This document shows, piece by piece, positions 1 to 64,000 of a stretch of DNA of 64,000 bases. The DNA lies in sequence record PZ445427.1; one strand, given 5' to 3'. The number at the start of each line of letters is the position of its first letter. Within the stretch, counting starts at the first letter, position 1. Origin of the DNA: a phage. A program made the position numbers and the translations under genes. The notes beneath the pieces are model-generated. The model was not told where the DNA came from. It made no database searches and worked only from the letters and a program-made list of their open reading frames with translations.

Positions 1-1317
1 ATGAAAGTCTCTAGAGACTATATTAACACCACAGATGTTATTGACTTTGGTATTGACAAACGATTTTTCCGTCTGCCGGTCTCTAGCATTCTAGCTCAAG
101 AGGGGATTACACCTAATGCCCCTCAGATTGCAATTATTAATGCATTGGAAGACCCAAGACACCGTTTCGTGACTGCATGTGTATCACGTCGTGTAGGTAA
201 GTCATTCATCGCATATACACTTGGGTTCTTAAAACTTCTGGAACCCAATGTGAAGGTGCTGGTAGTTGCACCTAACTACTCACTGGCTAACATTGGTTGG
301 TCACAGATTCGTGGTCTTATTAAGAAGTATGGATTACAGACTGAACGTGAGAACGCCAAAGATAAAGAGATTGAACTAGCGAATGGTTCTCTCTTTAAGC
401 TGGCTTCTGCGGCGCAGGCTGACTCCGCGGTTGGTCGTTCGTATGACTTCATCATCTTTGACGAAGCAGCGATTTCCGATGTTGGTGGTGCAGCTTTCGA
501 TATTCAGTTACGTCCTACCCTAGATAAGCCAAACTCTAAAGCTCTATTTATCTCTACTCCTCGTGGGGGTAACTGGTTCAAAGAGTTCTATGAGAAAGGA
601 TTTAACGAAACACTACCTAATTGGGTATCTATTCATGGTACATATCGTGATAACCCACGTGCTGACCTGAACGATATCGAAGAAGCGCGTCGTACTGTTA
701 GTAAAAACTATTTCCGTCAAGAATATGAGGCTGACTTCTCCGTATTCGAAGGTCAGATCTTTGATACCTTCAATGCTATCGAGCACGTTAAAGACCTCAA
801 AGGTATGCGTCACTTCTTTAAAGATGATGAGGCTTTCGAAACATTACTTGGTATCGACGTTGGTTATCGTGACCCTACAGCAGTTCTTACTATCAAGTAT
901 CACTATGATACTGATGTTTATTACGTACTAGAAGAGTATCAGCAGGCTGAAAAGACTACAGCTCAACACGCTGCTTACATACAGCACTGTATAGATCGTT
1001 ATAACGTTGATCGTATATTTGTAGACTCCGCTGCTGCTCAGTTCCGTCAGGACTTGGCATATGAACATGAAATCGCTTCTGCTCCTGCTAAGAAATCTGT
1101 CCTAGATGGTCTGGCATGCCTACAAGCACTGTTCCAGCAAGGTAAGATCATCGTAGATGCTTCATGTACCTCATTGATCCACGCCCTAGCGAACTACAAG
1201 TGGGACTTCCAGGAGGGCGAAGAGAAATTATCACGTGAAAAACCACGTCATGATGCGAACTCTCACCTTTGTGACGCACTGCGTTATGGAATTTACTCAA
1301 TTTCCCGTGGGAAATAA
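1..1317 (+). CDS. terL: Terminase large subunit; ATG sits at window position 1, so the true start may lie upstream
   Basis: 438 aa, the same length as I recall for T5 TerL; N-terminal P-loop-like motif VSRRVGKS with acidic DE residues downstream; lies immediately upstream of the portal gene. Confidence 0.8.
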   Translation: MKVSRDYINTTDVIDFGIDKRFFRLPVSSILAQEGITPNAPQIAIINALEDPRHRFVTACVSRRVGKSFIAYTLGFLKLLEPNVKVLVVAPNYSLANIGWSQIRGLIKKYGLQTERENAKDKEIELANGSLFKLASAAQADSAVGRSYDFIIFDEAAISDVGGAAFDIQLRPTLDKPNSKALFISTPRGGNWFKEFYEKGFNETLPNWVSIHGTYRDNPRADLNDIEEARRTVSKNYFRQEYEADFSVFEGQIFDTFNAIEHVKDLKGMRHFFKDDEAFETLLGIDVGYRDPTAVLTIKYHYDTDVYYVLEEYQQAEKTTAQHAAYIQHCIDRYNVDRIFVDSAAAQFRQDLAYEHEIASAPAKKSVLDGLACLQALFQQGKIIVDASCTSLIHALANYKWDFQEGEEKLSREKPRHDANSHLCDALRYGIYSISRGK

Positions 1318-1431
1318 ATAAGTATAGGATGGGATACTACTCAGTTGGTATCCCATTCCTGCATTTTAAAATCCCCTTTACAAATTCGACATGATTATGT
1401 ATACTATATTCATACAGTTGAGGAGAATACT

Positions 1432-1869
1432 GTGGCAGGAAATGTAAAATATAAACGTGATGCTATATCACTCATGCGAGACGGTATAAAAAGTCAATAT
1501 AAAAAAGCCGATCGCTGCGAAATCTGTGGTTGTGGTGAAGAATTAGAGCTTCATCATTACCATACAGTGTCTCTACTAGTTAAAAAATTTGCTAAAGAAC
1601 TCCAATTGGATTTCACTGACGAAGAAACAGTCCTCTCAAATAGGACGGCATTCTATGAAAGATATAGGCATGAGCTAGTAGATGACACTGTTACCCTTTG
1701 TGTCCACCATCACCAACTATTACATAAGGTGTACACTAAAGAACCTCCCCTTTTCTCTGCTAATAAGCAGAAGGCATGGGTTCTTAAACAAAAGGAAAAG
1801 CTACAGAATCCTCAAGAAAAGACACAAGTCAAGACTGAAACTAAATCAGGATTCGCAAGGTTCTTATAA
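1432..1869 (+). CDS. HNH endonuclease (homing-endonuclease-like) between terminase and portal
   Basis: Cys/His motif CEICGCGEELELHHYH...CVHHHQLLH typical of HNH nucleases; ORF track starts at a TTG at 1345; an in-frame GTG at 1432 follows a GAGGAG RBS with 6-nt spacing; stop overlaps the portal ATG. Confidence 0.6.
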   Translation: MAGNVKYKRDAISLMRDGIKSQYKKADRCEICGCGEELELHHYHTVSLLVKKFAKELQLDFTDEETVLSNRTAFYERYRHELVDDTVTLCVHHHQLLHKVYTKEPPLFSANKQKAWVLKQKEKLQNPQEKTQVKTETKSGFARFL

Positions 1870-3086
1870 TGGGTTTAAAAAGCTGGATTACTGAAAAGCT
1901 AAATCCGGGTCAACGTATTATAAGAGACATGGAACCAGTTAGTCATCGCACTAACCGTAAGCCATTTACCACTGGACAAGCCTACAGTAAGATTGAGATT
2001 CTCAACCGAACTGCTAACATGGTTATCGATAGTGCGGCGGAGTGTTCTTATACTGTCGGAGATAAATATAATATTGTCACGTACGCTAATGGCGTCAAGG
2101 CAAAGACTCTAGACACTCTCTTAAATGTACGACCTAATCCATTCATGGATATAAGCACATTCCGTAGACTTGTAGTCACTGACCTACTTTTTGAGGGTTG
2201 TGCATACATCTATTGGGATGGCACAGCACTTTACCATGTCCCTGCTGCACTAATGCAAGTAGAGGCAGATGCCAATAAGTTTATCAAAAAATTCATATTT
2301 AATAACCAGATAGACTATCGCGTAGATGAGATTATCTTTATAAAGGATAACAGTTACGTGTGTGGCACAAACTCCCAAATTTCTGGACAATCTCGTGTTG
2401 CTACAGTTATTGACTCTCTTGAGAAGCGTTCTAAAATGCTTAACTTTAAAGAGAAGTTCCTCGATAACGGCACAGTGATTGGTCTTATTCTTGAGACGGA
2501 TGAAATCCTGAACAAGAAATTGCGTGAGCGTAAACAAGAAGAATTACAACTCGATTATAATCCTAGTACGGGTCAGTCTACTGTCCTTATTCTAGATGGT
2601 GGTATGAAAGCAAAACCGTACTCCCAAATATCCTCTTTTAAAGATCTAGACTTCAAGGAAGATATCGAAGGATTTAATAAATCCATCTGTCTTGCCTTTG
2701 GTGTTCCGCAAGTGTTACTTGATGGTGGTAATAATGCTAACATTCGACCAAACATCGAATTGTTCTATTACATGACTATCATTCCTATGCTGAACAAGCT
2801 GACTAGTTCTCTTACTTTCTTCTTTGGCTACAAGGTTACTCCTAATACTAAGGAAGTAGCTGCACTGACGCCAGATAAAGAAGCTGAGGCTAAACATTTA
2901 ACCTCTTTGGTTAATAACGGTATCATGACTGGTAACGAAGCTCGTGAAGAGCTTAACCTTGAACCTTTAGATGATGAGCAGATGAATAAGATTCGTATTC
3001 CTGCTAACGTTGCTGGTTCTGCAACAGGTATATCTGGTCAAGAAGGTGGTAGACCGCAAGGCACTGCCGAGGGGGATAAAGAATGA
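1869..3086 (+). CDS. Portal protein (T5 pb7-like)
   Basis: 405 aa, position directly after terminase/HNH and before the decoration and protease genes; size as I recall for T5 pb7 (about 403 aa). Confidence 0.75.
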   Translation: MGLKSWITEKLNPGQRIIRDMEPVSHRTNRKPFTTGQAYSKIEILNRTANMVIDSAAECSYTVGDKYNIVTYANGVKAKTLDTLLNVRPNPFMDISTFRRLVVTDLLFEGCAYIYWDGTALYHVPAALMQVEADANKFIKKFIFNNQIDYRVDEIIFIKDNSYVCGTNSQISGQSRVATVIDSLEKRSKMLNFKEKFLDNGTVIGLILETDEILNKKLRERKQEELQLDYNPSTGQSTVLILDGGMKAKPYSQISSFKDLDFKEDIEGFNKSICLAFGVPQVLLDGGNNANIRPNIELFYYMTIIPMLNKLTSSLTFFFGYKVTPNTKEVAALTPDKEAEAKHLTSLVNNGIMTGNEAREELNLEPLDDEQMNKIRIPANVAGSATGISGQEGGRPQGTAEGDKE

Positions 3087-3565
3087 TTGATTATGATGGT
3101 CTAAAGGCCATTTTTGGTGAAAAGCTGCCAGAATCTCATATCTTCTTTGCTACGGTTGCAGCACACAAGTTCGTTCCAAACTACGCTACTCTACGTAAAG
3201 AGTTTGGAATGACCACTGCACATACCAACCGCAAGGTTTGGAATAAGTTCAAAGAAGCATACGAAGTTACTGTTCCGGTTGTTCCGGCTCTAGCTTTCAC
3301 GAAGAATCTGGCTAAAACTCTAGCTGTTGATACTGGTGCAGCAATTAATCTGGGCGTAACAGTTACTGGTGGTACTGCACCATATACTTATGCTTGGACT
3401 AAGGACGGTTCTCCACTAAGTGGTGTTACTGGCCCTAATTTCAACAAAGCTACAGCTGCTGCAGAAGATGCTGGTACTTACAAAGTTGTTGTAACGGATA
3501 GTAAATCTACTTCTATTACTTCTAACGAGTGTGTAACAACTATCAACCCTGCGCCGGAGGCTTAA
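3083..3565 (+). CDS. Head decoration protein with C-terminal Ig-like domain (pb10-like)
   Basis: 160 aa; C-terminal part with Ig-like character (GTAPYTYAWTKDGSPL...GTYKVVVTD); located between portal and protease; ATGA overlap with portal. Confidence 0.6.
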   Translation: MIDYDGLKAIFGEKLPESHIFFATVAAHKFVPNYATLRKEFGMTTAHTNRKVWNKFKEAYEVTVPVVPALAFTKNLAKTLAVDTGAAINLGVTVTGGTAPYTYAWTKDGSPLSGVTGPNFNKATAAAEDAGTYKVVVTDSKSTSITSNECVTTINPAPEA

Positions 3566-3568
3566 TAA

Positions 3569-4201
3569 ATGACAAATGCTGCTATTGACTATAACAAGTT
3601 AAAATCAGCACCGGTTCATTTAGACGCTTACATTAAGTCTATTGATAGCGAATCCAAAGAGGGTGTTGTAAAAATCCGTGGATTCGCTAATACAATTAGT
3701 AAAGATCGCGCTGGTGACGTAATTCCTGCTTCGGCATGGAAAACGTCCAATGCACTTGCTAACTACATGAAAAACCCGATTATTCTTTTCGGCCACGACC
3801 ATCGTCGTCCAATCGGCAAGTGTATTGATCTTAATCCTACTGAAATGGGTCTCGAAATTGAATGCGAGATTTATGAAAGTTCTGATCCAGCTATCTTTTC
3901 ACTAATTAAAAACGGTGTACTGAAAACCTTCAGTATCGGATTCCGCTGCCTAGACGCAGAATGGGATGAAGCTACTGACATATTTATTATTAAAGATTTA
4001 GAACTATACGAAGTCTCGGTAGTTTCTGTACCTTGTAATCAGGACTCAACGTTCAACCTCGCTAAGAGTATGAATGGCCACGATTACACTGAATGGCGCA
4101 AATCTTTTACTGCAACAAGTTCTAAGGCTGTCCCAGCTCAAGAACGTAATCTTTCTGAACTAGAAAAACTTGCGATAGCTTTAGGCTACGTTAAAGAATA
4201 A
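3569..4201 (+). CDS. Prohead maturation protease (pb11-like)
   Basis: 210 aa ORF between decoration protein and major capsid protein; conserved His/Asp stretch FGHDHRRPIGK. Confidence 0.65.
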   Translation: MTNAAIDYNKLKSAPVHLDAYIKSIDSESKEGVVKIRGFANTISKDRAGDVIPASAWKTSNALANYMKNPIILFGHDHRRPIGKCIDLNPTEMGLEIECEIYESSDPAIFSLIKNGVLKTFSIGFRCLDAEWDEATDIFIIKDLELYEVSVVSVPCNQDSTFNLAKSMNGHDYTEWRKSFTATSSKAVPAQERNLSELEKLAIALGYVKE

Positions 4202-4218
4202 CGGAGAATTATTTAAAA

Positions 4219-5595
4219 ATGACTATTGATATTAATAAGCTGAAGGAAGAACTTGGTCTGGGTGATCTGGCTAAATCTCTGGAAGGTCTGACTGCTGCTC
4301 AGAAAGCTGCGGAAGCTAAGCGTCTGCGTGAAGAGCAGGAAGAAAAAGAACTGGCTCGTATGAACGACCTAGTATCTAAAGCTGTTGGTGAAGACCGTAA
4401 GCGTCTGGAAGAAGCTCTGGATCTAGTTAAGAACCTGGACGAGAAGTCTAAGAAGAGCGCAGAACTGTTTGCACAGACTGTAGAAAAGCAACAGGAAACT
4501 ATCGTTGGTCTTCAGGACGAAATTAAGTCTCTGTTGGCAGCTCGTGAAGGTCGTTCCTTCGTTGGTGATAGCGTAGCTAAAGCTCTTTATGGCACTCAGG
4601 ATGCTTTCGAAGATGAAGTTGAGAAACTGGTTCTTCTGTCTTATATGATGGAGAAGGACGTATTCGAAACTGAACACGGTAAGGCTCACGTTAAAGCTGT
4701 TAACGGTTCTTCTTCCGTTTCCATGTCTAGCGAAGCATACGAAACTATCTTCTCTACCCGTATTATCCGTGACCTGCAGAAGGAACTGGTAGTTGGTGCA
4801 CTGTTCGATGAACTGCCAATGTCCAGCAAAATCCTTACAATGCTCGTTGAACCAGAAGCTGGTCGTGCTACTTGGGTAGATGCTTCCAAATTCGGTACTG
4901 ACGAAACTGTTGGTGACGAAGTTAAAGGTCAACTGACTGAAATCAGCTTCAAAACTTACAAGCTGGCTGCTAAGTCCTTCATCACTGATGAAACTGAAGA
5001 AGATGCAATCTTCTCCCTGCTGCCTCTGCTGCGTAAGCGTCTGATCGAAGCACACGCTGTTTCTATCGAAGAAGCTTTCATGTCCGGTAATGGTACTGGT
5101 CAGCCTAAGGGTCTGCTGAAACTAGCTGCTGATGATGGTGCTAAGGTTGTTACCGAAGCTAAAGCTGACGGTTCTGTTCTGGTAACTGCTAAGACTATCT
5201 CCAAGCTACGTCGTAAACTGGGCCGTCATGGTCTGAAACTGAGCAAACTGGTACTGATCGTATCTATGGATGCTTACTACGATCTGCTGGAAGATGAAGA
5301 ATGGCAGGATGTTGCCCAGGTTGGTAATGATGCTGTTAAACTGCAGGGTCAGGTTGGTCGTATTTATGGTCTGCCAGTTGTAGTTTCTGAGTACTTCCCA
5401 GCTAAAGCTGCTTCCGCTGAATTCGCAGTTATTGTTTATAAAGATAACTTCGTAATGCCGCGTCAGCGTGCTGTTACTGTTGAACGTGAGCGCCAAGCTG
5501 GCAAACAGCGTGATGCATACTACGTTACTCAGCGTGTTAACCTGCAACGTTACTTCGAAAACGGCGTTGTATCTGGTGCGTACGCTGCATCTTAA
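4219..5595 (+). CDS. Major capsid protein precursor with N-terminal coiled-coil scaffolding domain (pb8-like)
   Basis: 458 aa; N-terminal about 150 aa is charged coiled coil (KRLREEQEEKELARMNDL...), the rest HK97-like; host-like codon usage (ctg, cgt, gct) consistent with high expression; followed by a strong intrinsic terminator. Confidence 0.8.
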   Translation: MTIDINKLKEELGLGDLAKSLEGLTAAQKAAEAKRLREEQEEKELARMNDLVSKAVGEDRKRLEEALDLVKNLDEKSKKSAELFAQTVEKQQETIVGLQDEIKSLLAAREGRSFVGDSVAKALYGTQDAFEDEVEKLVLLSYMMEKDVFETEHGKAHVKAVNGSSSVSMSSEAYETIFSTRIIRDLQKELVVGALFDELPMSSKILTMLVEPEAGRATWVDASKFGTDETVGDEVKGQLTEISFKTYKLAAKSFITDETEEDAIFSLLPLLRKRLIEAHAVSIEEAFMSGNGTGQPKGLLKLAADDGAKVVTEAKADGSVLVTAKTISKLRRKLGRHGLKLSKLVLIVSMDAYYDLLEDEEWQDVAQVGNDAVKLQGQVGRIYGLPVVVSEYFPAKAASAEFAVIVYKDNFVMPRQRAVTVERERQAGKQRDAYYVTQRVNLQRYFENGVVSGAYAAS

Positions 5596-5614
5596 TACAG
5601 GCTTTTCAGCCGAT

Positions 5615-5642
5615 AAGGAGAGCTTCGGCTCTCCTTTTTTAT
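5615..5642 (+). terminator. Rho-independent terminator after the major capsid gene
   Basis: Hairpin aaggagagc-ttcg-gctctcctt followed by a run of six T. Confidence 0.75.
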
Positions 5643-5657
5643 TGGGAAAAATAAATG
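5635..5657 (+). promoter_or_regulatory. Conserved 23-nt element TTTTTTATTGGGAAAAATAAATG (copy 1), ending in the start codon of the next late gene
   Basis: Identical 23-mer recurs at 10656-10678; degenerate variant near 14410-14430; no Shine-Dalgarno sequence in front of the ATG. Confidence 0.5.
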
Positions 5658-6167
5658 CAAATCATCACTGTTGAAGATTATAAACTATATGGGAATTTAA
5701 AACGTCCTGATATGGAAACTCAGGTTGAGATGATGATTAAAGCTGCCAATACGCTGATTACAAGCCTTCTAGGTATGGATGATGCAGATGCGGTAGATCA
5801 ATTAATCACCACAAAACCTAGCCGTAGGAAATATTTCCTGAGTTCTCCTTCAGCCACATCTATTACAAAGATGACTATTAACGAGAATGAAATAGATCCG
5901 GAACAGTTTAAACTGTATCCTGATGGTGTTATTCTCCTTAAGTTTAATCCTCCTGAAGGATATATGGATGTAGAGTATACTCAAGGTGGTTTCAATCCAA
6001 TGCCTGAAGATCTTAAACTGGCAGCATGTCTGTTAGTAGATCACTGGCATAAGCAAGATTATCGTCAAGCCAAGACTATTGGTGGTGAGACAGTTACGTT
6101 TAACAATACTAAGTCTGGTATTCCAGAACATATTCGTACAATCATCGAAGTCTATAGGAGAGTGTAA
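5655..6167 (+). CDS. Head completion / head-tail connector protein (putative)
   Basis: 170 aa ORF directly downstream of the major capsid protein in the late operon; function assigned by synteny only. Confidence 0.45.
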   Translation: MQIITVEDYKLYGNLKRPDMETQVEMMIKAANTLITSLLGMDDADAVDQLITTKPSRRKYFLSSPSATSITKMTINENEIDPEQFKLYPDGVILLKFNPPEGYMDVEYTQGGFNPMPEDLKLAACLLVDHWHKQDYRQAKTIGGETVTFNNTKSGIPEHIRTIIEVYRRV

Positions 6168-6934
6168 TGGCTCTTTCTGATCTAGCTAGACAAATTATTA
6201 AAGAGCAGCTAGATACTGCAGGACGATCTGAGAATAATAAGAATACTGTTGTATATACAGTTGAGACTGGTTTGAAGGATCCTACAAGAGATGGCACAGT
6301 TGCACAGGTATCTTTCAAATTCTCAAAACCAGTATCACAAGACTTATTAAATGTTAGGACAGCATCTATACTGAAGGCTGTTTCTTCTAACTTAGATCTT
6401 TCTGGTGATTTAGGCGCTCTAGAGAATTTAATTCAAGCAACCGCAGGTAAACGTTCTGCTGTAGGTAAAAAACGTTCTACCGGTAGAGTTCAGGTAAACT
6501 TTGGAGATCCTAGAGATACTGAAGATGGCTATTCAGGTGCAGTAACAGGTGCTTCCGGTCGTTTCGTATCAAATAGTAACATGCGTGCTATTCTTGAGAT
6601 AGTAGCTAAGGAATACTTAATCAAGGATATGAAAAAAGCAGGGGCACCATTGAAGTTCAGAACTGGTCGCTTTGCTAACTCCTTAAAGATTAAAGATGTT
6701 ATGTTACGTGATGCAGAAACTAGTAAAGGTGCTCCAGAGCTGAATGTGACGTATAACTATATGGTTCGTCCTTACTCTGTGTTCAACCCCGCAGTTTCTA
6801 CATATCGAAGACTTTCTCTACGACCTTACCCTGGCGCTCGAAACCCTCAAAAACTTATTGGGGAAGCAATCGCAAAAGCTGCAAGAGACCTGATTCACTC
6901 TAGATATAAAATCAAGGTTAATCAAGGAACCTAA
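6167..6934 (+). CDS. Neck / tail completion protein (putative)
   Basis: 255 aa, ATGA-coupled to the upstream gene; function by synteny only. Confidence 0.4.
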   Translation: MALSDLARQIIKEQLDTAGRSENNKNTVVYTVETGLKDPTRDGTVAQVSFKFSKPVSQDLLNVRTASILKAVSSNLDLSGDLGALENLIQATAGKRSAVGKKRSTGRVQVNFGDPRDTEDGYSGAVTGASGRFVSNSNMRAILEIVAKEYLIKDMKKAGAPLKFRTGRFANSLKIKDVMLRDAETSKGAPELNVTYNYMVRPYSVFNPAVSTYRRLSLRPYPGARNPQKLIGEAIAKAARDLIHSRYKIKVNQGT

Positions 6935-6937
6935 TAA

Positions 6938-7423
6938 ATGGATCACAGAACAAGTATTGCACAAGCAGTGGTTGACCGAATCGCCACACAAATGGATGGT
7001 TCACAACCTGACGAGTATTTCAATAACCTTTATGGAAACGTTTCTCGTCAAACTTATAAATTCGAGGAAATCCGAGAATTTCCTTATGTGGCAGTCCATA
7101 TCGGAACTGAAACTGGGCAGTATCTTCCCTCAGGCCAACAGTGGATGTTTTTAGAACTTCCAATCCTCGTGTATGACAAAGAGAAAACAGATATTCAAGA
7201 GCAACTTGAAAAACTCGTAGCTGACATAAAAACCGTCATTGACACAGGTGGAAATTTAGAATATACTGTTAGTAAACCTAATGGATCGACCTTCCCATGT
7301 GAGGCAACTGATATGAGCATCACCTCAGTAGCTACAGATGAGGGTCTACTGGCCCCATATGGTTTAGCGGAAATAAATGTAACAGTGAGGTATCAGCCAC
7401 CTCGTAGGGCACTTCGCAGATAA
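6938..7423 (+). CDS. Tail completion / tail terminator protein (putative)
   Basis: 161 aa ORF immediately upstream of the tail tube gene. Confidence 0.4.
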   Translation: MDHRTSIAQAVVDRIATQMDGSQPDEYFNNLYGNVSRQTYKFEEIREFPYVAVHIGTETGQYLPSGQQWMFLELPILVYDKEKTDIQEQLEKLVADIKTVIDTGGNLEYTVSKPNGSTFPCEATDMSITSVATDEGLLAPYGLAEINVTVRYQPPRRALRR

Positions 7424-7449
7424 GTTACAGATTAGGAGAATATAAATAA

Positions 7450-8859
7450 ATGTCTTTACAACTATTACGTAATACTCGAATCTTCGTGTCTACGGTTAAG
7501 ACTGGTCACGATAAGACCAACACGCAAGAGATTCTAGTTCAAGATGATATTTCTTGGGGTCAGGACAGTAACTCAACCGATATTACTGTTAACGAAGCTG
7601 GTCCGCGTCCAACTCGTGGTTCAAAACGTTTCAACGACTCCCTGAACGCAGCTGAGTGGAGTTTCTCTACTTACATCCTGCCTTACTTAGATAAGACTAC
7701 TAGTAAGCAGATCGTTCCGGACTACATGCTGTGGCATGCTCTTTCTAGTGGTAAGCCTATCAACCTAGATGGCGATACAGGTGCTCACACTAACGAAACT
7801 AACTTCATGGTTAACTTTAAGGATAACGCATACCACGAGCTGGCAATGCTACATATTTACATCCTTACTGATAAAGCATGGAGCTACATCGATTCCTGTC
7901 AGATCAACCAGGCTGAAGTAAACGTTGATATCGAAGATATAGGTCGTGTAACTTGGTCAGGTAATGGTAACCAGCTGATCCCTCTGGACGCTGCTCCATT
8001 TGATCCTGATACTGTGGGTATTGATGATGAAACTTACATGACTATCCAGGGTTCTTATATCAAGAACAAACTGACTATCCTCAAAATTAAGGATATGGAT
8101 ACTGGTAAGGCATATGACATTCCGATCACTGGTGGTAGCTTTACAATTAACAACAACATCACCTATCTGACTCCTAACGTCATGTCCCGTGTTAACATCC
8201 CAATCGGTTCATTTACTGGTGCATTCGAGTTAACTGGTTCTCTGACCGCTTATCTTAACGATAAAGCTCTAGGTTCTATGGATCTGTATAAAGATCTGAT
8301 TAAGACCCTGAAGGTAGTTAACCGTTTCGAAATCGCTCTAGTACTTGGCGGTGAATATGATGATGAGCGCCCAGCCGCTGTTCTAGTTGCTAAGCAAGCT
8401 CACGTTAACATCCCAACTATTGAGACTGACGATGTACTTGGTACTTCTGTAGAGTTCAAAGCAATTCCTACTGATCTGGATACTGGTGATGAAGGTTATC
8501 TTGGTTTCTCTAATAAGTACACCAAAGCTACTATTGCAAATCTGATTGCAACTGGTGACGGTGGTAAAGCAGCTCCGGTTAAGGTAACAGGTATTACTGT
8601 TAAATCTGCGGGTGATGCAACTTCCGTCGAGAATAGTGCAACTCTTCAGATGACTGTAGATGTTTTACCTGCCGAAGCTACTAATAAGGAAGTAACTTGG
8701 TCTATTTCCTCTGGTACTGCTGCCACTATTGATGCAACTTCTGGGTTACTAACCGCTGATGCTTCTAAGACTGGTGCAGTTACTGTGAAAGCTGTAGCTA
8801 AAGATGGTTCTGGTGTAGAAGGTACTAAGAGCATTACAGTTACTGCTTCTGGTGGCTAA
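7450..8859 (+). CDS. Tail tube protein with C-terminal Ig-like (BIG2-type) domain (pb6-like)
   Basis: 469 aa; RBS AGGAG upstream; C-terminal about 90 aa with Ig-like features (VTGITVKSAGDATSVENSATLQMTVDVLPAEATNKEVTWSISSG); sits before the chaperone and tape measure genes. Confidence 0.7.
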   Translation: MSLQLLRNTRIFVSTVKTGHDKTNTQEILVQDDISWGQDSNSTDITVNEAGPRPTRGSKRFNDSLNAAEWSFSTYILPYLDKTTSKQIVPDYMLWHALSSGKPINLDGDTGAHTNETNFMVNFKDNAYHELAMLHIYILTDKAWSYIDSCQINQAEVNVDIEDIGRVTWSGNGNQLIPLDAAPFDPDTVGIDDETYMTIQGSYIKNKLTILKIKDMDTGKAYDIPITGGSFTINNNITYLTPNVMSRVNIPIGSFTGAFELTGSLTAYLNDKALGSMDLYKDLIKTLKVVNRFEIALVLGGEYDDERPAAVLVAKQAHVNIPTIETDDVLGTSVEFKAIPTDLDTGDEGYLGFSNKYTKATIANLIATGDGGKAAPVKVTGITVKSAGDATSVENSATLQMTVDVLPAEATNKEVTWSISSGTAATIDATSGLLTADASKTGAVTVKAVAKDGSGVEGTKSITVTASGG

Positions 8860-8863
8860 TTAA

Positions 8864-9763
8864 ATGTACTACTCTCTAATGAGGGAGTCAAAAGTTATAG
8901 TTGAGTATGATGGCAGGGCTTATCATTTTGATGCCCTGTCAAATTACGATATCAATACGTCCTATGAGGAATTTAAAACTCTTCGTAGGACTATCCATCG
9001 TAGAACCAACTATGCTGACTCTATTATTAATGCACAAACTCCATCTTCAATATCGCTGGCTATAAATTTTAGTAATACCCTTACTGAAGCTAACTTCTTT
9101 GAATGGATGGGCTTTGACCGAGAGGGTAACACATTCCTACTACCACTTTATAGTACAAATATTGAGCCAACAATGTTTAATATATACATAGTTAATAAAG
9201 ATAATAACTGTGTGTATTTTGAGAATTGCTATGTATCTACTGTAGACTTTTCTCTAGATAAAAGCGTTCCTATTCTAAACGTAGGAATTGAATCTGGTAA
9301 GTTCTCTGAGGTGTCTACTTTTACTCCTGCTGGTTCTATTGTTCAGGGTGAAGTTATGTCATATAGTCCTCCTAGAGTATCTACTAACAGTAACGTTTTA
9401 CCGGCTCTTTTATCCGCTTCTATGTCATTCCAGCAACAATGTTCTTGGAGAGAAGATAAAAGCGTATTTGACATAAACAAAATATATAATAATAAGAGAG
9501 CTTATGTTAATGAGATGAATGCTTCGGCAACAATTGCATTTTACTACACCAAGCGATTTGCTGGTGATATGTTTTATAATATTGAACCCGAAACTGACAT
9601 ACCATTAACCATCCGAAATGAACATATTTCGATTGACTTTCCTTCAGCACGTATAACAAAACGCCTACAATTCTCGGATATATACAGAGTTGAATGGGAT
9701 GTAATCCCTACTGCAGACTCTGATCCGGTAAGAATCGACTTCTTTGGAGAAATAAAGAAATGA
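8864..9763 (+). CDS. Tail protein (T5 p140-like, putative)
   Basis: 299 aa ORF between tail tube and tail assembly chaperone genes; assigned by position only. Confidence 0.45.
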   Translation: MYYSLMRESKVIVEYDGRAYHFDALSNYDINTSYEEFKTLRRTIHRRTNYADSIINAQTPSSISLAINFSNTLTEANFFEWMGFDREGNTFLLPLYSTNIEPTMFNIYIVNKDNNCVYFENCYVSTVDFSLDKSVPILNVGIESGKFSEVSTFTPAGSIVQGEVMSYSPPRVSTNSNVLPALLSASMSFQQQCSWREDKSVFDINKIYNNKRAYVNEMNASATIAFYYTKRFAGDMFYNIEPETDIPLTIRNEHISIDFPSARITKRLQFSDIYRVEWDVIPTADSDPVRIDFFGEIKK

Positions 9764-10164
9764 TCAATTTAAAAGATATTACCCTTGAAACTCGTACTAT
9801 TGAGCTGGCTTACCCAGGTATGCCTAACTTCAAGCTGCAACTGAACTACATGTCTCGTGCTGCATCTAAGCGTGTTATCTCTTCCGCTAAGCGTGACGAG
9901 TGGGTTAACGGTACTATGATTCAAGTTCAGGACGATGATAAGTTTATTGAAGCTTTCGTTGATACTGCAATTGCTGGCTGGACTGGCTTGACGATTGGAG
10001 ATGTTGAGAAGCTGATGCTTATCGAAACTGAAGCTGATCCTACTACTGAAGTTCCATTTAGTCGCGATAATGCTATCATGCTTATGCAGAACTCTGCTGC
10101 GTTTGATTCTTGGATCAACCAGACAGTGTTCCACTTAGACACTTTTCGTAGCTCAAAAGCGTAA
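9760..10164 (+). CDS. Tail assembly chaperone (putative, first of pair)
   Basis: 134 aa acidic ORF directly upstream of the tape measure gene, ATGA-coupled to the upstream gene. Confidence 0.45.
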   Translation: MINLKDITLETRTIELAYPGMPNFKLQLNYMSRAASKRVISSAKRDEWVNGTMIQVQDDDKFIEAFVDTAIAGWTGLTIGDVEKLMLIETEADPTTEVPFSRDNAIMLMQNSAAFDSWINQTVFHLDTFRSSKA

Positions 10165-10225
10165 GCAGTTACTAGATGCTGTTGCCGATTTTGCTGATAA
10201 ATGCATTAAATCATCAGCATCTAAA

Positions 10226-10594
10226 ATGACAAAACAACAATATTTAATGCTTTGTGAGTCGCTAGGTATTGAACCTGATCCTAAGGCAATGCCTGTTGAA
10301 CTCGAAGATTTTCCACCTATTGTATCTACTAGTATGAATATTTATAACAGTCTTATTGACTGTTTCATACCAGGTGACTTTCCTATCTTTATAGGAAAAG
10401 ACAAAAGTGCATTAGGTGTTTTATTTGATATCTATGGGATTACTGATCCTATAGAGAAAGAGTTTGTTCTACACATCATCAATATATTTGATTCGAAAGC
10501 TGTAGATGCAGCTCGTAAGAGAGCCGAGAAGCATAGTAAACCTAATGGTCGTACCCCGAACATTAAGCCACATGCTAGATCTCGAGCTCAGTAA
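10226..10594 (+). CDS. Tail assembly chaperone (putative, second of pair; possibly a frameshift extension product)
   Basis: 122 aa ORF upstream of the tape measure gene; no Shine-Dalgarno before its ATG; its reading frame is open upstream back to about 10139, overlapping the end of the previous ORF. Confidence 0.4.
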   Translation: MTKQQYLMLCESLGIEPDPKAMPVELEDFPPIVSTSMNIYNSLIDCFIPGDFPIFIGKDKSALGVLFDIYGITDPIEKEFVLHIINIFDSKAVDAARKRAEKHSKPNGRTPNIKPHARSRAQ

Positions 10595-10630
10595 AAAGTT
10601 TCCTCCAATGGGCGTTCCACGATGAGGCTT

Positions 10631-10661
10631 GGCTCTGGGTGATTTGCCCAGAGCCTTTTTT
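10631..10661 (+). terminator. Rho-independent terminator upstream of the tape measure gene
   Basis: Hairpin ggctctggg-tgatttg-cccagagcc followed by TTTTTT. Confidence 0.7.
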
Positions 10662-10678
10662 ATTGGGAAAAATAAATG
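10656..10678 (+). promoter_or_regulatory. Conserved 23-nt element TTTTTTATTGGGAAAAATAAATG (copy 2), ending in the tape measure start codon
   Basis: Identical to 5635-5657. Confidence 0.5.
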
Positions 10679-13600
10679 ACTGATAAGCTAATACGAGAAC
10701 TACTTATAGATGTAAAGCAGAAAGGGGCAACCCGTACTGCAAAATCTATTGAGAACGTTTCCGATGCGTTAGAAAATGCTGCTGCCGCTTCCGAACTGAC
10801 TAACGAGCAGTTGGGAAAAATGCCCAAAACTCTTTACTCCATTGAGAGGGCGGCGGATAGAGCAGCTAAAAGTCTAACAAAAATGCAGGCTAGCAGAGGT
10901 ATGATGGGTATCACCAAATCTATGGATAGTATTGGTGCTAAGTTAGATGACCTTGCTATTGCTATGATTGAGGTATCCGATAAGCTAGAGTCTGGATTTA
11001 CACATGTTGGTAAATCTGTTAAGGCGATGGGTAACGATGTAGCTGCTGCAACTGAAAAAGTTCAAGATAGATTATATGATACTAACCGAGCACTAGGTAA
11101 TACTGCTAGGGGCTTTAATGATACGACTACTGCAGCAGGACGTGCTAGTCGTGCAATTGGTAATACTTCTGGTTCAGCACGTGGTGCTACTCGTGATTTC
11201 GCAGCTATGGCTAAAGTGGGCGGTAGTTTGCCTCTTATGTATGCTGCTATCGCATCTAACGTGTTCGTTCTACAATCTGCCTTCGAACAGCTTAAGATGG
11301 GGGATCAGTTAAACCGTCTTGAGAAGTTTGGTACTATTGTTGGTACTCAAACAGGTACTCCGGTACAAACTCTAGCTAGATCCCTACAAGAGGCTGCTGG
11401 TTATGCAATTTCCTTCGAAGAAGCAATGAGACAGGCATCCTCTGCTTCTGCATATGGATTTGATGCTGAACAACTTAATAAATTTGGTCTAGTAGCTCGT
11501 CGTGCTGCTGCTGTTCTTGGTGTTGATATGACTGATGCACTTAACCGTGTAATCAAGGGTGTATCTAAACAAGAAATCGAACTTCTGGACGAACTTGGTG
11601 TTACTATTCGTCTTAATGATGCTTATGCTGACTACGTTAAACAGTTAAATGCTGCTAACACAGGTATTACATATAACGTTAATAGTCTCTCTACTTTCCA
11701 GAAGCAACAAGCATATGCTAACGCAGTAATCGCTGAATCTACTAAACGTTTCGGCTATCTTGATGATGTACTTCGTGCAACCCCTTGGGAACAGTTTGCT
11801 GCTAATGCTGATGCTGCACTGAGAAAGGTTCAACAGGCTGCTGCTAAGTATTTAGGGCCAGTAATTGATTCTATCAACGCAGTGTTCTATACTTCTCAAG
11901 CATCTATCTCGGCCTCTGCTGCTAGAGCACAGGAAGAAACTAACCGTCAGATTGACCCAACTAACGTTGGTGCTGTAGCTTTAAGTCTTTCCGCTTCTGA
12001 GGAAGGATATAATAAAGCTCTTGATATGTACAAAGAATCTCTAGAAAAGCGTAATAAGTTAAAAGCTGATCTAGATAAGCGTATGCAGCAAGCAGATGCA
12101 TCTACAGCAGGGGCTATTCGTTTAGTTGCTCAAGGTGCACCGGTAGGATTAGCTGCAGGAGGTTTTGAAGTAGGAGGAGTTCGCATAGGATCTTCTGAAG
12201 AAAACCAGAAATTCATTGCAGATACTGCTGCATTAGCTCTCCAGGTAGAGCGTCTTGATAAGGAAGTAGAGGATTCAACTGGCAATCTTAATGCATGGAA
12301 ATCGGCATACCAAGCTGCTGGTGCTGCAGCAGCCAAATCTAATACAGAATTCCAGAAGCAAATTAACCTACAGAAAGATGCAAATGACCCGGATGCGGTT
12401 TATGACTTTAACTCTGCAACTCTGAAAGGATTGACAGAACAGCAGAAAGCGTATGACCAAGCTAAGAAAACTGCCAGTGACTTAGCTAACGATATCCAGA
12501 ACATCGCTCAGAATACTAATACTGCGGCTAAAACTAGTGCATCCCTATCAGATACGATTAAGACTATTGAGTCTCTTTCTGCGGGTACTGGTAAAAATGC
12601 TGATGAGTATGTTAAGAGCCTGAACTTAGGGTATAATACTCTTAGTGAGATGAAGACTGCTTCACAAGCTCTTGCTGGTTACGTAAAATTAACTGGTAAT
12701 GAGACTAAGAATCAGTTAGAAGTTCAGCAGAAGATTGCAGAAGTATACAACCAGACTAAGGACAAAGAGAAAGCACAGGAAGCTGGTAGACGTCTGGAAA
12801 TCCAACAGTTAGAAGAACAGGAAGCAGCTCTTAAGCGTGTCCTAGAAACTAACAAAGGTAACAAAGCAATCGAAGGTGAAATAGCTAAGATTCAGTTAGA
12901 ACGTATCAAAGTTACTAACCAGGGTATGGAAGCCCAGAAGAAGGTTAAGGACTATACGGATAAGATTCTTGGTGTTGATCGTGAAATTGCTCTCCTGAAT
13001 AACCGTACTATGACAGATACTCAGTATCGTTTAGCTCAGTTGAACCTTGAACTGACTGTCGAGAAAGAGAAATACGCATGGTATACTAAGCAAGCAGATA
13101 AGCAGAAAGAAGCAGAACAGTCAAGACGTGCTCAGGCACAGATTGAACGTGAAATCTGGAAATTCCGTCAGGATCAGCAAAGGGAAATGGCTGCTGGCAG
13201 GGAGGAGGAGCAACAAAGAAAATTTACTGCAAATCCTTTAATGGGAGCTGCGGAACGTATCAAGGAGCAAATCCAGTTATTCGAAGACCTTAAGCAAAAA
13301 ACTTTAGGGAATGCTGCTGCTCAGCTAGAATATAACAAAAAGCTAGCAGAAACTAGAGCCCAGCTTGCGGCTCTAAGAGTACAGCGTGATGCAGAAATGC
13401 AGTCTTCTGTAGGTGCAGCTGTAGGGGCTACGTATACTCCTACTACTGGATTAACTGGAGAAGATAAAAACTTCGCAGATATGCAGAATAGAATGGCATC
13501 TTACGACCAGGCTATTTCTAAGCTGTCTGAGCTGAACTCCGAAGCAACTGCTGTAGCACAAAGCATGGGTAACCTAACTAACGCTATGATCCAGTTCTCT

Positions 13601-14383
13601 CAAGGATCTCTGGATACCACTTCTCTAGTAGCGGCGGGTATGCAAACTGTATCTTCAATGATTCAGTATAGTGTTGGTCAACAGGTAAGTGCTATTGATG
13701 CAGCTATTGCAGCAGAACAGAAACGTGATGGTAAATCTGAGCAATCCAAAGCTAAGATCAAGAAGTTAGAGGCTGAAAAGCTCAAGATCCAGCAAGATGC
13801 GGCTAAGAAGCAAATCATTATCCAGACGGCAGTAGCGGTGATGCAGGCAGCAACAGCTGTTCCGTATCCATTCTCTATTCCTCTGATGGTTGCGGCTGGT
13901 TTAGCAGGTGCTATGGCTCTTGCTCAAGCATCCTCTGCATCTGGTATGTCTTCTATTGGGGACTCTGGTGCTGAGACAGCTGGTTACTTAACTCTTGGAG
14001 AGCGCCAGAAGAACGTAGACGTTTCTATGTCGGCTAACGCAGGAGAACTTTCTTATATTCGAGGTGATCAAGGGATTGGTAATGCTAACTCTTTCGTACC
14101 TCGTGCAGAAGGTGGTAATATGTATCCTGGAGTTAGTTACCAGATGGGTGAGCATGGTACCGAAGTAATCACTCCTATGGTTCCGATGAAGGCTACTCCT
14201 ACTGATGAACTCAAAGGATCTTCAAAGGGTACATCGGGTAGACCTATTGTGCTGAACATCAGTACGATGGATGCGGCTAGCTTCCGAGACTTTGCTTCGA
14301 GCAACAGTGCTGCTTTCAGGGATGCCGTGGAACAGGCTCTTAATGAGAATGGAACCACCCTGAAATCACTTGGTAATTCTTAA
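10676..14383 (+). CDS. Tail tape measure protein (pb2-like)
   Basis: 1235 aa, largely alpha-helical coiled coil with a hydrophobic/Gly-rich stretch (VAVMQAATAVPYPFSIPLMVAAGLAGAMALAQASSASG) typical of tape measure proteins; position between chaperones and distal tail protein. Confidence 0.85.
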   Translation: MTDKLIRELLIDVKQKGATRTAKSIENVSDALENAAAASELTNEQLGKMPKTLYSIERAADRAAKSLTKMQASRGMMGITKSMDSIGAKLDDLAIAMIEVSDKLESGFTHVGKSVKAMGNDVAAATEKVQDRLYDTNRALGNTARGFNDTTTAAGRASRAIGNTSGSARGATRDFAAMAKVGGSLPLMYAAIASNVFVLQSAFEQLKMGDQLNRLEKFGTIVGTQTGTPVQTLARSLQEAAGYAISFEEAMRQASSASAYGFDAEQLNKFGLVARRAAAVLGVDMTDALNRVIKGVSKQEIELLDELGVTIRLNDAYADYVKQLNAANTGITYNVNSLSTFQKQQAYANAVIAESTKRFGYLDDVLRATPWEQFAANADAALRKVQQAAAKYLGPVIDSINAVFYTSQASISASAARAQEETNRQIDPTNVGAVALSLSASEEGYNKALDMYKESLEKRNKLKADLDKRMQQADASTAGAIRLVAQGAPVGLAAGGFEVGGVRIGSSEENQKFIADTAALALQVERLDKEVEDSTGNLNAWKSAYQAAGAAAAKSNTEFQKQINLQKDANDPDAVYDFNSATLKGLTEQQKAYDQAKKTASDLANDIQNIAQNTNTAAKTSASLSDTIKTIESLSAGTGKNADEYVKSLNLGYNTLSEMKTASQALAGYVKLTGNETKNQLEVQQKIAEVYNQTKDKEKAQEAGRRLEIQQLEEQEAALKRVLETNKGNKAIEGEIAKIQLERIKVTNQGMEAQKKVKDYTDKILGVDREIALLNNRTMTDTQYRLAQLNLELTVEKEKYAWYTKQADKQKEAEQSRRAQAQIEREIWKFRQDQQREMAAGREEEQQRKFTANPLMGAAERIKEQIQLFEDLKQKTLGNAAAQLEYNKKLAETRAQLAALRVQRDAEMQSSVGAAVGATYTPTTGLTGEDKNFADMQNRMASYDQAISKLSELNSEATAVAQSMGNLTNAMIQFSQGSLDTTSLVAAGMQTVSSMIQYSVGQQVSAIDAAIAAEQKRDGKSEQSKAKIKKLEAEKLKIQQDAAKKQIIIQTAVAVMQAATAVPYPFSIPLMVAAGLAGAMALAQASSASGMSSIGDSGAETAGYLTLGERQKNVDVSMSANAGELSYIRGDQGIGNANSFVPRAEGGNMYPGVSYQMGEHGTEVITPMVPMKATPTDELKGSSKGTSGRPIVLNISTMDAASFRDFASSNSAAFRDAVEQALNENGTTLKSLGNS

Positions 14384-14387
14384 TACT

Positions 14388-14418
14388 GGAGGAGGACTTT
14401 ATGTCCTCCTTTTCTTTA
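14388..14418 (+). terminator. Rho-independent terminator after the tape measure gene
   Basis: Hairpin ggaggac-tttat-gtcctcc followed by a T-rich run. Confidence 0.7.
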
Positions 14419-14436
14419 TGGAAAAATAAAAATTTC

Positions 14437-14465
14437 TTGATAAAATTTTCCAATCCTATTATAAT
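14437..14465 (+). promoter_or_regulatory. Sigma70-like promoter upstream of the distal tail protein gene
   Basis: TTGATA, 17-nt spacer, TATAAT; AGGAG RBS before the ATG at 14492. Confidence 0.5.
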
Positions 14466-14491
14466 ATTGTTATTAAGAGGAGAAATTAACT

Positions 14492-15106
14492 ATGAGACTA
14501 CCAGACCCATACACGAACCCAGAGCTATCAGGGTTAGGTTTTGAAAGCGTTAACTTAGTAGACAATGACCCTATGATTCGTGATGAATTACCTAATGGTA
14601 AAGTTAGGGAGGTTAAGGTGTCTGCTCAATATTGGGGTATTAATATCTCTTATCCAGAATTATTCCCAGATGAATTTGCTAAATTAGACTCATTCATTCT
14701 AGATTATAAAAGAACAGGTAGCTATATTGATGTGTTATTACCACAATATGAAGCTTTCCGAGTTCGTGGTGATACTAGTGCTGTAAATATTCCTGCTGGA
14801 CAAAAAGGTTCAACAGTTATTATGGACACTAAAGGTACACTTCGTGGACTGCCTAAACCAGGCGATTTATTTAAATTGTCCAACCATCCAAAAGTGTATA
14901 AAATCACTTCTATCAACACAGCAGGAAATACTTGGAATATAAGTGTTTATCCTGATCTATTCATTACTACTACGGGTAGTGAGAAACCGGTATTTAATGG
15001 TATTCTGTTTAGAACTAAATTAATGAACGGAGACAGTTTTGGCTCTACGTTAAATAGTAATGGTACATATACTGGTATTTCACTTTCCTTGAGGGAAAGT
15101 CTATGA
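14492..15106 (+). CDS. Distal tail protein (pb9-like)
   Basis: 204 aa (size as I recall for T5 pb9), directly after the tape measure gene and before the baseplate hub. Confidence 0.65.
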   Translation: MRLPDPYTNPELSGLGFESVNLVDNDPMIRDELPNGKVREVKVSAQYWGINISYPELFPDEFAKLDSFILDYKRTGSYIDVLLPQYEAFRVRGDTSAVNIPAGQKGSTVIMDTKGTLRGLPKPGDLFKLSNHPKVYKITSINTAGNTWNISVYPDLFITTTGSEKPVFNGILFRTKLMNGDSFGSTLNSNGTYTGISLSLRESL

Positions 15107-17952
15107 AGAAAATTCTTGACAGTGCAAGAGAGTATTTAAGAACCAATAATAAAATAAAAACTGCATGCCTTATTACTCTTGAATTGCCAAGCTCTACCGG
15201 ATCAAGTTCTGCGTACATTTATCTTACAGACTATTTTAGGGATGTAATTTATAATGGTATTCTTTACACATCTGGTAAAGTTAAGTCTATAACAACACAT
15301 AAACAAAATAGAAAACTTTCCATTGGTAGCCTTTCTTTTACTATCACAGGTACTGCTGAAGATGAAGTATTAAAACTAGTCCAAAATGGTGTATCCTTCC
15401 TAGATAGATCCATCTCAATCCATCAAGCGGTTATTGATGAAGAAGGTAACATTCTTCCTGTAGATCCAGACACTAATGGTCCTTTACTTTACTTCCGTGG
15501 TAAAATCACTGGTGGTGGTATTAAGGATAACATTGGTACTTCTGGAGTTAGTACATCTGTTATTACATGGAACTGTTCAAACCAATTCTATGACTTTGAT
15601 AGAGTAAACGGACGTTTCACAGATGATGCTGACCATAGGGGACTTGAGATTGTTGCTGGCCAATTAGTTCCATCTAATGGTGCTAAACGACCTGAATATC
15701 AAGAGGACTACGGATTCTTCCACGCTAACAAGAGTATTTCTATTCTTGCTAAGTATCAGGTTCAGGAAGAACGTTATAAGTTACAATCTAAGAAAAAGTT
15801 ATTTGGTCTTTCTAGAAGCTATAGCCTAAAGAAATACTATGAGACTGTAACTAAGGAAGTCGATCTTGATTTTAACTTAGCAGCTAAATTCCTTCCAGTA
15901 GTATACGGAGTTCAGAAAATTCCTGGAATCCCAGTATTTGCAGATACTGAACTGCATAACCCTAATATCGTATATGTAGTATACGCTTTCTGTGAGGGTG
16001 AGATTGATGGATTTCTAGATTTCTACTTTGGTGATGTACCAATGATCTGTATTGATCCTAATGATAGTAAGTCTCGTACTTGTTTTGGTACTAAGAAAGT
16101 AGCTGGTGATACCATGCAACGTATTGCTTCTGGTCAACCAAGCTCTGAACCTTCTGTTCATGGACAGGAATATAAGTATAATGATGGTAATGGCGATATC
16201 CGTATCTGGACTTATCATGGTAAGGCTGATCAATCTGCTGCTGATGTTCTAGTTAACATTGCAAAAGAGAAAGGTTTCTATCTACAGAACATGAATGAGA
16301 ATGGACCGGAATACTGGGACTCTCGTTATAAACTGTTAGATACTGCTTATGCTATCGTTCGCTTTACTATTAATGAAAACAGAACAGAAATTCCAGAAGT
16401 TAGTGCTGAAGTTCAAGGTAAGAAGATTAAGATCTATCATTCAGATGGTAGAGTAACTGCTGATAAGACCAGCTTAAATGGTATATGGCAAACTCTGGAC
16501 TACCTAACCTCTGATCGCTACGGTGCTAATATCACTATCGATCAGTTCCCACTCCAGCAACTTATTCAAGAAGCAGCTATTTTGGATATCATTGATGAAT
16601 CCTACCAGGTTTCTTGGCAACCCTATTGGAGATACGTTGGATGGACTGATGCTGTAGGAGAGAATAGACAAATAGTTCAAATGAACACTATTCTCGATAC
16701 CTCTGAGTCAGTATTTAAAAACGTGCAGGGATTAATAGAGTCTTATGGTGGTGCTATCAACAACTTATCTGGTCAATATAGAATAACTGTTGAGAAGTTC
16801 TCAAACACCCCATTAGAGATTGACTTCTTAGATACCTACGGTGATTTGGAGCTATCAGATACCACAGGTAGAAATAAGTTCAACTCAGTACAAGCCTCCA
16901 TATTAGATCCTGCATTAAGCTGGAAGACTAACTCCATTACATTCTTTAACTCTATATTTAAGGAACAAGATAAAGGATTAGATAAAAAACTTCAGCTTTC
17001 TTTTGCAAATATCACTAACTACTATACTGCACGTAGCTTTGCAGATAGAGAACTGAAAAAGTCTCGTTACTCACGAACTCTCACATTCTCATTACCATAT
17101 CATTTCATAGGCATTGAGCCTAACGATCCGATTGCTTTTACATATGGTCGTTATGGTTGGAATAAGAAATACTTCCTAGTTGATGAGGTTGAAAACTCTA
17201 GAGAAGGTAAGATTAATATTACACTGCAAGAGTATGGTGAGGATGTATTCATTAACTCCGAGCAGGTTGATAATAGTGGTAACGATATCCCTGATGTTAG
17301 TAATAATGTACTGCCTCCTAGAGACTTTATGTATACACCAACACCGGGTGGACAAGTAGGATCTATTGGTAAGAATGGTGAGTTATCTTGGCTTCCTAGC
17401 TTAACTAATAACGTTGTTTACTACTCCATTGTTCATTCTGGACATGCTGATCCTTACATCGTACAGCAATTAGAAACTAATCCAAATCTACGAATGATCC
17501 AAGAAATTATTGGAGAACCTGCTGGTTTAGCAGTCTTTGAGATTAGAGCTGTAGATATTAATGGTAGACGAAGTTCTCCTGTAACACTATCGGTAGAACT
17601 TAACTCTGCTAAAAACTTAAGCGTCGTTAGTAATTTCAGGGTTACTAATACAGCTTCAGGAGATGCATCGGAGTTTGTAGGACCAGACGTTAAGTTGGCC
17701 TGGGATAGAATTCCAGAAGAAGATATCATTGATGGAATCTTCTACACTCTCGAAATCTACGATAACCTAGATCGTTTATTAAGAAGTGTACGAATTGAAG
17801 ATCAGTATGTCTACGATTATCTACTGATATACAATAAGGCAGACTATGCTCTTCATAACGAGGATGCTCTAGGTATTAATAGGAAGTTACGCTTCCGTAT
17901 AAGAGCAGAAGGTGATAATGGCGAGCAATCTGTGGATTGGGCATCTATTTAA
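15103..17952 (+). CDS. Baseplate hub / tail tip protein with C-terminal fibronectin-III-like domains (pb3-like)
   Basis: 949 aa (size as I recall for T5 pb3); ATGA overlap with the distal tail protein gene; position in tail tip module. Confidence 0.7.
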   Translation: MKKILDSAREYLRTNNKIKTACLITLELPSSTGSSSAYIYLTDYFRDVIYNGILYTSGKVKSITTHKQNRKLSIGSLSFTITGTAEDEVLKLVQNGVSFLDRSISIHQAVIDEEGNILPVDPDTNGPLLYFRGKITGGGIKDNIGTSGVSTSVITWNCSNQFYDFDRVNGRFTDDADHRGLEIVAGQLVPSNGAKRPEYQEDYGFFHANKSISILAKYQVQEERYKLQSKKKLFGLSRSYSLKKYYETVTKEVDLDFNLAAKFLPVVYGVQKIPGIPVFADTELHNPNIVYVVYAFCEGEIDGFLDFYFGDVPMICIDPNDSKSRTCFGTKKVAGDTMQRIASGQPSSEPSVHGQEYKYNDGNGDIRIWTYHGKADQSAADVLVNIAKEKGFYLQNMNENGPEYWDSRYKLLDTAYAIVRFTINENRTEIPEVSAEVQGKKIKIYHSDGRVTADKTSLNGIWQTLDYLTSDRYGANITIDQFPLQQLIQEAAILDIIDESYQVSWQPYWRYVGWTDAVGENRQIVQMNTILDTSESVFKNVQGLIESYGGAINNLSGQYRITVEKFSNTPLEIDFLDTYGDLELSDTTGRNKFNSVQASILDPALSWKTNSITFFNSIFKEQDKGLDKKLQLSFANITNYYTARSFADRELKKSRYSRTLTFSLPYHFIGIEPNDPIAFTYGRYGWNKKYFLVDEVENSREGKINITLQEYGEDVFINSEQVDNSGNDIPDVSNNVLPPRDFMYTPTPGGQVGSIGKNGELSWLPSLTNNVVYYSIVHSGHADPYIVQQLETNPNLRMIQEIIGEPAGLAVFEIRAVDINGRRSSPVTLSVELNSAKNLSVVSNFRVTNTASGDASEFVGPDVKLAWDRIPEEDIIDGIFYTLEIYDNLDRLLRSVRIEDQYVYDYLLIYNKADYALHNEDALGINRKLRFRIRAEGDNGEQSVDWASI

Positions 17953-20010
17953 ATGATTTCGAATAATGCACCAGCCAAGATGGTCTTAAATAGTATTATG
18001 ACTGGATATACTATGGCGTATATCCAGCATTCTATCTATACCGACTACGATGTTATCGGTAGATCATTCTGGCTTAAACTTGGCGAAGAAGTGGATAGAA
18101 GAGATTTCACTGGAATCGACACTTTCTTTGTTATGATCAATAACTTAACTCCCTCAACTACCTATCAGGTTCAGGGAGCTTTTTATGACTCAATTATTGA
18201 CTCAGAACTTTTAAATGCAAAAATTGGTATTAACCTCTCTAATGAAACTAACTTTAAAACAAAAGAGAAGCCAATAATTGTTACAGCAAGGTCTGAGTCA
18301 GAACCAGTGGATGTTGGGGTGGGCGCACCGATAGTTGTTGTGGAAACTACTGGTGAAGCAAGTTACTGTACTATTGAGTTAAAAAGTACAGCCACGGAAG
18401 ATAGTCCTTGGACTAAGTATTACATTGGGGCTTTAGGTTCTACTATTAAATTTGGTGGAGTTCCTATCGGAGATTATAAGATCAGAATATCTGGTCAAGT
18501 AACTATGCCTGATGGTGTTACAGTTGATTCTTCTGGTTACTATGAGTTCCCTAGTATTCTAACTGTAGCTTATAATTTTGTTCCTCCTACTGCACCTATC
18601 GATATTGTTTTTAAAGCTGCACGAATTGCTGATGGTAAAGAACGATATGATGTTAGAATTGAGTGGGATTGGGAACGCGGTGCTGGTGCTAATGTTCGTG
18701 AGTTCTTGGTTACTTATATAAACTCCGAAGAATACGCTAAGACTGGCTGGGCTAAAGCTCAAAAGATAAACGTGGGGGCTGCTAGAGCTGCAACGATTAT
18801 ATCATTCCCATGGAAAGTTGAACATACCTTTAAGGTTTCATCAATTGCCTGGGGACCAAATAAGCAAGATATAACAGAATCAGCTCCTGTAACATTTATT
18901 CTGAATGAGGATACTCCTCTAGATAACAGTTTTGTCAATGAGACGGGTATTGATGTTAACTATGCCTTTATTAAGGGTAGTATGAAAGATGGGGAAATCT
19001 GGAGACAGACATTCTTAATTGATGCAGCTACTGGTGCTATTAACATTGGTCTGCTCGATGAAGAAGGAAAAGCACCTATTTCTTTCGACCCTATAAATCG
19101 TGTTGTTAACGTTGATGGTAAAGTAATTACTAGAGATATTAATGCTGCGAACTTTATCATGACTAACTTGTCTGGTAAAGATAATCCAGCAATTTACACT
19201 CAAGGTAAATCTTGGGGAGATAATAACTCTGGTATTTGGATGGGTATGGATAATACCTCTGCCAAAGCGAAACTAGACATTGGTAATGCTACACAATGGA
19301 TACGTTATGATGGTACTACTCTGCGCATCTCTAGTGGTGTAGTAATTGGAACGCCAAATGGTGACGTAGATATTGGAACTGGTTTACAAGGTAAGCAAAC
19401 AGTATTTGTTTATAAGTTAGCAACATCTTTACCGGCCAAACCGCTAGAACAAGATTATCCGCCTCCTGGTTGGTCAAAAACTCCACCTAACCGTACAGAT
19501 ATGACACAAAATATCTATGCGACTACAGGTACACTTGATCCAGTTACTAACAAACTTCTTGAAGGTACTAGCTGGTCTGATGTAGTTCAGTGGAGTGGTA
19601 CTGAAGGTACTATAGGACATGATGGACAGCGTGGTCCTGGGATGTACTCCATGGGTATTCCTGGACTAGGTGGTTGGGATGATGGACAAGCTAACGCATT
19701 CTTCCAAAATAACTTTGGAAAACCTCCGGTTAAGTATGATGTTCTAACACAATTTAACAGTAATGCTCCGCAAACAGCATTTACCCGTCAATGGAACGGA
19801 GCTGGATGGATTAACCCTGCAATGGTTCTTCATGGCAATATGATTGTTAATGGGACTGTTACTGCGGATAAGATTGTGGCAGGAAATGCCTTCTTATCGC
19901 AAATCGGTGTTAATATAATCTACGATAGAAATGCTGCATTATCAGGGAACCCTGAAGCATACTACAAGATGAAGATAGACCTAAATAGTGGGTATATCCA
20001 TATAAGGTAA
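17953..20010 (+). CDS. Central tail fibre / tail tip protein (pb4-like)
   Basis: 685 aa ORF immediately after the hub gene; FN3-like N-terminal region. Confidence 0.6.
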
Positions 20011-20015
20011 TTATA

Positions 20016-20438
20016 ATGAGTACAGAAAACCGAGTTATTGATATTGTTGTTGATGAAAAAGTACCTTATGGTCTTATCATGCAATTTATGGATGTTGATG
20101 ATAGTGTATATCCACCAACAGAAGTTCCTGTTAACTTGACGGGGTATTCACTCCGAGGAACTATTAAATCTAGTTTAGATGAGAACGCCGAGGTTCTAGC
20201 TAACTTTAAAACTCGTGTTATTGATGCTGCTCAAGGTGCTGCTGCAATTAGTCTTTCCGTTGCAGACGTTACTAATATTGGTGAAAAAGCATCTAAAGAA
20301 CGTGATAAGTATAACCCAAGACAACGTTTTGCTGGTTATTATGATATCCTAATGACTCGTGATGTAATTGGCTCTGAAGTCAGTTCTTTCCGTATTATGG
20401 AAGGTAAAGTATACATCAGCGATGGAGTAACTCAATAA
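20016..20438 (+). CDS. Collar protein (T5 p132-like, putative)
   Basis: 140 aa ORF between pb4-like and the first lateral fibre gene; stop overlaps the LtfA start. Confidence 0.5.
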
Positions 20439-23400
20439 TGGCACTTAAAACTAAAATTATTGTACAGCAGATTCTGAACATAGATGACACTACAACTACT
20501 GCTAGTAAGTATCCTAAATATACAGTAGTTTTAGGTAATTCTATTAGTTCTATTACTGCTGGTGAATTAACTGCTGCTGTAGAAGCCTCTGCTGCTTCTG
20601 CTGCGGCAGCAAAAGATTCCGAGGTAGCTGCAAAGTTATCGGAAATAAACGCTAGAGATTCAGAAAACAAAGCTGCTATATATGCTGATTCTTCAGAAGC
20701 TTCTGCAACTCAGTCTGCTACTTCTGCTACCGAAGCAGAGAGACAAGCTGGTTTATCTAAAGATAGTGCTGATGCCTCTGCAGCATCTGCTACTGAAGCA
20801 GGCACCTATAAAGATGCTGCTGAACTTGCTGCTCAAAATGCTGAGAAGAGTAGGGAACTAGCTGAACAAGCTAAAACTGCTGCTCAACAAGCTCAAGTAG
20901 CTGCAGAAACTGCAAAAGCTGGAGCTGAAACAGCTGAAACTAATGCTGAGGCTTCTGCTACTACAGCAGGAGAACATGCTGCTGCTGCTAAGCAATCAGA
21001 ATTAAATGCTAAGACTTCTGAGACTAATGCTGCCGCTCATGAAGTAGAAGCAGGTAATCAGGCAGGTAATGCTACTACTGAAGCAGACCGTGCAAAAGCA
21101 GAAGCAGATCGTGCAGCACAAGTTGTTGATGGCAAGCTCGATAAAGTAGATATTTCTGGTTTCATCAAAGTTTATAAGACTAAAGCAGAAGCTGATGCTG
21201 ACGTGGGTAGTCGTGTACTAGGTGAAAAGATCCTAGTGTGGAACCAAACTGATTCAAAATATGGCTGGTACAAAGTAGCAGGTACTGTGGAAGCTCCAGT
21301 TCTAGAGTTAGTAGAAACAGAGCAAAAGCTAGTCTCTATTAACAACGTTCACGCGGATGATGCAGGTAACGTACAGATTACTCTTCCAGGCGGTAACCCT
21401 TCTTTATGGCTTGGTGAAGTTACTTGGTTCCCATATGATAAGGATTCAGGCGTTGGATACCCTGGTGTTCTTCCTGCTGATGGTCGTGAGGTTCTACGTG
21501 TGGACTACCCAGATACTTGGGAAGCTATTGAGGCAGGTCTAATTCCTTCTGTTACTGAGGAACAATGGCAGGCTGGTGCAACACTCTACTTCTCCACGGG
21601 TAATGGTACTACTACCTTCCGCCTACCTGATATGATGCAGGGCCAAGCATTTCGTGCTGCTGCAAAAGGCGAGGAAAACGCTGGTAATATTAAAGAGCAA
21701 ATTCCGTACATTACTATGATTAACGGTAAAGCTCCTGCTGATGATGGTACAATTACTTTAGGTAATGCTGCGGATAAAAACGTATGGAATGGTGTTGACG
21801 GCGAAGTATTACTAAGAGGTGCTTTTGGTCTTGGTGGTGCTGGTTTAATCCTTAATGAACCTGATGCTGTTTCCTTCTTCAAAGCAATACGTGCTTTTGG
21901 TTCTGGATACTATAGAAATGATAATGAGAGTAACTTAGTAATCCCTAAGTATTCTGCTGGATTCTATTCTAAAGTTGGGGATACTCATACCTTTATTTGT
22001 TCTGCTTATAGCAATGGTGTTGCTTTTGTAGCTTCTGCTTCTGATAGAGATTTAGATGAAGAATCTACAGTACATACTAATATCCTATATGGTACCGCGA
22101 ACAAACCTGATCTGAATAATGATACTCAAGGAGTTTTAGGTGTAGATAAAGGGGGTACTGGTGCCAGCGATGTTACTAATGCTAGAACTAACCTTCAGAT
22201 TGAACGTATTAAACAGCAAGATAATGGGACATTTATTGCAGGGAATTTGAGTACTCATGGTCTCTTTACTCGAGATAATAACAGCTGGGGGATGATGGAA
22301 TTTTCTTCCGGTGCAACTATACCTTTGGATATAAATGCTGGGGGTACTGGTGCAAAAACCATAGAAGGAGCAAGAAATAATCTACAGCTAGGTATTACGC
22401 AAAATGTGCAGTTTGCTAACCTCAACTTAACTAATTCGGATAATTTAGCTGAATCAAATGGTGGTGTATTAAATAGTGTATTAGCTAATCCTGCTGGAGT
22501 AACTAGAGCACTTGGGAGATTTTTTTCTGAACTTCGGTCAGATGGTATACCTAAAGTCGTTATTCATTCAGGTAATGGTGCGGATCAGAATGCCTATCTT
22601 AGTTTTTTCGCTAATGGATTGCTATCTGGTATTGATACATTAGGTGTTACTAATAAAACTAGAACTAATACTTTAGCAGTAGCTGATAGAATGACTTTAG
22701 CAACCCCTGGTGATTCTAACATATTGGGGGCTCGATCCATTGCACTGGGAGATAATGATAGTGGAATTAAGTGGGACCAAGATGGACACATAAGTACTTA
22801 CTCTGATGGTTTACAGATATTCCAGTGGACTCCTACAACTTTAAATACGTATAAAGTAATATCCTCTCGTGTACCTAACGATGGGCGTGGGATGTATGTA
22901 TATGGTACTAGAACAGTTGGACATAACGCCCTAATTGCTGGTCAAGTTGAGGGGGGTGGATTCGGTGGATGGAGAGATAGAGCAACTGGTTTACTAGTTG
23001 AGTTAACCCATCAGGATGCAGCATTTAGCATATGGAAAGCTACAAAGTGGGGTTTAGATCACCAAGGAAGCATGGATGTTGTCATGTATGCCGGTGGTGG
23101 GTACGAAACTCGTCTTAATGTTAAAGGTGCTTTTTATTCCTTTAATGAAGCTGGTTACGCAAGCTGTGTTCAATGGGTAAGCACATCTGATATTAGATTA
23201 AAGGCACAATTAAAAGAAATAGTATCTGCAAAGGATAAAGTCAAGTCACTGCAGGGATACACGTATTTCAAACGTAATAATCTAGAAGAAGATGATAATT
23301 CCTTTTACTCTGAAGAAGCAGGTTTAATTGCTCAGGATGTTCAGACGGTTTTACCAGAAGCCGTGTATAAAGTATCAAATACGGAGTATCTCGGCATTAG

Positions 23401-23542
23401 TTATTCAGGCGTTACTGCATTACTTACTAATGCACTAAAAGAGATGATAACAGATGCGGAAGCTCAAGAAACCCGTATTAGCAAGTTAGAACAAGAAGTG
23501 CAAGAACTCAAAGCTCTAGTAGCCACTCTGGTAAATAAGTAA
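20438..23542 (+). CDS. ltfA: L-shaped lateral tail fibre protein A (LtfA-like) with C-terminal intramolecular chaperone (S74-type) domain
   Basis: 1034 aa; N-terminal Ala-rich coiled coil; two GGTGA...AR.NL repeat motifs; C-terminus VSTSDIRLKAQLKEI...coiled coil matching the auto-cleaving chaperone domain of phage fibres. Confidence 0.75.
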   Translation: MALKTKIIVQQILNIDDTTTTASKYPKYTVVLGNSISSITAGELTAAVEASAASAAAAKDSEVAAKLSEINARDSENKAAIYADSSEASATQSATSATEAERQAGLSKDSADASAASATEAGTYKDAAELAAQNAEKSRELAEQAKTAAQQAQVAAETAKAGAETAETNAEASATTAGEHAAAAKQSELNAKTSETNAAAHEVEAGNQAGNATTEADRAKAEADRAAQVVDGKLDKVDISGFIKVYKTKAEADADVGSRVLGEKILVWNQTDSKYGWYKVAGTVEAPVLELVETEQKLVSINNVHADDAGNVQITLPGGNPSLWLGEVTWFPYDKDSGVGYPGVLPADGREVLRVDYPDTWEAIEAGLIPSVTEEQWQAGATLYFSTGNGTTTFRLPDMMQGQAFRAAAKGEENAGNIKEQIPYITMINGKAPADDGTITLGNAADKNVWNGVDGEVLLRGAFGLGGAGLILNEPDAVSFFKAIRAFGSGYYRNDNESNLVIPKYSAGFYSKVGDTHTFICSAYSNGVAFVASASDRDLDEESTVHTNILYGTANKPDLNNDTQGVLGVDKGGTGASDVTNARTNLQIERIKQQDNGTFIAGNLSTHGLFTRDNNSWGMMEFSSGATIPLDINAGGTGAKTIEGARNNLQLGITQNVQFANLNLTNSDNLAESNGGVLNSVLANPAGVTRALGRFFSELRSDGIPKVVIHSGNGADQNAYLSFFANGLLSGIDTLGVTNKTRTNTLAVADRMTLATPGDSNILGARSIALGDNDSGIKWDQDGHISTYSDGLQIFQWTPTTLNTYKVISSRVPNDGRGMYVYGTRTVGHNALIAGQVEGGGFGGWRDRATGLLVELTHQDAAFSIWKATKWGLDHQGSMDVVMYAGGGYETRLNVKGAFYSFNEAGYASCVQWVSTSDIRLKAQLKEIVSAKDKVKSLQGYTYFKRNNLEEDDNSFYSEEAGLIAQDVQTVLPEAVYKVSNTEYLGISYSGVTALLTNALKEMITDAEAQETRISKLEQEVQELKALVATLVNK

Positions 23543-23547
23543 GAGTA

Positions 23548-23572
23548 TAGGGGAGTAATTCTCCCCTATTTA
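23548..23572 (+). terminator. Weak intrinsic terminator / stem-loop between the two fibre genes
   Basis: Hairpin aggggag-taatt-ctcccct followed by a weak T-rich run. Confidence 0.4.
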
Positions 23573-23585
23573 CTAAGGAAATACT

Positions 23586-25331
23586 ATGTCACGTAATTTA
23601 ATGCCTAAATCTGGCGCAATGGCGCCGTACATTGTAGTTAACAGAGATGCTGCTGTTGCTGGTGTTTTCTCTGTTGATGGAGAAGCTGGTGCTGTTGTAC
23701 TAACTTCTAAATACCTTCAATTGTCTAAATATGCTGTTGATAAGGCTGCTACTGATGCATCTATCAATAGTATTAATGAATCTATTGGTAATATTAACAC
23801 TGCTCTTGGAGGAATTAATACTACTCTAGATACTAAAGCAGCTAAAGGTGCTAATAATGATATTACTGAACTAAATGCACTTACAAAAGCTATAACTATT
23901 GCTCAGGGAGGTACAGGAGCAACTACTTTAGTAGATGCAAGAGTATCTCTACAAGTAGAGCGTCTTCGCCAACAAAATAATGGTACTTTTATTACTTCTC
24001 CAGATGGTAAGTATTCTCTATTTGTTTATAATAGTGGTGAATTCGGATTACTTGAAAATTCTAGTGCCGCTGTTTCAGCACTTAAGGTTCCTTTTGGGGG
24101 TACGGGAGCTACTGAGGCGAAAGGTGCTAGAAAAAATCTAAACGCCCCAGTAGGAGCCTTAGCTGAAGTAATACCTACAGGAGAGAACGTCCTAAATTAT
24201 ATTGCAGTGGCTGGGCAGAGTGGATACTATTCTTCTGGTGATGGAGTTACACATATTCCTCCAGTTATAGAAGGTTGGTGGACTTATAATTTCCATTGTC
24301 ATGGTGTAGATATTAATGGTGCTGCTCAGTACGGCGTACTAAAAGCTGTAGGACTTTCAGGTAGCTCCTGGATTAACGTTCTAGATGGTACGGGTAACTG
24401 GAAGGGGTGGGTTAAGAATCTTAACGAAAAGTCTATTATCCCTATTACTCAGGGAGGTACTGGTGCAACAACTGTTGCAAAGGCCCGAGAAAACCTTCTT
24501 GTTGACCAAGTTGATAGATCTGGAGATCAAACTATGCTTTGGGCTCCAGATAAAGACACTTATCTTTTCGTTTATAGTGCTGGCGACTGGGGGGTTTACG
24601 ATCGTTCCGCCGGAGTCAGGAAGTCGCTACCAATCGCATCCGGTGGTACTGGTGCTGATAATGTAGCTCAAGCAAGACGAAATTTAGGGGTTGGAATTGA
24701 TCAGGATGTTACATTTAATGCGGTATGGGCTAAGGCTTATTATGGTCAAGGCGGCGCTTGGACTGCTGCTGTAATAAAGGAGAAATCACAGCAAGCAAGT
24801 GATGGTGCAAACCTTCTTACATACGTTGAAAACTCTTGGTTCGGAATCCAGAATTACTTAGTTGGTTCTCCCGGTTATCAGTACCAATATGTTTGGTCTT
24901 TCAATACCTTTGGTGGCAATGTGGTATGGTACTCAATGCGAAATGATAATGGGTTCTATACACCGGAAGGACGATGTGCAATTCAGGGATCTGATGTTCG
25001 TATAAAAGATAGATTTGAACCACCTAAACCAGGTGCATGGGATCGTGTTAAGCAGATTGGTATTATAGAGTTCAAATACAAAGGTAATGATGTCCAGCAA
25101 AGGGGATATCTAGCCCAGCAGATGAGTGAGATTGATAATACTTATACTTTCTTTGGTGGGCAAGCTACCGATGAAAATGGCGAAGTATTCGAAATCATGA
25201 ACGTTAATGACAGAGCTGTAATGTCTGATGTTATTACCGTAGTTCAGCAGCTGCAAGACGAATTGCTAAAGTGCAAAGAACAGATGGAATATATGCAAAG
25301 AGAACTTAATGCACTAAGAAGTTCTAAGTAA
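23586..25331 (+). CDS. ltfB: Lateral tail fibre protein B (LtfB-like) with C-terminal intramolecular chaperone domain
   Basis: 581 aa; four copies of the GGTGA...AR.NL motif; C-terminal GSDVRIKDRFEPP...coiled coil resembling the S74 chaperone; AAGGA RBS. Confidence 0.7.
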   Translation: MSRNLMPKSGAMAPYIVVNRDAAVAGVFSVDGEAGAVVLTSKYLQLSKYAVDKAATDASINSINESIGNINTALGGINTTLDTKAAKGANNDITELNALTKAITIAQGGTGATTLVDARVSLQVERLRQQNNGTFITSPDGKYSLFVYNSGEFGLLENSSAAVSALKVPFGGTGATEAKGARKNLNAPVGALAEVIPTGENVLNYIAVAGQSGYYSSGDGVTHIPPVIEGWWTYNFHCHGVDINGAAQYGVLKAVGLSGSSWINVLDGTGNWKGWVKNLNEKSIIPITQGGTGATTVAKARENLLVDQVDRSGDQTMLWAPDKDTYLFVYSAGDWGVYDRSAGVRKSLPIASGGTGADNVAQARRNLGVGIDQDVTFNAVWAKAYYGQGGAWTAAVIKEKSQQASDGANLLTYVENSWFGIQNYLVGSPGYQYQYVWSFNTFGGNVVWYSMRNDNGFYTPEGRCAIQGSDVRIKDRFEPPKPGAWDRVKQIGIIEFKYKGNDVQQRGYLAQQMSEIDNTYTFFGGQATDENGEVFEIMNVNDRAVMSDVITVVQQLQDELLKCKEQMEYMQRELNALRSSK

Positions 25332-25334
25332 AAG

Positions 25335-25364
25335 AAAACCCCAGTGGACAATCCACTGGGGTTT
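25335..25364. terminator. Bidirectional intrinsic terminator between the convergent late (+) and early (-) gene blocks
   Basis: Hairpin aaaaccccagtgga-caa-tccactggggttt with an A-tract on one side and a T-tract on the other. Confidence 0.75.
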
Positions 25365-25368
25365 AATA

Positions 25369-25635
25369 TTATCTACTACCTGCAATAATACCTAAGTTAT
25401 ATACTGCTAGCATAGCTTTAAGCATAGGATCTTGAGATTCAGTGCAAAGTGCTATAAATCCTTCTTCATCCCACTGCTCTACTACACCAGATACATCAAC
25501 CCTCAATACTATTTTCTCAGGTTCAACGTATTTAATATCAATCTTGTAAAAATTAGATTGGTCTACATCTACCCCTACCATATTAGGATCAGCAAAATTA
25601 TTTACTTCCTGAGCTTCCAAAGCCGCCTTCTCCAC
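25369..25635 (-). CDS. Hypothetical small protein
   Basis: 88 aa ORF; GTG start at 25635 preceded by a GAGGAG RBS at 7-nt spacing; overlaps the 3' end of the dUTPase gene in another frame. Confidence 0.4.
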   Translation of the reverse strand: MEKAALEAQEVNNFADPNMVGVDVDQSNFYKIDIKYVEPEKIVLRVDVSGVVEQWDEEGFIALCTESQDPMLKAMLAVYNLGIIAGSR

Positions 25636-26044
25636 GATCAGTCTCCTCTAGTTCGTCAACGATTTCAAGATGATGGGTTGAGTAGTGTGGTAGTACCACT
25701 AGCTGACAAAGTCTCTCGAAATTCTCCAGAGTTTGCATTTCAGAACCGTAGTTAAACAGGTTCATCTTAATAGTACCACGGTAGTCTGAGTCAATCACTC
25801 CTGCGGTGTTTGCGATCATCAGTTTACGTTTACCTAAAGAGCTGCGAGGAACTACCAAACCAAACCAACCTCGCGGAATTTCCACCGCGACACCGGTGTC
25901 AATCATAAGGGATTTGCCTGGTGCAATAGCACGTAAATCTGCTGCAAGGTTAGTACCAAAGAATGCACGCAGATCCATACCTGCGGCATCATTAGAACCA
26001 ATCTTTGGCATGCAATCTGGATGAGTTAGTTTAATTTTAATCAT
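25598..26044 (-). CDS. dut: dUTPase
   Basis: 148 aa with dUTPase motifs (AAGMDLRA, GLVVPRSSLG, RGEGGFGSSG). Confidence 0.85.
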   Translation of the reverse strand: MIKIKLTHPDCMPKIGSNDAAGMDLRAFFGTNLAADLRAIAPGKSLMIDTGVAVEIPRGWFGLVVPRSSLGKRKLMIANTAGVIDSDYRGTIKMNLFNYGSEMQTLENFERLCQLVVLPHYSTHHLEIVDELEETDRGEGGFGSSGSK

Positions 26045-26916
26045 TGTCCTGCGATCTCCAAAATATCTTTCGTAAACTTATCTAGTACGTCTTGACCCAC
26101 AGCAGCAATAGCATCTATACAATAGGTCGGTAAATCAACCAGAATCAAATTTCGGAAAAGCAACTCCTCCGATGCATTTAGATTCTGTATATATTTCTGT
26201 TTCCCAGGCAGAGGGAGTTGATCAATAATATCCAGAACATTACCAAATTCACGGATAATATTATAACCGCGTTTTGCACCAATGCCTTCAACACCACGGA
26301 TGTTATCACCTAGATCTCCCATAATTGCTTTCAGAGAGATAAATTGGTCAACATCATCAACGTTATGGTGCTCATACATATCACGAAGATGATACTCACG
26401 ACGTGTGGTAAAGGAGAAGCGAGAAACTCGATCAGTCAGTAAGGTATCCCAGTCTCCATCAGTAGAGATCAGCCAAACGTGATCATATAAATGACCAATG
26501 AGCTTAACAATATAAGCTGCCATGTCATCTGCTTCTACACCCCGAATAGTGAAGGTTGGGAATGTAGTTTCACACAACTCAAAAGCATCACGAAGATACT
26601 CAAAGAACTGTTCGTCTAGTGCTTTCTCTTCTTCTGTACGTTGTGCATACTTTTCGTCACGGTTCCCTTTGTAATCAGGAAGATGTTCTAAACGGAATAC
26701 AGACTTTCCTTTATCGCCTAGAACGATTGTAGTTCTAGCTGAATAGGATTTTGCTAAAGATTGAATTGTAGAAACATAACTTGAAGCGAATGGTTTCTTA
26801 CTATTATTATGTTTGAAGCGGAAGCCTAAGTTAGTTCCATCAACAATCATTAGGTTGCGACGAGAAGCCAGCTCAGCTTCTTCCTCTTCAATAAATTTTC
26901 CCCAGGATTTACTCAT
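26041..26916 (-). CDS. Flap endonuclease / 5'-3' exonuclease (T5 D15-like)
   Basis: 291 aa; N-terminus MSKSWGKFIEEEEAELASRRNLMIVDGTNLGFRF and overall sequence match my recollection of the T5 D15 exonuclease; FEN motifs (IVDGTN, GVEADD, ISTDGDWD). Confidence 0.9.
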   Translation of the reverse strand: MSKSWGKFIEEEEAELASRRNLMIVDGTNLGFRFKHNNSKKPFASSYVSTIQSLAKSYSARTTIVLGDKGKSVFRLEHLPDYKGNRDEKYAQRTEEEKALDEQFFEYLRDAFELCETTFPTFTIRGVEADDMAAYIVKLIGHLYDHVWLISTDGDWDTLLTDRVSRFSFTTRREYHLRDMYEHHNVDDVDQFISLKAIMGDLGDNIRGVEGIGAKRGYNIIREFGNVLDIIDQLPLPGKQKYIQNLNASEELLFRNLILVDLPTYCIDAIAAVGQDVLDKFTKDILEIAGQ

Positions 26917-27398
26917 TATTTAATTAAGTCCTCAACAGATGCGTGATGTAACCACGGTTCGAATAACCCGATTACGATTTCCATGTCTTTCTTATTTAAC
27001 ACCATATGGGTACGACTCATTAAGTTGTCAACCATCGGGTCTGAGCTATCCAAAGCAATTAACCACTGTCCTCTGTCTTTCTTGAATATTAAAGCTGGTT
27101 TGGAGTTCATCTGCTCACCTTCACGGGAACACTGCTGCCACCACTTCTCTAGAGTGGATTCACCAACATTAAATAAATTACTTGATATGTTATCATCTTT
27201 ATACCACTTAACTTCGAAGCAGTATTTACTAATGTGTCCGCTTTGTGGTGGGAGGTAGATGTCACCCTTCAGTCCATGGCTCTGGCCAAAAGCACCAGAG
27301 CCTGGAACACGTTCCCACTCAAGACCTGTACGTTCACGTAGTATATCTCTTACCTGATATTCACCACGTTTACCTTTCTCTCTACTATCTACGGCCAT
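26916..27398 (-). CDS. Hjc-like Holliday junction resolvase / PD-(D/E)XK nuclease (putative)
   Basis: 160 aa; N-terminal pattern KGKRGEYQVRDIL...GSGAFG...GDIYL...FEVKW resembles archaeal Hjc catalytic motifs (E, GSG, D, E-x-K). Confidence 0.5.
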   Translation of the reverse strand: MAVDSREKGKRGEYQVRDILRERTGLEWERVPGSGAFGQSHGLKGDIYLPPQSGHISKYCFEVKWYKDDNISSNLFNVGESTLEKWWQQCSREGEQMNSKPALIFKKDRGQWLIALDSSDPMVDNLMSRTHMVLNKKDMEIVIGLFEPWLHHASVEDLIK

Positions 27399-27401
27399 GT
27401 T

Positions 27402-29240
27402 TTATTCTAAGTAGGAAAATCCTTCTGCATCTTTTTTGACAGTAATCTTATGGGCTAATGGATGCGTATGCCCATGAGAAACAATGATAGAATTCAGACT
27501 ATCTTCCTCATTTAATAATTCAACGAGAGTATCAAGTCCTTTCGTATCAATAAAGCTAATAACTTCGTCAAGGAACAGAAGATTAATATTAACTTTACTA
27601 ATAGATGTTAACAGCATTCGAATAGCTAACAGAGTTGCTAGGTTAATTCTACTCTGCTGACCAGTAGAGCAGTTCTCCATACTGGTGCGGTTTCCATCAT
27701 TGAAGATTACTACTTGTAATTTAGTTTCATCAAGTTCAAATCCAAGTGCGAACTTACCACCAGTCATAATAGAAAGATATTTATTAATCAATTCCTCAAA
27801 TACTTTCACACTATGCTCTAGTTTATATCCTACCAGATTTTTCAATGCAGCGATCAGAATATCAAGATCAGCAACAGCTTCTGATACTCCATCCAGTTTG
27901 GACGTTATCTCAGACATTTCTGCCTCAGCTTTTTCAATCTGTTCTAGTTTCGCTTTATATTTTGCATTGGCTAATTCGACATTTGCATTATGCTCTTTGG
28001 CAATTGCAACTTTAGAACGGCCATCAGCGATTTCCTGTTCTAATTGTCGGATTTGCACCTGTAGGACCTGCACATTGAGTTCTTCAAAAGAAGCATCACT
28101 CATTGAATTTTTGAACTCGTCTCTAGCTGCTACTGCCTTATCCAAAGCATCCTTAGCTCTAGTATATGCAGTGTACTCGACTTGTTCTTTCTTCAACTGC
28201 TCTAGTGTAGCTTCAAGGGATTGTTTCTCTTTAAACAGAGGATCATACTCTGTTCTAGCCATATCCATTGCTTTTTGAGCAGCAGTTGTATCAAGGTGAG
28301 TACCACAAGTAGGACATTCAGTATTTGAAGCCTCTTGCTTGAACTTCTGATAACGTTTCTTGACTTCTCCCGCACGTGAGGTAACAATCGTTAGGTCACG
28401 CGTAACACTTGAGATCTCTTCAGATTGGTCAGTGGGCGCAGGGAAATTTTTGAAAGGCTCGAAAGATTGTTCGGCAACTTGTACAGCTTTGTCCAAATTA
28501 CGGAGTTTAGTAATATTAGCCTCTTGTGACTTGGCTAATGCCGCCTTAATTTTCGATTCAGTAAGTTCTTGTGATAACGGTTCTTCATCAAACTCTGGAA
28601 CTTCGACTGGCTCTTGTAAACTTCCGAGATTGCCTTTTCCATTGAGGATCTTCGTAATTACGGCCATCTGGCCTTGCAAGTTACTTAACTTGCTTGCCAC
28701 TTCTTTACGATCAGCCTTAATAGTTTCTGACATCTCTTTATACTGTTCCTGATTAAATAGATTAACAAGAAAAGCTTTACGTGTCGCGTCGGTTGCTTTG
28801 AGGAAGTCTAGATTGGAACCTACAGATTGATAGATCAGTTTAGTGAATGTTTGGAAGTCACCCCCCATAATCTCTTCAATCATCTTATATGTTTGGGTTG
28901 CTGTGTGTCCACTGATATCTTCTCCATTCTTAATCAGTGTAACCTTAGCAGTTGATTTAACTACTTTATGCAACTCATACTCATCTTCATCTTTCGAGAA
29001 GTAAGCGTGCATATCGTACTCTTTCTTCGGAGAACCCCAAGAGAATAAGGCGTCCTTCTTGATACCACGTGAGTTCTTGTTATAAAACAATTCCTCAATA
29101 ACAGTAGCAATAGTGGACTTCCCTAGACCGTTTCCTCCGATTAACTGAGTAACTGGATTTTTATCGAAATGAATTACGATATCCTTACCATAAGACATAA
29201 CGTTGCTGAATTTTAGTGTCTTAATTATAATCTTTGACAT
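27402..29240 (-). CDS. SbcC/Rad50-like recombination ATPase (T5 D13-like)
   Basis: Walker A GGNGLGKST at N-terminus, long central coiled coil with CxxC zinc hook (CPTCG), C-terminal signature and Walker B (LLFLDEV); start placed at MSKIIIKTLKF (29240) rather than the track start 29315. Confidence 0.8.
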   Translation of the reverse strand: MSKIIIKTLKFSNVMSYGKDIVIHFDKNPVTQLIGGNGLGKSTIATVIEELFYNKNSRGIKKDALFSWGSPKKEYDMHAYFSKDEDEYELHKVVKSTAKVTLIKNGEDISGHTATQTYKMIEEIMGGDFQTFTKLIYQSVGSNLDFLKATDATRKAFLVNLFNQEQYKEMSETIKADRKEVASKLSNLQGQMAVITKILNGKGNLGSLQEPVEVPEFDEEPLSQELTESKIKAALAKSQEANITKLRNLDKAVQVAEQSFEPFKNFPAPTDQSEEISSVTRDLTIVTSRAGEVKKRYQKFKQEASNTECPTCGTHLDTTAAQKAMDMARTEYDPLFKEKQSLEATLEQLKKEQVEYTAYTRAKDALDKAVAARDEFKNSMSDASFEELNVQVLQVQIRQLEQEIADGRSKVAIAKEHNANVELANAKYKAKLEQIEKAEAEMSEITSKLDGVSEAVADLDILIAALKNLVGYKLEHSVKVFEELINKYLSIMTGGKFALGFELDETKLQVVIFNDGNRTSMENCSTGQQSRINLATLLAIRMLLTSISKVNINLLFLDEVISFIDTKGLDTLVELLNEEDSLNSIIVSHGHTHPLAHKITVKKDAEGFSYLE

Positions 29241-30198
29241 ATTTAGCAGCTCTAGCCAAGATTCTATCGATGTCGTCTTGAGACAGCTTTTCAACTTCAC
29301 GGAAGTAAAGTTCAAGTTCGCCTAACATATCAAGATCAACAAGATTTAACTTAGCATCTTTAGTAACTCGATGGTTAATCTTTTTATCTAAGAGATCGGA
29401 ATCTTTAATAGACTTTAACTGAACAACGTCACCAGTGACTTCATAAATTACACGGTCATAGTCACTAGGCTCCATTTCCTCACCAACTCCGATTGTTTTA
29501 CGAATCAGTTGTGGTAAGTCACCAAGTTCAATCCATTCTACTTTTAATGTGTCGGTATCAATGATAAAACAACCATTTGTACCTTTTGTGCGTTCTCTAT
29601 GGAACGATGTAGTTAATGGAGATCCTGGATATAGAAGTCTAGTAGAGCCAACAGTTTGACTATTAGTATAAGAATGTAAATCGCCAGCAATTACAGTGTC
29701 ATAACAGTTATACCTCGTTAGATCAATCTCTGGTTTTACATGTGGAGGGATTTCACCACGAACATGCGTGAAACATAATTTTGATTCAGATGGTTTCCAC
29801 TTTGGTTTGTGGATTTCATCATAGGGGATAATATCAAATTCAGGAGAACGATATGGTTTAGTAATGACTTCCCAATTTCCGTTTGTTACTTTATTAATAA
29901 CTCCTGCATAATGATATAGGCATGAAATAGTTTTAGTTAACATTTCATGGTTCCCTGTGAAGATCTTGCCTGGATGGTCAAGTCTTGACATGAACTGTTC
30001 AAGAAGTTCTATTTCTTCCGACGATGGGTCGGCAACATCAAGAATATCACCACCAGCAATATGCAGATCACAGTTATGATTATGGAATATGTCATTTAAC
30101 CGTTCTCCTAGCATCAGGAAGCGACGCTTCTGCCACTCCTTTGGAACTTTATCTTGTCCTAGTTTGATATGATGATCAGCACTAAATAGTATTCTCAT
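29221..30198 (-). CDS. SbcD/Mre11-like nuclease (T5 D12-like)
   Basis: 325 aa calcineurin-like phosphoesterase motifs (MRILFSADHH, GGDILD, GNHE, HVRG). Confidence 0.85.
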   Translation of the reverse strand: MRILFSADHHIKLGQDKVPKEWQKRRFLMLGERLNDIFHNHNCDLHIAGGDILDVADPSSEEIELLEQFMSRLDHPGKIFTGNHEMLTKTISCLYHYAGVINKVTNGNWEVITKPYRSPEFDIIPYDEIHKPKWKPSESKLCFTHVRGEIPPHVKPEIDLTRYNCYDTVIAGDLHSYTNSQTVGSTRLLYPGSPLTTSFHRERTKGTNGCFIIDTDTLKVEWIELGDLPQLIRKTIGVGEEMEPSDYDRVIYEVTGDVVQLKSIKDSDLLDKKINHRVTKDAKLNLVDLDMLGELELYFREVEKLSQDDIDRILARAAKYVKDYN

Positions 30199-30237
30199 AA
30201 GTTAAAAAGAAAGGGAGCCGTAGCTCCCCTTGGTTTA

Positions 30238-31011
30238 TTAGTCGTCCAGATCGCTAGCAGCTTCAGCGTCGATGCCTTTCTGAGAACCAGCATCTCCACC
30301 AGACTTAGCGTCACCGCCGTCTTGCTTCTCACGACCTTCCATGAAGGCGAGAATAGCTTCTTTCTGCTCTTCATAGGACGGAACCGGGTAGGTTTCTTCC
30401 AGAGAAGGAACTTTTTCGAACTTGATGAACTCACCAGTATCATCACACATAGCTTCACCGAGGATATCAACATCAGCGGCGTGCAGTTTAGACTCAGCAC
30501 TGGTAGGATCTTTCAGTTTCATCTGGAACTGCATTGCTGCGATCTGCTGTACATCGTACTCAGTATCGAAGCCTTTACCTTTCTTCTCGATAGAAATATC
30601 GATATCGAATGGATCTGCCAGTTCAAGCTGCTTCATGATAGACTGGATGCCTTTCAGGATAGTAGCTTTAACTTCCATAACTTTCAGTTTGTTATCGGAA
30701 CGGTCGATAACGAAGGCGATGTAGTTTTTCTTCGGTTTCAGCGGAACACGATTACCCTCTTTGTCCAGCTCTTTTTCGAAGAAGCCCATTTCGTGAATCG
30801 GGTCAGCTTTACCGCGAATGAAGCTCTCTTTAGTACGGTTGAAACGCAGGCACTCAAACGGAGCTGCATTACCATCTTTGTTAGTCAGCCAGTAGACATA
30901 ACGTGGAAGAACACCAGAAACGATACGAACACGAGTTACACCGTTGTTGAATTTCAGGAAGTCGATTTTATCGTTAGAACCGCCAGTAGTTTCGCCCCAA
31001 GACTTAGCCAT
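30238..31011 (-). CDS. Putative ssDNA-binding / replication accessory protein with acidic C-terminal tail
   Basis: 257 aa; Gly/Asp-rich acidic C-terminus (...GGDAKSGGDAGSQKGIDAEAASDLDD) reminiscent of phage SSB tails; host-like codon usage; assignment tentative. Confidence 0.4.
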   Translation of the reverse strand: MAKSWGETTGGSNDKIDFLKFNNGVTRVRIVSGVLPRYVYWLTNKDGNAAPFECLRFNRTKESFIRGKADPIHEMGFFEKELDKEGNRVPLKPKKNYIAFVIDRSDNKLKVMEVKATILKGIQSIMKQLELADPFDIDISIEKKGKGFDTEYDVQQIAAMQFQMKLKDPTSAESKLHAADVDILGEAMCDDTGEFIKFEKVPSLEETYPVPSYEEQKEAILAFMEGREKQDGGDAKSGGDAGSQKGIDAEAASDLDD

Positions 31012-31366
31012 ATTTTATTTCCTCTTTAAAGATTATCTTCGATTTATTGATTGCAATTAGTGGGTTAGTATCGATTACAGAACGTGGTATCCATACGGGA
31101 ACATATTGCATGTCCAAACTCGGATCGTTTGTAAACTTATATTCGGCATAATTTCGTAGACTTAGAATTCCTAGATATTCTGCCAGTTGTCTATTAGACA
31201 ATTTGTAAGGGTTATCAACAATAGTTGATTCATTCAAGATGAATGAAGAACCGACCAGTAGTTGGTGAGCATCAGGCTCTGCAAGCATTCTATTAAATAG
31301 CTTGACAATCAGGTCGGAGTTTCCTCTAGCTAAGAGGTAAATTCTCTCGTAATCGAAGAATTTCAT
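31004..31366 (-). CDS. Hypothetical protein
   Basis: 120 aa ORF with ATG at 31366 preceded by a TGAGAGA-type RBS and a TATAAT promoter. Confidence 0.45.
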   Translation of the reverse strand: MKFFDYERIYLLARGNSDLIVKLFNRMLAEPDAHQLLVGSSFILNESTIVDNPYKLSNRQLAEYLGILSLRNYAEYKFTNDPSLDMQYVPVWIPRSVIDTNPLIAINKSKIIFKEEIKYG

Positions 31367-31393
31367 TTTTGTCTCTCATCAATTTATGTATAT

Positions 31394-31423
31394 ATTATAC
31401 ATTAAATCGGGAGGATTTGACAA
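31394..31423 (-). promoter_or_regulatory. Early sigma70 promoter (proximal) for gene 31004-31366
   Basis: On the - strand TTGTCA, 18-nt spacer, TATAAT, followed by the T5-type leader ...AAATTGATGAGAGAC... and the ATG. Confidence 0.6.
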
Positions 31424-31494
31424 GTACAATTTTTATTTTTCTGCTTCGGACTTTCTTATCAATCCGAAACTTTCTCTCTCAAATTTATGTGTAT

Positions 31495-31523
31495 ATTATA
31501 CAATAATTATGAGCAGTTGCCAA
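31495..31523 (-). promoter_or_regulatory. Early sigma70 promoter (distal duplicate) downstream of the HNH gene
   Basis: On the - strand TTGGCA, 17-nt spacer, TATAAT, followed by ATAAATTTGAGAGAG leader but no adjacent ORF. Confidence 0.55.
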
Positions 31524-31531
31524 ATGCAATT

Positions 31532-32062
31532 TTACTTATCTAAGTCCTCACGTCGGCAAATATATCCTTTGAATAGTTCTTGCCTGGAATCCATACCTAG
31601 ATGCTGTGCTCTAAGTTCGTTAGCTTTATTTATAGCTAACTCTAATTCTTCATAAGGGAATAACCCACCATATATTTTAACACCTATACAGTTAGTTATT
31701 TCTACTTTCCATTTAGAAGAGTTAGTATCCCAGTGTATACCTAAGTATCCCGAAGTACTTCTAGTGTTTCTGTTTCTGCAGTTTTGCTGATGTGTGGTCT
31801 CTCGCAAGTTATTCCACCTATTATCCCATCTTATACGATTAATATGGTCTATCTCTTCAGGAAACCTGCCTTCCATGTATAGGAAGGCTAGCCTATGCGC
31901 AGGATAAGATATTTTATCTATTTTTATATAAACATAACCATTAGAATTACGAGACCCAGCAATACTTCCTTTTGCAGCTCTACCTTTAGCTACTCTACGA
32001 GTAAAATCACCTGTATCTGGATTATACTCGAAAAGTTCTTTGAGCTTATCTTGTGTTATCAT
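31532..32062 (-). CDS. HNH homing endonuclease
   Basis: 176 aa; HNH_3-type motif ...EIDHINRIRWDNRWNNLRETTHQQN...; inserted between helicase and the downstream early genes. Confidence 0.7.
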   Translation of the reverse strand: MITQDKLKELFEYNPDTGDFTRRVAKGRAAKGSIAGSRNSNGYVYIKIDKISYPAHRLAFLYMEGRFPEEIDHINRIRWDNRWNNLRETTHQQNCRNRNTRSTSGYLGIHWDTNSSKWKVEITNCIGVKIYGGLFPYEELELAINKANELRAQHLGMDSRQELFKGYICRREDLDK

Positions 32063-32063
32063 T

Positions 32064-33410
32064 TTATGCCTTAAATACTTCCTGGGCTAATCTAACTGCT
32101 TTCTCCGGAGTCATAGTAATAGTTTTCCACGCATTATTGCGATACACGGCCATACGTCCAGAAGCCTGTCTTAAACCAGTACCTCCTTTCATAATTAGAT
32201 CTACAACAATCGGATCTAGCTTTCCGTCAACAATACGTTGAACGCGGCCTGCTAACTGTTCTATGAGAGATTCATTATTAATGAGACTTCCCATTATTAA
32301 ACAAGACAGCTCGTTAAGAGAAATACCTTCTGAGAAGATACTCTGAGCTGCTGCAAGCACACAGGGTCCGCCCTCCGCTACATCTTTCTGGATTCTCAAT
32401 CGGTCATCCAAAGGAGTTGCACCTATAATCTCATAGGTTGTAACACCACGTTGTGCGAGAGCTTCTAATATTGTTTGGATTAGTTCCGTCCTATCACTTA
32501 CAAAGAGAACCTTATGCCCCATAGACACATATAAATGTGCTAGGTTTATAATAGTTTCCCGATATTCAGGATGATTATATACATCATTAGCACGTAGTGC
32601 CCACGGTACGTTCTGGTTTCCTGATAATTCTACAGGCACGGAGTACCTATGGATTGTGGGTGGAACAGTATTATTAACCGGAGGACTAAAGATCTTATAT
32701 CCAAAGAAGTCTTTGAACATAACTTGTAGCCCATCTTTACGTTTTAATGTACCTGATAGACCGATCTTGTAGCGAGCACATGAGATCTCTAGGAAATTAG
32801 TGAAAGTTGTAGCTACACAGTGGTGAACTTCATCAACTATAACAGTACCGAATACCTTAGAAAGATTATTCGCATGTTTGTTCACTGTTTGTATATTACT
32901 GACCACGATTGGTGGATCAATGTTATACTTTCCAGAACCTATAATACCCGGCTCGAATCCAAACCATTTACGAACTTCTGCAGCCCACATTTCACGAATG
33001 GATGTGTTAGTGCAGATTACCAGAGTTTTCTGGCCAAACTTATATGCAAGAGCTAGAGCTAGGATAGTTTTACCAAATCCAGGCTTACCATTAATAATAC
33101 AGGTATCATCGCACTCTTCATATATAGGAAGCTGATCTTCTTCACGTAGCTTGAACTGAGGTTCTGGTATTTCTACCGGAGCTAATGTGCGTTTATCAAC
33201 TAATTCGTATTTTACTCCCTTAGCATCTAGCAAATCCAGACGCGTAATGGGAATCCACTTAATCTCTTTAGCAACAACACCACTATTCTTATACATAATA
33301 GGGTATTTACTAGTCATTGTCTCGATGTGGTAAGTGGTTTGTTTACTACAATAATCCCAGAGTTCATCATCGGGCTTGAAATAGGCTTTATTAGATATAA
33401 CAACCTTCAT
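32064..33410 (-). CDS. SF2 (DEAD/DEAH-box) DNA helicase (T5 D10-like)
   Basis: 448 aa; Walker A GKPGFGKT, Walker B VIVDEVHH, helicase C-terminal motifs. Confidence 0.8.
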   Translation of the reverse strand: MKVVISNKAYFKPDDELWDYCSKQTTYHIETMTSKYPIMYKNSGVVAKEIKWIPITRLDLLDAKGVKYELVDKRTLAPVEIPEPQFKLREEDQLPIYEECDDTCIINGKPGFGKTILALALAYKFGQKTLVICTNTSIREMWAAEVRKWFGFEPGIIGSGKYNIDPPIVVSNIQTVNKHANNLSKVFGTVIVDEVHHCVATTFTNFLEISCARYKIGLSGTLKRKDGLQVMFKDFFGYKIFSPPVNNTVPPTIHRYSVPVELSGNQNVPWALRANDVYNHPEYRETIINLAHLYVSMGHKVLFVSDRTELIQTILEALAQRGVTTYEIIGATPLDDRLRIQKDVAEGGPCVLAAAQSIFSEGISLNELSCLIMGSLINNESLIEQLAGRVQRIVDGKLDPIVVDLIMKGGTGLRQASGRMAVYRNNAWKTITMTPEKAVRLAQEVFKA

Positions 33411-33904
33411 AATTTTATTCTAAGTCTAGGAATTTCAGGCTCCTCTTGATGGACTTGATAAATAACAGGGCTATTATTTACCAGAATATAGCTTATATAA
33501 GCTGGAACATAGGATAGCACGAATGGATATGGGACTTTAGCCACATAGCATTGATACTTTCCATTATAAATTCTTGCAGAATGCAGAACTTTAGACGTGA
33601 TAACATCGTAGAACGTAGTTTTCTTCCAGTTAATGAGATTTCCATCAGAATCTATGAACTGGCTACGCTTTGACCCAACTAATTGGGACAACATTGATAT
33701 TCTACCACGAATAGGATAGAGCTTATAAGGTAATTCTTTCCGCTTCTCAAATAAGGCTAACCTACGTTGAGAGAATGTGCCAGGCAACTCCCTGTTATCT
33801 AGCACATATTTATTATATCTTGTTGTAATTACGGAATAATCACCTTCCTGCTCAATTGATACAAATGCCCGTAAAGCATATACGGGCAATTTGAAATCAA
33901 GCAC
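33407..33904 (-). CDS. Hypothetical protein
   Basis: 165 aa ORF translationally coupled between DNA polymerase and helicase genes. Confidence 0.45.
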   Translation of the reverse strand: MLDFKLPVYALRAFVSIEQEGDYSVITTRYNKYVLDNRELPGTFSQRRLALFEKRKELPYKLYPIRGRISMLSQLVGSKRSQFIDSDGNLINWKKTTFYDVITSKVLHSARIYNGKYQCYVAKVPYPFVLSYVPAYISYILVNNSPVIYQVHQEEPEIPRLRIKL

Positions 33905-36464
33905 CTAAAATCCTTTTCACATTATCCAGATCTTTACATACAGCAATAAACTTATCATCCTTGTACTTGCTGTGGTCTGGATGCTCTTTATCCATTGCAG
34001 CTAACTTCTTATACTCGAAATCTGCATCGAGTAATACACCCTTAACATAACGAGTATATTCATCATCATCAATACAAGCGATTGATGGGTGCTGTTTCTT
34101 CATCTTACCACAAGAGTAGTCACGAGAACCACCTTTCTCAGAATCAGAATCAATACCGATTGGGCAGCCAGGGATACTAATACCACGATCCTTCTGGATG
34201 TTACGAATCAGAATCTCGTTATACTGATCAATCAGATCTTCACGTACAATAGCAACCACGGAGTCGTGAACCAACATGACAATCTTCATCTCTTTTCCTA
34301 GACCCAGGGACAGGATTTCTTCATCAGCATCAATAGCACCTAACAACAGGCTATCAGAAGATGCAGACTGAATGATTGCGTTAAATCCAGAACGGATTTC
34401 TTCACCCTGAACACCACGATCTTCGGAGTGGATATTGTGCAGACGACGCTTACGACCAAAGTGACTATAGATGAATCCAAAGTTCTTGATCTGATCGTGG
34501 CACTTATCAATCCAACGCTTAAGCTGAGGGAACTGACCGAAGTAAGTTTCGATATAGTCCTTCGCATCTGCAACGGTACATTCAACAAACGGTTCGCCTG
34601 TCTTAGCGGCCTGTTCCAGAAGAGCTTCGTTAACAGAGTGAGCGACTTTAGCTGGGCCAGAACCATACAGAATACCGAAGGTAATTGCCTTAGCAGCCTG
34701 ACGCAGAGCTGGGAACAACTTCTTAACATCACGCGGTTCACAGGTCAGTTTAAATACCATGTGTGCGATGTTTGAGTGGAAGTCAGGGTATTTATCAGGC
34801 TCATTCTTCATGTTGATAAATACTTGTTGCATATTTCTGTCACCAGACAGAACAGCAGCATAATAAACTTCCGCAGTTGTTAAGTCCCATGCGATTACAC
34901 GATATCCAGGAGGAGCTACTACACAACCCTTGATAATAGATTCATCACGTGGTAGCTGTTGCAGGTTCAGCTTACCAGAAGAACTCAGACGACCAGAAGT
35001 AGTCATATGTTCATGGAAACCAGTACGAATGCAACCATCTGCATCAATGCTCAGAAGAATCTTCTCAACATAAGTAGAGATCAGCTTAGTCAGCTTACGA
35101 ATCTCTAGCAGAGTCTTAGCAATTGGATGCTGAGTAGCCAGTTCGTTCAGAGCTTCTGCGTTTGTAGAATCTGCACCTGTATCTGTCAGCTTACCAGTTG
35201 GAGTCAGACCAACATAATCAAATAAAAGAACACGGAGCTGCTTAACAGAGTTAGGGTTAAATGCTTCGTTCTGGTCTTTTTCTAGCTGAACGACTTCTGG
35301 ATAAGTATACAGTTTCTCACGAGCCTTGTTCAGATTGTGAGTTAGCTGATACTGAGCTTCTTTCAAGCGATCAACAGAAATCGGTACACCACGATCTTCC
35401 ACACGTTGCAAGAATACACAACCAGGCATCAGAACGTCATAGTATAGACTGCAAAGCTTTTCATTCTTCTCAATTTTCGGTAAGAAGAAGTTATGCAGAC
35501 GCAGAGTAGCATCGGTATCTTTTGCAGCATAAGGCCACATAATATCAAATGGAATCAGATCATAGCTGAAATCTTCTTTCTTGATCTTATGTGCTTTGCA
35601 ATAATCCTCCTTGAACTTATCCAGTTCAAAGTCATAATCACCCATGTCAGTATACTTCATAGCCAGAGATTTCAGGCCGTGAGTACCACGACGTTCATCA
35701 AGAACATAGTGTTGTAACATGGTATCGTGAAGTCTACGCTCTTTATGTGCTTTCTCAAAGGAAAGTCCTAGATGATAGGAGTAAAAGTGCATATCAAACT
35801 TCAAGTTATGAAAAACGATCTGATGATTCTTGCTATCCAGAATTTTCTGGAGATAATGTACAGCTACTTCGGTGATACTGTCAGAGTCAATATAGACACC
35901 CTGATACTCTTGGTGAGACATAGAAACACCAAGCAGATAACCATCACGAGCATACAGAGCCGAGGTTTCGGAGTCGAATGCGATAGGCCCGATAACCATG
36001 TTATACACCATCTTGATGTATTCTTCAGCTTCATCTGGATCAGTAATAGGACGATAGTCACCGGCTTTTGCAATCTTCTCACGACCATTAATAATGTCGT
36101 GAATACTTTCTACAGTTGCTTCAAAGACCGGTTTCATTTCAGGCTTAAAGTGTAGCTGAGCTGGACTGATACTTGCAATCCAGTTGGCGTAGCCACCATG
36201 CTCTACACGTTTACCAGTATAATCACCGATACCTTTCTTACCTGCGAAATACAGGAAAGGTTCAGCACCAACTAGTACCACAAAATCGTAATCGTTCGGA
36301 TCGAACGGGTTATCTGGAGTTCCGATTGTAATATGCTTTTTCAGCAGACGACCAGATAACTTCTCGTTACACATATGGAATACATCAACTTCCTCACCAT
36401 AGAGTTGGAAGTGTTTATCATAACGAGTGTTATTTAGAGCTTTATCAACTACTGCAATTTTCAA
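33897..36464 (-). CDS. DNA polymerase (family A, T5-type) with 3'-5' exonuclease domain
   Basis: 855 aa, the same length as I recall for T5 DNA polymerase; exonuclease motifs (AFDSETSA, YAAKDT) and Pol A motifs (DLTTAEVYYAA, KAITFGILYG, VHDS). Confidence 0.9.
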   Translation of the reverse strand: MKIAVVDKALNNTRYDKHFQLYGEEVDVFHMCNEKLSGRLLKKHITIGTPDNPFDPNDYDFVVLVGAEPFLYFAGKKGIGDYTGKRVEHGGYANWIASISPAQLHFKPEMKPVFEATVESIHDIINGREKIAKAGDYRPITDPDEAEEYIKMVYNMVIGPIAFDSETSALYARDGYLLGVSMSHQEYQGVYIDSDSITEVAVHYLQKILDSKNHQIVFHNLKFDMHFYSYHLGLSFEKAHKERRLHDTMLQHYVLDERRGTHGLKSLAMKYTDMGDYDFELDKFKEDYCKAHKIKKEDFSYDLIPFDIMWPYAAKDTDATLRLHNFFLPKIEKNEKLCSLYYDVLMPGCVFLQRVEDRGVPISVDRLKEAQYQLTHNLNKAREKLYTYPEVVQLEKDQNEAFNPNSVKQLRVLLFDYVGLTPTGKLTDTGADSTNAEALNELATQHPIAKTLLEIRKLTKLISTYVEKILLSIDADGCIRTGFHEHMTTSGRLSSSGKLNLQQLPRDESIIKGCVVAPPGYRVIAWDLTTAEVYYAAVLSGDRNMQQVFINMKNEPDKYPDFHSNIAHMVFKLTCEPRDVKKLFPALRQAAKAITFGILYGSGPAKVAHSVNEALLEQAAKTGEPFVECTVADAKDYIETYFGQFPQLKRWIDKCHDQIKNFGFIYSHFGRKRRLHNIHSEDRGVQGEEIRSGFNAIIQSASSDSLLLGAIDADEEILSLGLGKEMKIVMLVHDSVVAIVREDLIDQYNEILIRNIQKDRGISIPGCPIGIDSDSEKGGSRDYSCGKMKKQHPSIACIDDDEYTRYVKGVLLDADFEYKKLAAMDKEHPDHSKYKDDKFIAVCKDLDNVKRILGA

Positions 36465-36526
36465 ATTTAGTCTCCTTTTGGTAAGTAAGTATAACTTCAG
36501 TGTTTCTTCTCTAACTTACCAATATA

Positions 36527-37417
36527 TTATACCAAATCTTTGAGCGATTCGGCAACTAAAATTTCAATACGTTGAGCCAACATATCGATCTCTTCTTTAT
36601 TTAAATCACCCGGGTCTTTACCTTCTGGAAGAAGGAAGTTACCAATTACAGGTGATAAACGTGTTTTTGTACGAATTAGCTTCGCCAATGCTTGCGCAGC
36701 TTTATTACCAGAAGCATCGTTATCTAGCAAGATAACTACTACTCTTACTCCAGCAATAATGTAAGGGCTGAATTTATCAGCAACGTTATCAGGTGTGAAC
36801 TGATGTGTACCAAAACAGCAAGAAGCATAATCCACACCGTTATCTTCTAGGTTTAACATATCAAAGATACCTTCAACTAGAACAAGAACTGGTGTATTAT
36901 ATCGTACGGGGAAAATCGGTGGTGAAACTTGTTTTGGTTTTACTAAGTATTTAGGAGGGGCAGAACTGTTTATAGAACGTCCCAGGAATAGGATATTGCG
37001 TCCAACAGCATCTGTTATTGGGAATACAATTCTGCCTTCCCAGTCTGCTTGATGTTGGAAAGCAAAATATTTCTTCAAGGTCTTAGAACTGATACCTCGG
37101 AAATCACCTTCGAAAAGGTAAGCAGATTCAGGAATTGCAAGATTCGTAGATCCATTCCTAATCTCTGAAATCTTTTTACGTACTTGTGACAATCTTGGTG
37201 ACTGTCTGTACTGAGTCTCATTAAAATAATGGTAAATGCTCGGTATTCCTCTACCGAAGCCACAACTCAAGCAATGCATAATTCCTGATTCAGGATCAAT
37301 ACGCAAACTTGGGTGTTTATCATCATGATCTGGATTGAGACAACAGATGAGGATATCCCCACCTGTGTCTTTGTATTCAATGCCTTTCAGATCAAGTAGT
37401 TCTGTTATTCTACTCAT
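36527..37417 (-). CDS. DnaG-like DNA primase
   Basis: 296 aa; CHC2 zinc-finger (CCLNPDHDDKHPSLRI...HCLSCGFG) and TOPRIM-like acidic motifs (VLVEGIFDMLNLEDNG, LDNDASG). Confidence 0.8.
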   Translation of the reverse strand: MSRITELLDLKGIEYKDTGGDILICCLNPDHDDKHPSLRIDPESGIMHCLSCGFGRGIPSIYHYFNETQYRQSPRLSQVRKKISEIRNGSTNLAIPESAYLFEGDFRGISSKTLKKYFAFQHQADWEGRIVFPITDAVGRNILFLGRSINSSAPPKYLVKPKQVSPPIFPVRYNTPVLVLVEGIFDMLNLEDNGVDYASCCFGTHQFTPDNVADKFSPYIIAGVRVVVILLDNDASGNKAAQALAKLIRTKTRLSPVIGNFLLPEGKDPGDLNKEEIDMLAQRIEILVAESLKDLV

Positions 37418-38886
37418 ATATCGCTGGCCTGTTCACCTGTTGAATTTTCAGCTTTGTCTTTCTTAGCACGTTTAGGTTGAGCTGGTTTATCCTTTTCAAT
37501 AGGAATAACGAACTCAGCTTCCATTTGCGCAATATCTTCCATTGCTAGGTTGGTAGTGTTATCCATTCGCAGAGTTTCCCAGTTCATCTTAGGCATAAAC
37601 TTCACACTATCAGAGGAACGAGTCTTAACGAAGTCAAACATAATAGCACCTTGACCGTTATCAGCTTTTGCAGCATTAAGATTAGCAGCCATATCTGCGG
37701 AATCAAGAATCCCTTTAGACATACGCGTTCTACCATCTTGGTCAATCTGGTAAGGGGCAACACCAGCCACGTTATGTTTCTGGCAGATAGATTTGAAAGA
37801 TGAACTAACAACCATCTGTTCTTTCCAGTCATACATATCAATGGTCTTTGAATCTGGAAGTCTTGTTTGGTTAATATAGTCTAGAAGAGCTACAGTAACC
37901 TTATCACCATACTTAGCAACTAGTTTATTTAATTCTACATCAACCGTCGTAATAGACAGTTCAGGATCGTAAACGATGATCATAGGAGTGTGAAGCTCAT
38001 AGCCTTCAAGGAGTTTACTTTCCATATCATAGAAGTCACTCATTTTAGCCATAGTGTATTGCTTAACGAAGTTATCGAAAAGCTCTTCACCACCATTAAA
38101 CATCCTAGCCCTAGTTCTGGCTAATCTCAACAGAGCAGCACCTTCAAGAGTGTTATTACGCATTGCTAATGCAGATACTCCAGCTAACATAGCCAGATTA
38201 CGTCTAAACACTTCGTGCTCTTTCATCTCAATTGAGAAATATGGAGCAATGTCTCCATTCAAATATTGCTGAACCTGTATGTTTGAACAGATAATGGATT
38301 TACCAGTACCACGCCAACCACCAAGCAGTAACGTTTCTGTGCGAGCTAAACCAATTTGAGCGTCGAACTCATTACAAATACCAAGAGCGATCAAGTTCAG
38401 TTTGGTATCTTCTTCTCTCTGGAAAATACGCATTGTGTCTGCGTTGAATACCTTTCCAGTATTCGTTACTTTCTCTTCTAATTTTAAGTGAAGGGAGGCA
38501 ACTCGGTTGAGAATTTCTCCCTGATCCAGCATTGTTAAATCTTGAAGCACGTCTGTTTCTAGAAGTTTCAGGAATAGATCCTGCGTATATTCAGCTTCTA
38601 GGACTTCAAGTGCCTGTTCCATGCTCACTTCTGGAATTTGAGTGTTAGCTAAGACGACAAGAGCTTGAGAAAGGCGGGCGTTCCTATTGGCCTCAAGCAT
38701 CAGTGCGTCAATGGACGGCATTGCGTTATATTTCTTATAATAATTCTGGACGGCTTGGTAAATTGAGGAGAAAGCGTCATTAAAATGATCTTTATGCAGT
38801 TTTGAGAATGTTTCCAATGCTACTTGCTTCTGTTCAGAAGCGAGAAGCATCTTCAACACTACAGCTTGCACGTTAAACAAGGTCAT
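37414..38886 (-). CDS. DnaB-like replicative helicase
   Basis: Walker A GGWRGTGKS, RecA-like C-terminal domain; start placed at MTLFNV (38886) with upstream AAGGAG, rather than the alternative-codon track start at 38937. Confidence 0.75.
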   Translation of the reverse strand: MTLFNVQAVVLKMLLASEQKQVALETFSKLHKDHFNDAFSSIYQAVQNYYKKYNAMPSIDALMLEANRNARLSQALVVLANTQIPEVSMEQALEVLEAEYTQDLFLKLLETDVLQDLTMLDQGEILNRVASLHLKLEEKVTNTGKVFNADTMRIFQREEDTKLNLIALGICNEFDAQIGLARTETLLLGGWRGTGKSIICSNIQVQQYLNGDIAPYFSIEMKEHEVFRRNLAMLAGVSALAMRNNTLEGAALLRLARTRARMFNGGEELFDNFVKQYTMAKMSDFYDMESKLLEGYELHTPMIIVYDPELSITTVDVELNKLVAKYGDKVTVALLDYINQTRLPDSKTIDMYDWKEQMVVSSSFKSICQKHNVAGVAPYQIDQDGRTRMSKGILDSADMAANLNAAKADNGQGAIMFDFVKTRSSDSVKFMPKMNWETLRMDNTTNLAMEDIAQMEAEFVIPIEKDKPAQPKRAKKDKAENSTGEQASDI

Positions 38887-38939
38887 TCTCCTTTGCACGC
38901 TTTCGTGCCTTCTAAATGCAAAAAGGGGAAGGAGCATAG

Positions 38940-38968
38940 CCCCCTCCCCTTAGGTTTAATTTACCAGA
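38940..38968 (-). terminator. Intrinsic terminator after gene 38969-39736
   Basis: On the - strand a GC-rich hairpin (GGGGAGG...CCTTCCCC) followed by TTTTT. Confidence 0.6.
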
Positions 38969-39736
38969 TTATTCAGCAGCCGCAGCTTTTGCATCCAGTT
39001 TAGCACGCTTAGCGGCACCATCATAGTCCTTAGCAACCAGACCACGACGAGACAGCATAGATTTAACACCGCGCTCAGACTTACCAGTTTTCTCAGCGAT
39101 CTCAGCAACAGTCATGTTAGCCAGATCCAGACCTTCTAACAGATCTTCACGAGTTTTAGCACTTGAAGTTTCCTGTACCGGCATAGCAGCGATACGACCT
39201 TCACGAAGCAGGCTCAGAGCTTTACCACGAATCTGCTTAATATTGCGACCGAAGTGAGCAGCGATAGCTTCAATAGTAGCACCAGCAACAACCTGATTAA
39301 CGAAATCAGTTTCTTCGTCAGGAGTGAAGGAACGAACAGCAGCAGCTTTTTCAGTTGGCTTAACAGAAGCGGTCATTTCCAGACTCAGGATCTTACCCTG
39401 TACCTGCTTAGCACCGAACTGACCACCAGCTACAGCAGCAGCGATTTCAGCGTAAGTATACTGACCAGCATGAGCGTTCAGGAAATCAACTAGTTCAGCT
39501 TCCTGCTCAGGAGTCCACGGGGATTTCTGTACTTCGTTAGCTTTCTGTACTTCGAAACCTTCTTTACGCAGCTTAGAGCCAACAGAGCGAGCGGTAACGT
39601 CTTTGCCAGTCTCGGTAGCCAGTTCAGCAGCGATAGCAGCTACTTGTTCTTGAGAGATTACAGCAACACCCAGAGCAGTGGCTTTTGCTTTCAGAGACTC
39701 GGTTACACCTTCTACGTTCCAGTTCAGTTTAGACAT
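38969..39736 (-). CDS. Protein composed of four tandem HTH-like repeats (putative DNA- or RNA-polymerase-binding regulator)
   Basis: 255 aa; four repeats of the pattern (T/S)xxEIAxxxGxxxxxVxxKxLSxxGL (for example MTVAEIAEKTGKSERGVKSMLSRRGL) resembling LuxR / sigma70 region 4 HTH; host-like codon usage. Confidence 0.5.
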   Translation of the reverse strand: MSKLNWNVEGVTESLKAKATALGVAVISQEQVAAIAAELATETGKDVTARSVGSKLRKEGFEVQKANEVQKSPWTPEQEAELVDFLNAHAGQYTYAEIAAAVAGGQFGAKQVQGKILSLEMTASVKPTEKAAAVRSFTPDEETDFVNQVVAGATIEAIAAHFGRNIKQIRGKALSLLREGRIAAMPVQETSSAKTREDLLEGLDLANMTVAEIAEKTGKSERGVKSMLSRRGLVAKDYDGAAKRAKLDAKAAAAE

Positions 39737-40508
39737 TATTATTTTTCTCCAATAGTTCTTTAATCGACAGGATTTCTATCCCATTCGTTTCGGCTTTCTT
39801 ATAAGATGAGGAAGAACGTTTTGATTCATCCTCACAGATTAGGTATTTGACGTCTTTGGTAACGGACTTCTTGACCGTATATCCTAGACTTTCTAAATAG
39901 TTTGTTGCATCCGTTCGATTTGCAAAGTCTTGCAAAGATCCGGTAATACAGACCGTGATTCCATTTGGCTGGGCAACTAAATCATCTGTAATGATGATAT
40001 CAGCTTTAGCACCTCGAATACCAGTTGAGAATTTCCACGGTAGTTCAATAACATCCTTGCCTTGTGGGGAATTTAGCCAGGTTTTGTAATTTTCTCCAGC
40101 CTTGCCGTCAGCCTTCACATCGTGGAAGCTAGTGCAATTTTGGGACAGTTTCTTTGCTGCAACCTCTCCAATAAGAGGAATTCCTAAAGAACCGAGAACT
40201 GAACCAAAGTCAATGTCTCCGCGAACCTTAGTATTTAACTCGCTAATCAACTTAGCGGCAACCTTGCTACCCACAGCTCCTACCAAATCTTCTTCGGTCA
40301 GGTAAAACAGTTCTGAGATCTTAGTCAGCTCCAGCTTCTCAATAGTTTTCGGGCCAAAGCCCTTTAACTTCATTTTTGTGCAGAAGTTCTCGATTAACTT
40401 ACTTGATTGCGCTGGACAGTTGGACTTATTCCTACAGAATAATTGCCCGTTGACAAGATCTAGCTTAGAACCACAAGAGGGACATTGTGTTGGAATTTCG
40501 ATTTTCAT
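39729..40508 (-). CDS. NAD-dependent DNA ligase, C-terminal fragment (Zn-finger, HhH, BRCT); ligB-like
   Basis: N-terminal CPSCGSKL...CRNKSNC zinc ribbon, HhH region, C-terminal BRCT-like domain (VCITGSL...); own promoter upstream; ATG at 40508. Confidence 0.75.
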   Translation of the reverse strand: MKIEIPTQCPSCGSKLDLVNGQLFCRNKSNCPAQSSKLIENFCTKMKLKGFGPKTIEKLELTKISELFYLTEEDLVGAVGSKVAAKLISELNTKVRGDIDFGSVLGSLGIPLIGEVAAKKLSQNCTSFHDVKADGKAGENYKTWLNSPQGKDVIELPWKFSTGIRGAKADIIITDDLVAQPNGITVCITGSLQDFANRTDATNYLESLGYTVKKSVTKDVKYLICEDESKRSSSSYKKAETNGIEILSIKELLEKNNNV

Positions 40509-40538
40509 CAAATTTCTTCCTTATCAATTTATATAAAT

Positions 40539-40567
40539 ATTATAGCAAGTATTTAAGCATTTAGCAA
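40539..40567 (-). promoter_or_regulatory. Early sigma70 promoter inside the ligase spacer, driving the C-terminal ligase fragment
   Basis: On the - strand TTGCTA, 17-nt spacer, TATAAT, then ...AAATTGATAAGGAAG... RBS. Confidence 0.6.
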
Positions 40568-40710
40568 CTACAATTTTAACTAACTTTGCTTACCCTCGCC
40601 ATAACTTTCTATCCCTCAACTGAATGATAATAGTATATACCTAAGCGGCGAAAATGTCAATAACCACTTTATAATTCCGACATGGTAAACGGGTAGCAAA
40701 GGGTTACGAA

Positions 40711-41682
40711 TTAGTCGTATACTCGCTCTACTATACAAGGGATTACACCACCAGCACGAATCACTCGAATCTGGCAACCGATCTCTAAATCGAGAGCGTT
40801 AATATAATCAACGTTATTAAGAGTTGCTTTAACGATTGTGGCATCATCAATAATCACCGGTTCGAAATAACCAACTGGAGTTACTTTACCAGAAGCCCCT
40901 ACTTGCCATTCAACTTTAACAAGTGTGGTAATTTCGCCTTCTTCATCCTCTTTAATAGCAAATGCACCACGAGGAAATTTATTAGTCCAACCTTCACGGA
41001 AGAATTTGTTGTTATCATTAATACGAACAACTTTACCATCCGTCGGAATCCACTTAAAGAAGGAACGAACATTAACAACTGTCAAGAAGTTCTCATTCTC
41101 TAGCCAAAGCATATCTTTTAAATAGGCTTCTGTAATACCGACTGTTTCCGCTGAACACTGGATACCATATGCAACGAAGATTAAACCACCTTCACCAATA
41201 CGTTGCATGAAATCATCGCTGTCTTTCAGGTTAATAGCACCCGAAGCGTAGTTACGTTTGTTCTCTACTTCTTTAGTAATGAGAACTTCACCAGTGATTT
41301 GAGTTGGTACTTTTTGGGAAATAGTTTTGGGGATGTTTAGCATTTTAACATTATGCGTTACATCATTCCCTAGAATACCGTTACCACGAGTTAACGCTTG
41401 AACAAATTCACCATTAATATATAACAGAGAAATTGCACAGCCATCTAACTTATCAGTTTCAACCTGACCTAATGGATTGAATGGAGCTTTATCACCACGA
41501 CCGTAATAGACTTTCTGCAAAGAATACATACGATACAAGTGAGGAATATCACCTTTCGGTCCGATTTCTTCCTCTAGTGGGAATCTTTTAATCAGACGAT
41601 CATATTCTTCATCGGAAATAAGACTCATTCCCTGGTAGTACGCTTCTTGACAACGTTTGATAAAGTCTTTTACATTATTCAT
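40711..41682 (-). CDS. NAD-dependent DNA ligase, N-terminal fragment (adenylation and OB-fold domains); ligA-like
   Basis: 323 aa; adenylation motif KLDGCAIS (catalytic lysine), OB-fold region; ends before the zinc finger that opens the next ORF. Confidence 0.8.
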   Translation of the reverse strand: MNNVKDFIKRCQEAYYQGMSLISDEEYDRLIKRFPLEEEIGPKGDIPHLYRMYSLQKVYYGRGDKAPFNPLGQVETDKLDGCAISLLYINGEFVQALTRGNGILGNDVTHNVKMLNIPKTISQKVPTQITGEVLITKEVENKRNYASGAINLKDSDDFMQRIGEGGLIFVAYGIQCSAETVGITEAYLKDMLWLENENFLTVVNVRSFFKWIPTDGKVVRINDNNKFFREGWTNKFPRGAFAIKEDEEGEITTLVKVEWQVGASGKVTPVGYFEPVIIDDATIVKATLNNVDYINALDLEIGCQIRVIRAGGVIPCIVERVYD

Positions 41683-41875
41683 CGTCTGCGATTTCCATTT
41701 TGAGTTCTTTATTATACTGAGCAGCCATACCAGCTAAATCAGCAGCTTCTTTTAACCACGCATCTTTGTACGCTTTCTGGTTTGGAGTGCCAATATTGTC
41801 CTGATAATTGATCTTTGCTATGGAAAGCAAATTAAGTTTTGCTTGAATCTTTGGAAGTGTTATTGTCATTGCCAT
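41675..41875 (-). CDS. Hypothetical small protein
   Basis: ATG (MAMTITLPK...) preceded by GAGAGGA RBS and a TATAAT promoter; overlaps the ligase fragment start. Confidence 0.4.
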   Translation of the reverse strand: MAMTITLPKIQAKLNLLSIAKINYQDNIGTPNQKAYKDAWLKEAADLAGMAAQYNKELKMEIADDE

Positions 41876-41960
41876 AATTGATCCTCTCATCAATTTATAT
41901 AAATATTATATATGAAAACTGAGTCGAAAGCAAGTACATTTATAAAGAAAAAGCCAAGAA

Positions 41961-42269
41961 CTAGGCATTCTTGGCTTTGAGTTCTTCAGCTCGTTTCTGT
42001 ACTTCATGCAAGACCTCGGATTCACTGAGGATTTGCGTAAAAGCGTAGAATAGCTGTGACGTAGTTTCTAGGGTATAAGGAAAAGAGAAGCCGGATTTCG
42101 TTGGAAACCACTCTCCAGTAATATCTTGGAGCCAGTAACGAATTCCCATGTATAGATTCCCACGAAATTCAGATACGGTTAGTCTTACTTGTTCTCCCTC
42201 CTTCTCCCAAAGCATGATGGACTGGTCGTCAACGTGTCCTTCATAGTTTTGATTTACCTGATCGCTCAT
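41961..42269 (-). CDS. PC4-like ssDNA-binding protein (putative)
   Basis: 102 aa; segment VRLTVSEFRGNLYMGIRYWLQDITGEWFPTKSGFSF matches the PC4/Sub1 core pattern (v.vs.F.G...idIReYw...g...PgkKGisl); terminator hairpin embedded in the 3' end. Confidence 0.55.
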   Translation of the reverse strand: MSDQVNQNYEGHVDDQSIMLWEKEGEQVRLTVSEFRGNLYMGIRYWLQDITGEWFPTKSGFSFPYTLETTSQLFYAFTQILSESEVLHEVQKRAEELKAKNA

Positions 42270-42284
42270 TTACATATCCCAAAT

Positions 42285-42310
42285 ACACAAAAAGCCCCAT
42301 ATAGGGGCTA
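42285..42310 (-). terminator. Intrinsic terminator after gene 42320-42616
   Basis: Hairpin agcccc-atat-aggggct with T-tract on the - strand. Confidence 0.6.
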
Positions 42311-42319
42311 ATTGGTTTC

Positions 42320-42616
42320 TTATCGGCCTACTGGAGAAGCACGATCTAACTCTGACTGGAGGCTCGTCACACGGCGAACTTTCGCAACAGGAATGAAACG
42401 GAAGCTATCGTTAGTACGAGAGAAAACGAGGATTTCATCTTCTTTCGGCTTACGGATGCGCTCACGTTTAATACGCTCAGCCAGGTATTTATCCTGAGCT
42501 GGATCAAATTCCATCGTACCCTGAAGGTACGTGGTTCCTTTCTGACGAAGTTTTTCGTAATGAAGATAAAACTCACCAAATTTTTCGCATTGAGCAATAA
42601 TTTCAGCTTTATTCAT
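42320..42616 (-). CDS. Hypothetical protein
   Basis: 98 aa ORF followed by an intrinsic terminator. Confidence 0.4.
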   Translation of the reverse strand: MNKAEIIAQCEKFGEFYLHYEKLRQKGTTYLQGTMEFDPAQDKYLAERIKRERIRKPKEDEILVFSRTNDSFRFIPVAKVRRVTSLQSELDRASPVGR

Positions 42617-42652
42617 AACTGTATTCCTTGTGTTGGTGGATTTATCTAAGAA

Positions 42653-43063
42653 TTACTTAGTGATAGCTCGGATAGCTTCTGCCAGATGAGCAGCTGCTTT
42701 ACCGGTCAGCTTGTCGATGATTGCGTCGTCCAGGAAGTCCGGTGCTAAGCCAGCATCAGAGAATGCAGAGCGAAGATCGGAGTGAGCCTGAGCTTTGGAA
42801 GTACGAGAACCACCAGAAGCTTTTTCTCCAGTAGATGCGTTTGATTTAGAAGTAGAGCCAGCAGCTTTCTTGATATACAGACCTGCTTTGGTCAGCTTCA
42901 TACGGAAACCGTTCGGAGTTACACCATTTTCCTGAGCAATTTCGCTAACAATTTCCATGCTAACGCCCGGACGCTCATCTTCTGGGAATTGCTCCATACG
43001 AGCAACGTAGTCGGAAGACATTTTTTCGAACAGTTCATCAGTCCACTGAGTTGGAGTAGTCAT
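42653..43063 (-). CDS. Hypothetical protein with one HTH-like repeat related to those of 38969-39736
   Basis: 136 aa; segment SMEIVSEIAQENGVTPNGFRMKLTKAGL resembles the repeat unit of the 255-aa protein; host-like codon usage. Confidence 0.45.
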   Translation of the reverse strand: MTTPTQWTDELFEKMSSDYVARMEQFPEDERPGVSMEIVSEIAQENGVTPNGFRMKLTKAGLYIKKAAGSTSKSNASTGEKASGGSRTSKAQAHSDLRSAFSDAGLAPDFLDDAIIDKLTGKAAAHLAEAIRAITK

Positions 43064-43170
43064 ATTTTTCGATTTCCTTAATTAAGAATTAAACAGAATA
43101 GTTCTTTCAAACTATGAGAATATTATATCAAGAATTACAGGATTAAGCAACTGAAATTTTTCAGTAACTG

Positions 43171-43425
43171 CTACACATCTAGTTCAACGATCTCCCAATC
43201 GTCGGCCAGAGCTTCGTCTAGAGTTAGCTCAGTGGTTTTCCACGATGCATCGTCTAGCGTGAGTTTAGTACGCCCATCTTTAGACCACCACCAAGTAAAT
43301 TCTATAATGTCGTTATTATCAACATCTACTTTGATGATAGTGGTAGAATAAGTATTATTTTCCCAGCTATCTCGCTGGAGATATTTTACGTCTCCAGCTT
43401 TTAACAGATCAGTTAGTTTACTCAC
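43171..43425 (-). CDS. Hypothetical small acidic protein
   Basis: 84 aa, acidic C-terminal half (DEALADDWEIVELDV); overlaps the upstream gene by 8 nt. Confidence 0.4.
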   Translation of the reverse strand: MSKLTDLLKAGDVKYLQRDSWENNTYSTTIIKVDVDNNDIIEFTWWWSKDGRTKLTLDDASWKTTELTLDEALADDWEIVELDV

Positions 43426-44122
43426 GGCGTTTTCCTTTCTCTTTATCGAGTTTCAGTGCAGCTTTAACAGCTTCATTAACCAACGTGATAACTTCTTCAC
43501 GGCTCCATTTAAAGCCAAGAGCCTTAACATCAACTCCCAGCTTTTCCAGATGTTTAACAGAAGCTAATTCGTAGTGCATATAGTGAACGTTCTGTTGTTT
43601 ACCTTCTGATAACAACCAAACACGGTAGCAGCCAACTGGGTTAGTCATTGCTTTCTTGATTTCACCAATACACTGATAGCCAGGAACCCAAACAAGTTCA
43701 CCAACTTCAAATTCTTCTGCCATTGCATCATCAGGAATCAACGGAGGATTCAATGGATCAACAATATCGTTTAAACGAAGTAGAGCACCATAACGTTCCA
43801 GAACAGATTTAATCATCGCTACAGAACGATAGTTACGATCAGCAATTTCTTCAAAAGAATCACCAGAAAGATACTGTTCAATTACGTTTGCAAGCTCAAC
43901 CCCCTCAATCAGTGTTCCGCGCTTCTTCTTTTTCATTTCCGCAACTTGAACCTGACGATCTCTCCATTCCTCGATCATTCGTTCCATAGTTGGGTTAGAA
44001 GAAACGCCGAGCATTTCACATGCTGCTTTCTTAGTACCACCATTCTCCAGATGTTCAATAACCTTTTTAAAGGTTTCATCAGGGATTTCATGGATAAGTT
44101 TCTTTCTACGAGAACCAGCCAT
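43418..44122 (-). CDS. Putative DNA-binding protein with N-terminal HTH, first gene behind the PN25-type promoter
   Basis: 234 aa; HTH-like segment GTKKAACEMLGVSSNPTMERMIEEW; GAGAGAGGAG RBS. Confidence 0.5.
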   Translation of the reverse strand: MAGSRRKKLIHEIPDETFKKVIEHLENGGTKKAACEMLGVSSNPTMERMIEEWRDRQVQVAEMKKKKRGTLIEGVELANVIEQYLSGDSFEEIADRNYRSVAMIKSVLERYGALLRLNDIVDPLNPPLIPDDAMAEEFEVGELVWVPGYQCIGEIKKAMTNPVGCYRVWLLSEGKQQNVHYMHYELASVKHLEKLGVDVKALGFKWSREEVITLVNEAVKAALKLDKEKGKRRE

Positions 44123-44153
44123 ATTTAAACTCCTCTCTCAAATTTATGAATCT

Positions 44154-44182
44154 ATTATACAGAAAAATTTTCCTAAAAGCAA
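44154..44182 (-). promoter_or_regulatory. T5 PN25-type strong early promoter
   Basis: The - strand reads TTGCTTTTAGGAAAATTTTTCTGTATAATAGATTCATAAATTTGAGAGAGGAGTTTAAATATG, nearly identical to the PN25 sequence as I recall it. Confidence 0.8.
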
Positions 44183-44190
44183 ATAAATTT

Positions 44191-44424
44191 TTACGATTCT
44201 TTGAGCAAAGAAGCAAGTTCAGCATAGACTTTATCTAACTCAAAGCCAATGCGAAGAGACACACGAGTCTTCCGTTGTTTAAGTAACCATATGGAGACGT
44301 TAGGGATGCCAGCGAGACGAGGTGGTACAACCCTACATAGTTTCTCCGCAGTATCGTAAACAGAAGTTTTACGTTCTTTTACGGGAAACTTCCTTGTTTC
44401 CCACTTTTTATTCTTCGCTGTCAT
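44191..44424 (-). CDS. Hypothetical small basic protein
   Basis: ORF starting MTAKNKKWETRK..., overlapping the stop of the upstream large gene by about 17 nt. Confidence 0.35.
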   Translation of the reverse strand: MTAKNKKWETRKFPVKERKTSVYDTAEKLCRVVPPRLAGIPNVSIWLLKQRKTRVSLRIGFELDKVYAELASLLKES

Positions 44425-47197
44425 TTCTAGCCCCCAATTCAGCAAGAGCTTCCTCATGCATCTGACGTTCTTCATCTGTCATAAACTTAACTGGAATCGG
44501 CATACATTCGATCTTACAGTAAGTTCTGTACCAGTCCACAATCTTTTCCGTATCCAGATCTTTACCGATACCCATCATGCCAAGATACATACGAGCATAT
44601 TTTGGGTTAGCGCTCTGACCTGTCTTAAGGAAGAAATCCTTCTTCTTATTCTTAAGAGCTTCGATAAACGGTTTGATTGTTACGTTTGAACACTTTTTAA
44701 TATCTTCCCAGAACATGTCGTGCATCTTATGGAAGAATGCAGCTCTATCGTTTGGTTTATCCTTGATATACTGTTCAACGTGTTCCACTGTTACATCTTT
44801 AATAGAATCCAGATGATAATAGCGAACCAGAAGTAACTTGGCTTCATAGGCATCTGCATGACGTGGTGCACAATATTCAGGAGTTGAGTGCAAAATAGCT
44901 TTGATTCGCTCTTCTGTATACTCTTTTCCTGCACCTTCGATAGTTCCCCAGCTTTCGCTGAAAATATCGATAGTTGCACCCTGATCAAGCAGATAATAAC
45001 GCAAAGTACTAGTATAGTTTCTAGATTCCAGCTCACGACGACGTGCGTACAGTTGTTGGGCTAACTCAATCCAACCTTCGTCAATATTATATTGCTCGGA
45101 ACCCGCAGAAAATCCACTCGTAGATTTATCAATAAAATAATAAATGTTCTGAGCACCACGGTCGCGCCTGATTGCTTGAAAACGCATGTTTGGCGCTTGG
45201 TTTGAGGTTCGAGTGATAACAAATACGTTATCAAAATAGTTAAAGTCAACACCACTTGTTACAGATGGACTACATAATAAACAATCAATCTGTTGATCAA
45301 TTAGCTCATTAGTTGTATAATCCAGAATACGACGGATATCTACATCAGACGTAGAGTTTGAGTGAATTTCTTTAACTAACGCACCTGTATTACGACGTAA
45401 TGCCATTCCCTTTTCATTCAGTTCATCCGGTCCACAGTCAGATACTAGGATTGATTTCTCACCCATCTCTAGAGATGTTTGAAGTGCAACCCAAATACTG
45501 GATTCGTCAGGGAATTCATAAGCGTGAGCTTTCGCCAGCATTTTACGGTGGTGATTATAAAATGCGACTGGTTTATCAAAATCAATCAAAGAACCATAGG
45601 CTTCAATCGTTTCTGCACTGATATCACCATCAGATAAGATCACCGTTTTAGCAGTAATAAGAATATCGCGAAGAACCTGTATACATTCACGACGGTTTTT
45701 AACAACCGGAGCGAATAACAGATCATTCATTACTGCGTCACATTCATCAATAAAGATCGTATCAATCTGACCCACAAAGCTCTTGAACTTATGGATAGAG
45801 TGAATAGTTGAAGACATACGATCAATGGCACCACGTTTGAAGTTCAGCATATCAACTGACTTATCATACTGACCAGCACTGAATTTCTTCGCGTTTGAAG
45901 ATACAAGTGCCCTAGTATTCGTGATTGCAATAAAGTTTCCTGGAAGAACACCTGCATCTAGCCACTTAGTTACTGCTGTGGTTTTACCTGTACCAAGACT
46001 TGCCTTAACAAATGTTAAATGTCCTTTTGGTGGTACAATGTTAATTTTCAGGTATGGAACTTCTGGTGGAGAATCTGTATCCAGACGTTTTAATGGTACG
46101 CCTTTTAAGTTGGGCGGAATCTCACGTTTGGAGTTATTTACAAAGGCTTTGAGAGCCTGCTTACGACCGTTATTAAAGTAATCTTGAATATTACGACTAT
46201 TATCTTTAGTTGCAATATATTCAGATAAAGCTGGTTTAATCTCACGTTCTAACCACGTAAAGTCAACACCATCTTCTAACGCTCTGTGATAAAGTTTTGG
46301 GATAATACGCAGGTACACCCCATCCTCAGCTTCTTCTAGTTCGCTGATGGTTTCTTCCACTTTATCAGATGCAGCCTTCTTGCCTTTAATTTGGTCAAGT
46401 AAGGAGTAGAATTCTTCTTTAAACTCACCTCTAGTTGTTTCAAAGTCAACTAGGTTATTGGGTAGATTCACTTTCGAACCCTTAACATACACAAGACGTG
46501 GTTTATTCTCCGCTTTAAACGGATCGACTATACCATCATCAAATAAGGGATCTGCGAAATAGTGAAGCTGAACAGAAGAATAATAAGCTAAGTCAGCAAT
46601 ATCAAAGCCATACTTTTGCTTACTACTGTCATTGATGGATGTAAATAAGAATTTTAATTGCCCCTGCGTTACCTTGACATTAGATTCTAGCATTAAGTGC
46701 ATTCGGATACCTGGTTTTAATCCAGCCGAAGACGATGCATGAGCAATAAACCCTGCATCAAGAGGAAACATATCCTCACTAATACTATTCAACATCTTAA
46801 TAATATGACGTGCCATGCCAACAAGATTAAACTTGTCATAGCCACCAGTATCTACAATACCATCCACGTCCATAGCGATAATATGACTAGGATTGGATAC
46901 GTTAAAGTTTCCTCTGGTACGACGCACATTATCTTTTGGGGCTAGACATTTACCACGAATAGCTACAATATGCGGGTCTTTGGTAAGACGACGCATGATA
47001 GGTAACATTTCAGCAAGGTTTTGCGGGTCAAGTTCTTCAAGTACATCAAATTTGAAGGGCATGGAAGCTGGTTTACCTTCTGGATGCTCTTTAGAGAATC
47101 GCTTTGCAAAGGTGTAATCTTCCACTTTGATCTCTTTCCAGATGCCAGTGGCTTTATCTCTGGAAAATCCTGCGTGACCTTGTAGGATTGAGAACAC
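44408..47197 (-). CDS. Large replication-associated P-loop ATPase / SF2 helicase-like protein (putative origin-binding or replication initiation helicase)
   Basis: Walker A KASLGTGKTT and DExD-like Walker B IFIDECD in the middle of a 930-970 aa protein; track start is 47320, but the first 41 codons are Cys/Asn-rich low complexity; an in-frame GTG at 47197 has an AGGAG RBS at 7-nt spacing. Confidence 0.55.
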   Translation of the reverse strand: MFSILQGHAGFSRDKATGIWKEIKVEDYTFAKRFSKEHPEGKPASMPFKFDVLEELDPQNLAEMLPIMRRLTKDPHIVAIRGKCLAPKDNVRRTRGNFNVSNPSHIIAMDVDGIVDTGGYDKFNLVGMARHIIKMLNSISEDMFPLDAGFIAHASSSAGLKPGIRMHLMLESNVKVTQGQLKFLFTSINDSSKQKYGFDIADLAYYSSVQLHYFADPLFDDGIVDPFKAENKPRLVYVKGSKVNLPNNLVDFETTRGEFKEEFYSLLDQIKGKKAASDKVEETISELEEAEDGVYLRIIPKLYHRALEDGVDFTWLEREIKPALSEYIATKDNSRNIQDYFNNGRKQALKAFVNNSKREIPPNLKGVPLKRLDTDSPPEVPYLKINIVPPKGHLTFVKASLGTGKTTAVTKWLDAGVLPGNFIAITNTRALVSSNAKKFSAGQYDKSVDMLNFKRGAIDRMSSTIHSIHKFKSFVGQIDTIFIDECDAVMNDLLFAPVVKNRRECIQVLRDILITAKTVILSDGDISAETIEAYGSLIDFDKPVAFYNHHRKMLAKAHAYEFPDESSIWVALQTSLEMGEKSILVSDCGPDELNEKGMALRRNTGALVKEIHSNSTSDVDIRRILDYTTNELIDQQIDCLLCSPSVTSGVDFNYFDNVFVITRTSNQAPNMRFQAIRRDRGAQNIYYFIDKSTSGFSAGSEQYNIDEGWIELAQQLYARRRELESRNYTSTLRYYLLDQGATIDIFSESWGTIEGAGKEYTEERIKAILHSTPEYCAPRHADAYEAKLLLVRYYHLDSIKDVTVEHVEQYIKDKPNDRAAFFHKMHDMFWEDIKKCSNVTIKPFIEALKNKKKDFFLKTGQSANPKYARMYLGMMGIGKDLDTEKIVDWYRTYCKIECMPIPVKFMTDEERQMHEEALAELGARNDSEE

Positions 47198-47693
47198 AAC
47201 AATACTCCTATGTTGGTTATTCGGATATCTTTCTTTAGGACTATTCAAAAGAATAGAACAACTATTACTACCATTTACACAAACATTAATCATCATCAAG
47301 CAGTATGAATAAGTTATCATACCTCAGTGCTGCGCTCTCTTAACTCTTATCCAGATCAGAACCTAGGTCATTGGCCGCTAAGCCGATTCTGATTGCCCTC
47401 ACTATCCTATTGGTAGGTGGCTACTGGACGTGTCACCATTCGCTGCTCTTTTCGTTCGCACCCCCATATAAAGCTCTGCCTATATAACGAGCTAAATATG
47501 CACGGTTTGGATTTACCTTTCCGAATTCAGGGTACGCAGATCACTTAATTGATAATTAACTAATGCAGTATAAACACTAGTAATAGTTAAAACAACCCTT
47601 AATGGGGCAGCCTAACTGTTCCGTATTGCGGATTGTAAACAAGAAAAATTAGCAAAATCAATTTTTACTAATGTCTCTCAATTCAATATAAAT

Positions 47694-47722
47694 ATTATAT
47701 CAAGATTTTGAGCATCCTGCAA
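47694..47722 (-). promoter_or_regulatory. Sigma70 promoter with no adjacent ORF, heading into the long untranslated region
   Basis: On the - strand TTGCAG, 17-nt spacer, TATAAT, followed by ATTTATATTGAATTGAGAGAC leader; next credible start codon is 370-500 nt downstream. Confidence 0.5.
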
Positions 47723-47760
47723 GTAAAATTTTTCCGAAGGTGCTATCAGTGTCTTTGAGC

Positions 47761-47790
47761 ACAGAGAAAACCGAGCCAAAATGACTCGGT
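47761..47790 (-). terminator. Intrinsic terminator at the end of the Sir2-like operon
   Basis: On the - strand hairpin ACCGAG-TCATTTTGG-CTCGGT followed by TTTTCTCTG. Confidence 0.55.
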
Positions 47791-47813
47791 AATCAGGATT
47801 GGACTAATGAAAA

Positions 47814-48209
47814 TCAATCATCATTTAGGCCTGGAACATAGATCCCAATGCGATTTAATTGACCTTTAGCTTCTTCGAGAATATCTTCGGTGTACTCCCA
47901 AATATCATCTTCTACTTGCAAAAGATAAGGGGATTCACCAGTTTCGGGGTCACGTGTAATGGCTAAGCCACGTGGATGGAATATAGAGAAGTTGAGGGCA
48001 ACAATCAAGCCCATACTGGACAATTCATTCCAGTCAGCTTCCCAACCATCATCTTCATCTTCGTCCACAAAGACACCTACACTAGGGTCTGTTACAGAAG
48101 TAAACGGAAATGTTACACTAACCTTGTCAACCCCCAACCAACGTGCAAGGAGCCCTTCAGCACGCTCTACCAAACTAGGATCTATCTGACGCCAAAATAC
48201 TTGTTCCAT
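47814..48209 (-). CDS. Hypothetical protein, tandem paralog 2
   Basis: 131 aa; shares motif pattern W.EL..MGL..ALN..F.P.......TGE.P...V......Y..E......L.R.G...PGL with the 142-aa upstream ORF. Confidence 0.5.
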   Translation of the reverse strand: MEQVFWRQIDPSLVERAEGLLARWLGVDKVSVTFPFTSVTDPSVGVFVDEDEDDGWEADWNELSSMGLIVALNFSIFHPRGLAITRDPETGESPYLLQVEDDIWEYTEDILEEAKGQLNRIGIYVPGLNDD

Positions 48210-48218
48210 TCTGCCTCC

Positions 48219-48647
48219 TTAAGCAGTTAAACCTGGGATCATATACCCGAAACGACGAAGTTTCTGAATCCCCTCATTTACTTCTTCGGGCGAATATGAC
48301 CAGCCCTCACGTTCATTTACCTGGAAAGCAGGAGCTTCACCAGTGCGATAGTTTACAATAAGACGGTGATTTGCAGGCATAAACAGCTTATGGTTCAAGG
48401 CAAAAACCAGACCCATTTCATCGAGTTCTTTCCAGTCTACAATTTCTTCTACTCCCTCACCTAAATCCACGCTAACTCCAATACATGGAGCTTCCTCTAG
48501 TGGGCCTTTAAAGGATAGGAAGATATCGTTATTCTCACACCAAATCTTAAGCAGATTGATGGTTTCATTATACATACCATTAGGGAGAGAACGCCAGAAG
48601 TTGAGGAGCATAGGGTTTACCTCTTTCATGAAAAGATTATCGAACAT
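48219..48647 (-). CDS. Hypothetical protein, tandem paralog 1
   Basis: 142 aa; paralogous to 47814-48209. Confidence 0.5.
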   Translation of the reverse strand: MFDNLFMKEVNPMLLNFWRSLPNGMYNETINLLKIWCENNDIFLSFKGPLEEAPCIGVSVDLGEGVEEIVDWKELDEMGLVFALNHKLFMPANHRLIVNYRTGEAPAFQVNEREGWSYSPEEVNEGIQKLRRFGYMIPGLTA

Positions 48648-48649
48648 AT

Positions 48650-49165
48650 TTACACCTTAAGTTTCTGAAGAGCCTTACACATTTCAAGATCTGGACTAAA
48701 CTCCAGCATATAGCTGATAGCATTTAAATCTTGAAGGTTTATTCCAGTCCTGCCATTTACAATAACAGTAGGGAATTGGTACATCATAGCACCAGCATCA
48801 TCTAGGACACACCAATGCTTGAGCTTATATTTTTCGACGAAACGTAAAACAGAATTACCCCGAGATAAACCACCTCCAGTAAAATCTGTTGTACCAAGGA
48901 AACGATCGATCAAACCGAGTCCGGTCATAATCTGAACGTTCTCCATTTCATTTCGTACAGAAAACCATGAAGAGACCCCAACAATCATTATTGGGGAGGG
49001 TTTAAGAAAGTTCTGAAAAGCCTGGAGTAATGGCTTATAAACCCAATCACTGCCAAAGAACAGCTTTTCACTGTCTGGAGCATGATGGTGAGAGATGCTC
49101 GAATTGAGCACCCCATCAATATCCAGGAAAATCACAGGAGTATTACTTATTTCCACCAGTAGCAT
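48650..49165 (-). CDS. HAD-superfamily phosphatase / nucleotidase-like hydrolase
   Basis: 171 aa; N-terminal HAD motif I VIFLDIDGVLN (DxDG[V/T]); later VLDDAG acidic motif. Confidence 0.6.
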   Translation of the reverse strand: MLLVEISNTPVIFLDIDGVLNSSISHHHAPDSEKLFFGSDWVYKPLLQAFQNFLKPSPIMIVGVSSWFSVRNEMENVQIMTGLGLIDRFLGTTDFTGGGLSRGNSVLRFVEKYKLKHWCVLDDAGAMMYQFPTVIVNGRTGINLQDLNAISYMLEFSPDLEMCKALQKLKV

Positions 49166-49328
49166 CCCACGTCCAGACTTTAACTTCCTCAGTAAAAGGA
49201 ACCGGAACCTTCAATTCACCTTTACCCCACATAACAGATAGGAACAGAGAATAAATGGTAATCATACCGATTAGGTTGACAAACCATACTAGACCTTTCC
49301 AGATACCCTTAAAAATCTTCTTTATCAT
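49143..49328 (-). CDS. Small predicted membrane protein
   Basis: 61 aa with one hydrophobic helix (GLVWFVNLIGMITIYSLFLSVMW); ATGA coupling with the upstream gene. Confidence 0.4.
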   Translation of the reverse strand: MIKKIFKGIWKGLVWFVNLIGMITIYSLFLSVMWGKGELKVPVPFTEEVKVWTWDATGGNK

Positions 49329-49540
49329 TCGTTCTCCTCTAGGAACGCTTTATGTTCCGGTGTGTCGATATAGATTACACAGAAATCATCTGACATATAA
49401 TCCATTTCCCACAACTCTTCACGATAGCACCATGTTTTATCTGGCCATACAATTATATCATCAGGGTGTCTTTTAGGCGATTTGTAAAATCGGGGGTCTG
49501 ATCCCATATCTCCCATTTTACCCTTATTAGGATGCGACAT
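49325..49540 (-). CDS. Hypothetical small protein
   Basis: 71 aa ORF overlapping the Sir2-like gene end by 14 nt. Confidence 0.4.
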   Translation of the reverse strand: MSHPNKGKMGDMGSDPRFYKSPKRHPDDIIVWPDKTWCYREELWEMDYMSDDFCVIYIDTPEHKAFLEENE

Positions 49541-50369
49541 AAATAGTTCCTTCCATAAAGGCTTCTACTTGACCAATGAAATGCTTGTTACCAAAAACTT
49601 CGGCAGCTCCAGCCCGCCATACAGTAACACCACGTTTCTCATATTCAAGCTGTTCATCATAGCGAACTTGAGGGTTAACAACCATCATCTTAGTTCCACG
49701 ACATACAGCAGGGAATAGTTCCCAGTTGAAGTCAATCACTTGGTTGCTACAACCTACCACAATAACCATATCATTACTAGTAAGCGTATCAAACAGGTTA
49801 ATCTGACCCATATACCACGGAGCCGTCTCACCAAAGAATGTTACGTTTGGTTTTACCCATTCGTAATCTTCAGGGGCAATCGCAGTATACCCAACATCTT
49901 CGATGATTTGATTGCGACCCTGACGATAGATCACCTCTTTCAAGTACCCGTGAGCGTGAATGATTTCATCACGAGGGATACCAGCACGTTCCAGAAGGTC
50001 ATCAACGTTAGTAGTGAAGTTCTTCACGCTATCCGCATCATAACGCTGGAACCATTCTGCAATTCGCAGATGGGCAATGTTAGGCTCAACAGTCTGTAAT
50101 TCCTGACGACGCATGTTGTAGAACTCATGAGTCTTGAGATACAGATCGTTACCATCTTCATCAATGCCAGGGAAACGAGCACTGAAGTAGTTAGGATCAT
50201 CTTCACCACAGAAGCGACGGAAGCCAGCTTCAAAGTTAGGCAAGCTACATACTTCCTCTAGATCGTACTCATCCCACAAGGATTTCCCACTAGCAGTATC
50301 AGTACGGAAAGCACGAACACCACTATCTACACTCAAACCTGCACCACTAACAACGATTAGTCTACGCAT
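49527..50369 (-). CDS. Sir2/CobB-like NAD-dependent deacylase or NADase lacking the zinc-ribbon insert
   Basis: Sirtuin motifs in order: GAGLSVDSGVRAFR (GAGIS..SGIP.FR), TTNVDDL...IHAHG (QNID...HG), VTFFGE (FGE), VVGCS (VVGTSL); no Cys tetrad for a Zn ribbon. Confidence 0.8.
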   Translation of the reverse strand: MRRLIVVSGAGLSVDSGVRAFRTDTASGKSLWDEYDLEEVCSLPNFEAGFRRFCGEDDPNYFSARFPGIDEDGNDLYLKTHEFYNMRRQELQTVEPNIAHLRIAEWFQRYDADSVKNFTTNVDDLLERAGIPRDEIIHAHGYLKEVIYRQGRNQIIEDVGYTAIAPEDYEWVKPNVTFFGETAPWYMGQINLFDTLTSNDMVIVVGCSNQVIDFNWELFPAVCRGTKMMVVNPQVRYDEQLEYEKRGVTVWRAGAAEVFGNKHFIGQVEAFMEGTIYVAS

Positions 50370-50563
50370 TATACGATTCCTTGCTTGAATCCTTCGATGA
50401 TATTTTGGAGCAGAATTGCTTCTTCTGGGCGAACCTTCTCTTGCTTAATAAGTATATCCAAACCAGCAATACAGGTAGCTACTCCAGCATTATACCCAGC
50501 ATTCCACTGCTCCATGAGCATATTTTCTAAATTACTTTTTAGATTCTGATTCAAGAAGTCCAT
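50369..50563 (-). CDS. Hypothetical small protein (first gene of the Sir2-like operon)
   Basis: ATG at 50563 (MDFLNQNLK...) preceded by GGAGG RBS; stop overlaps the Sir2-like start (TAATG). Confidence 0.4.
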   Translation of the reverse strand: MDFLNQNLKSNLENMLMEQWNAGYNAGVATCIAGLDILIKQEKVRPEEAILLQNIIEGFKQGIV

Positions 50564-50735
50564 AAAGTTTTTCCTCCAATTCCATAATACGATTTTCGTA
50601 AGAAGCACGCAGCTTCTCGATGGACAAAGCACGAACTGTAACTTCATCTGAATTGATCGCTAGCTGAGCTAGATCTTCTGTTTCCATACGTCCGTTGTAA
50701 ATTAAGCGATATTTAAGATGTTTTACGTTTTTCAT
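50532..50735 (-). CDS. Hypothetical small protein
   Basis: 67 aa, ATG at 50735 preceded by AAGGA RBS; coiled-coil-like C-terminus. Confidence 0.4.
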   Translation of the reverse strand: MKNVKHLKYRLIYNGRMETEDLAQLAINSDEVTVRALSIEKLRASYENRIMELEEKLYGLLESESKK

Positions 50736-50744
50736 TCTTGTTCC

Positions 50745-51026
50745 TTAGTTCTGTACTGTAAATTCATTCTTATCACAGTGAGCATAATAATACCCATACA
50801 TACGATAAATTTTAACAGCCTTAGTAGATCCTTTGGATTCTTCATAATCAATCCAGAGCCACTTGTCTTTACCTACATAATGTACCCGAAACTTCTTAAC
50901 TTTCTTATCATTCCATGTTGCAACAACACGACGATAATCAAATCCGCCTAACCAATCGAGAGCCTTACGTTCATCACTAGGCTCTCCAAGATGTGAAACA
51001 TCTACTTTAGGAAGCAATTCGCTCAT
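50745..51026 (-). CDS. Hypothetical protein
   Basis: 93 aa; own promoter and TTTGAGAGGAG RBS. Confidence 0.45.
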   Translation of the reverse strand: MSELLPKVDVSHLGEPSDERKALDWLGGFDYRRVVATWNDKKVKKFRVHYVGKDKWLWIDYEESKGSTKAVKIYRMYGYYYAHCDKNEFTVQN

Positions 51027-51054
51027 AGCTTTCTCCTCTCAAATTTATAAATCA

Positions 51055-51083
51055 ATTATACATAAGTTTTAGCTCGAAAGCAA
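51055..51083 (-). promoter_or_regulatory. Early sigma70 promoter for gene 50745-51026
   Basis: On the - strand TTGCTT, 17-nt spacer, TATAAT, then ...ATAAATTTGAGAGGAG... and ATG. Confidence 0.6.
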
Positions 51084-51087
51084 ATAA

Positions 51088-51118
51088 AATAAAAGCCAGG
51101 TCGACTAGCAACCTGGCT
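51088..51118 (-). terminator. Intrinsic terminator after nrdD
   Basis: On the - strand hairpin AGCCAGG...CCTGGCT followed by TTTTATTTTATTT. Confidence 0.65.
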
Positions 51119-51124
51119 GATTCA

Positions 51125-52999
51125 TTATTTAGCGCGAATGTCCTGATGTTTCACTCGACCCATAACCTCATGTTGTTTGCCTGGGTTAAATGGACGAGCA
51201 CCTGGATTTCCAAGATATCCGCAAACTCGACGAGTTACCTCAAGAGTCTCAGGATCATGATTGCCACAAATTGGGCATTTGAAACCATCCTCAGAAGCTA
51301 TAGTTTCACCCAAGAACCCACATTCCCCACAAGAGTCTACTGGAGTATTAATACCGAAGTAATGAACTTTACTTGCAGCATAGTTAATAACCCATTCCAG
51401 TGCATCAGGGAATCGTTTCATATCCGGTAATTCCACATAGGAAATGCACCCACCAGAAGCAATAGGAGTAAAGTTAGACTCATAATCAAACTTCACATTT
51501 GGAGCAACCTTACGTTCTACATCAAGGTGATGGGAATTAGTGTAATATCCTTTAGCCAGAATATCTTCATGCTCTGGGAAATACTCACGGTCTAGGCGAC
51601 AGAAGCGATCACATAGAGATTCAGATGGTGTAGCATACAGACTATACCCTAATTGAGTCTCTTCCTTCTTCTGATCAGCACGATCACGCATGTATTGTAG
51701 CACACGTTGAACGAACTTGATACAAGACTCAGACATTGTATCTACATCTTTACCAAACATGAGTTGCAACATTTCGTGGCAGCCAATATATCCTAGGGAT
51801 ACAGAAGCACGCTTGTAGAAATGATCAAATACATATTCATCTGGCCCCAGACGTAATCCAAAGGCTCCTGACATATAGAGGATGGGCGCAGCTTTAGCTT
51901 GAATGTATTTTAAGCGATCAACCCTCCACTCCAATCCTTTTAACGCGGTATCCACACGCAGCTCAAGCAGATCGAAGAATAGATCAATATTTCCTTCCGC
52001 TTCGATAGCAATTCGAGGAAGGTTCACAGAAACAACACCTAAGTTATTACGGCCAGAAGTTTCACCATCTTCCGCAGCAGCTAGGAATGAACGACAGCCC
52101 ATAGAGACTTTGTAGTCACCAGTAACTTCTACAACCTTATCATAACTGATATAGTCAGGATACATACGTTCAGCAGTACATTTCATAGCTAACTTCTTGA
52201 TATCATAGTTAACATCACCAGGTTTCATGTTAACACCATCACGAAGTACAAATACCAGTTTAGGGAAGATAGCTGTACGTTTATTAATACCCAAACCATC
52301 CATACGCACTTCTAAGATTGCTTTCTGTACAAGACGTGCTTCCCAAGAAGTTCCTAGACCAAAACCAAAGGTAATAAATGGACTCTGACCATTAGAGTTG
52401 AACATCGTATTGATCTCATACTCTAGACCCTGACAGGCATCGTAAACTTCCTTCTCAGTCATTTCCGTAGCCATTACAGATGCTTTAGCTTCATCCTTAG
52501 TCCAACGTTTTGCAAACGCATGATTCTTATCATAAGACTTACGAACATAAGGAGCCAATACTTCATCTAATCGGTCTACAGAAGTACCACCATATTGATG
52601 TGAACTAACCTGAGTGATAATCTGAGCTGTGATAGCAGCCGCAGTAGTAATAGAGTTTGGCGTACTGATTTCAGCATTACCAACCTTCATACCGTTTTTC
52701 AACATATCTTCCAAAGCAACCAGGCAACAGTTAGTCATACCTAACGCAGCGTAATCAGCATCATGGAAGTGAATATCACCAATCATGTGAGCATTTCGAA
52801 TCTGGATTGGCATTTCTTCCAGAATCAGATATTTACTCAATTCCCCTGCAAGCATGTCCCTTTGTGTAGGGAAACGTTCTGAGGGCTTATTGGCATTATT
52901 AAACAGCAGCTCTTCATCTGCTGAACCTTCGATAATTTCTTTGCAGTTTCGAATCAAGGACTGCATTCCTTTATACTTTAGTTCTTCATTGCGATTCAT
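51125..52999 (-). CDS. nrdD: Anaerobic ribonucleoside-triphosphate reductase (class III), NrdD
   Basis: 624 aa; C-terminal glycyl-radical motif RVCGYLG preceded by the Cys cluster CGECG...CPICG; AAGGAGGG RBS. Confidence 0.9.
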   Translation of the reverse strand: MNRNEELKYKGMQSLIRNCKEIIEGSADEELLFNNANKPSERFPTQRDMLAGELSKYLILEEMPIQIRNAHMIGDIHFHDADYAALGMTNCCLVALEDMLKNGMKVGNAEISTPNSITTAAAITAQIITQVSSHQYGGTSVDRLDEVLAPYVRKSYDKNHAFAKRWTKDEAKASVMATEMTEKEVYDACQGLEYEINTMFNSNGQSPFITFGFGLGTSWEARLVQKAILEVRMDGLGINKRTAIFPKLVFVLRDGVNMKPGDVNYDIKKLAMKCTAERMYPDYISYDKVVEVTGDYKVSMGCRSFLAAAEDGETSGRNNLGVVSVNLPRIAIEAEGNIDLFFDLLELRVDTALKGLEWRVDRLKYIQAKAAPILYMSGAFGLRLGPDEYVFDHFYKRASVSLGYIGCHEMLQLMFGKDVDTMSESCIKFVQRVLQYMRDRADQKKEETQLGYSLYATPSESLCDRFCRLDREYFPEHEDILAKGYYTNSHHLDVERKVAPNVKFDYESNFTPIASGGCISYVELPDMKRFPDALEWVINYAASKVHYFGINTPVDSCGECGFLGETIASEDGFKCPICGNHDPETLEVTRRVCGYLGNPGARPFNPGKQHEVMGRVKHQDIRAK

Positions 53000-53028
53000 T
53001 ATACCCTCCTTCTCTAACTAAGACTACT

Positions 53029-53057
53029 ATTATAACTCATTCGAAGGCGGATGTCAA
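53029..53057 (-). promoter_or_regulatory. Sigma70 promoter for nrdD
   Basis: On the - strand TTGACA, 17-nt spacer, TATAAT, about 25 nt upstream of the RBS. Confidence 0.7.
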
Positions 53058-53108
53058 CAATATTTTACTATAACATTCTGTAAATTGATCTGAGTCAAAA
53101 AATTTTAT

Positions 53109-53137
53109 TTGCCAACCTCTATTAAAAATAGTATAAT
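53109..53137 (+). promoter_or_regulatory. Sigma70 early promoter P1 upstream of phoH
   Basis: TTGCCA, 17-nt spacer, TATAAT. Confidence 0.6.
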
Positions 53138-53249
53138 CACGCGCCCGTGTACGCGATATAAAATGATTATCTAGTACCACACATCTCCCAATAAAAGCAA
53201 GCAAATTTTTTATTTAAAAGCAATATCATAGGCTTATTTAAAATTGTAG

Positions 53250-53278
53250 TTGCTTTCTCCCGTATATATTGGTATAAT
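53250..53278 (+). promoter_or_regulatory. Sigma70 early promoter P2 upstream of phoH
   Basis: TTGCTT, 17-nt spacer, TATAAT with extended TG. Confidence 0.65.
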
Positions 53279-53351
53279 ATATTTGTAAGTTGATAAACAA
53301 GATCTTTTTGTTGATCCTCTGTTAGCGAAGTACACTATAGGAGTGTTATTT

Positions 53352-54104
53352 ATGGGAAAAGCACGTCAAAAAAGAGAGAACCGCAATGGTTCAAGAAAGC
53401 GTGGCAACAAGTACGAGAGTAACGTAATTCAAGCAGATTTCTCTGGTGATTACGCCAATCCAGTTGCTAAATCCCTAGTTGGTAAAAACCGTGAGCAAAA
53501 ATCATATATCAATATGATCAAGAACAACACAGTGACTGTGGGTATTGGTGAACCAGGTACTGGTAAAACCTTTATTCCATCCGTTCTTGCAGCTCAGGAA
53601 CTCGTAGACATTCACTCAGATATTGAGCAAGTGATCCTCGTGCGTCCGAACGAACCTCTAGGTAAATCTCTTGGTATGCTCCCAGGTGATCTGGCAGAAA
53701 AGCTAGAGCCTTGGTTGGAACCAATAGCCGATGGCATGAAATGGGCAATCGGTGATCACGCCTACAAAGGATATGTCGAACGTCAGAAAATTAAATTCCT
53801 GGCTATCGAACATGCCCGTGGCCGAACTTTCAACAACTCCTATGTAATTGTCGATGAAGCTCAGAATATCTCCGTTGAAGCAATGATCTGTCTCTTGACT
53901 CGTGTAGGACAAGATTGTCGTTTAATTATCTGTGGGGATATAGCGCAGAAAGACATCAAGGGTGATTCAGGTCTAGCACTTCTTATGGAAGTCTATGAGA
54001 AGTATGAAAACTCTCCTTTCTCTATGATCGAACTGATCGACAACGTTCGCTCACCAGAGTCTAAAGCATTCTACGATATCTTTAAGGATATGGGGAAGGT
54101 GTAA
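53352..54104 (+). CDS. phoH: PhoH-like ATPase
   Basis: Walker A GEPGTGKTF and Walker B-like VIVDEAQN; ATG at 53352 after AGGAG RBS (track start 53343 is a GTG). Confidence 0.85.
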   Translation: MGKARQKRENRNGSRKRGNKYESNVIQADFSGDYANPVAKSLVGKNREQKSYINMIKNNTVTVGIGEPGTGKTFIPSVLAAQELVDIHSDIEQVILVRPNEPLGKSLGMLPGDLAEKLEPWLEPIADGMKWAIGDHAYKGYVERQKIKFLAIEHARGRTFNNSYVIVDEAQNISVEAMICLLTRVGQDCRLIICGDIAQKDIKGDSGLALLMEVYEKYENSPFSMIELIDNVRSPESKAFYDIFKDMGKV

Positions 54105-54105
54105 T

Positions 54106-54348
54106 ATGGGAAACGTCGTACATCTGCACCGCAAAACTAAGATCCACCGTACTTCACTGAGTGCTGCTAATATGATTACACGTAAGGAAGGGGAAGAAAG
54201 TCCTAAGACTACCCTAGCGTGGAAAATTGTAGCCTCTAATCCAAATCGGCCTTTTAATTATAATGAACTTTCAACATCAGTAGATATTCTTCTGAGGGCG
54301 AATGCGAAAGCAAAAGTAATTAATCAAGCCGAAAAACTAGACTGGTAA
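54106..54348 (+). CDS. Hypothetical small protein
   Basis: 80 aa ORF coupled to phoH (ATG 2 nt after the stop). Confidence 0.4.
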   Translation: MGNVVHLHRKTKIHRTSLSAANMITRKEGEESPKTTLAWKIVASNPNRPFNYNELSTSVDILLRANAKAKVINQAEKLDW

Positions 54349-54469
54349 TATAGAAGGCCTGGGTATGAAAATACTCGGGCCTTTTCTATCAGAAAATTTT
54401 ATTTGCCAAATGACTGAGAATAAAGTAAACTATTTCCTAAATCCTGATAACTACAAAAAGGAAAGCCAA

Positions 54470-56800
54470 ATGAGCCATCGCATAGAAAAAGTAATCAAAC
54501 GTGACGGTACTGTAGAAGACTTTGCTCCTGAAAAACTCAATGGTTGGGCAGTGTATGGCTGCAAAACAGTTGATGTAAGCTGGTCATCCATCACTATGGC
54601 TGCTCAAAAAACTCTACCTAAAGGTGTTGTAGACTCCGACACCCTAATGGATGCGTTAATTAAAGCCGCTGAAGGTCTTATCAAAGATAACCCAGCATAT
54701 GATGTGCCAGCTAAGGAATTACGTCTTGCGCAGATGCGTAAACGTCTATATGACTCCTTCGAGCCTCCTTCTCTGCGTTTCTTCCACGATCATATGGTTA
54801 GTGTTGGAGCTTGGGAAGACATGAGTGCATGGATTAGCGATGATCAGTTTGATGCTCTGAATCAAGTTATCGATCATGATCGCGATCGTTTATTCACCAG
54901 TGGTGGACTGAAACAGTTCTTCGACAAGTATTCCCGTCGTAATATTGCAACTGGTGAAATTTATGAAACCCCGCAGTTTGCCTACATGGGCATGGCAATG
55001 GCGATGTTATCTCAACCTAACTGGACAATCCTAGATGCAATCGACCTCTACAATGCAATGTCGCTCCACAAAATCAACGTTCCTACTCCACCTCTCGTGG
55101 GTCTTAGGAGCAGCGACCGCGGTTTTGCTTCTTGTTGTCTTGTTGATAGTACTGATACCCTCGATTCAATCGACACAGCCGAGCATATCGTCTTCAAAAT
55201 GGTCGCAGCCAGAGCGGGAATCGGGTATCATCTTGAAAGCCGATCAATTGCTGATCCGGTGCGAAATGGGGCATTCCCGCATTCCGGAAAACTGCCATAT
55301 TATCGACACATTGACCGTTCAGTAAAAGCTAACACTCAGCAAACCCGTGGCGGTTCTGCTACTGTGTCTTATCCATACTTCGATCCTGAAATCATTCAGT
55401 TGATGCAGGTTAAGCAGCAACGTGCTACAGACGAGAATAAAATCGATAAGATGGATTATTCTCTGAGCTTTAACAACCTTCTGTTAAAACGTTACCTGAA
55501 AAACGAAGATATTACGCTAATGTCCTACTTCTACGCACCAGAAGTTCATGAAGCGTTTTATGGTGAAGATGAGGCTAAGTTTGAAGAAATCTACGTGGCA
55601 GCGGAGAAACGTGTGGCATCTCTTACAAAGACCGACCACGAAGGAAAAACAATTCCAGCAGCTCCTAGAATCTCTGCAAAAGAAATCCTAGATACTTGGT
55701 TACGTATCCGTATGGAAACAGGGCGTATGTATGCTCATCACATTGGTGAATCTAACCGTCATGGTAACTTCCTTGACCCGATTCGTATGACCAACCTTTG
55801 TGTTGAAATTACTCAGCCAACCCGTCCATTCCATCACATTACGGAACTGTATAAAACCCAAGATCAGTTAGACGATATGCGTCCAGAAGATATTGGTGAA
55901 GTATCTCTGTGTAACTTAGGTGGTGTTGTACTAGGCCGCATGGAATCTCTGGCTGAATGGGAGAAAACTTGCTACATCCTTCTGAAATTCGTTGATACAA
56001 TCATCGAGATTCAGGATTACCCATTCCCAACTATGGAATACACGGCTAAGAAACGTCGAAACGTTGGTATTGGCCTGATGAACGCAGCAGGTGCAATGGC
56101 AGCAGAAGGTTTGGCTTACGAAGGTGTTGAAGCTCGTAACTGGATTCACCGTGAAGCTGAAAAACTGTCTTACTTCCTGCACAAAGCATCTGTACGTCTG
56201 GCTAAAGAACAAGGTGCATGTGACTGGTTTAATCGTACTAAGCCATCCAAAGGAACTCTGGTAATCGACACGTACAAGAAAACTGTTGATGAACTGGTAA
56301 CCGTAGGTCTAGAAATGGATTGGGAATCTCTGCGTGCAGATATCCTGAAATACGGTATGCGTAACTCTGTTCTGACTGCTCAGATGCCGGGTGAAAGTTC
56401 CTCTGTACTGCTAGGTGTTACTAACTCTATTGAACCACCTCGTAAGATTGTATCTATCAAGGGTAGTGCAGTGAATAAAGTAATTGCAATTGCTCCAGGT
56501 GCAACCGATTGGGATACATTAATGAGCTATAAACTGGCTTATGATGTAGATCGTATCGAGTGGATCAAATGGGTAGCAACCATGCAGAAATTTTTCAGTC
56601 AGTCTATCAGTACGAATATGTACTATGACTACACCAAGTTTGAGAATGAAATCATTCCTGGTCCAGTAGTAGTTCGTGATTTCATGACTGCTGTTAAGTA
56701 CGGTTGGAAAACTTGGTACTACGCTAACTTCAACACTGAAAATGGTGGTGGAGCTGGTGAAGAAGCAGCAGGTTGTGCATCCGGTGGTTGTAACCTATAA
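54470..56800 (+). CDS. nrdA: Ribonucleoside-diphosphate reductase alpha subunit (class Ia), NrdA
   Basis: N-terminal ATP-cone (VIKRDGTVEDF), active-site region (NLCVEI, SLCNLGG) and C-terminal Cys pair (CASGGC); ATG at 54470 after AAGGAAAG RBS, track ORF begins 54365. Confidence 0.9.
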   Translation: MSHRIEKVIKRDGTVEDFAPEKLNGWAVYGCKTVDVSWSSITMAAQKTLPKGVVDSDTLMDALIKAAEGLIKDNPAYDVPAKELRLAQMRKRLYDSFEPPSLRFFHDHMVSVGAWEDMSAWISDDQFDALNQVIDHDRDRLFTSGGLKQFFDKYSRRNIATGEIYETPQFAYMGMAMAMLSQPNWTILDAIDLYNAMSLHKINVPTPPLVGLRSSDRGFASCCLVDSTDTLDSIDTAEHIVFKMVAARAGIGYHLESRSIADPVRNGAFPHSGKLPYYRHIDRSVKANTQQTRGGSATVSYPYFDPEIIQLMQVKQQRATDENKIDKMDYSLSFNNLLLKRYLKNEDITLMSYFYAPEVHEAFYGEDEAKFEEIYVAAEKRVASLTKTDHEGKTIPAAPRISAKEILDTWLRIRMETGRMYAHHIGESNRHGNFLDPIRMTNLCVEITQPTRPFHHITELYKTQDQLDDMRPEDIGEVSLCNLGGVVLGRMESLAEWEKTCYILLKFVDTIIEIQDYPFPTMEYTAKKRRNVGIGLMNAAGAMAAEGLAYEGVEARNWIHREAEKLSYFLHKASVRLAKEQGACDWFNRTKPSKGTLVIDTYKKTVDELVTVGLEMDWESLRADILKYGMRNSVLTAQMPGESSSVLLGVTNSIEPPRKIVSIKGSAVNKVIAIAPGATDWDTLMSYKLAYDVDRIEWIKWVATMQKFFSQSISTNMYYDYTKFENEIIPGPVVVRDFMTAVKYGWKTWYYANFNTENGGGAGEEAAGCASGGCNL

Positions 56801-56807
56801 TAAAAAC

Positions 56808-56836
56808 AAGGAGATCTTCGGGTCTCCTTTTTCTTT
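56808..56836 (+). terminator. Intrinsic terminator after nrdA
   Basis: Hairpin ggagatc-ttcg-ggtctcc followed by TTTTTCTTT. Confidence 0.75.
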
Positions 56837-56846
56837 GAAATTTTAC

Positions 56847-56875
56847 TTGCTAATCGCTACCAGATTTGCTATAAT
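56847..56875 (+). promoter_or_regulatory. Sigma70 early promoter upstream of nrdB
   Basis: TTGCTA, 17-nt spacer, TGcTATAAT (extended -10), AGAGGA RBS. Confidence 0.7.
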
Positions 56876-56906
56876 ATTCCTGAAATAGTGAGAAAGAGGA
56901 AAATCA

Positions 56907-58052
56907 ATGACTACTTTACTAAACCTGAATTGGGATCATACTAACGCTGACCTTTTCCTGGGCGATTCTCTTGGTATCGCAGATTACGTTCGTGTAGCAC
57001 ATCCTGAACTTGAGCGTCTAGCACTTCTGCAACGTTCTCAATTTTGGACTGAAACTGAAATCAGTCTGGAAGCTGATAAGAAACAATGGCCAAACCTCCC
57101 GCGTGATATCCAGGAAATTACTCTCCTGAACTTAGCATGGCAAACTCAAACAGATTCTTTCATTAGTCGTGCTCCTGAGGCAGCTATTATGCCACTTGTA
57201 AGCCGTCCTGAATTGGAAGGTATGCTCAAGCAGTGGAGCTACTTCGAAGATCTACATAGCCGTGCGTATAGTAACATTATTCGTAACGTTCTGACTGACC
57301 CAGCAGAATTTATTGATTCTGTAACTAAAAACCAAGAAGCATTTGCACGTATCGCAGATTCTGTTGAACTGTTTGATGAATTGTATCTGTTAGGTCAGTA
57401 TTTCCTTGCAGTACGTGATCATCAGGGTGATAATACTTATCCAGAAACTGAGTTCCCTGAAGTTAAACGTGAAACTCAGGCTAAGCTGTTAGATGCTTAC
57501 TTTGCAATCTACGGTCTGGAAGCAATGCAGTTCTACGCATCTTTTGCATGTACCTTTGCTCTAGCAGAGAACGATATTCTGCAAGGTATTGCCAAGAACC
57601 TGCAACTAATTGCTAAAGATGAAGCTCTGCACACTCAAATGTCTAAAGCTATCATCCAGATTATGTTTCAGCAGTTTGATAAAGATCTGGTAGATGAAGC
57701 ATTAGCTAAAGCACCAGCACAACTCCTAAAAACTCTGAAAACTGAGATTGAATGGGGTCACTTTATCTTTAAAGGCCGTAGTCTGATTGGTTTGAACGCA
57801 GAACTGCTTGAAGAATATCTTTACTTTGTAGGACGTAACGCATTTATGCATATTGGTGTAGAATGGCCAAGCCACTTACCTGTAATTACTAAGAACCCTA
57901 TTCCGTGGATTATGAACTGGTTGGATACTACGTCTTTACAACCTGCTCCGCAAGAGATTCAGATTGGTGCGGCATACCGCGTAGGTCAGGTCACAGAAAC
58001 CTCTGCTGATACTCTGAAAGATCTTGGCAACGAATTTGAGGGTATGTTCTAA
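56907..58052 (+). CDS. nrdB: Ribonucleoside-diphosphate reductase beta subunit, NrdB
   Basis: 381 aa with di-iron ligand motifs (FEDLHSRAYS, EALHTQ) and tyrosyl-radical region. Confidence 0.9.
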   Translation: MTTLLNLNWDHTNADLFLGDSLGIADYVRVAHPELERLALLQRSQFWTETEISLEADKKQWPNLPRDIQEITLLNLAWQTQTDSFISRAPEAAIMPLVSRPELEGMLKQWSYFEDLHSRAYSNIIRNVLTDPAEFIDSVTKNQEAFARIADSVELFDELYLLGQYFLAVRDHQGDNTYPETEFPEVKRETQAKLLDAYFAIYGLEAMQFYASFACTFALAENDILQGIAKNLQLIAKDEALHTQMSKAIIQIMFQQFDKDLVDEALAKAPAQLLKTLKTEIEWGHFIFKGRSLIGLNAELLEEYLYFVGRNAFMHIGVEWPSHLPVITKNPIPWIMNWLDTTSLQPAPQEIQIGAAYRVGQVTETSADTLKDLGNEFEGMF

Positions 58053-58582
58053 TGATAGCAGCAATCTATGCAACTGGGCCGAATGGGGAGTTCGGCCTCA
58101 ACGGTAAACTCCCTTGGGGTTCTTTCAAAGAAGAACTAGATATCTTCTACGCTACTTTGGATTCTCTAGCACCTGATAATATTATTGTAGGAGCAGGAAC
58201 TTGGTTAGCCTTCCCTGAGACTCTGCAAAAAAGAATACTAGGAGATTCTGACCTATTTATTTATGCAAATAGACCACTACCTAACTCTGTAGGATCAGCC
58301 ACACGCATAAGTAACATTGGATACAGTCTACCTGATTTCCTCAAGGAAGAAGTAACTGTAGTATTAGGGGGAGCAACTCTGCTTCTTGAAATGTATGTCA
58401 AAAATCATCTAGATATGGCGTATATCTCTACTATTACTTCAGCTACACCATTATCTGCTGATGTACATCTGCATCATCACATTACTTTAACTAATTCAAT
58501 GGCAACTAGAATGGACTATGTAGCAGGACAGAATGCAGATAAAACACTTTCTTTCTTACAAGAATTGGTGATATTTAAATGA
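58052..58582 (+). CDS. frd: Dihydrofolate reductase
   Basis: 176 aa; N-terminus [20 protein letters not shown] resembles the T4 Frd motif [20 protein letters not shown]; located between nrdB and thymidylate synthase. Confidence 0.7.
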
Positions 58583-59433
58583 GGCAATATATTGAAACTG
58601 GAAAACGTATTCTAGAAGAGGGTGTATGGGTAACGAATCCTAGAACAGGGGTTCGTTGCCTAACTATTATTGATGCAGACTTTACCTTTAACGTAGGAGC
58701 AGGAGAACTGCCGCTAGTAACTACTCGTAAAGCATTTGCTAAACAAGCAATAATGGAAATGATCGGATATCTCCGTGGGTACGACTCAGCAGCACAATTC
58801 CGCGCTATTGGTGTTAATACATGGAATGCTAATGCAAATGAAAATATTGCCTGGCTAGGTAATCCATTCCGTAAAGGCGAGGATGATATGGGACGAGTCT
58901 ATGGTGTTCAAGGACGTCATTGGACTAATTCTGATGGTATGGTATTTGATCAGTTAGCCAAAGTCTATCATAATTTGAAAAGAGGGATTGACGATCGTGG
59001 AGAAATTTTAACTTTTTGGAACCCTGGGGAATTTCGTAAAGGATGCCTACGTCCGTGTATGCATACCCATCAATTCTCTATTTTAGGTGATACACTATAC
59101 CTAAACTCTTTCCAGAGGTCTAATGATTTCTTGCTGGGCCAAGTATTTAATATGGTGCAATGTTATGCACTTCTAGCTATTATGGCACAGATTACAGGTC
59201 TTAAGCCAGGTATTGCTCGTCAAAAGATTATCAATCTTCATATCTATGAAGATCAGTATAATGTTCTGATGGAGCACAAGCAATTCGATCGTAAACCTTT
59301 TGCATCTCCTACTTTAGAAATCAATCCAAATATCCAAACTTTGGATGATGTATTAACGTGGGTAAATAAGGATGATTTTACTGTTCGTGGCTATGAACAC
59401 CATCCTGCTATTGCATACCCATTCACAGTCTAA
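58579..59433 (+). CDS. thyA: Thymidylate synthase
   Basis: 284 aa; ThyA-like N-terminus and active-site region ([10 protein letters not shown]); ATGA overlap with the DHFR gene. Confidence 0.85.
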
Positions 59434-59437
59434 TTCA

Positions 59438-59466
59438 AATAGCCCTTCGGGGCTATTATATTTAAA
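59438..59466 (+). terminator. Intrinsic terminator after thyA
   Basis: Hairpin aatagccc-ttcg-gggctatt followed by a T/A-rich run. Confidence 0.6.
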
Positions 59467-59472
59467 TTTCAT

Positions 59473-59502
59473 TTGCTTACTGAGTGAAATTCAAATATAA
59501 TA
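59473..59502 (+). promoter_or_regulatory. Sigma70 early promoter
   Basis: TTGCTT, 18-nt spacer, TATAAT. Confidence 0.6.
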
Positions 59503-59525
59503 TATTTTATAAATTGGAGACACTT

Positions 59526-59780
59526 ATGGGACTCTTTAAAAAGAAAGTTTATTTAACACAAAGTCAAGAACGCAGGTTCTTAGCTCTGTCTCAGTATTAC
59601 CATTTACCTTTCGATCATTTCATAGAACGGGCGTTAGAACAATTCCTAGAAAAGGAATTAAGGGCAATTAGACCTGAACCGCCAAGAGCACCAAATGATG
59701 CACAGAGAGGTCATCCACGTATCCCACCTATGCCGCCAGTTCCACCAGCGACTAGGGTCATTATAGAAGGTGAAAAATAA
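59526..59780 (+). CDS. Hypothetical protein with Pro-rich C-terminus
   Basis: ATG at 59526 after GGAGA RBS (track start 59484 lies upstream of the promoter -10); C-terminus PPRAPNDAQRGHPRIPPMPPVPP. Confidence 0.4.
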   Translation: MGLFKKKVYLTQSQERRFLALSQYYHLPFDHFIERALEQFLEKELRAIRPEPPRAPNDAQRGHPRIPPMPPVPPATRVIIEGEK

Positions 59781-60049
59781 TGTCTATTCTTTTATCTGCT
59801 TTAGAAGCAAAACAAAATACTATTGCTAGTATTAAAAAGGAAGTAATTGACTTAGAGTCACTTATTGCCGTAGAGATTGACAAAGCCATCAAAGATAAAG
59901 AATTTAACTGTCACATCCAGGGATTGACTGAATATTCAGAAAATGCTAGAAATAGCGTCATGCAAAAACTTAGCAAACTAGGTTATGTTGTGGAAGCTAA
60001 GTATGAGCAACGTGAAGGTTTTTGGCTTGAAATTGATTGGAGCAAATAA
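59780..60049 (+). CDS. Hypothetical protein
   Basis: 89 aa ORF, ATGA-coupled to neighbours. Confidence 0.4.
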   Translation: MSILLSALEAKQNTIASIKKEVIDLESLIAVEIDKAIKDKEFNCHIQGLTEYSENARNSVMQKLSKLGYVVEAKYEQREGFWLEIDWSK

Positions 60050-60525
60050 TGTCGGTTTTCCACATATATACAGATGGTGCATGTAAGGGCAATCCTGGTT
60101 TAGGTGCGTGGGGATTCGTTGTCTATAATGATAATGATGATCGTATTGGCTCTAAATCTGGCTTCAGCCATAAAACTACTAATAACGAAATGGAACTTAC
60201 TGCAATTGTTGAAGTTCTTCGTTGGTCTACTAAGAAAGATAATCGTCCAGTAATTATCTACACTGATTCTGCTTACTGCAAAAATGGTATGGAAAGCTGG
60301 ATGTGGTCTTGGCAGAAGAAAGGATGGAAGAAAGGAGATGGTGAAACTCCTCTTAATCTAGAACTCTGGCAAGAAGCGTTTAAACTAACTCAACAGTATA
60401 TTAATTTCCATGATACTAACCCAACCTTTGTTAAGGTTAAAGGTCACTCAGGTATTCGTGGTAATGAAGAAGTTGATGCTCTATGCAATACTGTAATTAC
60501 TGAGCAAGAACTTGCTGAGATGTAA
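60037..60525 (+). CDS. rnhA: Ribonuclease H
   Basis: 162 aa; RNase H1 motifs IYTDGACKGNPG...GWG (Asp), NNEMEL (Glu), IYTDSAY (Asp), HSGIRGNEEVDAL (His/Asp). Confidence 0.8.
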   Translation: MEQIMSVFHIYTDGACKGNPGLGAWGFVVYNDNDDRIGSKSGFSHKTTNNEMELTAIVEVLRWSTKKDNRPVIIYTDSAYCKNGMESWMWSWQKKGWKKGDGETPLNLELWQEAFKLTQQYINFHDTNPTFVKVKGHSGIRGNEEVDALCNTVITEQELAEM

Positions 60526-60545
60526 TAAATAATTTAAAAATTCAC

Positions 60546-60574
60546 TTGCTTAAAGCCCTCGAATTTAGTATAAT
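60546..60574 (+). promoter_or_regulatory. Sigma70 early promoter
   Basis: TTGCTT, 17-nt spacer, TATAAT, GAGGAGGG RBS. Confidence 0.65.
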
Positions 60575-60601
60575 ATTCGTATTGAAAGTGAGGAGGGCTT
60601 T

Positions 60602-60880
60602 ATGCGAATTTACAACTCAAATTCATTAGGATTTAAACCTTTGAGAAAACGCGCACAATCTCCGCGTCAGATCAGAAAGGCAAATATTGGTGAGCCAGAA
60701 ACTAGGCTTCCACCACCTCCGGAGCAGCGTCTAGTTTATCTAGATGAAGAATTAGCCGAAAGGGAACGCAAAGCTCAAGAAGAAATTGAGCGCAAGAAAC
60801 TGTGTACTGCTCCTGCATATAACAAGGGTGGTTATCAGTACGTTTCCAGTGAGGAACAAGCTAAGATGATCGGCAGATAA
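60602..60880 (+). CDS. Hypothetical protein
   Basis: 92 aa ORF with strong RBS and its own promoter. Confidence 0.45.
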   Translation: MRIYNSNSLGFKPLRKRAQSPRQIRKANIGEPETRLPPPPEQRLVYLDEELAERERKAQEEIERKKLCTAPAYNKGGYQYVSSEEQAKMIGR

Positions 60881-60895
60881 TTTTTAAAAAATTCA

Positions 60896-60926
60896 TTTGC
60901 TAAACGCTTCAAAATTTCGTATAATA
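60896..60926 (+). promoter_or_regulatory. Sigma70 early promoter
   Basis: TTGCTA, 19-nt spacer, TATAAT. Confidence 0.55.
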
Positions 60927-60963
60927 TATCTCATAAATTGATCAACAAAAAGGAAAACAAATA

Positions 60964-61479
60964 ATGGCTAAGCAGAAAAACGCAAAAACTCAGGCAGCTC
61001 CGGCAGTTAAAACTTTCGCTCAGACCGAAGCCAATCGTAAGGCTCGTCTGGAACGTCATCTGCGTAAGCATCCTACTGATGCTCAGGCTCAGACTGCCCT
61101 GAAGTCTGCGGCTCCGGTTCGCCAGAAGCCGAAGGCCAAGAACTCTACTCGCGCAACTGCTAAGCAGATTGTGTTCATCAAGGATGAAGGTCATAAGTCT
61201 GTACCGGTAACTCTGAGCTTTAACGGCGGTGCTGAGATGTTCGCCCGCAACGGTATGGCTCTGAAAGACTACGAAAAAGCAGTCAATCAGAAGCGTAAGC
61301 CAATGGCTGACGTAATGCGTGAATCCCGTGGACAGTTTGGCTCCGTTAAACCGAATATTTTCGGTGTAGAGTATAGCCGTGACAACGTTCGCGCTCTGTG
61401 CTACGGTATCGGTATTAAGTTTACTGGTGCTTCTGATCGTAAATCCGCTAAACCTACTCGTAAGCGTAAAGCGAAGTAA
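60964..61479 (+). CDS. Highly basic Lys/Ala-rich protein (putative DNA-binding, histone-like)
   Basis: 171 aa, basic N- and C-termini (AKQKNAKTQAAPAVK..., ...SAKPTRKRKAK); host-optimal codon usage. Confidence 0.5.
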   Translation: MAKQKNAKTQAAPAVKTFAQTEANRKARLERHLRKHPTDAQAQTALKSAAPVRQKPKAKNSTRATAKQIVFIKDEGHKSVPVTLSFNGGAEMFARNGMALKDYEKAVNQKRKPMADVMRESRGQFGSVKPNIFGVEYSRDNVRALCYGIGIKFTGASDRKSAKPTRKRKAK

Positions 61480-61487
61480 TGATTGAT

Positions 61488-61501
61488 GGGGCGAAAGCCC
61501 C
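61488..61501 (+). ncRNA. Intercistronic GNRA-tetraloop stem-loop GGGGCGAAAGCCCC (RNA structural element)
   Basis: Perfect 5-bp GC stem with GAAA loop directly after the stop codon; no U-tract. Confidence 0.4.
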
Positions 61502-61540
61502 ATATACTAACTCTTTCTCTGACTAATTAAGGATATTTTT

Positions 61541-61756
61541 ATGTTCTCTAAGAAACCACGTTCCGTTACTGAAATCGTTGCTTCCTTTACCACTATTACT
61601 GATGAACTTCAAGCTCGTATTGAAGCTGACCAGAAAACTGCTGCTGATATTCAGAAACAGCAGGAAGAACTCGCTCTGAAACTGGCTGAAACCAATAAGA
61701 GTGAAAAATCTGCTCAAACTATTAAGGAAAATATCCTTAAACTGCTGGGCAAGTAA
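61541..61756 (+). CDS. Hypothetical small coiled-coil protein
   Basis: 71 aa, AAGGA RBS. Confidence 0.4.
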   Translation: MFSKKPRSVTEIVASFTTITDELQARIEADQKTAADIQKQQEELALKLAETNKSEKSAQTIKENILKLLGK

Positions 61757-61765
61757 TTTAAATCA

Positions 61766-61780
61766 GGGGGCGAAAGCCCC
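61766..61780 (+). ncRNA. Intercistronic GNRA-tetraloop stem-loop GGGGGCGAAAGCCCC (second copy)
   Basis: Same stem-loop sequence as 61488-61501, followed by a short T-rich run and the next RBS. Confidence 0.4.
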
Positions 61781-61797
61781 TCTTATTTGGAGAAACT

Positions 61798-62010
61798 ATG
61801 CGTAACTTCGTTGCAAAGAATGATTTTAACCGTGCTAGCACTCACAAGTCTGCTAGAGACTACACTCGTCTTTCTAAACATGAGCTTCTAGAAGAAATCA
61901 TGGAAGAAAACTGGGATGTTAGTGAAAATGGAACAGACCTGTTTGAAGAAGAGGAACTTCCTCTGAAAGACCCCAAACAGTGGGAGTCTATTAAAGAGAC
62001 AGCTCTTTAA
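61798..62010 (+). CDS. Hypothetical small acidic protein
   Basis: 70 aa, GGAG RBS. Confidence 0.4.
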   Translation: MRNFVAKNDFNRASTHKSARDYTRLSKHELLEEIMEENWDVSENGTDLFEEEELPLKDPKQWESIKETAL

Positions 62011-62040
62011 TAGTTTTCTACAACAATAAAGGACATAATT

Positions 62041-62742
62041 ATGAAATTCAAGCCCTTTGGTATGCTGGACATTGAATCTCTAGGTACTCCAGGAAATTGC
62101 GGTACTACTCATATTGCAATGCCTTCTTTCGCTTTTGTAGCGATGCACGGAATTGATAAAGATCCTGATCTGGTATTCGTTACTCTAGACGTTCAAGATC
62201 AGCTTAATGCGGGTGCTAAGGTAACTGCCTCTACTATTGCATTCTGGATGGATCAAGCTAAAAACAGTCCATCTGCGCTCCATATTATGGAGGCTCTAAA
62301 TGGTCGTAATCCTAAACTGATTGCCTTCCGTGATGGTAAGCATCACTGCACTAATGACGTAGGCTCTAATTATGCTGCCTTCTCTATGGCTCAGAACATT
62401 ATGGAATTGTCTCTAGGAGATAATGCTCTGTATTACGGCAATGGCCCAGAGTTTGATATGACAATCTACTCTGCAAATACGTTCCATGCCGGAACCCATG
62501 AAGAAATAGTTCCGTGGAAATTCTGGAACTTAGGTAACGTTCGATCTTTCCGTAATCAGTGGATGCAAGCTGGTTATAGCTATAAAGATCTAGAAGCCGA
62601 AGGTGCTAGCTGGGCAAAAGCTAAAATGGAAAAGATGGACACCATTCGTTATGGAATCTATCCTGTGAAGCATGATCCAGCATTCGATGCTTTAGTTGAA
62701 AGTTATTGTGTAGCCGTCATGATCGAAAAAATCAAAATTTGA
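62041..62742 (+). CDS. DnaQ-like (DEDDh) 3'-5' exonuclease (putative)
   Basis: 233 aa; Exo I-like MLDIESLG (D-x-E) near the N-terminus and Exo III-like HDPAFDAL (H-x4-D) near the C-terminus. Confidence 0.5.
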   Translation: MKFKPFGMLDIESLGTPGNCGTTHIAMPSFAFVAMHGIDKDPDLVFVTLDVQDQLNAGAKVTASTIAFWMDQAKNSPSALHIMEALNGRNPKLIAFRDGKHHCTNDVGSNYAAFSMAQNIMELSLGDNALYYGNGPEFDMTIYSANTFHAGTHEEIVPWKFWNLGNVRSFRNQWMQAGYSYKDLEAEGASWAKAKMEKMDTIRYGIYPVKHDPAFDALVESYCVAVMIEKIKI

Positions 62743-62743
62743 T

Positions 62744-62772
62744 TTGCTTTCAGCTCCAAAATTCTGTATAAT
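62744..62772 (+). promoter_or_regulatory. PN25-type strong early promoter
   Basis: TTGCTTTCAGCTCCAAAATTCTGTATAATATATTCATAAATTTGAGAGA; -35 TTGCTT, 17-nt spacer, -10 TATAAT. Confidence 0.7.
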
Positions 62773-62812
62773 ATATTCATAAATTTGAGAGAACAACAAA
62801 AGGAAAACAATT

Positions 62813-62995
62813 ATGCCAGTATCTAAAAACGTCCGTAAAAATGGTAAAGTAGCAAAACGTAACCTGGGTCTGCGTCGTATGGCTGAACGTCAGTCCGGCA
62901 TCCAGAAAATCTTTAACGTACTGAATCGCGCCAATCCGAATATTGATAACAGTTCTGATACTGTTCTGCGCACTCTGCTCGCAATCGGTCTGTAA
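62813..62995 (+). CDS. Hypothetical small basic protein
   Basis: 60 aa, AAGGAAAA RBS, host-like codon usage. Confidence 0.4.
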   Translation: MPVSKNVRKNGKVAKRNLGLRRMAERQSGIQKIFNVLNRANPNIDNSSDTVLRTLLAIGL

Positions 62996-63049
62996 TAGAC
63001 CGTTTTTAAAACAAATTCAAATCTCAAACTTCATATAAGGAAGCAAATA

Positions 63050-63688
63050 ATGACTACTCGTATCTCTAAAACTCGTGCTCTGGCAACTATCAAGTCTCTG
63101 GAAGCTAAAATCCGTAAAGCTACTGAACAACAGCTTTTGATTGCTGTTGGTGAAGGTAAAGACAAGAATCAAGTTGTCGTTGGTGCTGCAATCGAAGTAG
63201 ATGCTCTGTCTACTCGTATTAAAACTGATTTCCAGTCTCTGCTGGATATGATGACCCAGCGTGATCATCTGAAAGCAGCGCTGATCAAGAGCAATGCTGA
63301 AACTGTTGTAGAGATCGGTTCCCGCTCTATGACTGTTGCGGAAGCAATCGAAGCTAAGCGTTCTATGGAACTCAAAGCTCAGTTGCTGGCTAACATGCGT
63401 AAGCAGTTCCATGCTGCTACTGTTAAGTTTAACACTCAAAAGGCTCAGTTTGATGCCAAGTATGAGCGTTTGCAGGATACCATGGCTACCCGTGACAAGA
63501 AGACTTCCGAGGATGAAGTTAAGATGCAGCTTAACCTGCTGGAACTCAAGAACACTCCGTTCCTGATCGATCCGCTGGAGCTGGAAAAGCTGATCAAGCA
63601 ACACGACGAAGAGTACCAGGACTTTGCAACCAACGTTGACTTTGTTCTGTCTGAGTCCAACGCCTCTACTTTTATCGAAGTAGAGTAA
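63050..63688 (+). CDS. Hypothetical coiled-coil protein
   Basis: 212 aa, AAGGAAG RBS, host-optimal codon usage suggesting high expression. Confidence 0.5.
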   Translation: MTTRISKTRALATIKSLEAKIRKATEQQLLIAVGEGKDKNQVVVGAAIEVDALSTRIKTDFQSLLDMMTQRDHLKAALIKSNAETVVEIGSRSMTVAEAIEAKRSMELKAQLLANMRKQFHAATVKFNTQKAQFDAKYERLQDTMATRDKKTSEDEVKMQLNLLELKNTPFLIDPLELEKLIKQHDEEYQDFATNVDFVLSESNASTFIEVE

Positions 63689-64000
63689 TAATTTAAAAGA
63701 CTAGTAAATCGGTAGACGAAAGCCCAAGCATCTTACCTCGCAGCAGCGGTTGAAATACGAGGTTAAATAAGACCGCTGACCATACTATAAAGTATAATCT
63801 ATTGGAGATTATGTTTATTACATCAGACATTTAATCTGACACGTAAAAACAAAAGGTCGTTGGTAGTACCAACACAACTTCAAAGATCAACGCTCAAGTA
63901 TGAAAGCTGAAAAGTTAAAAGCACTCAAACTTCTAACCTTCTAAAGCTAAAAGATGCAAAGTATTCGTTGATGATTCAAACCCTAGATCAAAGGTACATG

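What the first reader, a model, noticed from the sequence alone, without database searches (positions are those of the whole stretch)
38969..39736. Protein made of four tandem HTH-like repeats, with a single-repeat relative nearby
The 255-aa protein consists of four copies of a module of about 30 residues with the pattern (T/S)xxEIAxxxGxxxxxVxxKxLSxxGL, reminiscent of LuxR or sigma70 region 4 helix-turn-helix units. The 136-aa protein at 42653-43063 contains one similar unit. Both genes use host-optimal codons, suggesting abundant expression. Tandem arrays of sigma-region-4-like HTH units are unusual and could indicate a DNA-binding regulator or a protein that engages host RNA polymerase. T5-like phages are known to redirect host RNA polymerase for late transcription, but I cannot link this ORF to any named factor.
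Basis: inference. Interest (0 to 1): 0.45.

Follow-up and report, generated by a model that had tools for sequence, protein, structure and literature searches.

The report
Phage T5 D5 DNA-binding protein
This gene is the long-known, very abundant D5 DNA-binding protein of T5-like phages; its four-fold helix-turn-helix repeat is real, and each unit looks most like the DNA-binding domain of the bacterial regulator GcrA (a Myb-type fold), not a sigma-factor piece.

Summary
ORF 38969-39736(-) encodes a 255-aa protein made of four tandem helix-turn-helix (HTH) modules. The real unit is about 55-60 aa (three helices), not 30. The 136-aa protein at 42653-43063 carries one related module. Both genes have the strongest host-optimal codon bias of 61 ORFs in the window.

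The protein is not unknown. It is 252/255 identical to T5p116 of phage T5, which most records call "D5 protein / putative transcription factor D5" (T5.118). The 136-aa protein is "D3".

D5 is reported in the literature as a DNA-binding protein affecting replication and late gene expression, as very abundant in lysates, and (2026 preprint) as the HTH trigger of retron-Kva2.

New detail found here:
- The closest solved fold for both D5 and D3 is the GcrA DNA-binding domain.
- A third neighbour, the 234-aa ORF at 43418-44122, carries two D5-like modules.
- All three genes sit behind orthologues of T5 promoters PN25, PN26 and PK28.

Kinship with sigma region 4 and RNA polymerase engagement are not supported.

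Best reading: an abundant, multivalent coating protein for double-stranded phage DNA. Already known; modest interest.

The parts
38969..39736 (-). D5 gene (255 aa; T5.118 / T5p116 orthologue)
   Evidence: 100% nucleotide identity to annotated 'D5 protein' genes, with matches in 437 phage records. PHROG 323 'transcriptional regulator, D5-like', E=1.5e-71. 252/255 identical to T5 AAU05255.
39533..39736 (-). Module R1 (residues 1-68): tri-helical HTH, the module closest to the D3 N-terminus
   Evidence: Helices 11-22, 29-43 and 49-58. Invariant residues W6, R50, K55, L56, R57. Aligns with the GcrA DNA-binding domain at P=7e-5.
39347..39532 (-). Module R2 (residues 69-130): GcrA/Myb-type HTH
   Evidence: Helices 76-88, 95-101 and 109-118. 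R2-R3 hhalign P=5e-9. Invariant residues E97, Q113, G114, K115, L117.
39167..39346 (-). Module R3 (residues 131-190): GcrA/Myb-type HTH, followed by the conserved MPxQ linker
   Evidence: Helices 139-150, 155-162 and 166-178. Aligns with the GcrA DNA-binding domain at P=1.9e-5. Invariant residues E156, G171, K172, P186.
38972..39166 (-). Module R4 (residues 191-255): HTH plus a conserved C-terminal helix
   Evidence: Helices 210-217, 221-231 and 240-254. Pfam Sigma70_r4_2 matches residues 204-230 at 29.1 bits. Invariant residues G223, L228, G240.
38923..38951 (-). Intrinsic-terminator-like hairpin just after the D5 stop codon
   Evidence: 13-bp stem (8 G-C pairs) followed by a T run.
40539..40567 (-). 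Orthologue of T5 promoter P-K28a (TTGCTA-17-TGcTATAAT), upstream of ligB-D5
   Evidence: Found by the promoter scan. The ligB upstream stretch that holds it is 97% identical overall to the stretch of AY692264 that carries the annotated P-K28b and P-K28a promoters. The D5 ATG overlaps the ligB stop codon.
40632..40660 (-). Orthologue of T5 promoter P-K28b (TTGACA-17-TATACT)
42653..43063 (-). D3 gene (136 aa): one D5-R1-like HTH (residues 1-68, nt 42860-43063), a disordered linker (68-86), and a three-helix C-terminal domain
43122..43150 (-). Orthologue of T5 promoter P-N26 (TTGCTT-17-TGaTATAAT), upstream of D3
   Evidence: Sequence read directly. 96% identical to the annotated P-N26 region of T5.
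43418..44122 (-). 234-aa gene (called 'D2 protein' in most records and 'D3' in AY692264). Residues 6-116 resemble D5 R3-linker-R4.
   Evidence: hhalign of family A4 against A1: P=1.5e-5, 80% probability, 103 columns. The single sequence gives P=3.5e-5. Shared motif RGTLIEGVELAN / REDLLEGLDLAN.
44154..44182 (-). Orthologue of T5 promoter P-N25, upstream of the 234-aa gene
   Evidence: 96% identical to the annotated P-N25 region of T5.

Best explanation
The ORF encodes the T5-family D5 protein. D5 is an early, very abundant, monomeric protein of about 27 kDa that binds double-stranded DNA.

It is built from four tandem tri-helical HTH modules of the GcrA-DNA-binding-domain / Myb (homeodomain-like) type, joined by short conserved linkers.

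Proposed mechanism (inferred):
1. Each module places its third helix in a major groove. That helix carries the family-invariant basic and Gly/Lys residues.
2. One monomer therefore makes four linked, individually weak contacts over several helical turns.
3. At the copy numbers implied by its promoters and codon usage, the protein coats the phage DNA. Host DNA has been destroyed by that stage.
4. Coating changes the template globally. It damps the strong early sigma-70 promoters and provides the DNA state needed for replication and late expression.
5. D5 does not act as a site-specific activator or as a partner of RNA polymerase.

D3 (one module) and the 234-aa protein (two modules) are paralogous accessory proteins from the same early replication cluster.

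Shown here: identity, module architecture, fold class, paralogy, expression signals. Taken from the literature: DNA binding, abundance, monomer state, the link to replication and late genes. Inferred: the coating model and how it causes the early-to-late switch.
For: Identity:
- (99% identical to T5p116).
- The position between ligB and dnaB is kept even in a relative that is only 48% identical.

Architecture:
-.

Fold class:
- D3 independently gives the same top match.
- An HMM built from R2/R3 matches residues 2-45 of the GcrA DNA-binding domain at P about 3e-6.
- All four modules align with the GcrA domain end to end in one register.

DNA-contact surface:
- The GcrA residues that contact DNA (W3, R33, N34, I37, G38, K39, H41, R42; PMC5887438) map onto D5 family-invariant or nearly invariant positions. 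These are W6/W74, R50/K110, G53/Q113/R170, G114/G171, K55/K115/K172 and R57.

Abundance:
- Optimal-codon fraction ranks 1 and 2, in the class of the major head protein and the single-strand DNA-binding protein.
- The genes lie behind orthologues of the PK28a/b, PN26 and PN25 promoters.
- D5 is 'very abundant in lysates' of T5 and BF23 but absent from virions (PMC10644984).
- D5 is a major species in phiR2-01 preparations (PMC8624392).

Function:
- D5 measures 26 kDa (its expected monomer size) by mass photometry, is toxic when expressed alone, and is predicted by AlphaFold3 to bind the retron msDNA (bioRxiv 10.64898/2026.07.11.737809).

No operator-like motif:
- Only promoter words are enriched in the 28 intergenic regions of the window.
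Against: - Nothing here measures DNA binding, stoichiometry or sequence specificity.
- The 1979 biochemistry (double-strand preference, cooperativity) is recalled from memory and could not be read.
- The strong conservation of recognition-helix residues would also fit sequence-specific binding.
- The protein is near neutral overall (pI 6.8, net charge 0), which is unusual for a histone-like coating protein.
- pTM of 0.57 and a TM-score of 0.74 to an independent model of a Vibrio-phage D5 hint at a defined inter-module arrangement rather than beads on a string.
- The retron preprint models binding to a DNA stem-loop, not to plain duplex DNA.
- The preprint reports an escaper phage with W74* in D5, which is hard to square with an essential coating protein.
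Confidence: 0.55

Rival explanations
1. D5 is a sequence-specific late-gene transcription factor. Its four HTH modules read a composite site at late promoters, and it recruits or re-targets sigma-70 RNA polymerase, working like GcrA.
For: - It is annotated 'putative / late gene transcription factor' in many records.
- The module fold is closest to GcrA, a monomeric activator.
- The recognition-helix residues are invariant across the family.
- The title of the 1979 paper links D5 to late gene expression.
- The mechanism of the T5 early-to-late switch is still unknown (PMC7472727).
Against: - There is no GcrA-type sigma-interacting domain; D5 has no cysteine at all.
- D5 was not among the proteins found with RNA polymerase from infected cells.
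- Codon bias and abundance at the level of structural proteins are far above what a site-specific factor needs.
- No repeated operator-like word is enriched in the intergenic DNA of the window.
- D5 mutants also fail in DNA replication (title).
Confidence: 0.15
2. D5 is a structure-specific DNA-binding protein for hairpins, nicks, gaps or forks. It works in the T5 replication/recombination machinery, and its effects on transcription are secondary.
For: - The gene sits inside the replication module: ori-binding helicase, ligase A/B, DnaB, primase, polymerase.
- The retron-Kva2 preprint models D5 on an msDNA stem-loop and shows that D5 remodels the retron complex.
- The Timeless DNA-binding domain, a tandem Myb-like pair in the eukaryotic replisome that binds G-quadruplex DNA, is among the structural neighbours.
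- T5 DNA carries site-specific nicks (PMC10644984 abstract).
Against: - The stem-loop contact is an AlphaFold3 model, not a measurement.
- The GcrA/Myb fold normally reads the major groove of duplex DNA.
- Very high abundance argues for a stoichiometric ligand, not a few structures per genome.
- The phage already has an abundant single-strand DNA-binding protein (30238-31011) and a PC4-like single-strand DNA-binding protein (41961-42269).
Confidence: 0.2
3. D5 is a sigma-70 region 4 mimic or decoy. It either competes for -35 elements or binds the beta-flap of RNA polymerase.
For: - Pfam Sigma70_r4_2 matches residues 204-230 at 29.1 bits, above the 25.7-bit cut-off.
- 58 of 65 family members match that model at E<=0.01.
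Against: - The match covers only 27 of the 54 profile positions (the bare HTH) and is one of many cross-hits to HTH families.
- No sigma region 2 or 3 is present.
- D5 was not found with RNA polymerase.
Confidence: 0.03

Closest known systems
Bacteriophage T5 gene D5 product (T5.118 / T5p116, AAU05255)
   Same: - 252 of 255 residues are identical and the length is the same.
- The position between ligB and dnaB, the upstream promoters and the terminator are the same.
- The residues named in the 2026 preprint (G53, W74, V149, G232) are all present.
   Different: Nothing of substance; this is the orthologue in an Epseptimavirus-type genome.
GcrA DNA-binding domain of Caulobacter crescentus (PDB 5yiu / 5z7i)
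   Same: - It has the same three-helix HTH with a leading aromatic residue (W-T-x-E) and a G-K motif in helix 3.
- Sequence-level similarity: P about 3e-6 to the R2/R3 profile.
   Different: - GcrA has one DNA-binding domain, a roughly 64-residue linker and a CCCH zinc domain that binds sigma-70.
- D5 has four DNA-binding-domain-like modules, no cysteine and no such domain.
- The Pfam GcrA model is not matched by the window protein and is matched below threshold by only 5 of 65 relatives.
- GcrA reads methylated GANTC sites. Nothing suggests that for D5.
Myb/SANT tandem-repeat DNA-binding domains (c-Myb R1R2R3, Timeless DNA-binding domain, SNAPc4)
   Same: - Tandem tri-helical repeats of about 50 aa joined by short linkers.
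- The T5 record already notes PF00249.
- 15 of 65 relatives match the Myb Pfam model.
   Different: - The three regularly spaced tryptophans of Myb repeats are absent; D5 has only W6 and W74.
- The Pfam Myb score of the window protein is below threshold (17.8 against 24.4 bits).
- The host is a phage, and expression is at the level of structural proteins.
Abundant phage or bacterial DNA-coating (nucleoid-associated) proteins, for example phi29 p6 (functional analogy only; recalled from general knowledge)
   Same: The proposed role is alike: an early, very abundant, low-specificity binder of double-stranded DNA that affects both replication and the early-to-late transcription switch.
   Different: The folds are unrelated, and no homology was tested or is claimed. 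The coating behaviour of D5 is inferred here, not shown.

Membership tests
T5 D5 protein family (PHROG 323) | Full-length sequence homology to D5 of T5 | tested here: met
   PHROG 323 at E=1.5e-71 over residues 1-253. 99% identical to T5p116. 726 homologues found.
T5 D5 protein family (PHROG 323) | Conserved position in the early replication cluster, between ligB and the DnaB-type helicase | tested here: met
   Seen in the window, phage Ace, T5 and a metagenomic relative that is 48% identical.
T5 D5 protein family (PHROG 323) | Very high early expression | tested here: met
   The evidence is indirect. Optimal-codon fraction 0.83, rank 1 of 61. PK28a/b promoter orthologues upstream. Abundance reported in PMC10644984 and PMC8624392.
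T5 D5 protein family (PHROG 323) | Binds double-stranded DNA; needed for replication and late gene expression | not testable with these tools
   Only the title of McCorquodale et al. 1979 could be seen. The paper itself is not held.
Sigma-70 region 4 / LuxR-type HTH | Match to a region 4 profile over the whole domain | tested here: inconclusive
   Sigma70_r4_2 scores 29.1 bits, above the 25.7 cut-off. The match covers only profile positions 23-49 of 54 and only module R4. Sigma70_r4 scores 18.3 bits, below its 24.1 cut-off.
Sigma-70 region 4 / LuxR-type HTH | Belongs to a sigma factor (region 2 present), or sigma / LuxR proteins are the nearest folds | tested here: not met
   [not shown]
GcrA family | N-terminal DNA-binding-domain fold | tested here: met
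   [not shown]
GcrA family | C-terminal sigma-70-interacting domain with a CCCH zinc finger | tested here: not met
   D5 and D3 contain no cysteine. The domain is described in PMC5887438.
GcrA family | Pfam PF07750 match above threshold | tested here: not met
   No hit for the window protein. 5 of 65 relatives match at E<=0.01, with a best E-value of 4e-5.
Myb/SANT repeat proteins | Tandem tri-helical repeats of about 50 aa | tested here: met
   [not shown]
Myb/SANT repeat proteins | Three regularly spaced tryptophans per repeat; Pfam PF00249 above threshold | tested here: not met
   Only W6 and W74 are present. PF00249 scores 17.8 bits against a 24.4 cut-off, although 15 of 65 relatives match at E<=0.01.

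The most novel reading that the evidence does not exclude
D5 (four modules), the 234-aa protein (two modules) and D3 (one module) are a paralogous set of GcrA/Myb-type HTH proteins. They are made at structural-protein levels from the strongest T5 early promoters.

Together they would form a phage-encoded 'chromatin' on T5 DNA. That chromatin would be the missing global switch that turns early promoters off and late transcription and replication on.

The same module would be what retron-Kva2 senses. The three escaper loci named in the preprint (D2 E76Q; D3 E30Q/G85D; D5) would then be exactly these three paralogues.
Probability: 0.3. Interest if true: 0.55.

Novelty: already known. Interest (0 to 1): 0.3.

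Why it matters
How T5 switches from early to late transcription with an unchanged sigma-70 polymerase is still unexplained (PMC7472727). D5 is one of the few genes linked to that switch.

Three results give concrete, mutable surfaces and a testable coating model:
- D5 is four GcrA/Myb-type modules with conserved helix-3 residues.
- Two neighbouring early genes carry the same module.
- All three genes are driven by PN25, PN26 and PK28-type promoters.

The results may also help to explain why a retron that senses an HTH fold selects escape mutations in these genes. For genome annotation, 'transcription factor' and 'helicase' are probably poor labels for the 255-aa and 234-aa proteins respectively. 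The D2/D3/D5 names are also used inconsistently between records.

Tried and rejected
- Single-module Pfam scans gave a scatter of sub-threshold HTH families and no single assignment.
- A search for an operator-like DNA word in the 28 intergenic regions found only TATAATATT-type early-promoter words.
- Foldseek against viral models found only D5 orthologues with a similar overall shape. Other multi-HTH phage proteins scored TM<=0.25.
- The D3 C-terminal domain shows no similarity to any D5 module or to GcrA.
- The 1979 D5 papers could not be read, and their reference strings appear in only one held paper. Details of cooperative duplex binding are therefore marked as recollection.
- The idea that the repeats are an Ala-rich low-complexity artefact was rejected. 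The reasons are the pLDDT of 94.7, the family-wide invariant residues, and the consistent alignment register.

Full report
**1. What is there**

ORF 38969-39736 on the minus strand encodes 255 aa. It has an ATG start, a GGAGA Shine-Dalgarno sequence upstream, and a start codon that overlaps the stop codon of the gene upstream.

The neighbourhood is the early replication module of a T5-like phage, all on the minus strand:
- DnaB-type helicase, 37414-38937
- this ORF, 38969-39736
- NAD-ligase subunit B, 39729-40511
- NAD-ligase subunit A, 40711-41682
- a PC4-like protein, 41961-42269
- a 98-aa ORF, 42320-42616
- the 136-aa ORF, 42653-43063
- an 84-aa ORF
- a 234-aa ORF, 43418-44122
- the large origin-binding helicase, 44408-47320

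**2. Identity**

The gene is 100% identical in nucleotide sequence to the 'D5 protein' gene of phage vB_EcoS_Ace (Epseptimavirus, Demerecviridae). It matches 437 phage records, mostly at 95-99% identity. Those records label it 'D5 protein', 'putative transcription factor D5' or 'late gene transcription factor'.

It matches PHROG 323 'transcriptional regulator, D5-like' at E=1.5e-71.

Against T5 itself (AY692264) it is 252/255 identical to T5p116. That record annotates T5p116 as 'putative transcription factor; contains eucaryal Myb-like DNA-binding domain (PF00249)'.

The 136-aa protein is 132/136 identical to T5p111. Most records call it 'D3 protein' or 'DNA binding protein' (PHROG 1725).

One caveat concerns names. 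Most other records call the 234-aa ORF D2, the 136-aa ORF D3 and the 255-aa ORF D5. The 2026 retron preprint uses the second scheme. Its D5 has 255 residues and 26 kDa, and its named residues D5 G53, W74, V149, G232 and D3 E30, G85 are all present here.

**3. The repeats are real**

Evidence from the single sequence:
- R2 (69-130) against R3 (131-190) gives z=7.3 against 1000 shuffles.
- R4 and R1 each match the D3 N-terminus (z=7.8 and 5.4).
- The other pairs are weak.

Evidence from a 65-sequence family alignment (A1, down to about 50% identity), cut into four segments and compared profile against profile:
- R2-R3: P=5e-9.
- R1-R2, R1-R3, R1-R4 and R3-R4: P=1e-4 to 4e-4, all in the same register.
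- R2-R4: not significant.

AlphaFold2 on A1 gives a confident model (mean pLDDT 94.7, pTM 0.57) with four helical modules.
- R2 and R3 are clean three-helix units.
- R1 has longer first and second helices with an insertion.
- R4 is an HTH whose first helix is poorly formed, and it is followed by a conserved C-terminal helix (240-254).

The unit is therefore about 55-60 residues.

The family-invariant residues cluster in the third helix of each module:
- R1: R50, K55, L56, R57
- R2: Q113, G114, K115, L117
- R3: G171, K172
- R4: G223, L228

**4. Which kind of HTH**

Pfam gives many weak HTH cross-hits. Only Sigma70_r4_2 passes its cut-off (29.1 against 25.7 bits), and it covers just 27 residues of R4. 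Across the family, the numbers of members matching at E<=0.01 are: Sigma70_r4_2 58 of 65, HTH_23 35, HTH_32 19, Myb 15 and GcrA 5.

At the sequence level:
- The GcrA domain aligns end to end with every module: R3 P=1.9e-5, R1 7e-5, R2 4e-4, R4 1.5e-3.
- An HMM of R2/R3 matches GcrA residues 2-45 at P about 3e-6.
- The GcrA sequence used was checked against PDB 7ye1/5yiu.

The residues through which GcrA contacts DNA are listed in PMC5887438. They map onto the invariant D5 positions.

The modules are therefore GcrA-DNA-binding-domain / Myb-type homeodomain-like HTH units, not sigma region 4. D5 is not a GcrA family member. It has no cysteine and so lacks the CCCH sigma-binding domain. No paper in the searchable library links GcrA to T5-like phages. 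T5's own annotation had already noted the Myb likeness.

**5. Paralogues**

- The D3 family N-terminus (1-68) aligns with D5 R1 at P=6e-6.
- A D3 orthologue from a distant contig (36% identity to the D3 family, same genomic position) does the same at P=2e-4.
- D3 continues with a disordered Ser/Gly/Lys linker and a three-helix C-terminal domain carrying an invariant DKLTGKA motif. That domain resembles nothing tested.
- Not part of the original finding: residues 6-116 of the 234-aa protein align with D5 130-236, that is R3, linker and R4. Family against family gives P=1.5e-5, 80% probability, 103 columns. The shared stretch RGTLIEGVELAN / REDLLEGLDLAN stands out.
- PHROGs labels the 234-aa family 'helicase', yet no helicase domain is found in it.

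**6. Expression**

D5 and D3 have the highest fractions of E. coli-optimal codons of 61 ORFs (0.83 and 0.81; median 0.50). The next ORFs are the major head protein, the single-strand DNA-binding protein and a tail fibre protein.

The promoters annotated in T5 have 96-97% identical orthologues in the window:
- P-N25, in front of the 234-aa gene
- P-N26, in front of D3
- P-K28b and P-K28a, in front of ligB-D5

They carry the TATAATATT signature that PMC7472727 describes for early promoters. From general knowledge, these are among the strongest known E. coli promoters.

A 13-bp hairpin followed by a T run lies just after the D5 stop codon.

Independent reports agree on abundance:
- D5 is 'very abundant in lysates' of T5 and BF23 but absent from virions (PMC10644984).
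- D5 is a major species in phiR2-01 preparations (PMC8624392).

**7. Function in the literature**

[quoted passage not shown] I could not read it. My recollection that the roughly 29-kDa protein binds duplex DNA cooperatively is unverified.
- RNA polymerase purified from infected cells carried gpA1, pb8 and gpT5.026. D5 was not reported (PMC7472727).
- A July 2026 preprint identifies D5 as the trigger of the type IX retron-Kva2. It reports an HTH predicted by AlphaFold3 to bind the msDNA stem-loop, a mass of 26 kDa (the expected monomer size) by mass photometry, and toxicity when expressed alone.
- Its escaper phages carried changes in D5 (G53D, W74*, V149I, G232D) with D2 E76Q, or in D3 (E30Q, G85D).
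- G53, W74 and G232 are nearly invariant in my alignment. E30 is nearly invariant in the D3 family and E76 in the 234-aa family.
- Residue 76 of the large helicase is not Glu in this window. The preprint's 'D2' is therefore probably the 234-aa protein. In that case all three escaper loci would be the three HTH-module paralogues. This is an inference.

**8. Mechanism**

The best-supported reading is a multivalent, low-specificity DNA-coating protein. Four linked major-groove readers per monomer, made in very large amounts, would cover phage DNA and change the template for transcription and replication.

The rivals, in order of plausibility:
- A structure-specific replication or recombination factor.
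- A site-specific late activator.
- A sigma-4 mimic (poorly supported).

Points that do not fit neatly:
- The protein is near neutral (pI 6.8).
- The linkers VKPTEK and MPxQ are conserved and modelled confidently although they are non-helical.
- The overall predicted shape resembles an independent model of a Vibrio-phage D5 (TM 0.74), so the modules may pack in a fixed way.

**9. Family range**

The family is large. There are 726 hits in the 90%-clustered collection, and 552 cluster representatives at E<=1e-3, of which 77 reach 1e-30. The named and long-contig hits seen are T5-like (Demerecviridae-like) phages and contigs of about 100-120 kb, and synteny was checked on one of these contigs.

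Some relatives have five modules (P0173, 309 aa; P0245, 289 aa). Unrelated proteins carry longer arrays of similar HTH units. Tandem arrays as such are therefore common.

**10. Verdict**

The protein is already known as T5 D5.

The added value is the module-level description, the GcrA-type fold, and the two paralogues behind PN25 and PN26.

Noticed in passing
window 43418-44122 (-): The 234-aa early protein ('D2 protein' in most records, 'D3' in AY692264, 'helicase' in PHROG 3611) has no helicase domain. Its residues 6-116 look like D5 modules R3-linker-R4 (P=1.5e-5). Its nearly invariant E76 matches the 'D2 E76Q' retron-escape change in the 2026 preprint.
   Followed up: partly
L004 (AY692264 54000-61000) versus window 37414-44122: The gene names D2, D3 and D5 are attached to different ORFs in different T5-family records. 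AY692264 puts 'D5 protein' on dnaB and 'D3' on the 234-aa ORF. Literature that uses these names needs care.
   Followed up: partly
window 42653-42859 (-), D3 residues 69-136: After its HTH, D3 has a disordered Ser/Gly/Lys-rich linker (pLDDT below 50 for residues 68-86). A small three-helix C-terminal domain follows, with an invariant DKLTGKA motif. It matched no D5 module and no clear solved fold.
   Followed up: partly
window 39166-39195 and 39347-39364 (-), D5 linkers: The inter-module linkers VKPTEK (125-130) and MPxQ (185-188; P186 invariant) are highly conserved. They are modelled with high confidence although they are non-helical. Their role (minor-groove contact, fixed packing or a partner site) is unexplained.
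   Followed up: no
window 41961-42269 (-): A PC4-like (transcriptional coactivator p15) single-strand DNA-binding protein lies in the same cluster (Pfam PC4, E=1.5e-8). It is annotated in T5 as T5p113.
   Followed up: no
window 30238-31011 (-): A 257-aa protein matching the single-strand DNA-binding family PHROG 1607 has the fourth highest codon bias in the window (0.76). It groups with D5, D3 and the major head protein.
   Followed up: partly
proteins P0046, P0047, P0050, P0063, P0074 (D5 homologues) and P0165, P0167, P0171 (D3 homologues): The precomputed Pfam hit PF26822.1 appears on both D5 and D3 homologues. That family is absent from the local Pfam copy, so its name and definition could not be checked. 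It may already unite the two proteins.
   Followed up: no
proteins P0020, P0038, P0151: Partial proteins 97-99% identical to this phage's D5 and D3 are filed in NCBI under Enterococcus faecalis. This probably reflects contaminating phage reads in those assemblies.
   Followed up: no
proteins P0173 (309 aa) and P0245 (289 aa): Some D5-family members carry five modules, with an extra R2/R3-type copy. Module number has therefore changed by internal duplication.
   Followed up: partly
proteins P0289 and P0312: These two proteins of about 500-570 aa have a LuxR/GerE-type HTH near residue 150-200, followed by four to five weaker matches to the D5 R2/R3 profile. Their source and function are unknown.
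   Followed up: no
window intergenic regions, e.g. 40536, 43119, 47691, 56870, 60569: The word TATAATATT (the -10 hexamer plus the ATATT discriminator described for T5 early promoters) is the only 9-mer clearly enriched in intergenic DNA (7 of its 11 occurrences).
   Followed up: partly

What the first reader, a model, noticed from the sequence alone, without database searches (positions are those of the whole stretch)
47321..47693. Long GC-enriched untranslated segment between a sigma70 promoter and the next gene: candidate structured RNA, leader or origin
A sigma70 promoter on the minus strand (TTGCAG-17-TATAAT, about 47694-47722) is followed by the usual T5-type leader motif (TTGAGAGAC) but no start codon. 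The next credible start is 370-500 nt downstream (47320, or the RBS-supported GTG at 47197). The segment 47330-47470 is clearly more GC-rich than the surrounding AT-rich intergenic DNA and contains several complementary stretches (for example ATCAGAA/TTCTGAT and GGTG/CACC arms, and a CCTAGG palindrome). Only tiny ORFs (about 10-21 codons) occur. This is unlike the other compact promoter-RBS-ATG units in the window. It could be a small regulatory RNA, a structured 5' leader controlling the 970-aa replication ATPase, or a replication origin next to a putative origin-binding helicase.
Basis: seen in the sequence. Interest (0 to 1): 0.55.

Follow-up and report, generated by a model that had tools for sequence, protein, structure and literature searches.

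The report
Conserved structured leader RNA before helicase
The roughly 490-base untranslated stretch between an early promoter and the replication-helicase gene of this T5-like phage folds into a large RNA structure that evolution has preserved, it matches no catalogued RNA family, and it most likely controls or assists the helicase gene downstream.

Summary
The window is a T5-like phage, 100% identical to Salmonella phage beppo. On the minus strand, terminator 47790-47770 and promoter TTGCAG-17-TATAAT (47722-47694) are followed by about 490 nt without a conserved ORF. The gene for the T5 D2 "origin-binding" helicase then starts at GTG 47197. The ATGs at 47320 and 47293 are over-extensions.

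The leader is a conserved structured RNA:
- a 5' hairpin;
- an invariant motif, AUACGGAACAGUnnGGCUGC;
- an AU-rich rod of about 40 bp;
- an invariant C-UUAGCG-G hairpin loop;
- a small 3' hairpin, then the Shine-Dalgarno sequence.

Two independent alignments show 96% pairing. Compensatory changes occur at 38 and 53 base pairs, against 9-12 in shuffles. G·U pairs far outnumber A·C pairs, so the sense transcript is the folded strand. The leader diverges half as fast as the adjacent coding DNA. Rfam 15, the T5 GenBank annotations and the literature searches contain nothing on it.

Function is inferred, not shown. Cis control or processing of the helicase mRNA is the most likely role. A replication R-loop or primer RNA, or a processed stable RNA, remain possible. 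I rate it a new RNA family of a known kind, of moderate to high interest.

The parts
47770..47790 (-). Intrinsic terminator of the upstream DUF7415 gene pair. It isolates the leader as the start of its own transcription unit.
   Evidence: 9-bp stem with 5 GC pairs, followed by a T-run. Annotated as a terminator in T5.
47694..47722 (-). Sigma-70 early promoter: -35 TTGCAG (47722-47717), 17-nt spacer, -10 TATAAT (47699-47694). The inferred transcription start is about 47687.
   Evidence: Read from the sequence. The homologous site is annotated as promoter T5P32 in T5 records. The transcription start is inferred, not mapped.
47198..47690 (-). The whole untranslated leader RNA of about 490 nt. Positions are counted from UUGAGAG at 47681 as position 1.
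47641..47679 (-). P1, a 5'-terminal hairpin of 16 bp with 3 G·U pairs. Every lineage has a long hairpin here, with a different interior sequence.
47602..47626 (-). Almost invariant 5' motif, AUACGGAACAGUUAGGCUGCCCCAU. It contains the small CAGU/GCUG helix.
   Evidence: invariant columns 56-80; helix 2. It occurs once per genome, and in IMG/VR only in T5-like contigs.
47542..47589 (-). 5' strand of the long AU-rich rod: helices 47589-47570, 47566-47549 and 47545-47542.
   Evidence: Compensatory changes are counted (helices 3-6; helix 4).
47259..47329 (-). 3' strand of the rod (47329-47326, 47299-47283, 47278-47259), interrupted by a side hairpin at 47323-47302.
   Evidence: The side hairpin covaries (helix 17; helix 17).
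47330..47539 (-). Core domain of 210 nt, closed by helix Pc: CUGCGU at 47539-47534 pairs with GCGCAG at 47335-47330.
   Evidence: Pc reads CUGCG/CGCAG, CUGUG/CACAG, CUACA/UGUAG, CUGUA/UACAG, CCAUA/UAUGG or CUAGAA/UUCUAG in different lineages. Core length is 206-218 nt in seven lineages.
47460..47533 (-). Core subdomain I: stem ACCCU/GGGGU enclosing hairpins Ia (47523-47503) and Ib (47500-47465).
   Evidence: helices 7-10.
47430..47459 (-). Hairpin II with a GAAA-rich loop (47459-47445), followed by the purine-rich joiner GAAUGGUGACAC. The joiner reads GAGAAGUGA in most other lineages.
47349..47429 (-). Core subdomain III. The outer stem is GUCCAG/CUGGAU. Hairpin IIIa lies at 47421-47395. The UUAGCG module lies at 47393-47355: stem AUCAGAAUC/GGUUCUGAU, a 3' internal loop, and the GGC-UUAGCG-GCC hairpin with its loop at 47381-47376.
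   Evidence: 4 and 5 compensatory pairs; the outer stem sequence is different in all 10 lineages, and the loop is invariant.
47241..47256 (-). Small 3' hairpin, CUAUUC-UUUU-GAAUAG.
   Evidence: helix 18.
47205..47240 (-). UCCU (47240-47237) is a possible anti-Shine-Dalgarno element. The Shine-Dalgarno sequence AGGAG lies at 47209-47205.
   Evidence: predicts UCCU/AGGA pairing, but it is invariant, so covariation cannot test it. In the thermodynamic ensemble the Shine-Dalgarno region is 0.67 unpaired.
44408..47197 (-). Downstream gene: the T5 D2 'replication origin binding' bipolar SF2 helicase, 929 aa, starting at GTG 47197.
   Evidence: conserved N-terminus V/M-F-S/T-I-L; PF02399, 22.5 bits.

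Best explanation
The segment is the 5' leader of the mRNA for the D2 / origin-binding helicase. It is transcribed from an early sigma-70 promoter and folds into a large conserved RNA structure.

The structure, from 5' to 3', is:
- a 5'-terminal hairpin;
- an invariant single-stranded motif;
- an AU-rich rod of about 40 bp with a side hairpin;
- a multi-helix core of about 210 nt with invariant loop and junction nucleotides (UUAGCG, a GAAA-rich loop, GAGAAGUGA-type joiner);
- a small 3' hairpin next to the ribosome-binding site.

Shown here: the RNA structure is under purifying selection in the sense strand. It is not protein-coding. It is a new family.

Inferred: it acts in cis on expression of the helicase gene it always precedes. 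The core would serve as a binding platform for a protein (possibly D2 itself) or a small ligand. The long rod may be an RNase III processing site that sets mRNA stability or translation.
For: Conservation and position
- The region is found in 536 phage records.
- Leader length from UUGAGAG to the start codon is 484-488 nt in most Markadamsvirinae relatives (those without the optional insertion), 463 nt in My1 and 476 nt in Sugarland.
- It is always immediately upstream of the helicase gene and in the same orientation.
- Homing-endonuclease genes and the 90-nt module insert only 5' of the conserved motif, never between the core and the gene.

Structure
- Sense-strand MFE z = -4.40.
- Type-2 alignment A4: 103 pairs, 96.6% of cells paired, 53 pairs with changes on both sides. 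Shuffles give 12.0 +/- 2.6 (0/500 reach the observed value). Slid controls give 7-17.
- Type-1 alignment A5, which contains the window: 97 pairs, 96.0% paired, 38 compensatory pairs. Shuffles give 8.7 +/- 2.4 (0/500). Slid controls give 3-9.
- Helix Pc has six different complementary sequence versions.
- The outer stem of the UUAGCG module differs in all 10 lineages.

Strand
- G·U makes up 12-16% of paired cells, A·C about 1%.
- RNAalifold gives -66/-68 kcal/mol for the sense strand and -58/-51 for the antisense strand.
- Antisense MFE z = -2.26.

Not coding
- ORFs differ between lineages.
- Window-versus-T5 substitutions fall 11/14/11 by position modulo 3. In the adjacent gene they fall 21/14/92 by codon position.
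- Divergence is 7.4% in the leader and 14.1% in the gene.
- The true start is GTG 47197.

Context
- The unit has its own terminator and promoter.
- Distant T5-like phages also have long non-coding gaps of 430-1600 nt before this gene. JSF10 has a TTGACA-17-TATACT promoter followed by 1060 nt. Vibrio 70E34-1a has tandem terminators just before the gene.
Against: - No expression platform could be demonstrated. [quoted passage not shown]
- The Shine-Dalgarno region is predicted to be 0.45-0.67 unpaired in most lineages.
- Pairing of the 5' motif with the translation-initiation region is no better than shuffles in most lineages.
- The UCCU/AGGA pairing is invariant and therefore untested.
- Transcription, RNA ends and any ligand or protein partner are unverified.
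- The structures were predicted on the same alignments used for counting, which inflates the pairing percentages. It inflates the compensatory counts much less.
- Cores of type 1 and type 2 cannot be aligned by sequence. A covariance model of type-2 subdomain III does not score the window. A common architecture across the two types therefore rests on my manual mapping.
Confidence: 0.55

Rival explanations
1. Replication-initiation RNA or origin. The promoter-driven structured transcript forms an R-loop or primer at or near an origin next to the initiator helicase gene. Precedents are ColE1 RNA II, T4 oriF/oriG and herpesvirus oriLyt RNAs. The D2 helicase would be loaded there.
For: - The element sits directly upstream of the gene for the UL9-like helicase (PF02399), which has been proposed as the T5 replication initiator (PMC3632103).
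- A strong early promoter drives a long non-coding transcript.
- AT-rich flanks (29% GC) surround a GC-richer core.
- The T5 origin has never been mapped to sequence.
- One GTTCGCAC UL9-type box lies at 47454-47461.
Against: - There is no GC-skew inflection at 47.3 kb. The switches at about 26 and 55 kb follow gene orientation.
- No iterons or repeated boxes are present.
- The UL9 box is at chance level: 2 in the window against 0.8 expected, with 17 of 100 shuffles reaching 2. It is absent from type-2 leaders.
- Recombitron strand bias suggests dominant unidirectional replication from a genome end in T5 (PMC10055335).
- Selection acts on RNA pairing that includes G·U pairs. That is not itself incompatible with a primer RNA.
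Confidence: 0.15
2. Independent stable non-coding RNA. The core is excised from the leader, for example by RNase III cutting the rod. It then acts in trans as a decoy, scaffold or anti-defence RNA, and its position before the helicase gene is incidental.
For: - The rod is a long imperfect duplex of 19 + 16 + 4 bp that closes a compact core. This geometry is typical of RNase III substrates, by established knowledge.
- The core has a strictly conserved size and invariant loops.
- In Vibrio 70E34-1a the gap ends in terminator hairpins before the gene. I also read a terminator-like hairpin before the gene in Aeromonas TS3, though the scan did not flag it.
Against: - It is never found away from the helicase gene, and occurs once per genome.
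- No terminator follows the core in the window's lineage.
- No evidence of processing is available.
Confidence: 0.15
3. Catalytic RNA, meaning a self-cleaving or other ribozyme embedded in the leader.
For: The core is large, with many invariant unpaired nucleotides and a conserved length.
Against: There is no match to any Rfam ribozyme, even at E <= 10. No recognisable catalytic core motif was seen. The two core types differ considerably.
Confidence: 0.05
4. No RNA function. The segment would be spacer DNA, a decayed mobile-element remnant, or DNA-level inverted repeats, with apparent structure arising from base composition and shared ancestry.
For: Homing-endonuclease genes and a 90-nt module insert nearby in some relatives. 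Related sequences can beat shuffle controls without any structure, as the tool's own caveat states.
Against: - Compensatory pairs number 38-53, against 3-17 in slid controls, which preserve phylogeny.
- Independent lineages have entirely different stem sequences in the same positions.
- There is a strong G·U over A·C asymmetry.
- The leader evolves at half the rate of the adjacent gene, and at about a quarter of the rate of third codon positions.
Confidence: 0.03
5. A small protein is encoded on either strand. Candidates are the 43-aa and 38-aa plus-strand ORFs, the 21-codon sense ORFs, or an N-terminal extension of the helicase from ATG 47320 or 47293.
For: ORFs exist at 47417-47548 (+), 47371-47487 (+) and 44408-47320 (-). 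The beppo record annotates the start at the position of 47293.
Against: - ORF positions and lengths differ in every lineage.
- Substitutions show no 3-nt periodicity.
- T5 and phiR2-01 have no in-frame upstream start codon, and My1 has a stop directly upstream.
- The N-terminus is conserved from GTG/ATG at the position of 47197, which has an AGGAG Shine-Dalgarno sequence 7 nt upstream.
Confidence: 0.02

Closest known systems
Large structured cis-regulatory 5' leaders (riboswitch-type aptamers such as cobalamin, lysine or T-box, and protein-binding autoregulatory leaders such as T4 gene 32/43 operators and ribosomal-protein leaders)
   Same: It lies in the 5' UTR directly before one gene. It has a compact multi-helix domain supported by covariation, with invariant loop and junction nucleotides. 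Its size and position are conserved.
   Different: It matches none of the 4227 Rfam models. No terminator or clear Shine-Dalgarno-sequestering expression platform was found. The ligand or protein partner is unknown. It is unusually long, about 330 nt of structured domain in a 490-nt leader. It occurs in two core variants that cannot be aligned by sequence.
RNase III-processed leaders (E. coli rnc and pnp leaders, T7 early-mRNA R sites, lambda N leader)
   Same: A long imperfect duplex of more than 20 bp lies in a phage or bacterial 5' leader, upstream of the ribosome-binding site.
   Different: Cleavage is not shown. Here the duplex closes a 210-nt conserved core instead of a simple loop.
Origin transcripts: ColE1 RNA II, T4 ori(uvsY)/ori(34) R-loop RNAs, HCMV and EBV oriLyt RNAs
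   Same: A promoter-driven, structured, non-coding RNA of several hundred nucleotides lies next to replication functions. The adjacent protein resembles herpes UL9.
   Different: No origin activity, R-loop, skew signal or binding-site repeats are known or detected here. The transcript continues into an mRNA.
Large ornate phage-associated ncRNAs (GOLLD, ROOL) and the plasmid replication-region RNA ARRPOF
   Same: These are large, conserved, covarying RNAs of unknown function carried by mobile elements.
   Different: There are no Rfam matches; the ARRPOF 'hit' scores 12 bits against a 127-bit threshold. It is not next to tRNA clusters: the window has no tRNA gene. It is smaller, restricted to T5-like phages, and fixed in an mRNA leader.

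Membership tests
Any Rfam 15 family | Covariance-model score at or above the family's gathering threshold | tested here: not met
   Searches gave no match in the leader of the window or of 10 relatives, even at E <= 1-10. The only nearby hit (Hrs1, 19.8 bits against 56.4) is the upstream terminator on the other strand.
Structured RNA element (generic) | Base pairs maintained by compensatory substitutions beyond phylogeny-preserving controls | tested here: met
   Searches found 53 and 38 pairs with changes on both sides. Slid controls gave 7-17 and 3-9. No shuffle out of 500 reached the observed values.
Structured RNA element (generic) | Strand specificity (G·U tolerated, A·C not) | tested here: met
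   G·U 12-16%, A·C 1%; the sense strand folds better than the antisense strand.
Riboswitch or attenuator-type leader | Conserved aptamer-like domain in the 5' UTR of the regulated gene | tested here: met
Riboswitch or attenuator-type leader | Expression platform: an intrinsic terminator or mutually exclusive Shine-Dalgarno sequestration | tested here: inconclusive
   No terminator lies after the core. UCCU/AGGA pairing is predicted but invariant. The Shine-Dalgarno region is 0.45-0.67 unpaired in most lineages. Tandem terminators occur before the gene only in a distant Vibrio phage.
Riboswitch or attenuator-type leader | Specific ligand binding that changes gene expression | not testable with these tools
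   Requires in-line or SHAPE probing and reporter assays.
RNase III-processed leader | Imperfect RNA duplex of about two helical turns or more | tested here: met
   19-bp, 16-bp and 4-bp helices stack into the rod. The rod is conserved with compensatory changes.
RNase III-processed leader | Cleavage in vivo that depends on rnc | not testable with these tools
   Needs end mapping in rnc+ and rnc- hosts.
R-loop or primer origin (ColE1 RNA II, T4 oriF/G type) | Promoter followed by a transcript over a DNA-unwinding or AT-rich element | tested here: inconclusive
   The promoter is present and AT-rich flanks have 29% GC. The AT-rich parts, however, form the RNA rod that shows covariation.
R-loop or primer origin (ColE1 RNA II, T4 oriF/G type) | Replication starts here (copy-number peak, skew switch, R-loop) | tested here: not met
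   There is no cumulative-skew inflection at 47.3 kb. This is only a weak test, and direct mapping is not possible with these tools.
Herpes-type origin (UL9 boxes) | Two or more inverted GTTCGCAC boxes flanking an AT-rich spacer, conserved among relatives | tested here: not met
   a single box at 47454-47461, at chance frequency. It is absent from type-2 leaders.
Protein-coding small gene | ORF conserved in position and frame, with substitutions showing codon periodicity | tested here: not met
GOLLD / ROOL-type large phage ncRNA | Match to the family model, with the usual association with tRNA clusters | tested here: not met
   no match; no tRNA gene in the 64-kb window.

The most novel reading that the evidence does not exclude
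The RNA is not a simple regulatory leader. Either it is an RNA component of T5 replication initiation, as an R-loop, primer or loading platform used by the bipolar D2 helicase encoded just downstream. Or it represents a new class of large riboswitch or ribozyme that gates expression of a phage replication initiator. The first case would finally locate a T5 origin at sequence level.
Probability: 0.25. Interest if true: 0.85.

Novelty: new member of a known kind. Interest (0 to 1): 0.6.

Why it matters
T5 is a classical model phage, yet three GenBank annotations of T5 leave this 470-nt gap blank, and its replication origin and the control of its initiator helicase are unknown. A large RNA supported by covariation, fixed in front of the D2 helicase gene in the enterobacterial T5-like phages examined, gives a concrete and mutable target. 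Candidate sites are helix Pc, the UUAGCG loop and the rod. These can be used to test how a virulent phage sets the level or site of action of its replication initiator. The element would also add a new family to the RNA catalogues and correct start-codon annotations of this gene in many T5-like genomes, several of which are used for phage therapy or biocontrol.

Tried and rejected
- Rfam at permissive thresholds, on the window and 10 relatives, found nothing.
- tRNA/tmRNA scan: none in the window.
- Repeat search for iterons: only short chance pairs, plus the arms of the RNA rod.
- The gapped pattern AGAAGTG-N55-85-CTTAGCGG in IMG/VR was non-specific. Its hits were a coding sequence of an unrelated abundant phage and scattered chance matches. 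Only My1 was a true hit.
- The 5'-motif pattern in bacterial genomes gave 29 hits in unrelated taxa. I estimate about 70 chance matches for 17 specified bases in 596 Gb, so there is no evidence for the RNA outside phages.
- A covariance model of type-2 subdomain III recovers Sugarland (E about 1e-5). It does not recover the window, T5, PR1, Kamaji or the Vibrio and Aeromonas phages. Homology of the long gaps in distant genera therefore remains untested.
- Shine-Dalgarno sequestration and 5'-motif/start-codon pairing: no consistent signal.
- HSV UL9 box: coincidence.
- GC-skew origin signal: none.
- Literature searches for a T5 leader RNA, a mapped origin or phage structured RNAs found nothing relevant. 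The anti-retron 'Rad' paper concerns a protein in the tRNA region. The 1976 origin-mapping paper is not held in the library.
- The metagenome scan added only 10 loci.

Full report
**What the window is.** The 701 bases around the finding are 100% identical to Salmonella phage beppo (Epseptimavirus, Demerecviridae). They match 536 phage records, all T5-like. The genes here run on the minus strand. Two DUF7415 genes lie upstream (48647-48219 and 48209-47814). The long gene downstream is annotated 'replication origin binding protein'. It is the homologue of T5 D2 (T5.108), a bipolar SF2 helicase proposed as the replication initiator (PMC3632103).

**Checking the observation.**
- The upstream operon ends in an intrinsic terminator at 47790-47770.
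- The promoter follows: TTGCAG at 47722-47717, a 17-nt spacer, then TATAAT at 47699-47694. T5 records annotate the homologous site as an early promoter, T5P32.
- The transcript would start near 47687 and begins with UUGAGAGAC.
- GC content is 0.46-0.52 across 47300-47499 and 0.28-0.33 on both sides.
- Only short ORFs occur.

The untranslated element is longer than stated, because the gene does not start at 47320.

**Where the gene starts.**
- In all 13 lineages examined the protein begins V/M-F-S/T-I-L at the position of GTG 47197 (L-F-S-I-L, from a TTG start, in the metagenomic locus L064). AGGAG lies 7 nt upstream of it.
- T5, phiR2-01 and My1 have no in-frame start codon upstream. A 1-nt indel separates the window from T5 inside the supposed extension.
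- The ATG at 47320 and the start annotated in beppo (47293) are over-extensions.
- The leader therefore spans about 47687 to 47198, roughly 490 nt.

**It is not coding.**
- ORFs of 20 aa or more differ in strand, place and length in every lineage.
- The 36 substitutions between the window and T5 fall 11/14/11 by position modulo 3. In the first 900 nt of the helicase gene, 127 substitutions fall 21/14/92 by codon position.
- The leader differs by 7.4% and the gene by 14.1%. The non-coding stretch is the more constrained of the two.

**It is a conserved RNA structure.**
- The sense transcript folds with MFE -141.5 kcal/mol, z = -4.40. The antisense strand gives -106.7 kcal/mol, z = -2.26.
- I collected relatives from IMG/VR, metagenomes and GenBank phages.
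- From UUGAGAG to the start codon the leader is 484-488 nt in most close relatives (about 97 nt longer where the optional insertion is present). It is 463 nt in My1 and 476 nt in Sugarland.
- BLAST shows something odd. The flanks are about 88% identical between the window and the DT57C-like Tequintaviruses. The central 240 nt do not align at all, yet have the same length.
- I therefore analysed two sets separately.
  - Type 2 contains 13 DT57C-like variants, metagenomic L064, L044 and Pectobacterium phage My1. RNAalifold predicts 103 pairs, and 96.6% of cells are paired. Changes on both sides occur at 53 pairs. Shuffles give 12.0 +/- 2.6 (0/500 reach the observed value), and structures slid by 1-3 columns give 7-17.
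  - Type 1 contains the window, T5 and its close relatives, phiR2-01 and Sugarland. It gives 97 pairs, 96.0% paired and 38 compensatory pairs. Shuffles give 8.7 +/- 2.4 (0/500) and slid controls give 3-9.
- G·U pairs make up 12-16% of paired cells and A·C about 1%. Consensus folding favours the sense strand. Selection therefore acts on the transcript of the minus strand.
- Caveat: the structures were predicted on the alignments on which they were counted. The slid controls and the independent lineages address this only in part.

**Architecture, in window coordinates.**
- P1 is a hairpin at 47679-47641. Every lineage has a long hairpin here with a different interior sequence.
- The motif AUACGGAACAGUUAGGCUGCCCCAU lies at 47626-47602 and is almost invariant.
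- An AU-rich rod pairs 47589-47542 with 47329-47259 and carries a side hairpin at 47323-47302.
- Helix Pc pairs 47539-47534 with 47335-47330 and closes the core. Its sequence is CUGCG/CGCAG in the window and CUGUG/CACAG in T5. Elsewhere it is CUACA/UGUAG, CUGUA/UACAG, CCAUA/UAUGG or CUAGAA/UUCUAG.
- The core is 206-218 nt in seven lineages.
- Inside the core are subdomain I (47533-47460), a hairpin with a GAAA-rich loop and a purine-rich joiner (47459-47430), and subdomain III (47429-47349).
- The last branch of subdomain III is a stem, a 3' internal loop and the hairpin GGC-UUAGCG-GCC. The loop is identical in all lineages, including Providencia PR1, L045 and Aeromonas TS3. The outer stem sequence is different in all ten lineages tabulated.
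- A small hairpin at 47256-47241 and the Shine-Dalgarno sequence follow.

**Is it known?**
- Rfam 15 finds nothing in the window or in ten relatives, even at permissive thresholds.
- Three T5 GenBank records leave the gap blank.
- My literature searches found no description.
- In IMG/VR the 5' motif occurs only in T5-like contigs, once per genome. Its 29 hits in bacterial genomes are fewer than the roughly 70 chance matches I estimate for a pattern of this size.

**What it does is inferred, not shown.** Cis action on the helicase gene is the simplest reading.
- The RNA is always directly upstream, in the same orientation and at a constant distance.
- Insertions in relatives fall only 5' of the conserved motif. 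These are homing-endonuclease genes and a 90-nt module.
- The unit has its own promoter and terminator.
- Distant T5-like phages of Vibrio, Aeromonas, Serratia and Klebsiella also have gaps of 430-1600 nt before this gene. One has a strong promoter followed by 1060 nt without a terminator. Another has two terminator hairpins just before the gene.

I could not show an expression platform.
- No terminator follows the core in the window.
- The Shine-Dalgarno region is predicted to be mostly accessible.
- The possible pairings UCCU/AGGA and GGAACA/UGUUC with the start region are either invariant or no better than shuffles.
- The rod has the geometry of an RNase III substrate. Processing is therefore a concrete possibility, but it is untested.

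**The rivals.**
- An origin or R-loop RNA is attractive because of the neighbouring UL9-like helicase. Against it, there is no skew inflection and there are no iterons. The single UL9-type box at 47454-47461 is at chance level and is absent from type-2 leaders. Recombitron data point to replication from a genome end in T5.
- A processed trans-acting RNA or a ribozyme cannot be excluded.
- Spacer DNA and small-protein readings are effectively ruled out.

**Limits.**
- Type 1 and type 2 share their flanks, the rod, Pc, the UUAGCG module and their core size.
- Their subdomains are not alignable, and a type-2 covariance model scores Sugarland (E about 1e-5) but not the window. The unified architecture is therefore my manual mapping.
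- Homology with the long gaps of distant genera is not established. They show only modest folding z-scores of about -2.

**Verdict.** This is a real RNA element supported by covariation and not previously catalogued. It is a new family of structured leader RNA in front of the replication-initiator helicase of T5-like phages. Its mechanism is open.

Noticed in passing
window 47293-47320 (and 44408-47197): The helicase gene start is over-extended in the ORF list (ATG 47320, 970 aa) and in the beppo record (the position of 47293). Other relatives are annotated at the position of 47296. The conserved start is GTG 47197, with an AGGAG Shine-Dalgarno sequence, as annotated in T5 and phiR2-01.
   Followed up: yes
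L016:1958-2055, L018, L033, L003:1654-1744; insertion site corresponds to window ~47641: An optional module of about 90 nt sits directly after hairpin P1, flanked by the direct repeat TTTTTCTT. It is present once per genome in 51 phage records scattered over type-1, type-2 and Epseptimavirus lineages. It folds as a self-closed unit, but its z-score is only -1.4. It has no Rfam match.
   Followed up: partly
L002:1675-2127 (mar003J3); also L012, L015, L025, L028: In some relatives a homing-endonuclease gene (annotated as such in mar003J3) or an insertion of comparable size lies between the upstream DUF7415 gene and the leader promoter. It replaces the terminator and -35 region but leaves the leader intact. 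T5 also has an HNH gene (hegI) right after the helicase gene.
   Followed up: partly
window 47530-47292 versus L017-L027:2167-2405: The RNA core exists in two forms of equal length that cannot be aligned by sequence. Type 1 is found in the window, T5 and phiR2-01. Type 2 is found in DT57C-like phages, My1, L044 and L064. The flanks are about 88% identical. This suggests either a module swap or very fast divergence under structural constraint.
   Followed up: partly
L038:869-1931 (Vibrio JSF10), L040:719-2308 (Aeromonas TS3), L037:1206-1916, L039:1273-2000, L036:1568-2000: All distant T5-like phages examined have long gaps of 430-1600 nt before the helicase gene, with up to 49% GC. These are either unannotated or filled with implausibly tiny ORFs. 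Folding z-scores are about -2. TS3 contains three CUUAGCGG or UUAGCGG sites. 70E34-1a has two terminator hairpins 85-130 nt before the gene.
   Followed up: partly
window 47454-47461 (+ strand): There is an exact match to the HSV-1 UL9 recognition core, GTTCGCAC, inside the leader core and next to a UL9-like helicase gene. The window has two copies against 0.8 expected, and the box is absent from type-2 leaders. It is most likely a coincidence.
   Followed up: yes
window 47654-47649 and 47381-47376: UGCUAA lies in the 3' arm of P1. In My1 and L044 it is single-stranded as UUUGCUAAU. It is complementary to the invariant loop UUAGCG, so a long-range contact is possible. Covariation cannot test this because both sequences are invariant.
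   Followed up: no
window 47258-47251 and 47197-47187: UGUUCUAU just after the rod resembles the start region GUGUUCUCAAU. Both are complementary to the conserved GGAACA at 47622-47617. This hints at alternative pairings, but it was not statistically supported.
   Followed up: partly
window 47814-48209 and 48219-48647 (minus strand): Two tandem paralogous genes encoding DUF7415 proteins (131 and 142 aa) lie immediately upstream of the leader's transcription unit.
   Followed up: no
window ~26000 and ~55000: Cumulative GC skew peaks near 26 kb and reaches its minimum near 55 kb. I attribute this to switches in gene orientation, which I did not check directly. There is no inflection at the leader.
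   Followed up: partly

What the first reader, a model, noticed from the sequence alone, without database searches (positions are those of the whole stretch)
47814..50563. Seven-gene translationally coupled early operon built around a zinc-ribbon-less Sir2-like enzyme and a HAD phosphatase
Between the nrdD region and a terminator at about 47761-47790 lie seven minus-strand ORFs with overlapping or abutting stop/start codons: a 64-aa protein, a Sir2/CobB-like protein (49527-50369), a 71-aa protein, a 61-aa single-helix membrane protein, a HAD-family phosphatase (48650-49165) and two paralogous proteins of 142 and 131 aa. The Sir2-like protein has every catalytic sirtuin motif (GAGLSVDSGVRAFR, TNVDD...IHAHG, FGE, VVGCS) but no Cys tetrad, the architecture seen in NAD-consuming Sir2 effectors as well as short CobB deacylases. 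A phage carrying an NAD-dependent enzyme together with a phosphatase and unknown partners in one coupled transcription unit suggests a host-takeover or anti-defence module acting on NAD or ADP-ribose metabolism or on protein acylation. From sequence alone I cannot tell NADase from deacetylase, and I do not know whether this operon has been characterised in T5-like phages.
Basis: partly seen in the sequence, partly recalled or inferred. Interest (0 to 1): 0.6.

Follow-up and report, generated by a model that had tools for sequence, protein, structure and literature searches.

The report
Known T5 early sirtuin–phosphatase gene block
This is the already-annotated early gene block of T5-like phages (T5.100–T5.107), carrying a zinc-less CobB-like sirtuin, a small HAD phosphatase and two proteins of unknown fold; it is real and intact, dispensable in the laboratory, already discussed in the literature, and still biochemically untested.

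Summary
The seven ORFs exist exactly as described, in a T5-like Salmonella phage 99.9% identical to SIY1lw. The transcription unit is larger than reported. It has nine ORFs (51026→47814, minus strand), running from a conserved promoter just after the nrdD terminator to the terminator at 47790–47770. It corresponds to T5.100–T5.107, which T5's record already marks with a promoter and terminators.

The sirtuin belongs to a phage-specific, uniformly zinc-less and acidic clade. Its closest relatives by sequence and fold are the deacylases CobB and SIRT5. All NAD-binding and catalytic residues and the class III YxxR pair are invariant, and it matches no defence-type Sir2 model. The phosphatase is an intact HAD_SAK_2 enzyme. 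The paralogues are DUF7415 proteins with no known fold relative.

The block is a mosaic, not a purpose-built module:
- Klebsiella T5-like phages have Sir2 plus DUF7415 without the HAD.
- DT57C lost Sir2 and the HAD in one deletion but kept DUF7415.
- rV5-like phages place the same sirtuin among RNA-repair genes.

Published knockdown data score T5 Sir2 and HAD as not fitness-relevant, and T5.107 as relevant. Two in-silico hypotheses already exist: a deacetylase (2016) and a KptA-like RNA 2'-phosphate remover (2022). I favour the deacylase, weakly. Already known; moderate-to-low interest.

The parts
51094..51118 (-). Intrinsic terminator of nrdD; marks the upstream boundary of the unit
   Evidence: 10-bp stem followed by a T run. 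RNA fold -16.1 kcal/mol, z = -4.35. Nearly invariant in T5-like phages and annotated as a terminator in T5.
51055..51083 (-). Sigma-70-type promoter TTGCTT-N17-TATAAT ahead of the 93-aa ORF (inferred)
   Evidence: Read directly from the sequence. Both hexamers are invariant in five T5-like phages. It lies within the stretch annotated as a promoter in T5. The scanner missed it because the -35 hexamer matches only 3 of 6 positions.
50745..51026 (-). 93-aa ORF, first gene of the unit (phrog_7953, unknown function); present in only some T5-like phages
   Evidence: A GAGAGGAG Shine-Dalgarno sequence lies upstream.
50532..50735 (-). 67-aa ORF, orthologue of T5.101 (phrog_5236, unknown function)
   Evidence: 91% identical to T5.
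50369..50563 (-). 64-aa ORF (phrog_5827, unknown function); overlaps the 67-aa ORF by 32 nt, and its stop codon overlaps the Sir2 start codon by 1 nt
49527..50369 (-). 280-aa phage-clade sirtuin (T5.102 equivalent): CobB/SIRT5-like, zinc-less, acidic, catalytic residues intact
   Evidence: Pfam SIR2, 78 bits. Nearest solved structure is CobB 1s5p, E = 3e-16. AF2 pLDDT 88.6, and Foldseek top hits are CobB, Sir2Af1 and SIRT5. Invariant residues are listed. No CxxC in any of 63 clade members.
49325..49540 (-). 71-aa ORF (phrog_5116; T5.103 and T5.104 both belong to this family), unknown function
49143..49328 (-). 61-aa single-pass membrane protein (phrog_11166); present in only a minority of T5-like phages
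   Evidence: (TMD note in Sw2).
48650..49165 (-). 171-aa HAD phosphatase of the HAD_SAK_2 family (T5.105 equivalent); all four HAD motifs intact
   Evidence: Pfam PF18143, 65.8 bits. DxDGV, SSW, R and DD are conserved in the window, T5, My1 and Aeromonas phage Ah1. Public records mislabel it 'Sir2' through phrog_18062.
48219..48647 (-). 142-aa DUF7415 protein, paralogue A (T5.106 equivalent)
   Evidence: Pfam PF24187, 9e-37. 31% identical to paralogue B.
47814..48209 (-). 131-aa DUF7415 protein, paralogue B (T5.107 equivalent); very acidic (pI 4.05); fold has no known relative
47770..47790 (-). Intrinsic terminator ending the unit
   Evidence: 9-bp stem followed by a T run. Fold -15.7 kcal/mol, z = -3.74. 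T5 has a terminator annotated at the equivalent position.

Best explanation
Shown: this is the Epseptimavirus copy of the T5 early transcription unit T5.100-T5.107. It has nine tightly packed ORFs, read from one conserved sigma-70-type promoter (51083-51055) to one terminator (47790-47770). It is a mosaic cassette of accessory genes, not a dedicated multi-protein machine.

Its largest gene encodes a phage-specific sirtuin derived from the CobB/SIRT5 (class III) lineage. That protein lost the four zinc cysteines but keeps every NAD+-binding and catalytic residue and the anion-binding Tyr-x-x-Arg pair.

Inferred mechanism: early in infection the enzyme uses NAD+ to remove acyl groups (acetyl, and probably succinyl-type acidic acyls) from lysines of host or phage proteins, releasing nicotinamide and O-acyl-ADP-ribose. 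This would reset an acylated host proteome in the phage's favour. The NAD+ supply would be backed by the phage's own PnuC/NadR-type salvage genes.

The HAD_SAK_2 phosphatase and the two DUF7415 proteins are co-transcribed but separable functions, more likely acting on phosphorylated nucleotides or nucleic-acid ends. All of these genes are conditionally useful accessories rather than core genes.
For: Identity and boundaries:
- 99.9% identical to phage SIY1lw.
- Syntenic with T5.100-T5.107, which T5's record annotates with a promoter and terminators.
- Promoter and terminator sequences are conserved, and junctions overlap.

Deacylase-like sirtuin:
- Best PDB sequence hits are CobB, then archaeal Sir2 and SIRT5.
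- The AF2 model (pLDDT 88.6) superposes best on CobB (TM 0.82), Sir2Af1 and SIRT5. All top-50 hits are protein deacylases.
- GAGxS, FR, N121, D123, H140, FFGE and GxS are invariant in 63 clade members, as are Y84 and R87 of the class III YxxR element.
- No PADLOC defence-Sir2 model matches.
- Skliros et al. 2016 reached the same deacetylase reading for the Vibrio-phage members and noted the missing zinc ligands (PMC5107563).

NAD+ context: the close relative Sw2 encodes a PnuC-like transporter and a NadR-like adenylyltransferase.

Against direct RNA binding: the clade is uniformly acidic, pI 4.6-6.1, and this protein carries a net charge of -17.

Separability of the parts:
- Sugarlandvirus has Sir2 plus two DUF7415 proteins but no HAD.
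- DT57C lacks Sir2 and the HAD but keeps the DUF7415 pair.
- Sir2 is 52% identical to T5's while the HAD is 91% identical.
- 27 of 59 Sir2 loci have neither HAD nor DUF7415 nearby.

Accessory status:
- T5.102 and T5.105 knockdowns are 'Not Fit' (PMC11879866 supplement).
- The Bas54 sirtuin tolerates dense transposon insertion.
Against: - No enzymology exists for any member of this clade, so the deacylase activity is inferred from homology alone.
- The canonical Gln of TQNID is an invariant Thr, and the zinc site is gone. Substrate and chemistry may therefore have shifted.
- It scores far below the NCBIfam CobB equivalog cut-offs (70.6 vs 320 bits).
- In rV5/PVP-SE1-like phages the same sirtuin is embedded among RNA ligase, polynucleotide kinase, phosphoesterase and MazG genes.
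- In Aeromonas phage Ah1 the HAD and a DUF7415-core gene flank rnlA. This context points to RNA-end repair (Iyer et al. 2022, PMC9503650).
- The hosts already have CobB, so the benefit of a second deacylase is unclear.
- The YxxR pair could bind a phosphate as well as a carboxylate.
Confidence: 0.4

Rival explanations
1. RNA-end repair (Iyer, Burroughs, Anantharaman and Aravind 2022). The sirtuin acts like KptA/Tpt1. It transfers ADP-ribose from NAD+ onto an RNA 2'-phosphate left after resolution of a 2',3'-cyclic end made by a host anticodon nuclease, and the phosphate leaves as ADP-ribose 1''-2'' cyclic phosphate. The HAD_SAK_2 phosphatase trims terminal phosphates or processes the ADPr>P product. 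A host ligase seals the tRNA.
For: - This is a published contextual inference naming the T5-like phage SP15.
- I confirmed independently that 12 of 59 sirtuin loci carry the full Rnl + PNK + metallophosphoesterase + MazG + DNA ligase cluster, and two more a partial one.
- A jumbo-phage locus has an RnlA-like gene 2.3 kb away.
- The two families that follow Sir2 in T5-like phages (HAD_SAK_2 and the DUF7415 core) lie beside rnlA and near cca in the T4-like phage Ah1. A DUF7415-core gene lies 3 kb from an RNA ligase in Roth22.
- Pfam defines the HAD family from RNA-repair 'Swiss Army Knife' proteins.
- Sirtuin chemistry formally parallels the two Tpt1 steps: an oxygen nucleophile attacks C1', then the ribose 2'-OH attacks the electrophilic centre (established mechanism; my inference).
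- The invariant YxxR anion site could hold a phosphate.
Against: - Neither the window nor the first 50 kb of the close relative Sw2, which together span a T5-like genome, contains a homologue of the RNA ligase, kinase or phosphoesterase panel.
- Sugarlandvirus carries the sirtuin without the HAD.
- 13 of 59 loci have essentially none of these partners.
- The whole clade is strongly acidic, whereas RNA-end enzymes are generally basic (for the acidity; the comparison is background knowledge).
- The fold retains the narrow peptide-type cleft of CobB.
- The same T4-like and T5-like regions are also nucleotide-metabolism clusters (td, frd, nrd), so the adjacency is ambiguous.
- No experimental follow-up was found.
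Confidence: 0.3
2. NAD+ glycohydrolase, or destroyer of NAD-derived signals. The sirtuin hydrolyses NAD+ or an ADPr-based immune signal, either to shut down the host or to blunt Thoeris/CBASS-like defences. The HAD removes phosphates from the products.
For: - Zinc-less Sir2 domains with intact catalytic residues are the NADase effectors of several defence systems (background summarised in PMC9503650).
- The gene is dispensable on laboratory hosts, as anti-defence genes usually are.
- It sits in an early unit.
Against: - No match to any PADLOC Sir2 model.
- Pfam assigns it to SIR2 proper, and no other family reached E <= 0.1.
- The nearest folds are all deacylases.
- Substrate-pocket residues (YxxR, FFGE) are invariant, which a plain NADase would not need.
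- The close relative Sw2 invests in NAD+ salvage. T5-like phages also use an NAD+-dependent DNA ligase (background knowledge). Draining NAD+ would therefore harm the phage itself.
Confidence: 0.1
3. Macromolecular ADP-ribosyltransferase. Like SirTM or the T4 Alt/Mod enzymes, the sirtuin ADP-ribosylates a host protein such as RNA polymerase or a translation factor, or a nucleic acid, to redirect host functions.
For: - Sirtuins can ADP-ribosylate, and Iyer et al. treat most conflict-system sirtuins as ADP-ribosyltransferases.
- Expression is early.
- The Gln-to-Thr change in the NAD pocket could alter partitioning between deacylation and ADP-ribosylation (inference).
Against: - No macrodomain or other ADPr-reversing partner occurs among the nine proteins of the unit.
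- Its closest relatives are deacylases, not SirTM.
- No direct evidence exists.
Confidence: 0.1
4. The block is a functionally coupled multi-protein module: Sir2, the HAD, the DUF7415 pair and the small ORFs act together on one pathway.
For: - Single promoter-to-terminator unit with overlapping genes.
- Sir2 followed by a DUF7415 pair is found in all 32 T5-like loci examined.
- Sir2 and the HAD were lost together in DT57C.
Against: - The synteny is confined to one phage family, so it is not independent evidence.
- The DT57C loss is one contiguous deletion.
- The HAD is missing in Sugarlandvirus and in L025.
- The DUF7415 pair persists without Sir2 in DT57C.
- Outside T5-like phages the sirtuin never has HAD or DUF7415 within 10 kb.
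- HAD homologues are common in Aeromonas T4-like phages (33 records), a group absent from the ten commonest hosts of the sirtuin; I did not check individual genomes.
- Knockdown phenotypes differ within the unit: T5.107 is 'Fit' and the rest are 'Not Fit'.
- The sirtuin allele has been exchanged independently of its neighbours.
Confidence: 0.1

Closest known systems
Phage T5 early unit T5.100-T5.107 (NC_005859, 55.7-59.0 kb)
   Same: Same position after nrdD. The terminator-promoter sequence is nearly identical. The gene order is the same: small ORFs, Sir2, phrog_5116 small ORFs, HAD, DUF7415 A, DUF7415 B, terminator.
   Different: - The window has nine ORFs and T5 has eight.
- The first ORF differs (93 aa, phrog_7953, versus T5.100, phrog_11748).
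- The window has a 64-aa ORF and a 61-aa membrane ORF; T5 instead has two phrog_5116 copies.
- The sirtuin is a different allele: 52% identical, with a ~27-aa insertion.
E. coli CobB and human SIRT5 (class III sirtuin protein deacylases)
   Same: Best sequence and fold match. It shares the GAGxS, FR, N-x-D, catalytic His, FGE and GxS motifs and the YxxR acidic-acyl recognition pair.
   Different: - No zinc-binding cysteines.
- Thr replaces the Gln of TQNID.
- Strongly acidic.
- Phage-specific clade, scoring far below the CobB equivalog cut-offs.
- Activity untested.
Phage sirtuin 'RNA-repair' neighbourhoods of Iyer et al. 2022 (type 3, phage SP15: sirtuin plus SAK-like HAD)
   Same: This locus is an instance of their type 3 neighbourhood. 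SP15 proteins appear among the DUF7415 orthologues (P0154). The HAD belongs to Pfam HAD_SAK_2.
   Different: - They did not mention the DUF7415 pair, the absence of the HAD in Sugarlandvirus, the DT57C deletion, the lack of any RNA ligase in T5-like genomes, or the fitness data.
- Their KptA-like mechanism is a prediction only.
Defence-associated Sir2 NADases (ThsA, DSR1/2, SIR2-HerA, short-pAgo Sir2)
   Same: Sir2-superfamily Rossmann domain without a zinc ribbon, found in a phage-host conflict setting.
   Different: - No PADLOC match.
- Different Pfam family.
- No sensor or partner domains.
- Encoded by the phage rather than the host.
- The nearest structures are deacylases.
T4 Pnkp/Rnl1 tRNA repair, and the rV5-type Rnl-PNK-phosphoesterase-sirtuin cluster
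   Same: The HAD superfamily phosphatase chemistry is that of the T4 Pnkp 3'-phosphatase domain (established knowledge). The same sirtuin clade is adjacent to these genes in rV5-like phages.
   Different: T5-like phages have no RNA ligase or polynucleotide kinase homologue of those types. The HAD here is a stand-alone 171-aa protein with no solved relative.

Membership tests
Sirtuin / Pfam SIR2 (PF02146) | Profile match above the curated gathering score | tested here: met
   78.1 bits against a cut-off of 24, E = 1.1e-21.
Sirtuin / Pfam SIR2 (PF02146) | NAD+-binding GAGxS...FR loop, N-x-D of the (T/S)QNxD motif, catalytic His-Gly, FGE and G-x-S motifs | tested here: met
   G9 A10 G11 S13 F21 R22 N121 D123 H140 G141 F178 F179 E181 G206 S208 are invariant in 63 homologues, and aligned to CobB. 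The Gln of TQNID is an invariant Thr (T120).
Sirtuin / Pfam SIR2 (PF02146) | Small domain with a Cys4 zinc ribbon | tested here: not met
   No Cys at the CobB zinc-ligand positions, and 0 of 63 clade members have a CxxC in the segment. The AF2 model still predicts beta strands there: E141-150, E153-158, E172-176.
Sirtuin / Pfam SIR2 (PF02146) | Sirtuin two-domain fold | tested here: met
   Foldseek against CobB 1s5p: E = 3.5e-15, target-normalised TM-score 0.82.
Class III sirtuins (CobB/SIRT5 deacylases) | Tyr-x-x-Arg pair that recognises acidic acyl groups | tested here: met
   F83-Y84-N85-M86-R87-R88 aligns with CobB FYNARR. Y84 and R87 are invariant and present even in the Vibrio phage ValKK3.
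Class III sirtuins (CobB/SIRT5 deacylases) | Equivalog-level similarity to CobB (NCBIfam cut-off) | tested here: not met
   NF040867: 70.6 bits against a cut-off of 320. NF001753: 88.6 against 243.
Class III sirtuins (CobB/SIRT5 deacylases) | NAD+-dependent lysine deacylase activity | not testable with these tools
   No biochemical data were found for any phage-clade member.
Defence-type Sir2 NADase effectors (ThsA, DSR, SIR2-HerA, pAgo-Sir2) | Match to a defence Sir2 profile, or presence of partner or sensor domains | tested here: not met
   None of the nine proteins of the unit has a PADLOC hit at E <= 0.1. The only Pfam hit for the sirtuin is SIR2 proper. No defence Sir2 appears in the top 50 fold matches.
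SirTM-type ADP-ribosylating sirtuins | Genetic linkage to a macrodomain protein | tested here: not met
   No macrodomain Pfam hit among the nine proteins of the unit.
KptA/Tpt1-like RNA 2'-phosphotransferase system (functional analogy, Iyer et al. 2022) | Co-occurrence with RNA ligase and end-healing genes | tested here: inconclusive
   Met in 12 of 59 loci, plus 2 partial ones, of rV5/PVP-SE1-like phages. Not met in T5-like genomes: no Rnl, PNK or MPE homologue in the window or in Sw2 1-50 kb. The HAD_SAK_2 gene is the only partner here.
KptA/Tpt1-like RNA 2'-phosphotransferase system (functional analogy, Iyer et al. 2022) | NAD+-dependent removal of an RNA 2'-phosphate | not testable with these tools
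   Needs enzymology. The acidic net charge (-17; clade pI 4.6-6.1) argues weakly against RNA binding.
HAD superfamily, Pfam HAD_SAK_2 (PF18143) | Profile match above the gathering score | tested here: met
   65.8 bits against a cut-off of 27.5, covering 1-138 of 139 profile positions.
HAD superfamily, Pfam HAD_SAK_2 (PF18143) | Four catalytic motifs: DxDx(T/V), S/T, K/R, DD | tested here: met
   L-D-I-D-G-V, V-S-S-W, G-G-x-x-R and L-D-D are conserved in the window, T5, My1 and Ah1 homologues.
HAD superfamily, Pfam HAD_SAK_2 (PF18143) | Action on RNA terminal phosphates | not testable with these tools
   This is a prediction attached to the Pfam family and to Iyer et al. 2022. No solved relative exists (only tag artefacts). 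The founding paper (Burroughs and Aravind 2016) was not held.
DUF7415 (PF24187) | Profile match above the gathering score | tested here: met
   125.5 and 98.2 bits against a cut-off of 27. The profile search found 175 cluster representatives, with the core at profile positions 56-110.
Single transcription unit (operon) | One promoter, one terminator, no strong internal signals, tight or overlapping junctions | tested here: met
   and the T5 annotation. Co-transcription itself was not measured.

The most novel reading that the evidence does not exclude
The phage-clade sirtuin is not a protein deacylase but the first sirtuin acting on nucleic acid ends. It would be an NAD+-dependent RNA 2'-phosphate remover that evolved from a CobB-like ancestor by re-using the class III anion pocket, working with the HAD_SAK_2 phosphatase. 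Separately, the structurally orphan DUF7415 proteins, whose distal copy matters for T5 fitness, would represent a new nucleotide- or RNA-associated phage function.
Probability: 0.25. Interest if true: 0.75.

Novelty: already known. Interest (0 to 1): 0.32.

Why it matters
Sirtuins encoded by virulent phages are widespread. I found them in 976 phage records across T5-like, rV5-like, phAPEC8-like, Vibrio T4-like and jumbo phages, and I found no biochemical test of any of them.

Deciding between the two published readings, a protein deacylase or a KptA-like RNA-end enzyme, would answer one of two questions. Either phages rewrite the host acylome, or the sirtuin fold has acquired a nucleic-acid repair chemistry. 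Either outcome bears on the current picture of NAD+ as a battleground between phages and bacterial immunity.

For this window specifically, the value lies in clarification. The locus is a known, annotated T5 block. Public annotation of it is partly wrong: the HAD gene carries a second 'Sir2' label, and DUF7415 proteins are labelled 'tail tube protein' or 'exonuclease'. The most consistent partner of the sirtuin in T5-like phages is the DUF7415 pair, not the HAD.

Tried and rejected
- **PADLOC scan of all nine proteins:** no hits, so I rejected membership of known defence or anti-defence families.
- **NCBIfam:** only sub-threshold CobB-type hits.
- **Word-indexed homologue searches for DUF7415:** reached only T5-like orthologues. 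The full-library profile search was needed to see the mobile core.
- **Two long 'fusion' hits (P0208, P0267):** low-complexity false positives.
- **AFDB50 fold library:** unavailable.
- **PDB sequence search with the HAD:** returned only apparent His-tag/TEV-leader artefacts.
- **Internal duplication in DUF7415:** hhalign of the N-terminal half against the C-terminal half gave probability 32%, so this is not supported.
- **Burroughs and Aravind 2016 (definition of the SAK HAD):** could not be retrieved.
- **Literature searches:** found no biochemistry on phage sirtuins, no mention of DUF7415, and no T5 transcript map.
- **'acb1' label on a DUF7415-core gene in phage Roth22:** I judged it probably a mis-annotation. 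Apparently equivalent genes in similar phages are annotated as hypothetical, and no 2H-type His-x-Thr motif is present in the window's DUF7415 proteins. I did not read the Roth22 protein itself.
- **Stephanstirmvirinae neighbours of the sirtuin:** no Pfam domains.

Full report
**What the window is.** The 3.5 kb around the finding is 99.9% identical to Salmonella phage vB_SalS-SIY1lw and 97–98% identical to many Epseptimavirus genomes (T5-like, Demerecviridae). 550 phage records match at the DNA level.

**Observation.**
- All seven ORFs are present on the minus strand at the stated coordinates.
- Pfam assigns the 280-aa protein to SIR2 (E = 1e-21), the 171-aa protein to HAD_SAK_2 (7e-18), and the 142- and 131-aa proteins to DUF7415 (9e-37 and 3e-28). 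The small ORFs have no Pfam family, although each belongs to a PHROG of unknown function.
- The two DUF7415 proteins are true paralogues, 31% identical with E 1e-13 to 1e-16.
- The terminator at 47790–47770 is detected and folds with z = −3.7.
- Gene junctions are −32, −1, −14, −4, −23, +2 and +9 nt.

**Correction of the boundaries.**
The 67-aa ORF overlaps the 64-aa ORF by 32 nt.
- The nrdD terminator (51118–51094, z = −4.35) is followed directly by TTGCTT-N17-TATAAT (51083–51055) and a strong Shine-Dalgarno sequence ahead of the 93-aa ORF.
- This terminator-promoter stretch is almost invariant among T5-like phages, even where the nrdD alleles are only 60% identical. It coincides with the terminator and promoter annotated in phage T5.
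- The unit therefore has nine ORFs and corresponds to T5.100–T5.107. T5's record brackets that block with a promoter and two terminators.

**The sirtuin.**
- Its best solved relatives by sequence are E. coli CobB (1s5p, 3e-16), archaeal Sir2 proteins and SIRT5.
- An AlphaFold model built on 63 homologues (pLDDT 88.6) superposes best on CobB (target-normalised TM 0.82), then Sir2Af1 and SIRT5. The top 50 matches are all protein deacylases and include no defence Sir2.
- Across the 63 homologues (56–96% identical), these residues are invariant: GAGxS, F21-R22, N121, D123, H140-G141, F178-F179-x-E181 and G206-x-S208. So are Y84 and R87, which align with the CobB/SIRT5 YxxR pair that recognises acidic acyl groups.
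- Three features are clade-specific. Thr replaces the Gln of TQNID. There are no zinc cysteines, with 0 of 63 members having a CxxC in that segment. The clade is uniformly acidic (pI 4.6–6.1; this protein has net charge −17).
- The protein scores well below the NCBIfam CobB equivalog cut-offs and matches no PADLOC model.
- The zinc-less feature was already noted for the Vibrio-phage members by Skliros et al. 2016. They listed T5 among the carriers and proposed deacetylation of host enzymes such as acetyl-CoA synthetase (PMC5107563).

**The HAD.**
- Motifs I–IV (DxDGV, SSW, a conserved Arg, DD) are conserved from this phage to the T4-like Aeromonas phage Ah1, so the enzyme should be active.
- It has no solved relative.
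- PHROG 18062, labelled 'Sir2', is really the C-terminal half of this HAD. That explains why T5.105 and many RefSeq records carry a second, spurious 'Sir2' annotation.

**DUF7415.**
- A full-library profile search found 175 cluster representatives. Most share only a ~55-residue core (profile positions 56–110), usually in 70–200-aa phage proteins.
- Informative fusions join the domain to thymidylate kinase, a MazG-like dATP/dGTP pyrophosphohydrolase, and a DUF3850/ASCH domain.

**Is it one module?** I scanned 59 sirtuin loci from IMG/VR with a panel of this unit's proteins and of RNA-repair genes.
- All 32 T5-like loci have nrdD upstream and the DUF7415 pair downstream. The HAD is missing in Sugarlandvirus and one other lineage, which I confirmed in phiKp_27. 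The 93-, 64-, 71- and 61-aa ORFs are variable.
- Twelve rV5/PVP-SE1-like loci, plus two partial ones, place the sirtuin among RNA ligase, polynucleotide kinase, metallophosphoesterase, MazG and DNA ligase genes, with no HAD or DUF7415.
- Thirteen loci (phAPEC8-like, jumbo) have essentially none of these partners.
- The sirtuin here is only 52% identical to T5's, while the adjacent HAD is 91% identical. It also shares a ~27-aa insertion with Klebsiella T5-like, phAPEC8-like and Erwinia phages. The allele has therefore been exchanged in place.
- Phage DT57C carries a deletion that fuses Sir2 residues 197–250 to HAD residues 135–171. This removes both enzymes and the small ORFs between them, but the DUF7415 pair is retained.
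- Together these findings describe a mosaic accessory cassette rather than a machine built around Sir2.

**Published function data.**
- CRISPRi-ART knockdown of T5 scored T5.100–T5.106 as 'Not Fit', including Sir2 (p = 0.72) and the HAD (p = 0.81). T5.107, the orthologue of the distal DUF7415 paralogue, scored 'Fit' (p = 0.02). One caveat is that the origin-binding gene T5.108 also scored 'Not Fit' (PMC11879866 supplement).
- In the V5-like phage Bas54, the sirtuin and the adjacent RNA ligase, kinase and phosphoesterase genes tolerate dense transposon insertion and show no significant difference in the condition comparisons retrieved from supplement file 9, whose conditions I did not identify (HIDEN-SEQ supplement).

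**Mechanistic hypotheses.**
- Iyer et al. 2022 already described this clade and its three neighbourhood types. They named the T5-like phage SP15 for the 'sirtuin plus Swiss-army-knife-like HAD' type, and proposed a KptA/Tpt1-like removal of RNA 2'-phosphates (PMC9503650 section 3.7.3). I found no experimental follow-up.
- In favour of that idea, the HAD and a DUF7415-core gene flank rnlA, and lie near cca, in Aeromonas phage Ah1. The rV5-type context is also robust.
- Against it, a T5-like genome contains no homologue of the RNA ligase, kinase or phosphoesterase panel. The sirtuin occurs without the HAD. The clade is strongly acidic. The same regions are also nucleotide-metabolism clusters.
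- A plain NADase role fits poorly with the invariant substrate-pocket residues, and with the PnuC-like and NadR-like NAD+ salvage genes of the close relative Sw2.
- On balance I favour an active CobB-type deacylase (0.4) over the KptA-like RNA-end enzyme (0.3). NADase, ADP-ribosyltransferase and coupled-module readings follow at about 0.1 each. These alternatives overlap: the coupled-module reading concerns the organisation of the block rather than the sirtuin's chemistry, so the figures are not meant to sum to one.

**Verdict.** The block is already annotated in T5, already discussed in silico, and already fitness-profiled, so it is not novel. What remains open, and directly testable, is the substrate of the phage sirtuin and the role of the orphan DUF7415 proteins.

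Noticed in passing
window 48650-49165 (HAD gene): PHROG 18062, labelled 'Sir2 (NAD-dependent deacetylase)', matches residues 80-171 of this HAD phosphatase. The error propagates as a second 'Sir2' annotation in T5 (T5.105) and many RefSeq T5-like genomes.
   Followed up: yes
L008 (phage DT57C) 3968-4240: The 'defective sir2' ORF is a fusion of Sir2 residues 197-250 to HAD residues 135-171. It results from a natural deletion that removes both enzymes and the small ORFs between them, while the DUF7415 pair remains.
   Followed up: yes
window 49527-50369, residues ~50-77 of Sir2: The sirtuin carries a ~27-aa insertion shared with Klebsiella T5-like, phAPEC8-like and Erwinia phages but absent from T5, rV5/PVP-SE1-like and Vibrio phages and from CobB. 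Sir2 is 52% identical to T5's while the neighbouring HAD is 91% identical. This indicates allele exchange in place.
   Followed up: partly
window 51125-52999 (nrdD) and loci L012-L066: nrdD exists as two alleles (~60% and ~98% identical to the window) among otherwise similar T5-like phages. The terminator-promoter stretch downstream of it stays nearly invariant.
   Followed up: partly
public records for homologues of window 47814-48647 and 49527-50369: Several annotations are evidently wrong: DUF7415-B as 'tail tube protein', DUF7415-A as 'exonuclease', the sirtuin as 'tail assembly protein', and a DUF7415-core gene in Klebsiella phage Roth22 as 'anti-CBASS protein acb1'.
   Followed up: partly
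L071 (phage Sw2) 37284-39018, outside the window: The close relative Sw2 encodes a PnuC-like nicotinamide riboside transporter and a NadR-like NMN adenylyltransferase, which together form an NAD+ salvage route. This is relevant to any NAD-consuming phage enzyme.
   Followed up: no
L010 (Aeromonas phage Ah1) 2423-4984: In this T4-like phage a 77-aa DUF7415-core protein sits directly next to rnlA. The HAD_SAK_2 homologue lies about 2 kb away between td and nrdA.1, and cca is a few genes further on.
   Followed up: partly
phage records MG065661, MG065646, MG065692 ('Campylobacter phage' C9, D1, C13): These records carry sirtuin and HAD genes nearly identical to those of rV5-like and T5-like enterobacterial phages. 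The host labels look doubtful.
   Followed up: no
window 47321-47769: A gap of about 450 nt with no long ORF lies between the unit's terminator and the 970-aa origin-binding/helicase gene (44408-47320). T5 annotates a promoter in the equivalent gap. I did not examine it.
   Followed up: no
window 48650-49165, HAD residues 24-40: The stretch SHHHAPDSEKLFFGSD produces spurious PDB sequence hits. The alignments fall on the N-terminal HHHH...ENLYFQ stretch of those chains, which looks like a His-tag/TEV-site expression leader.
   Followed up: yes
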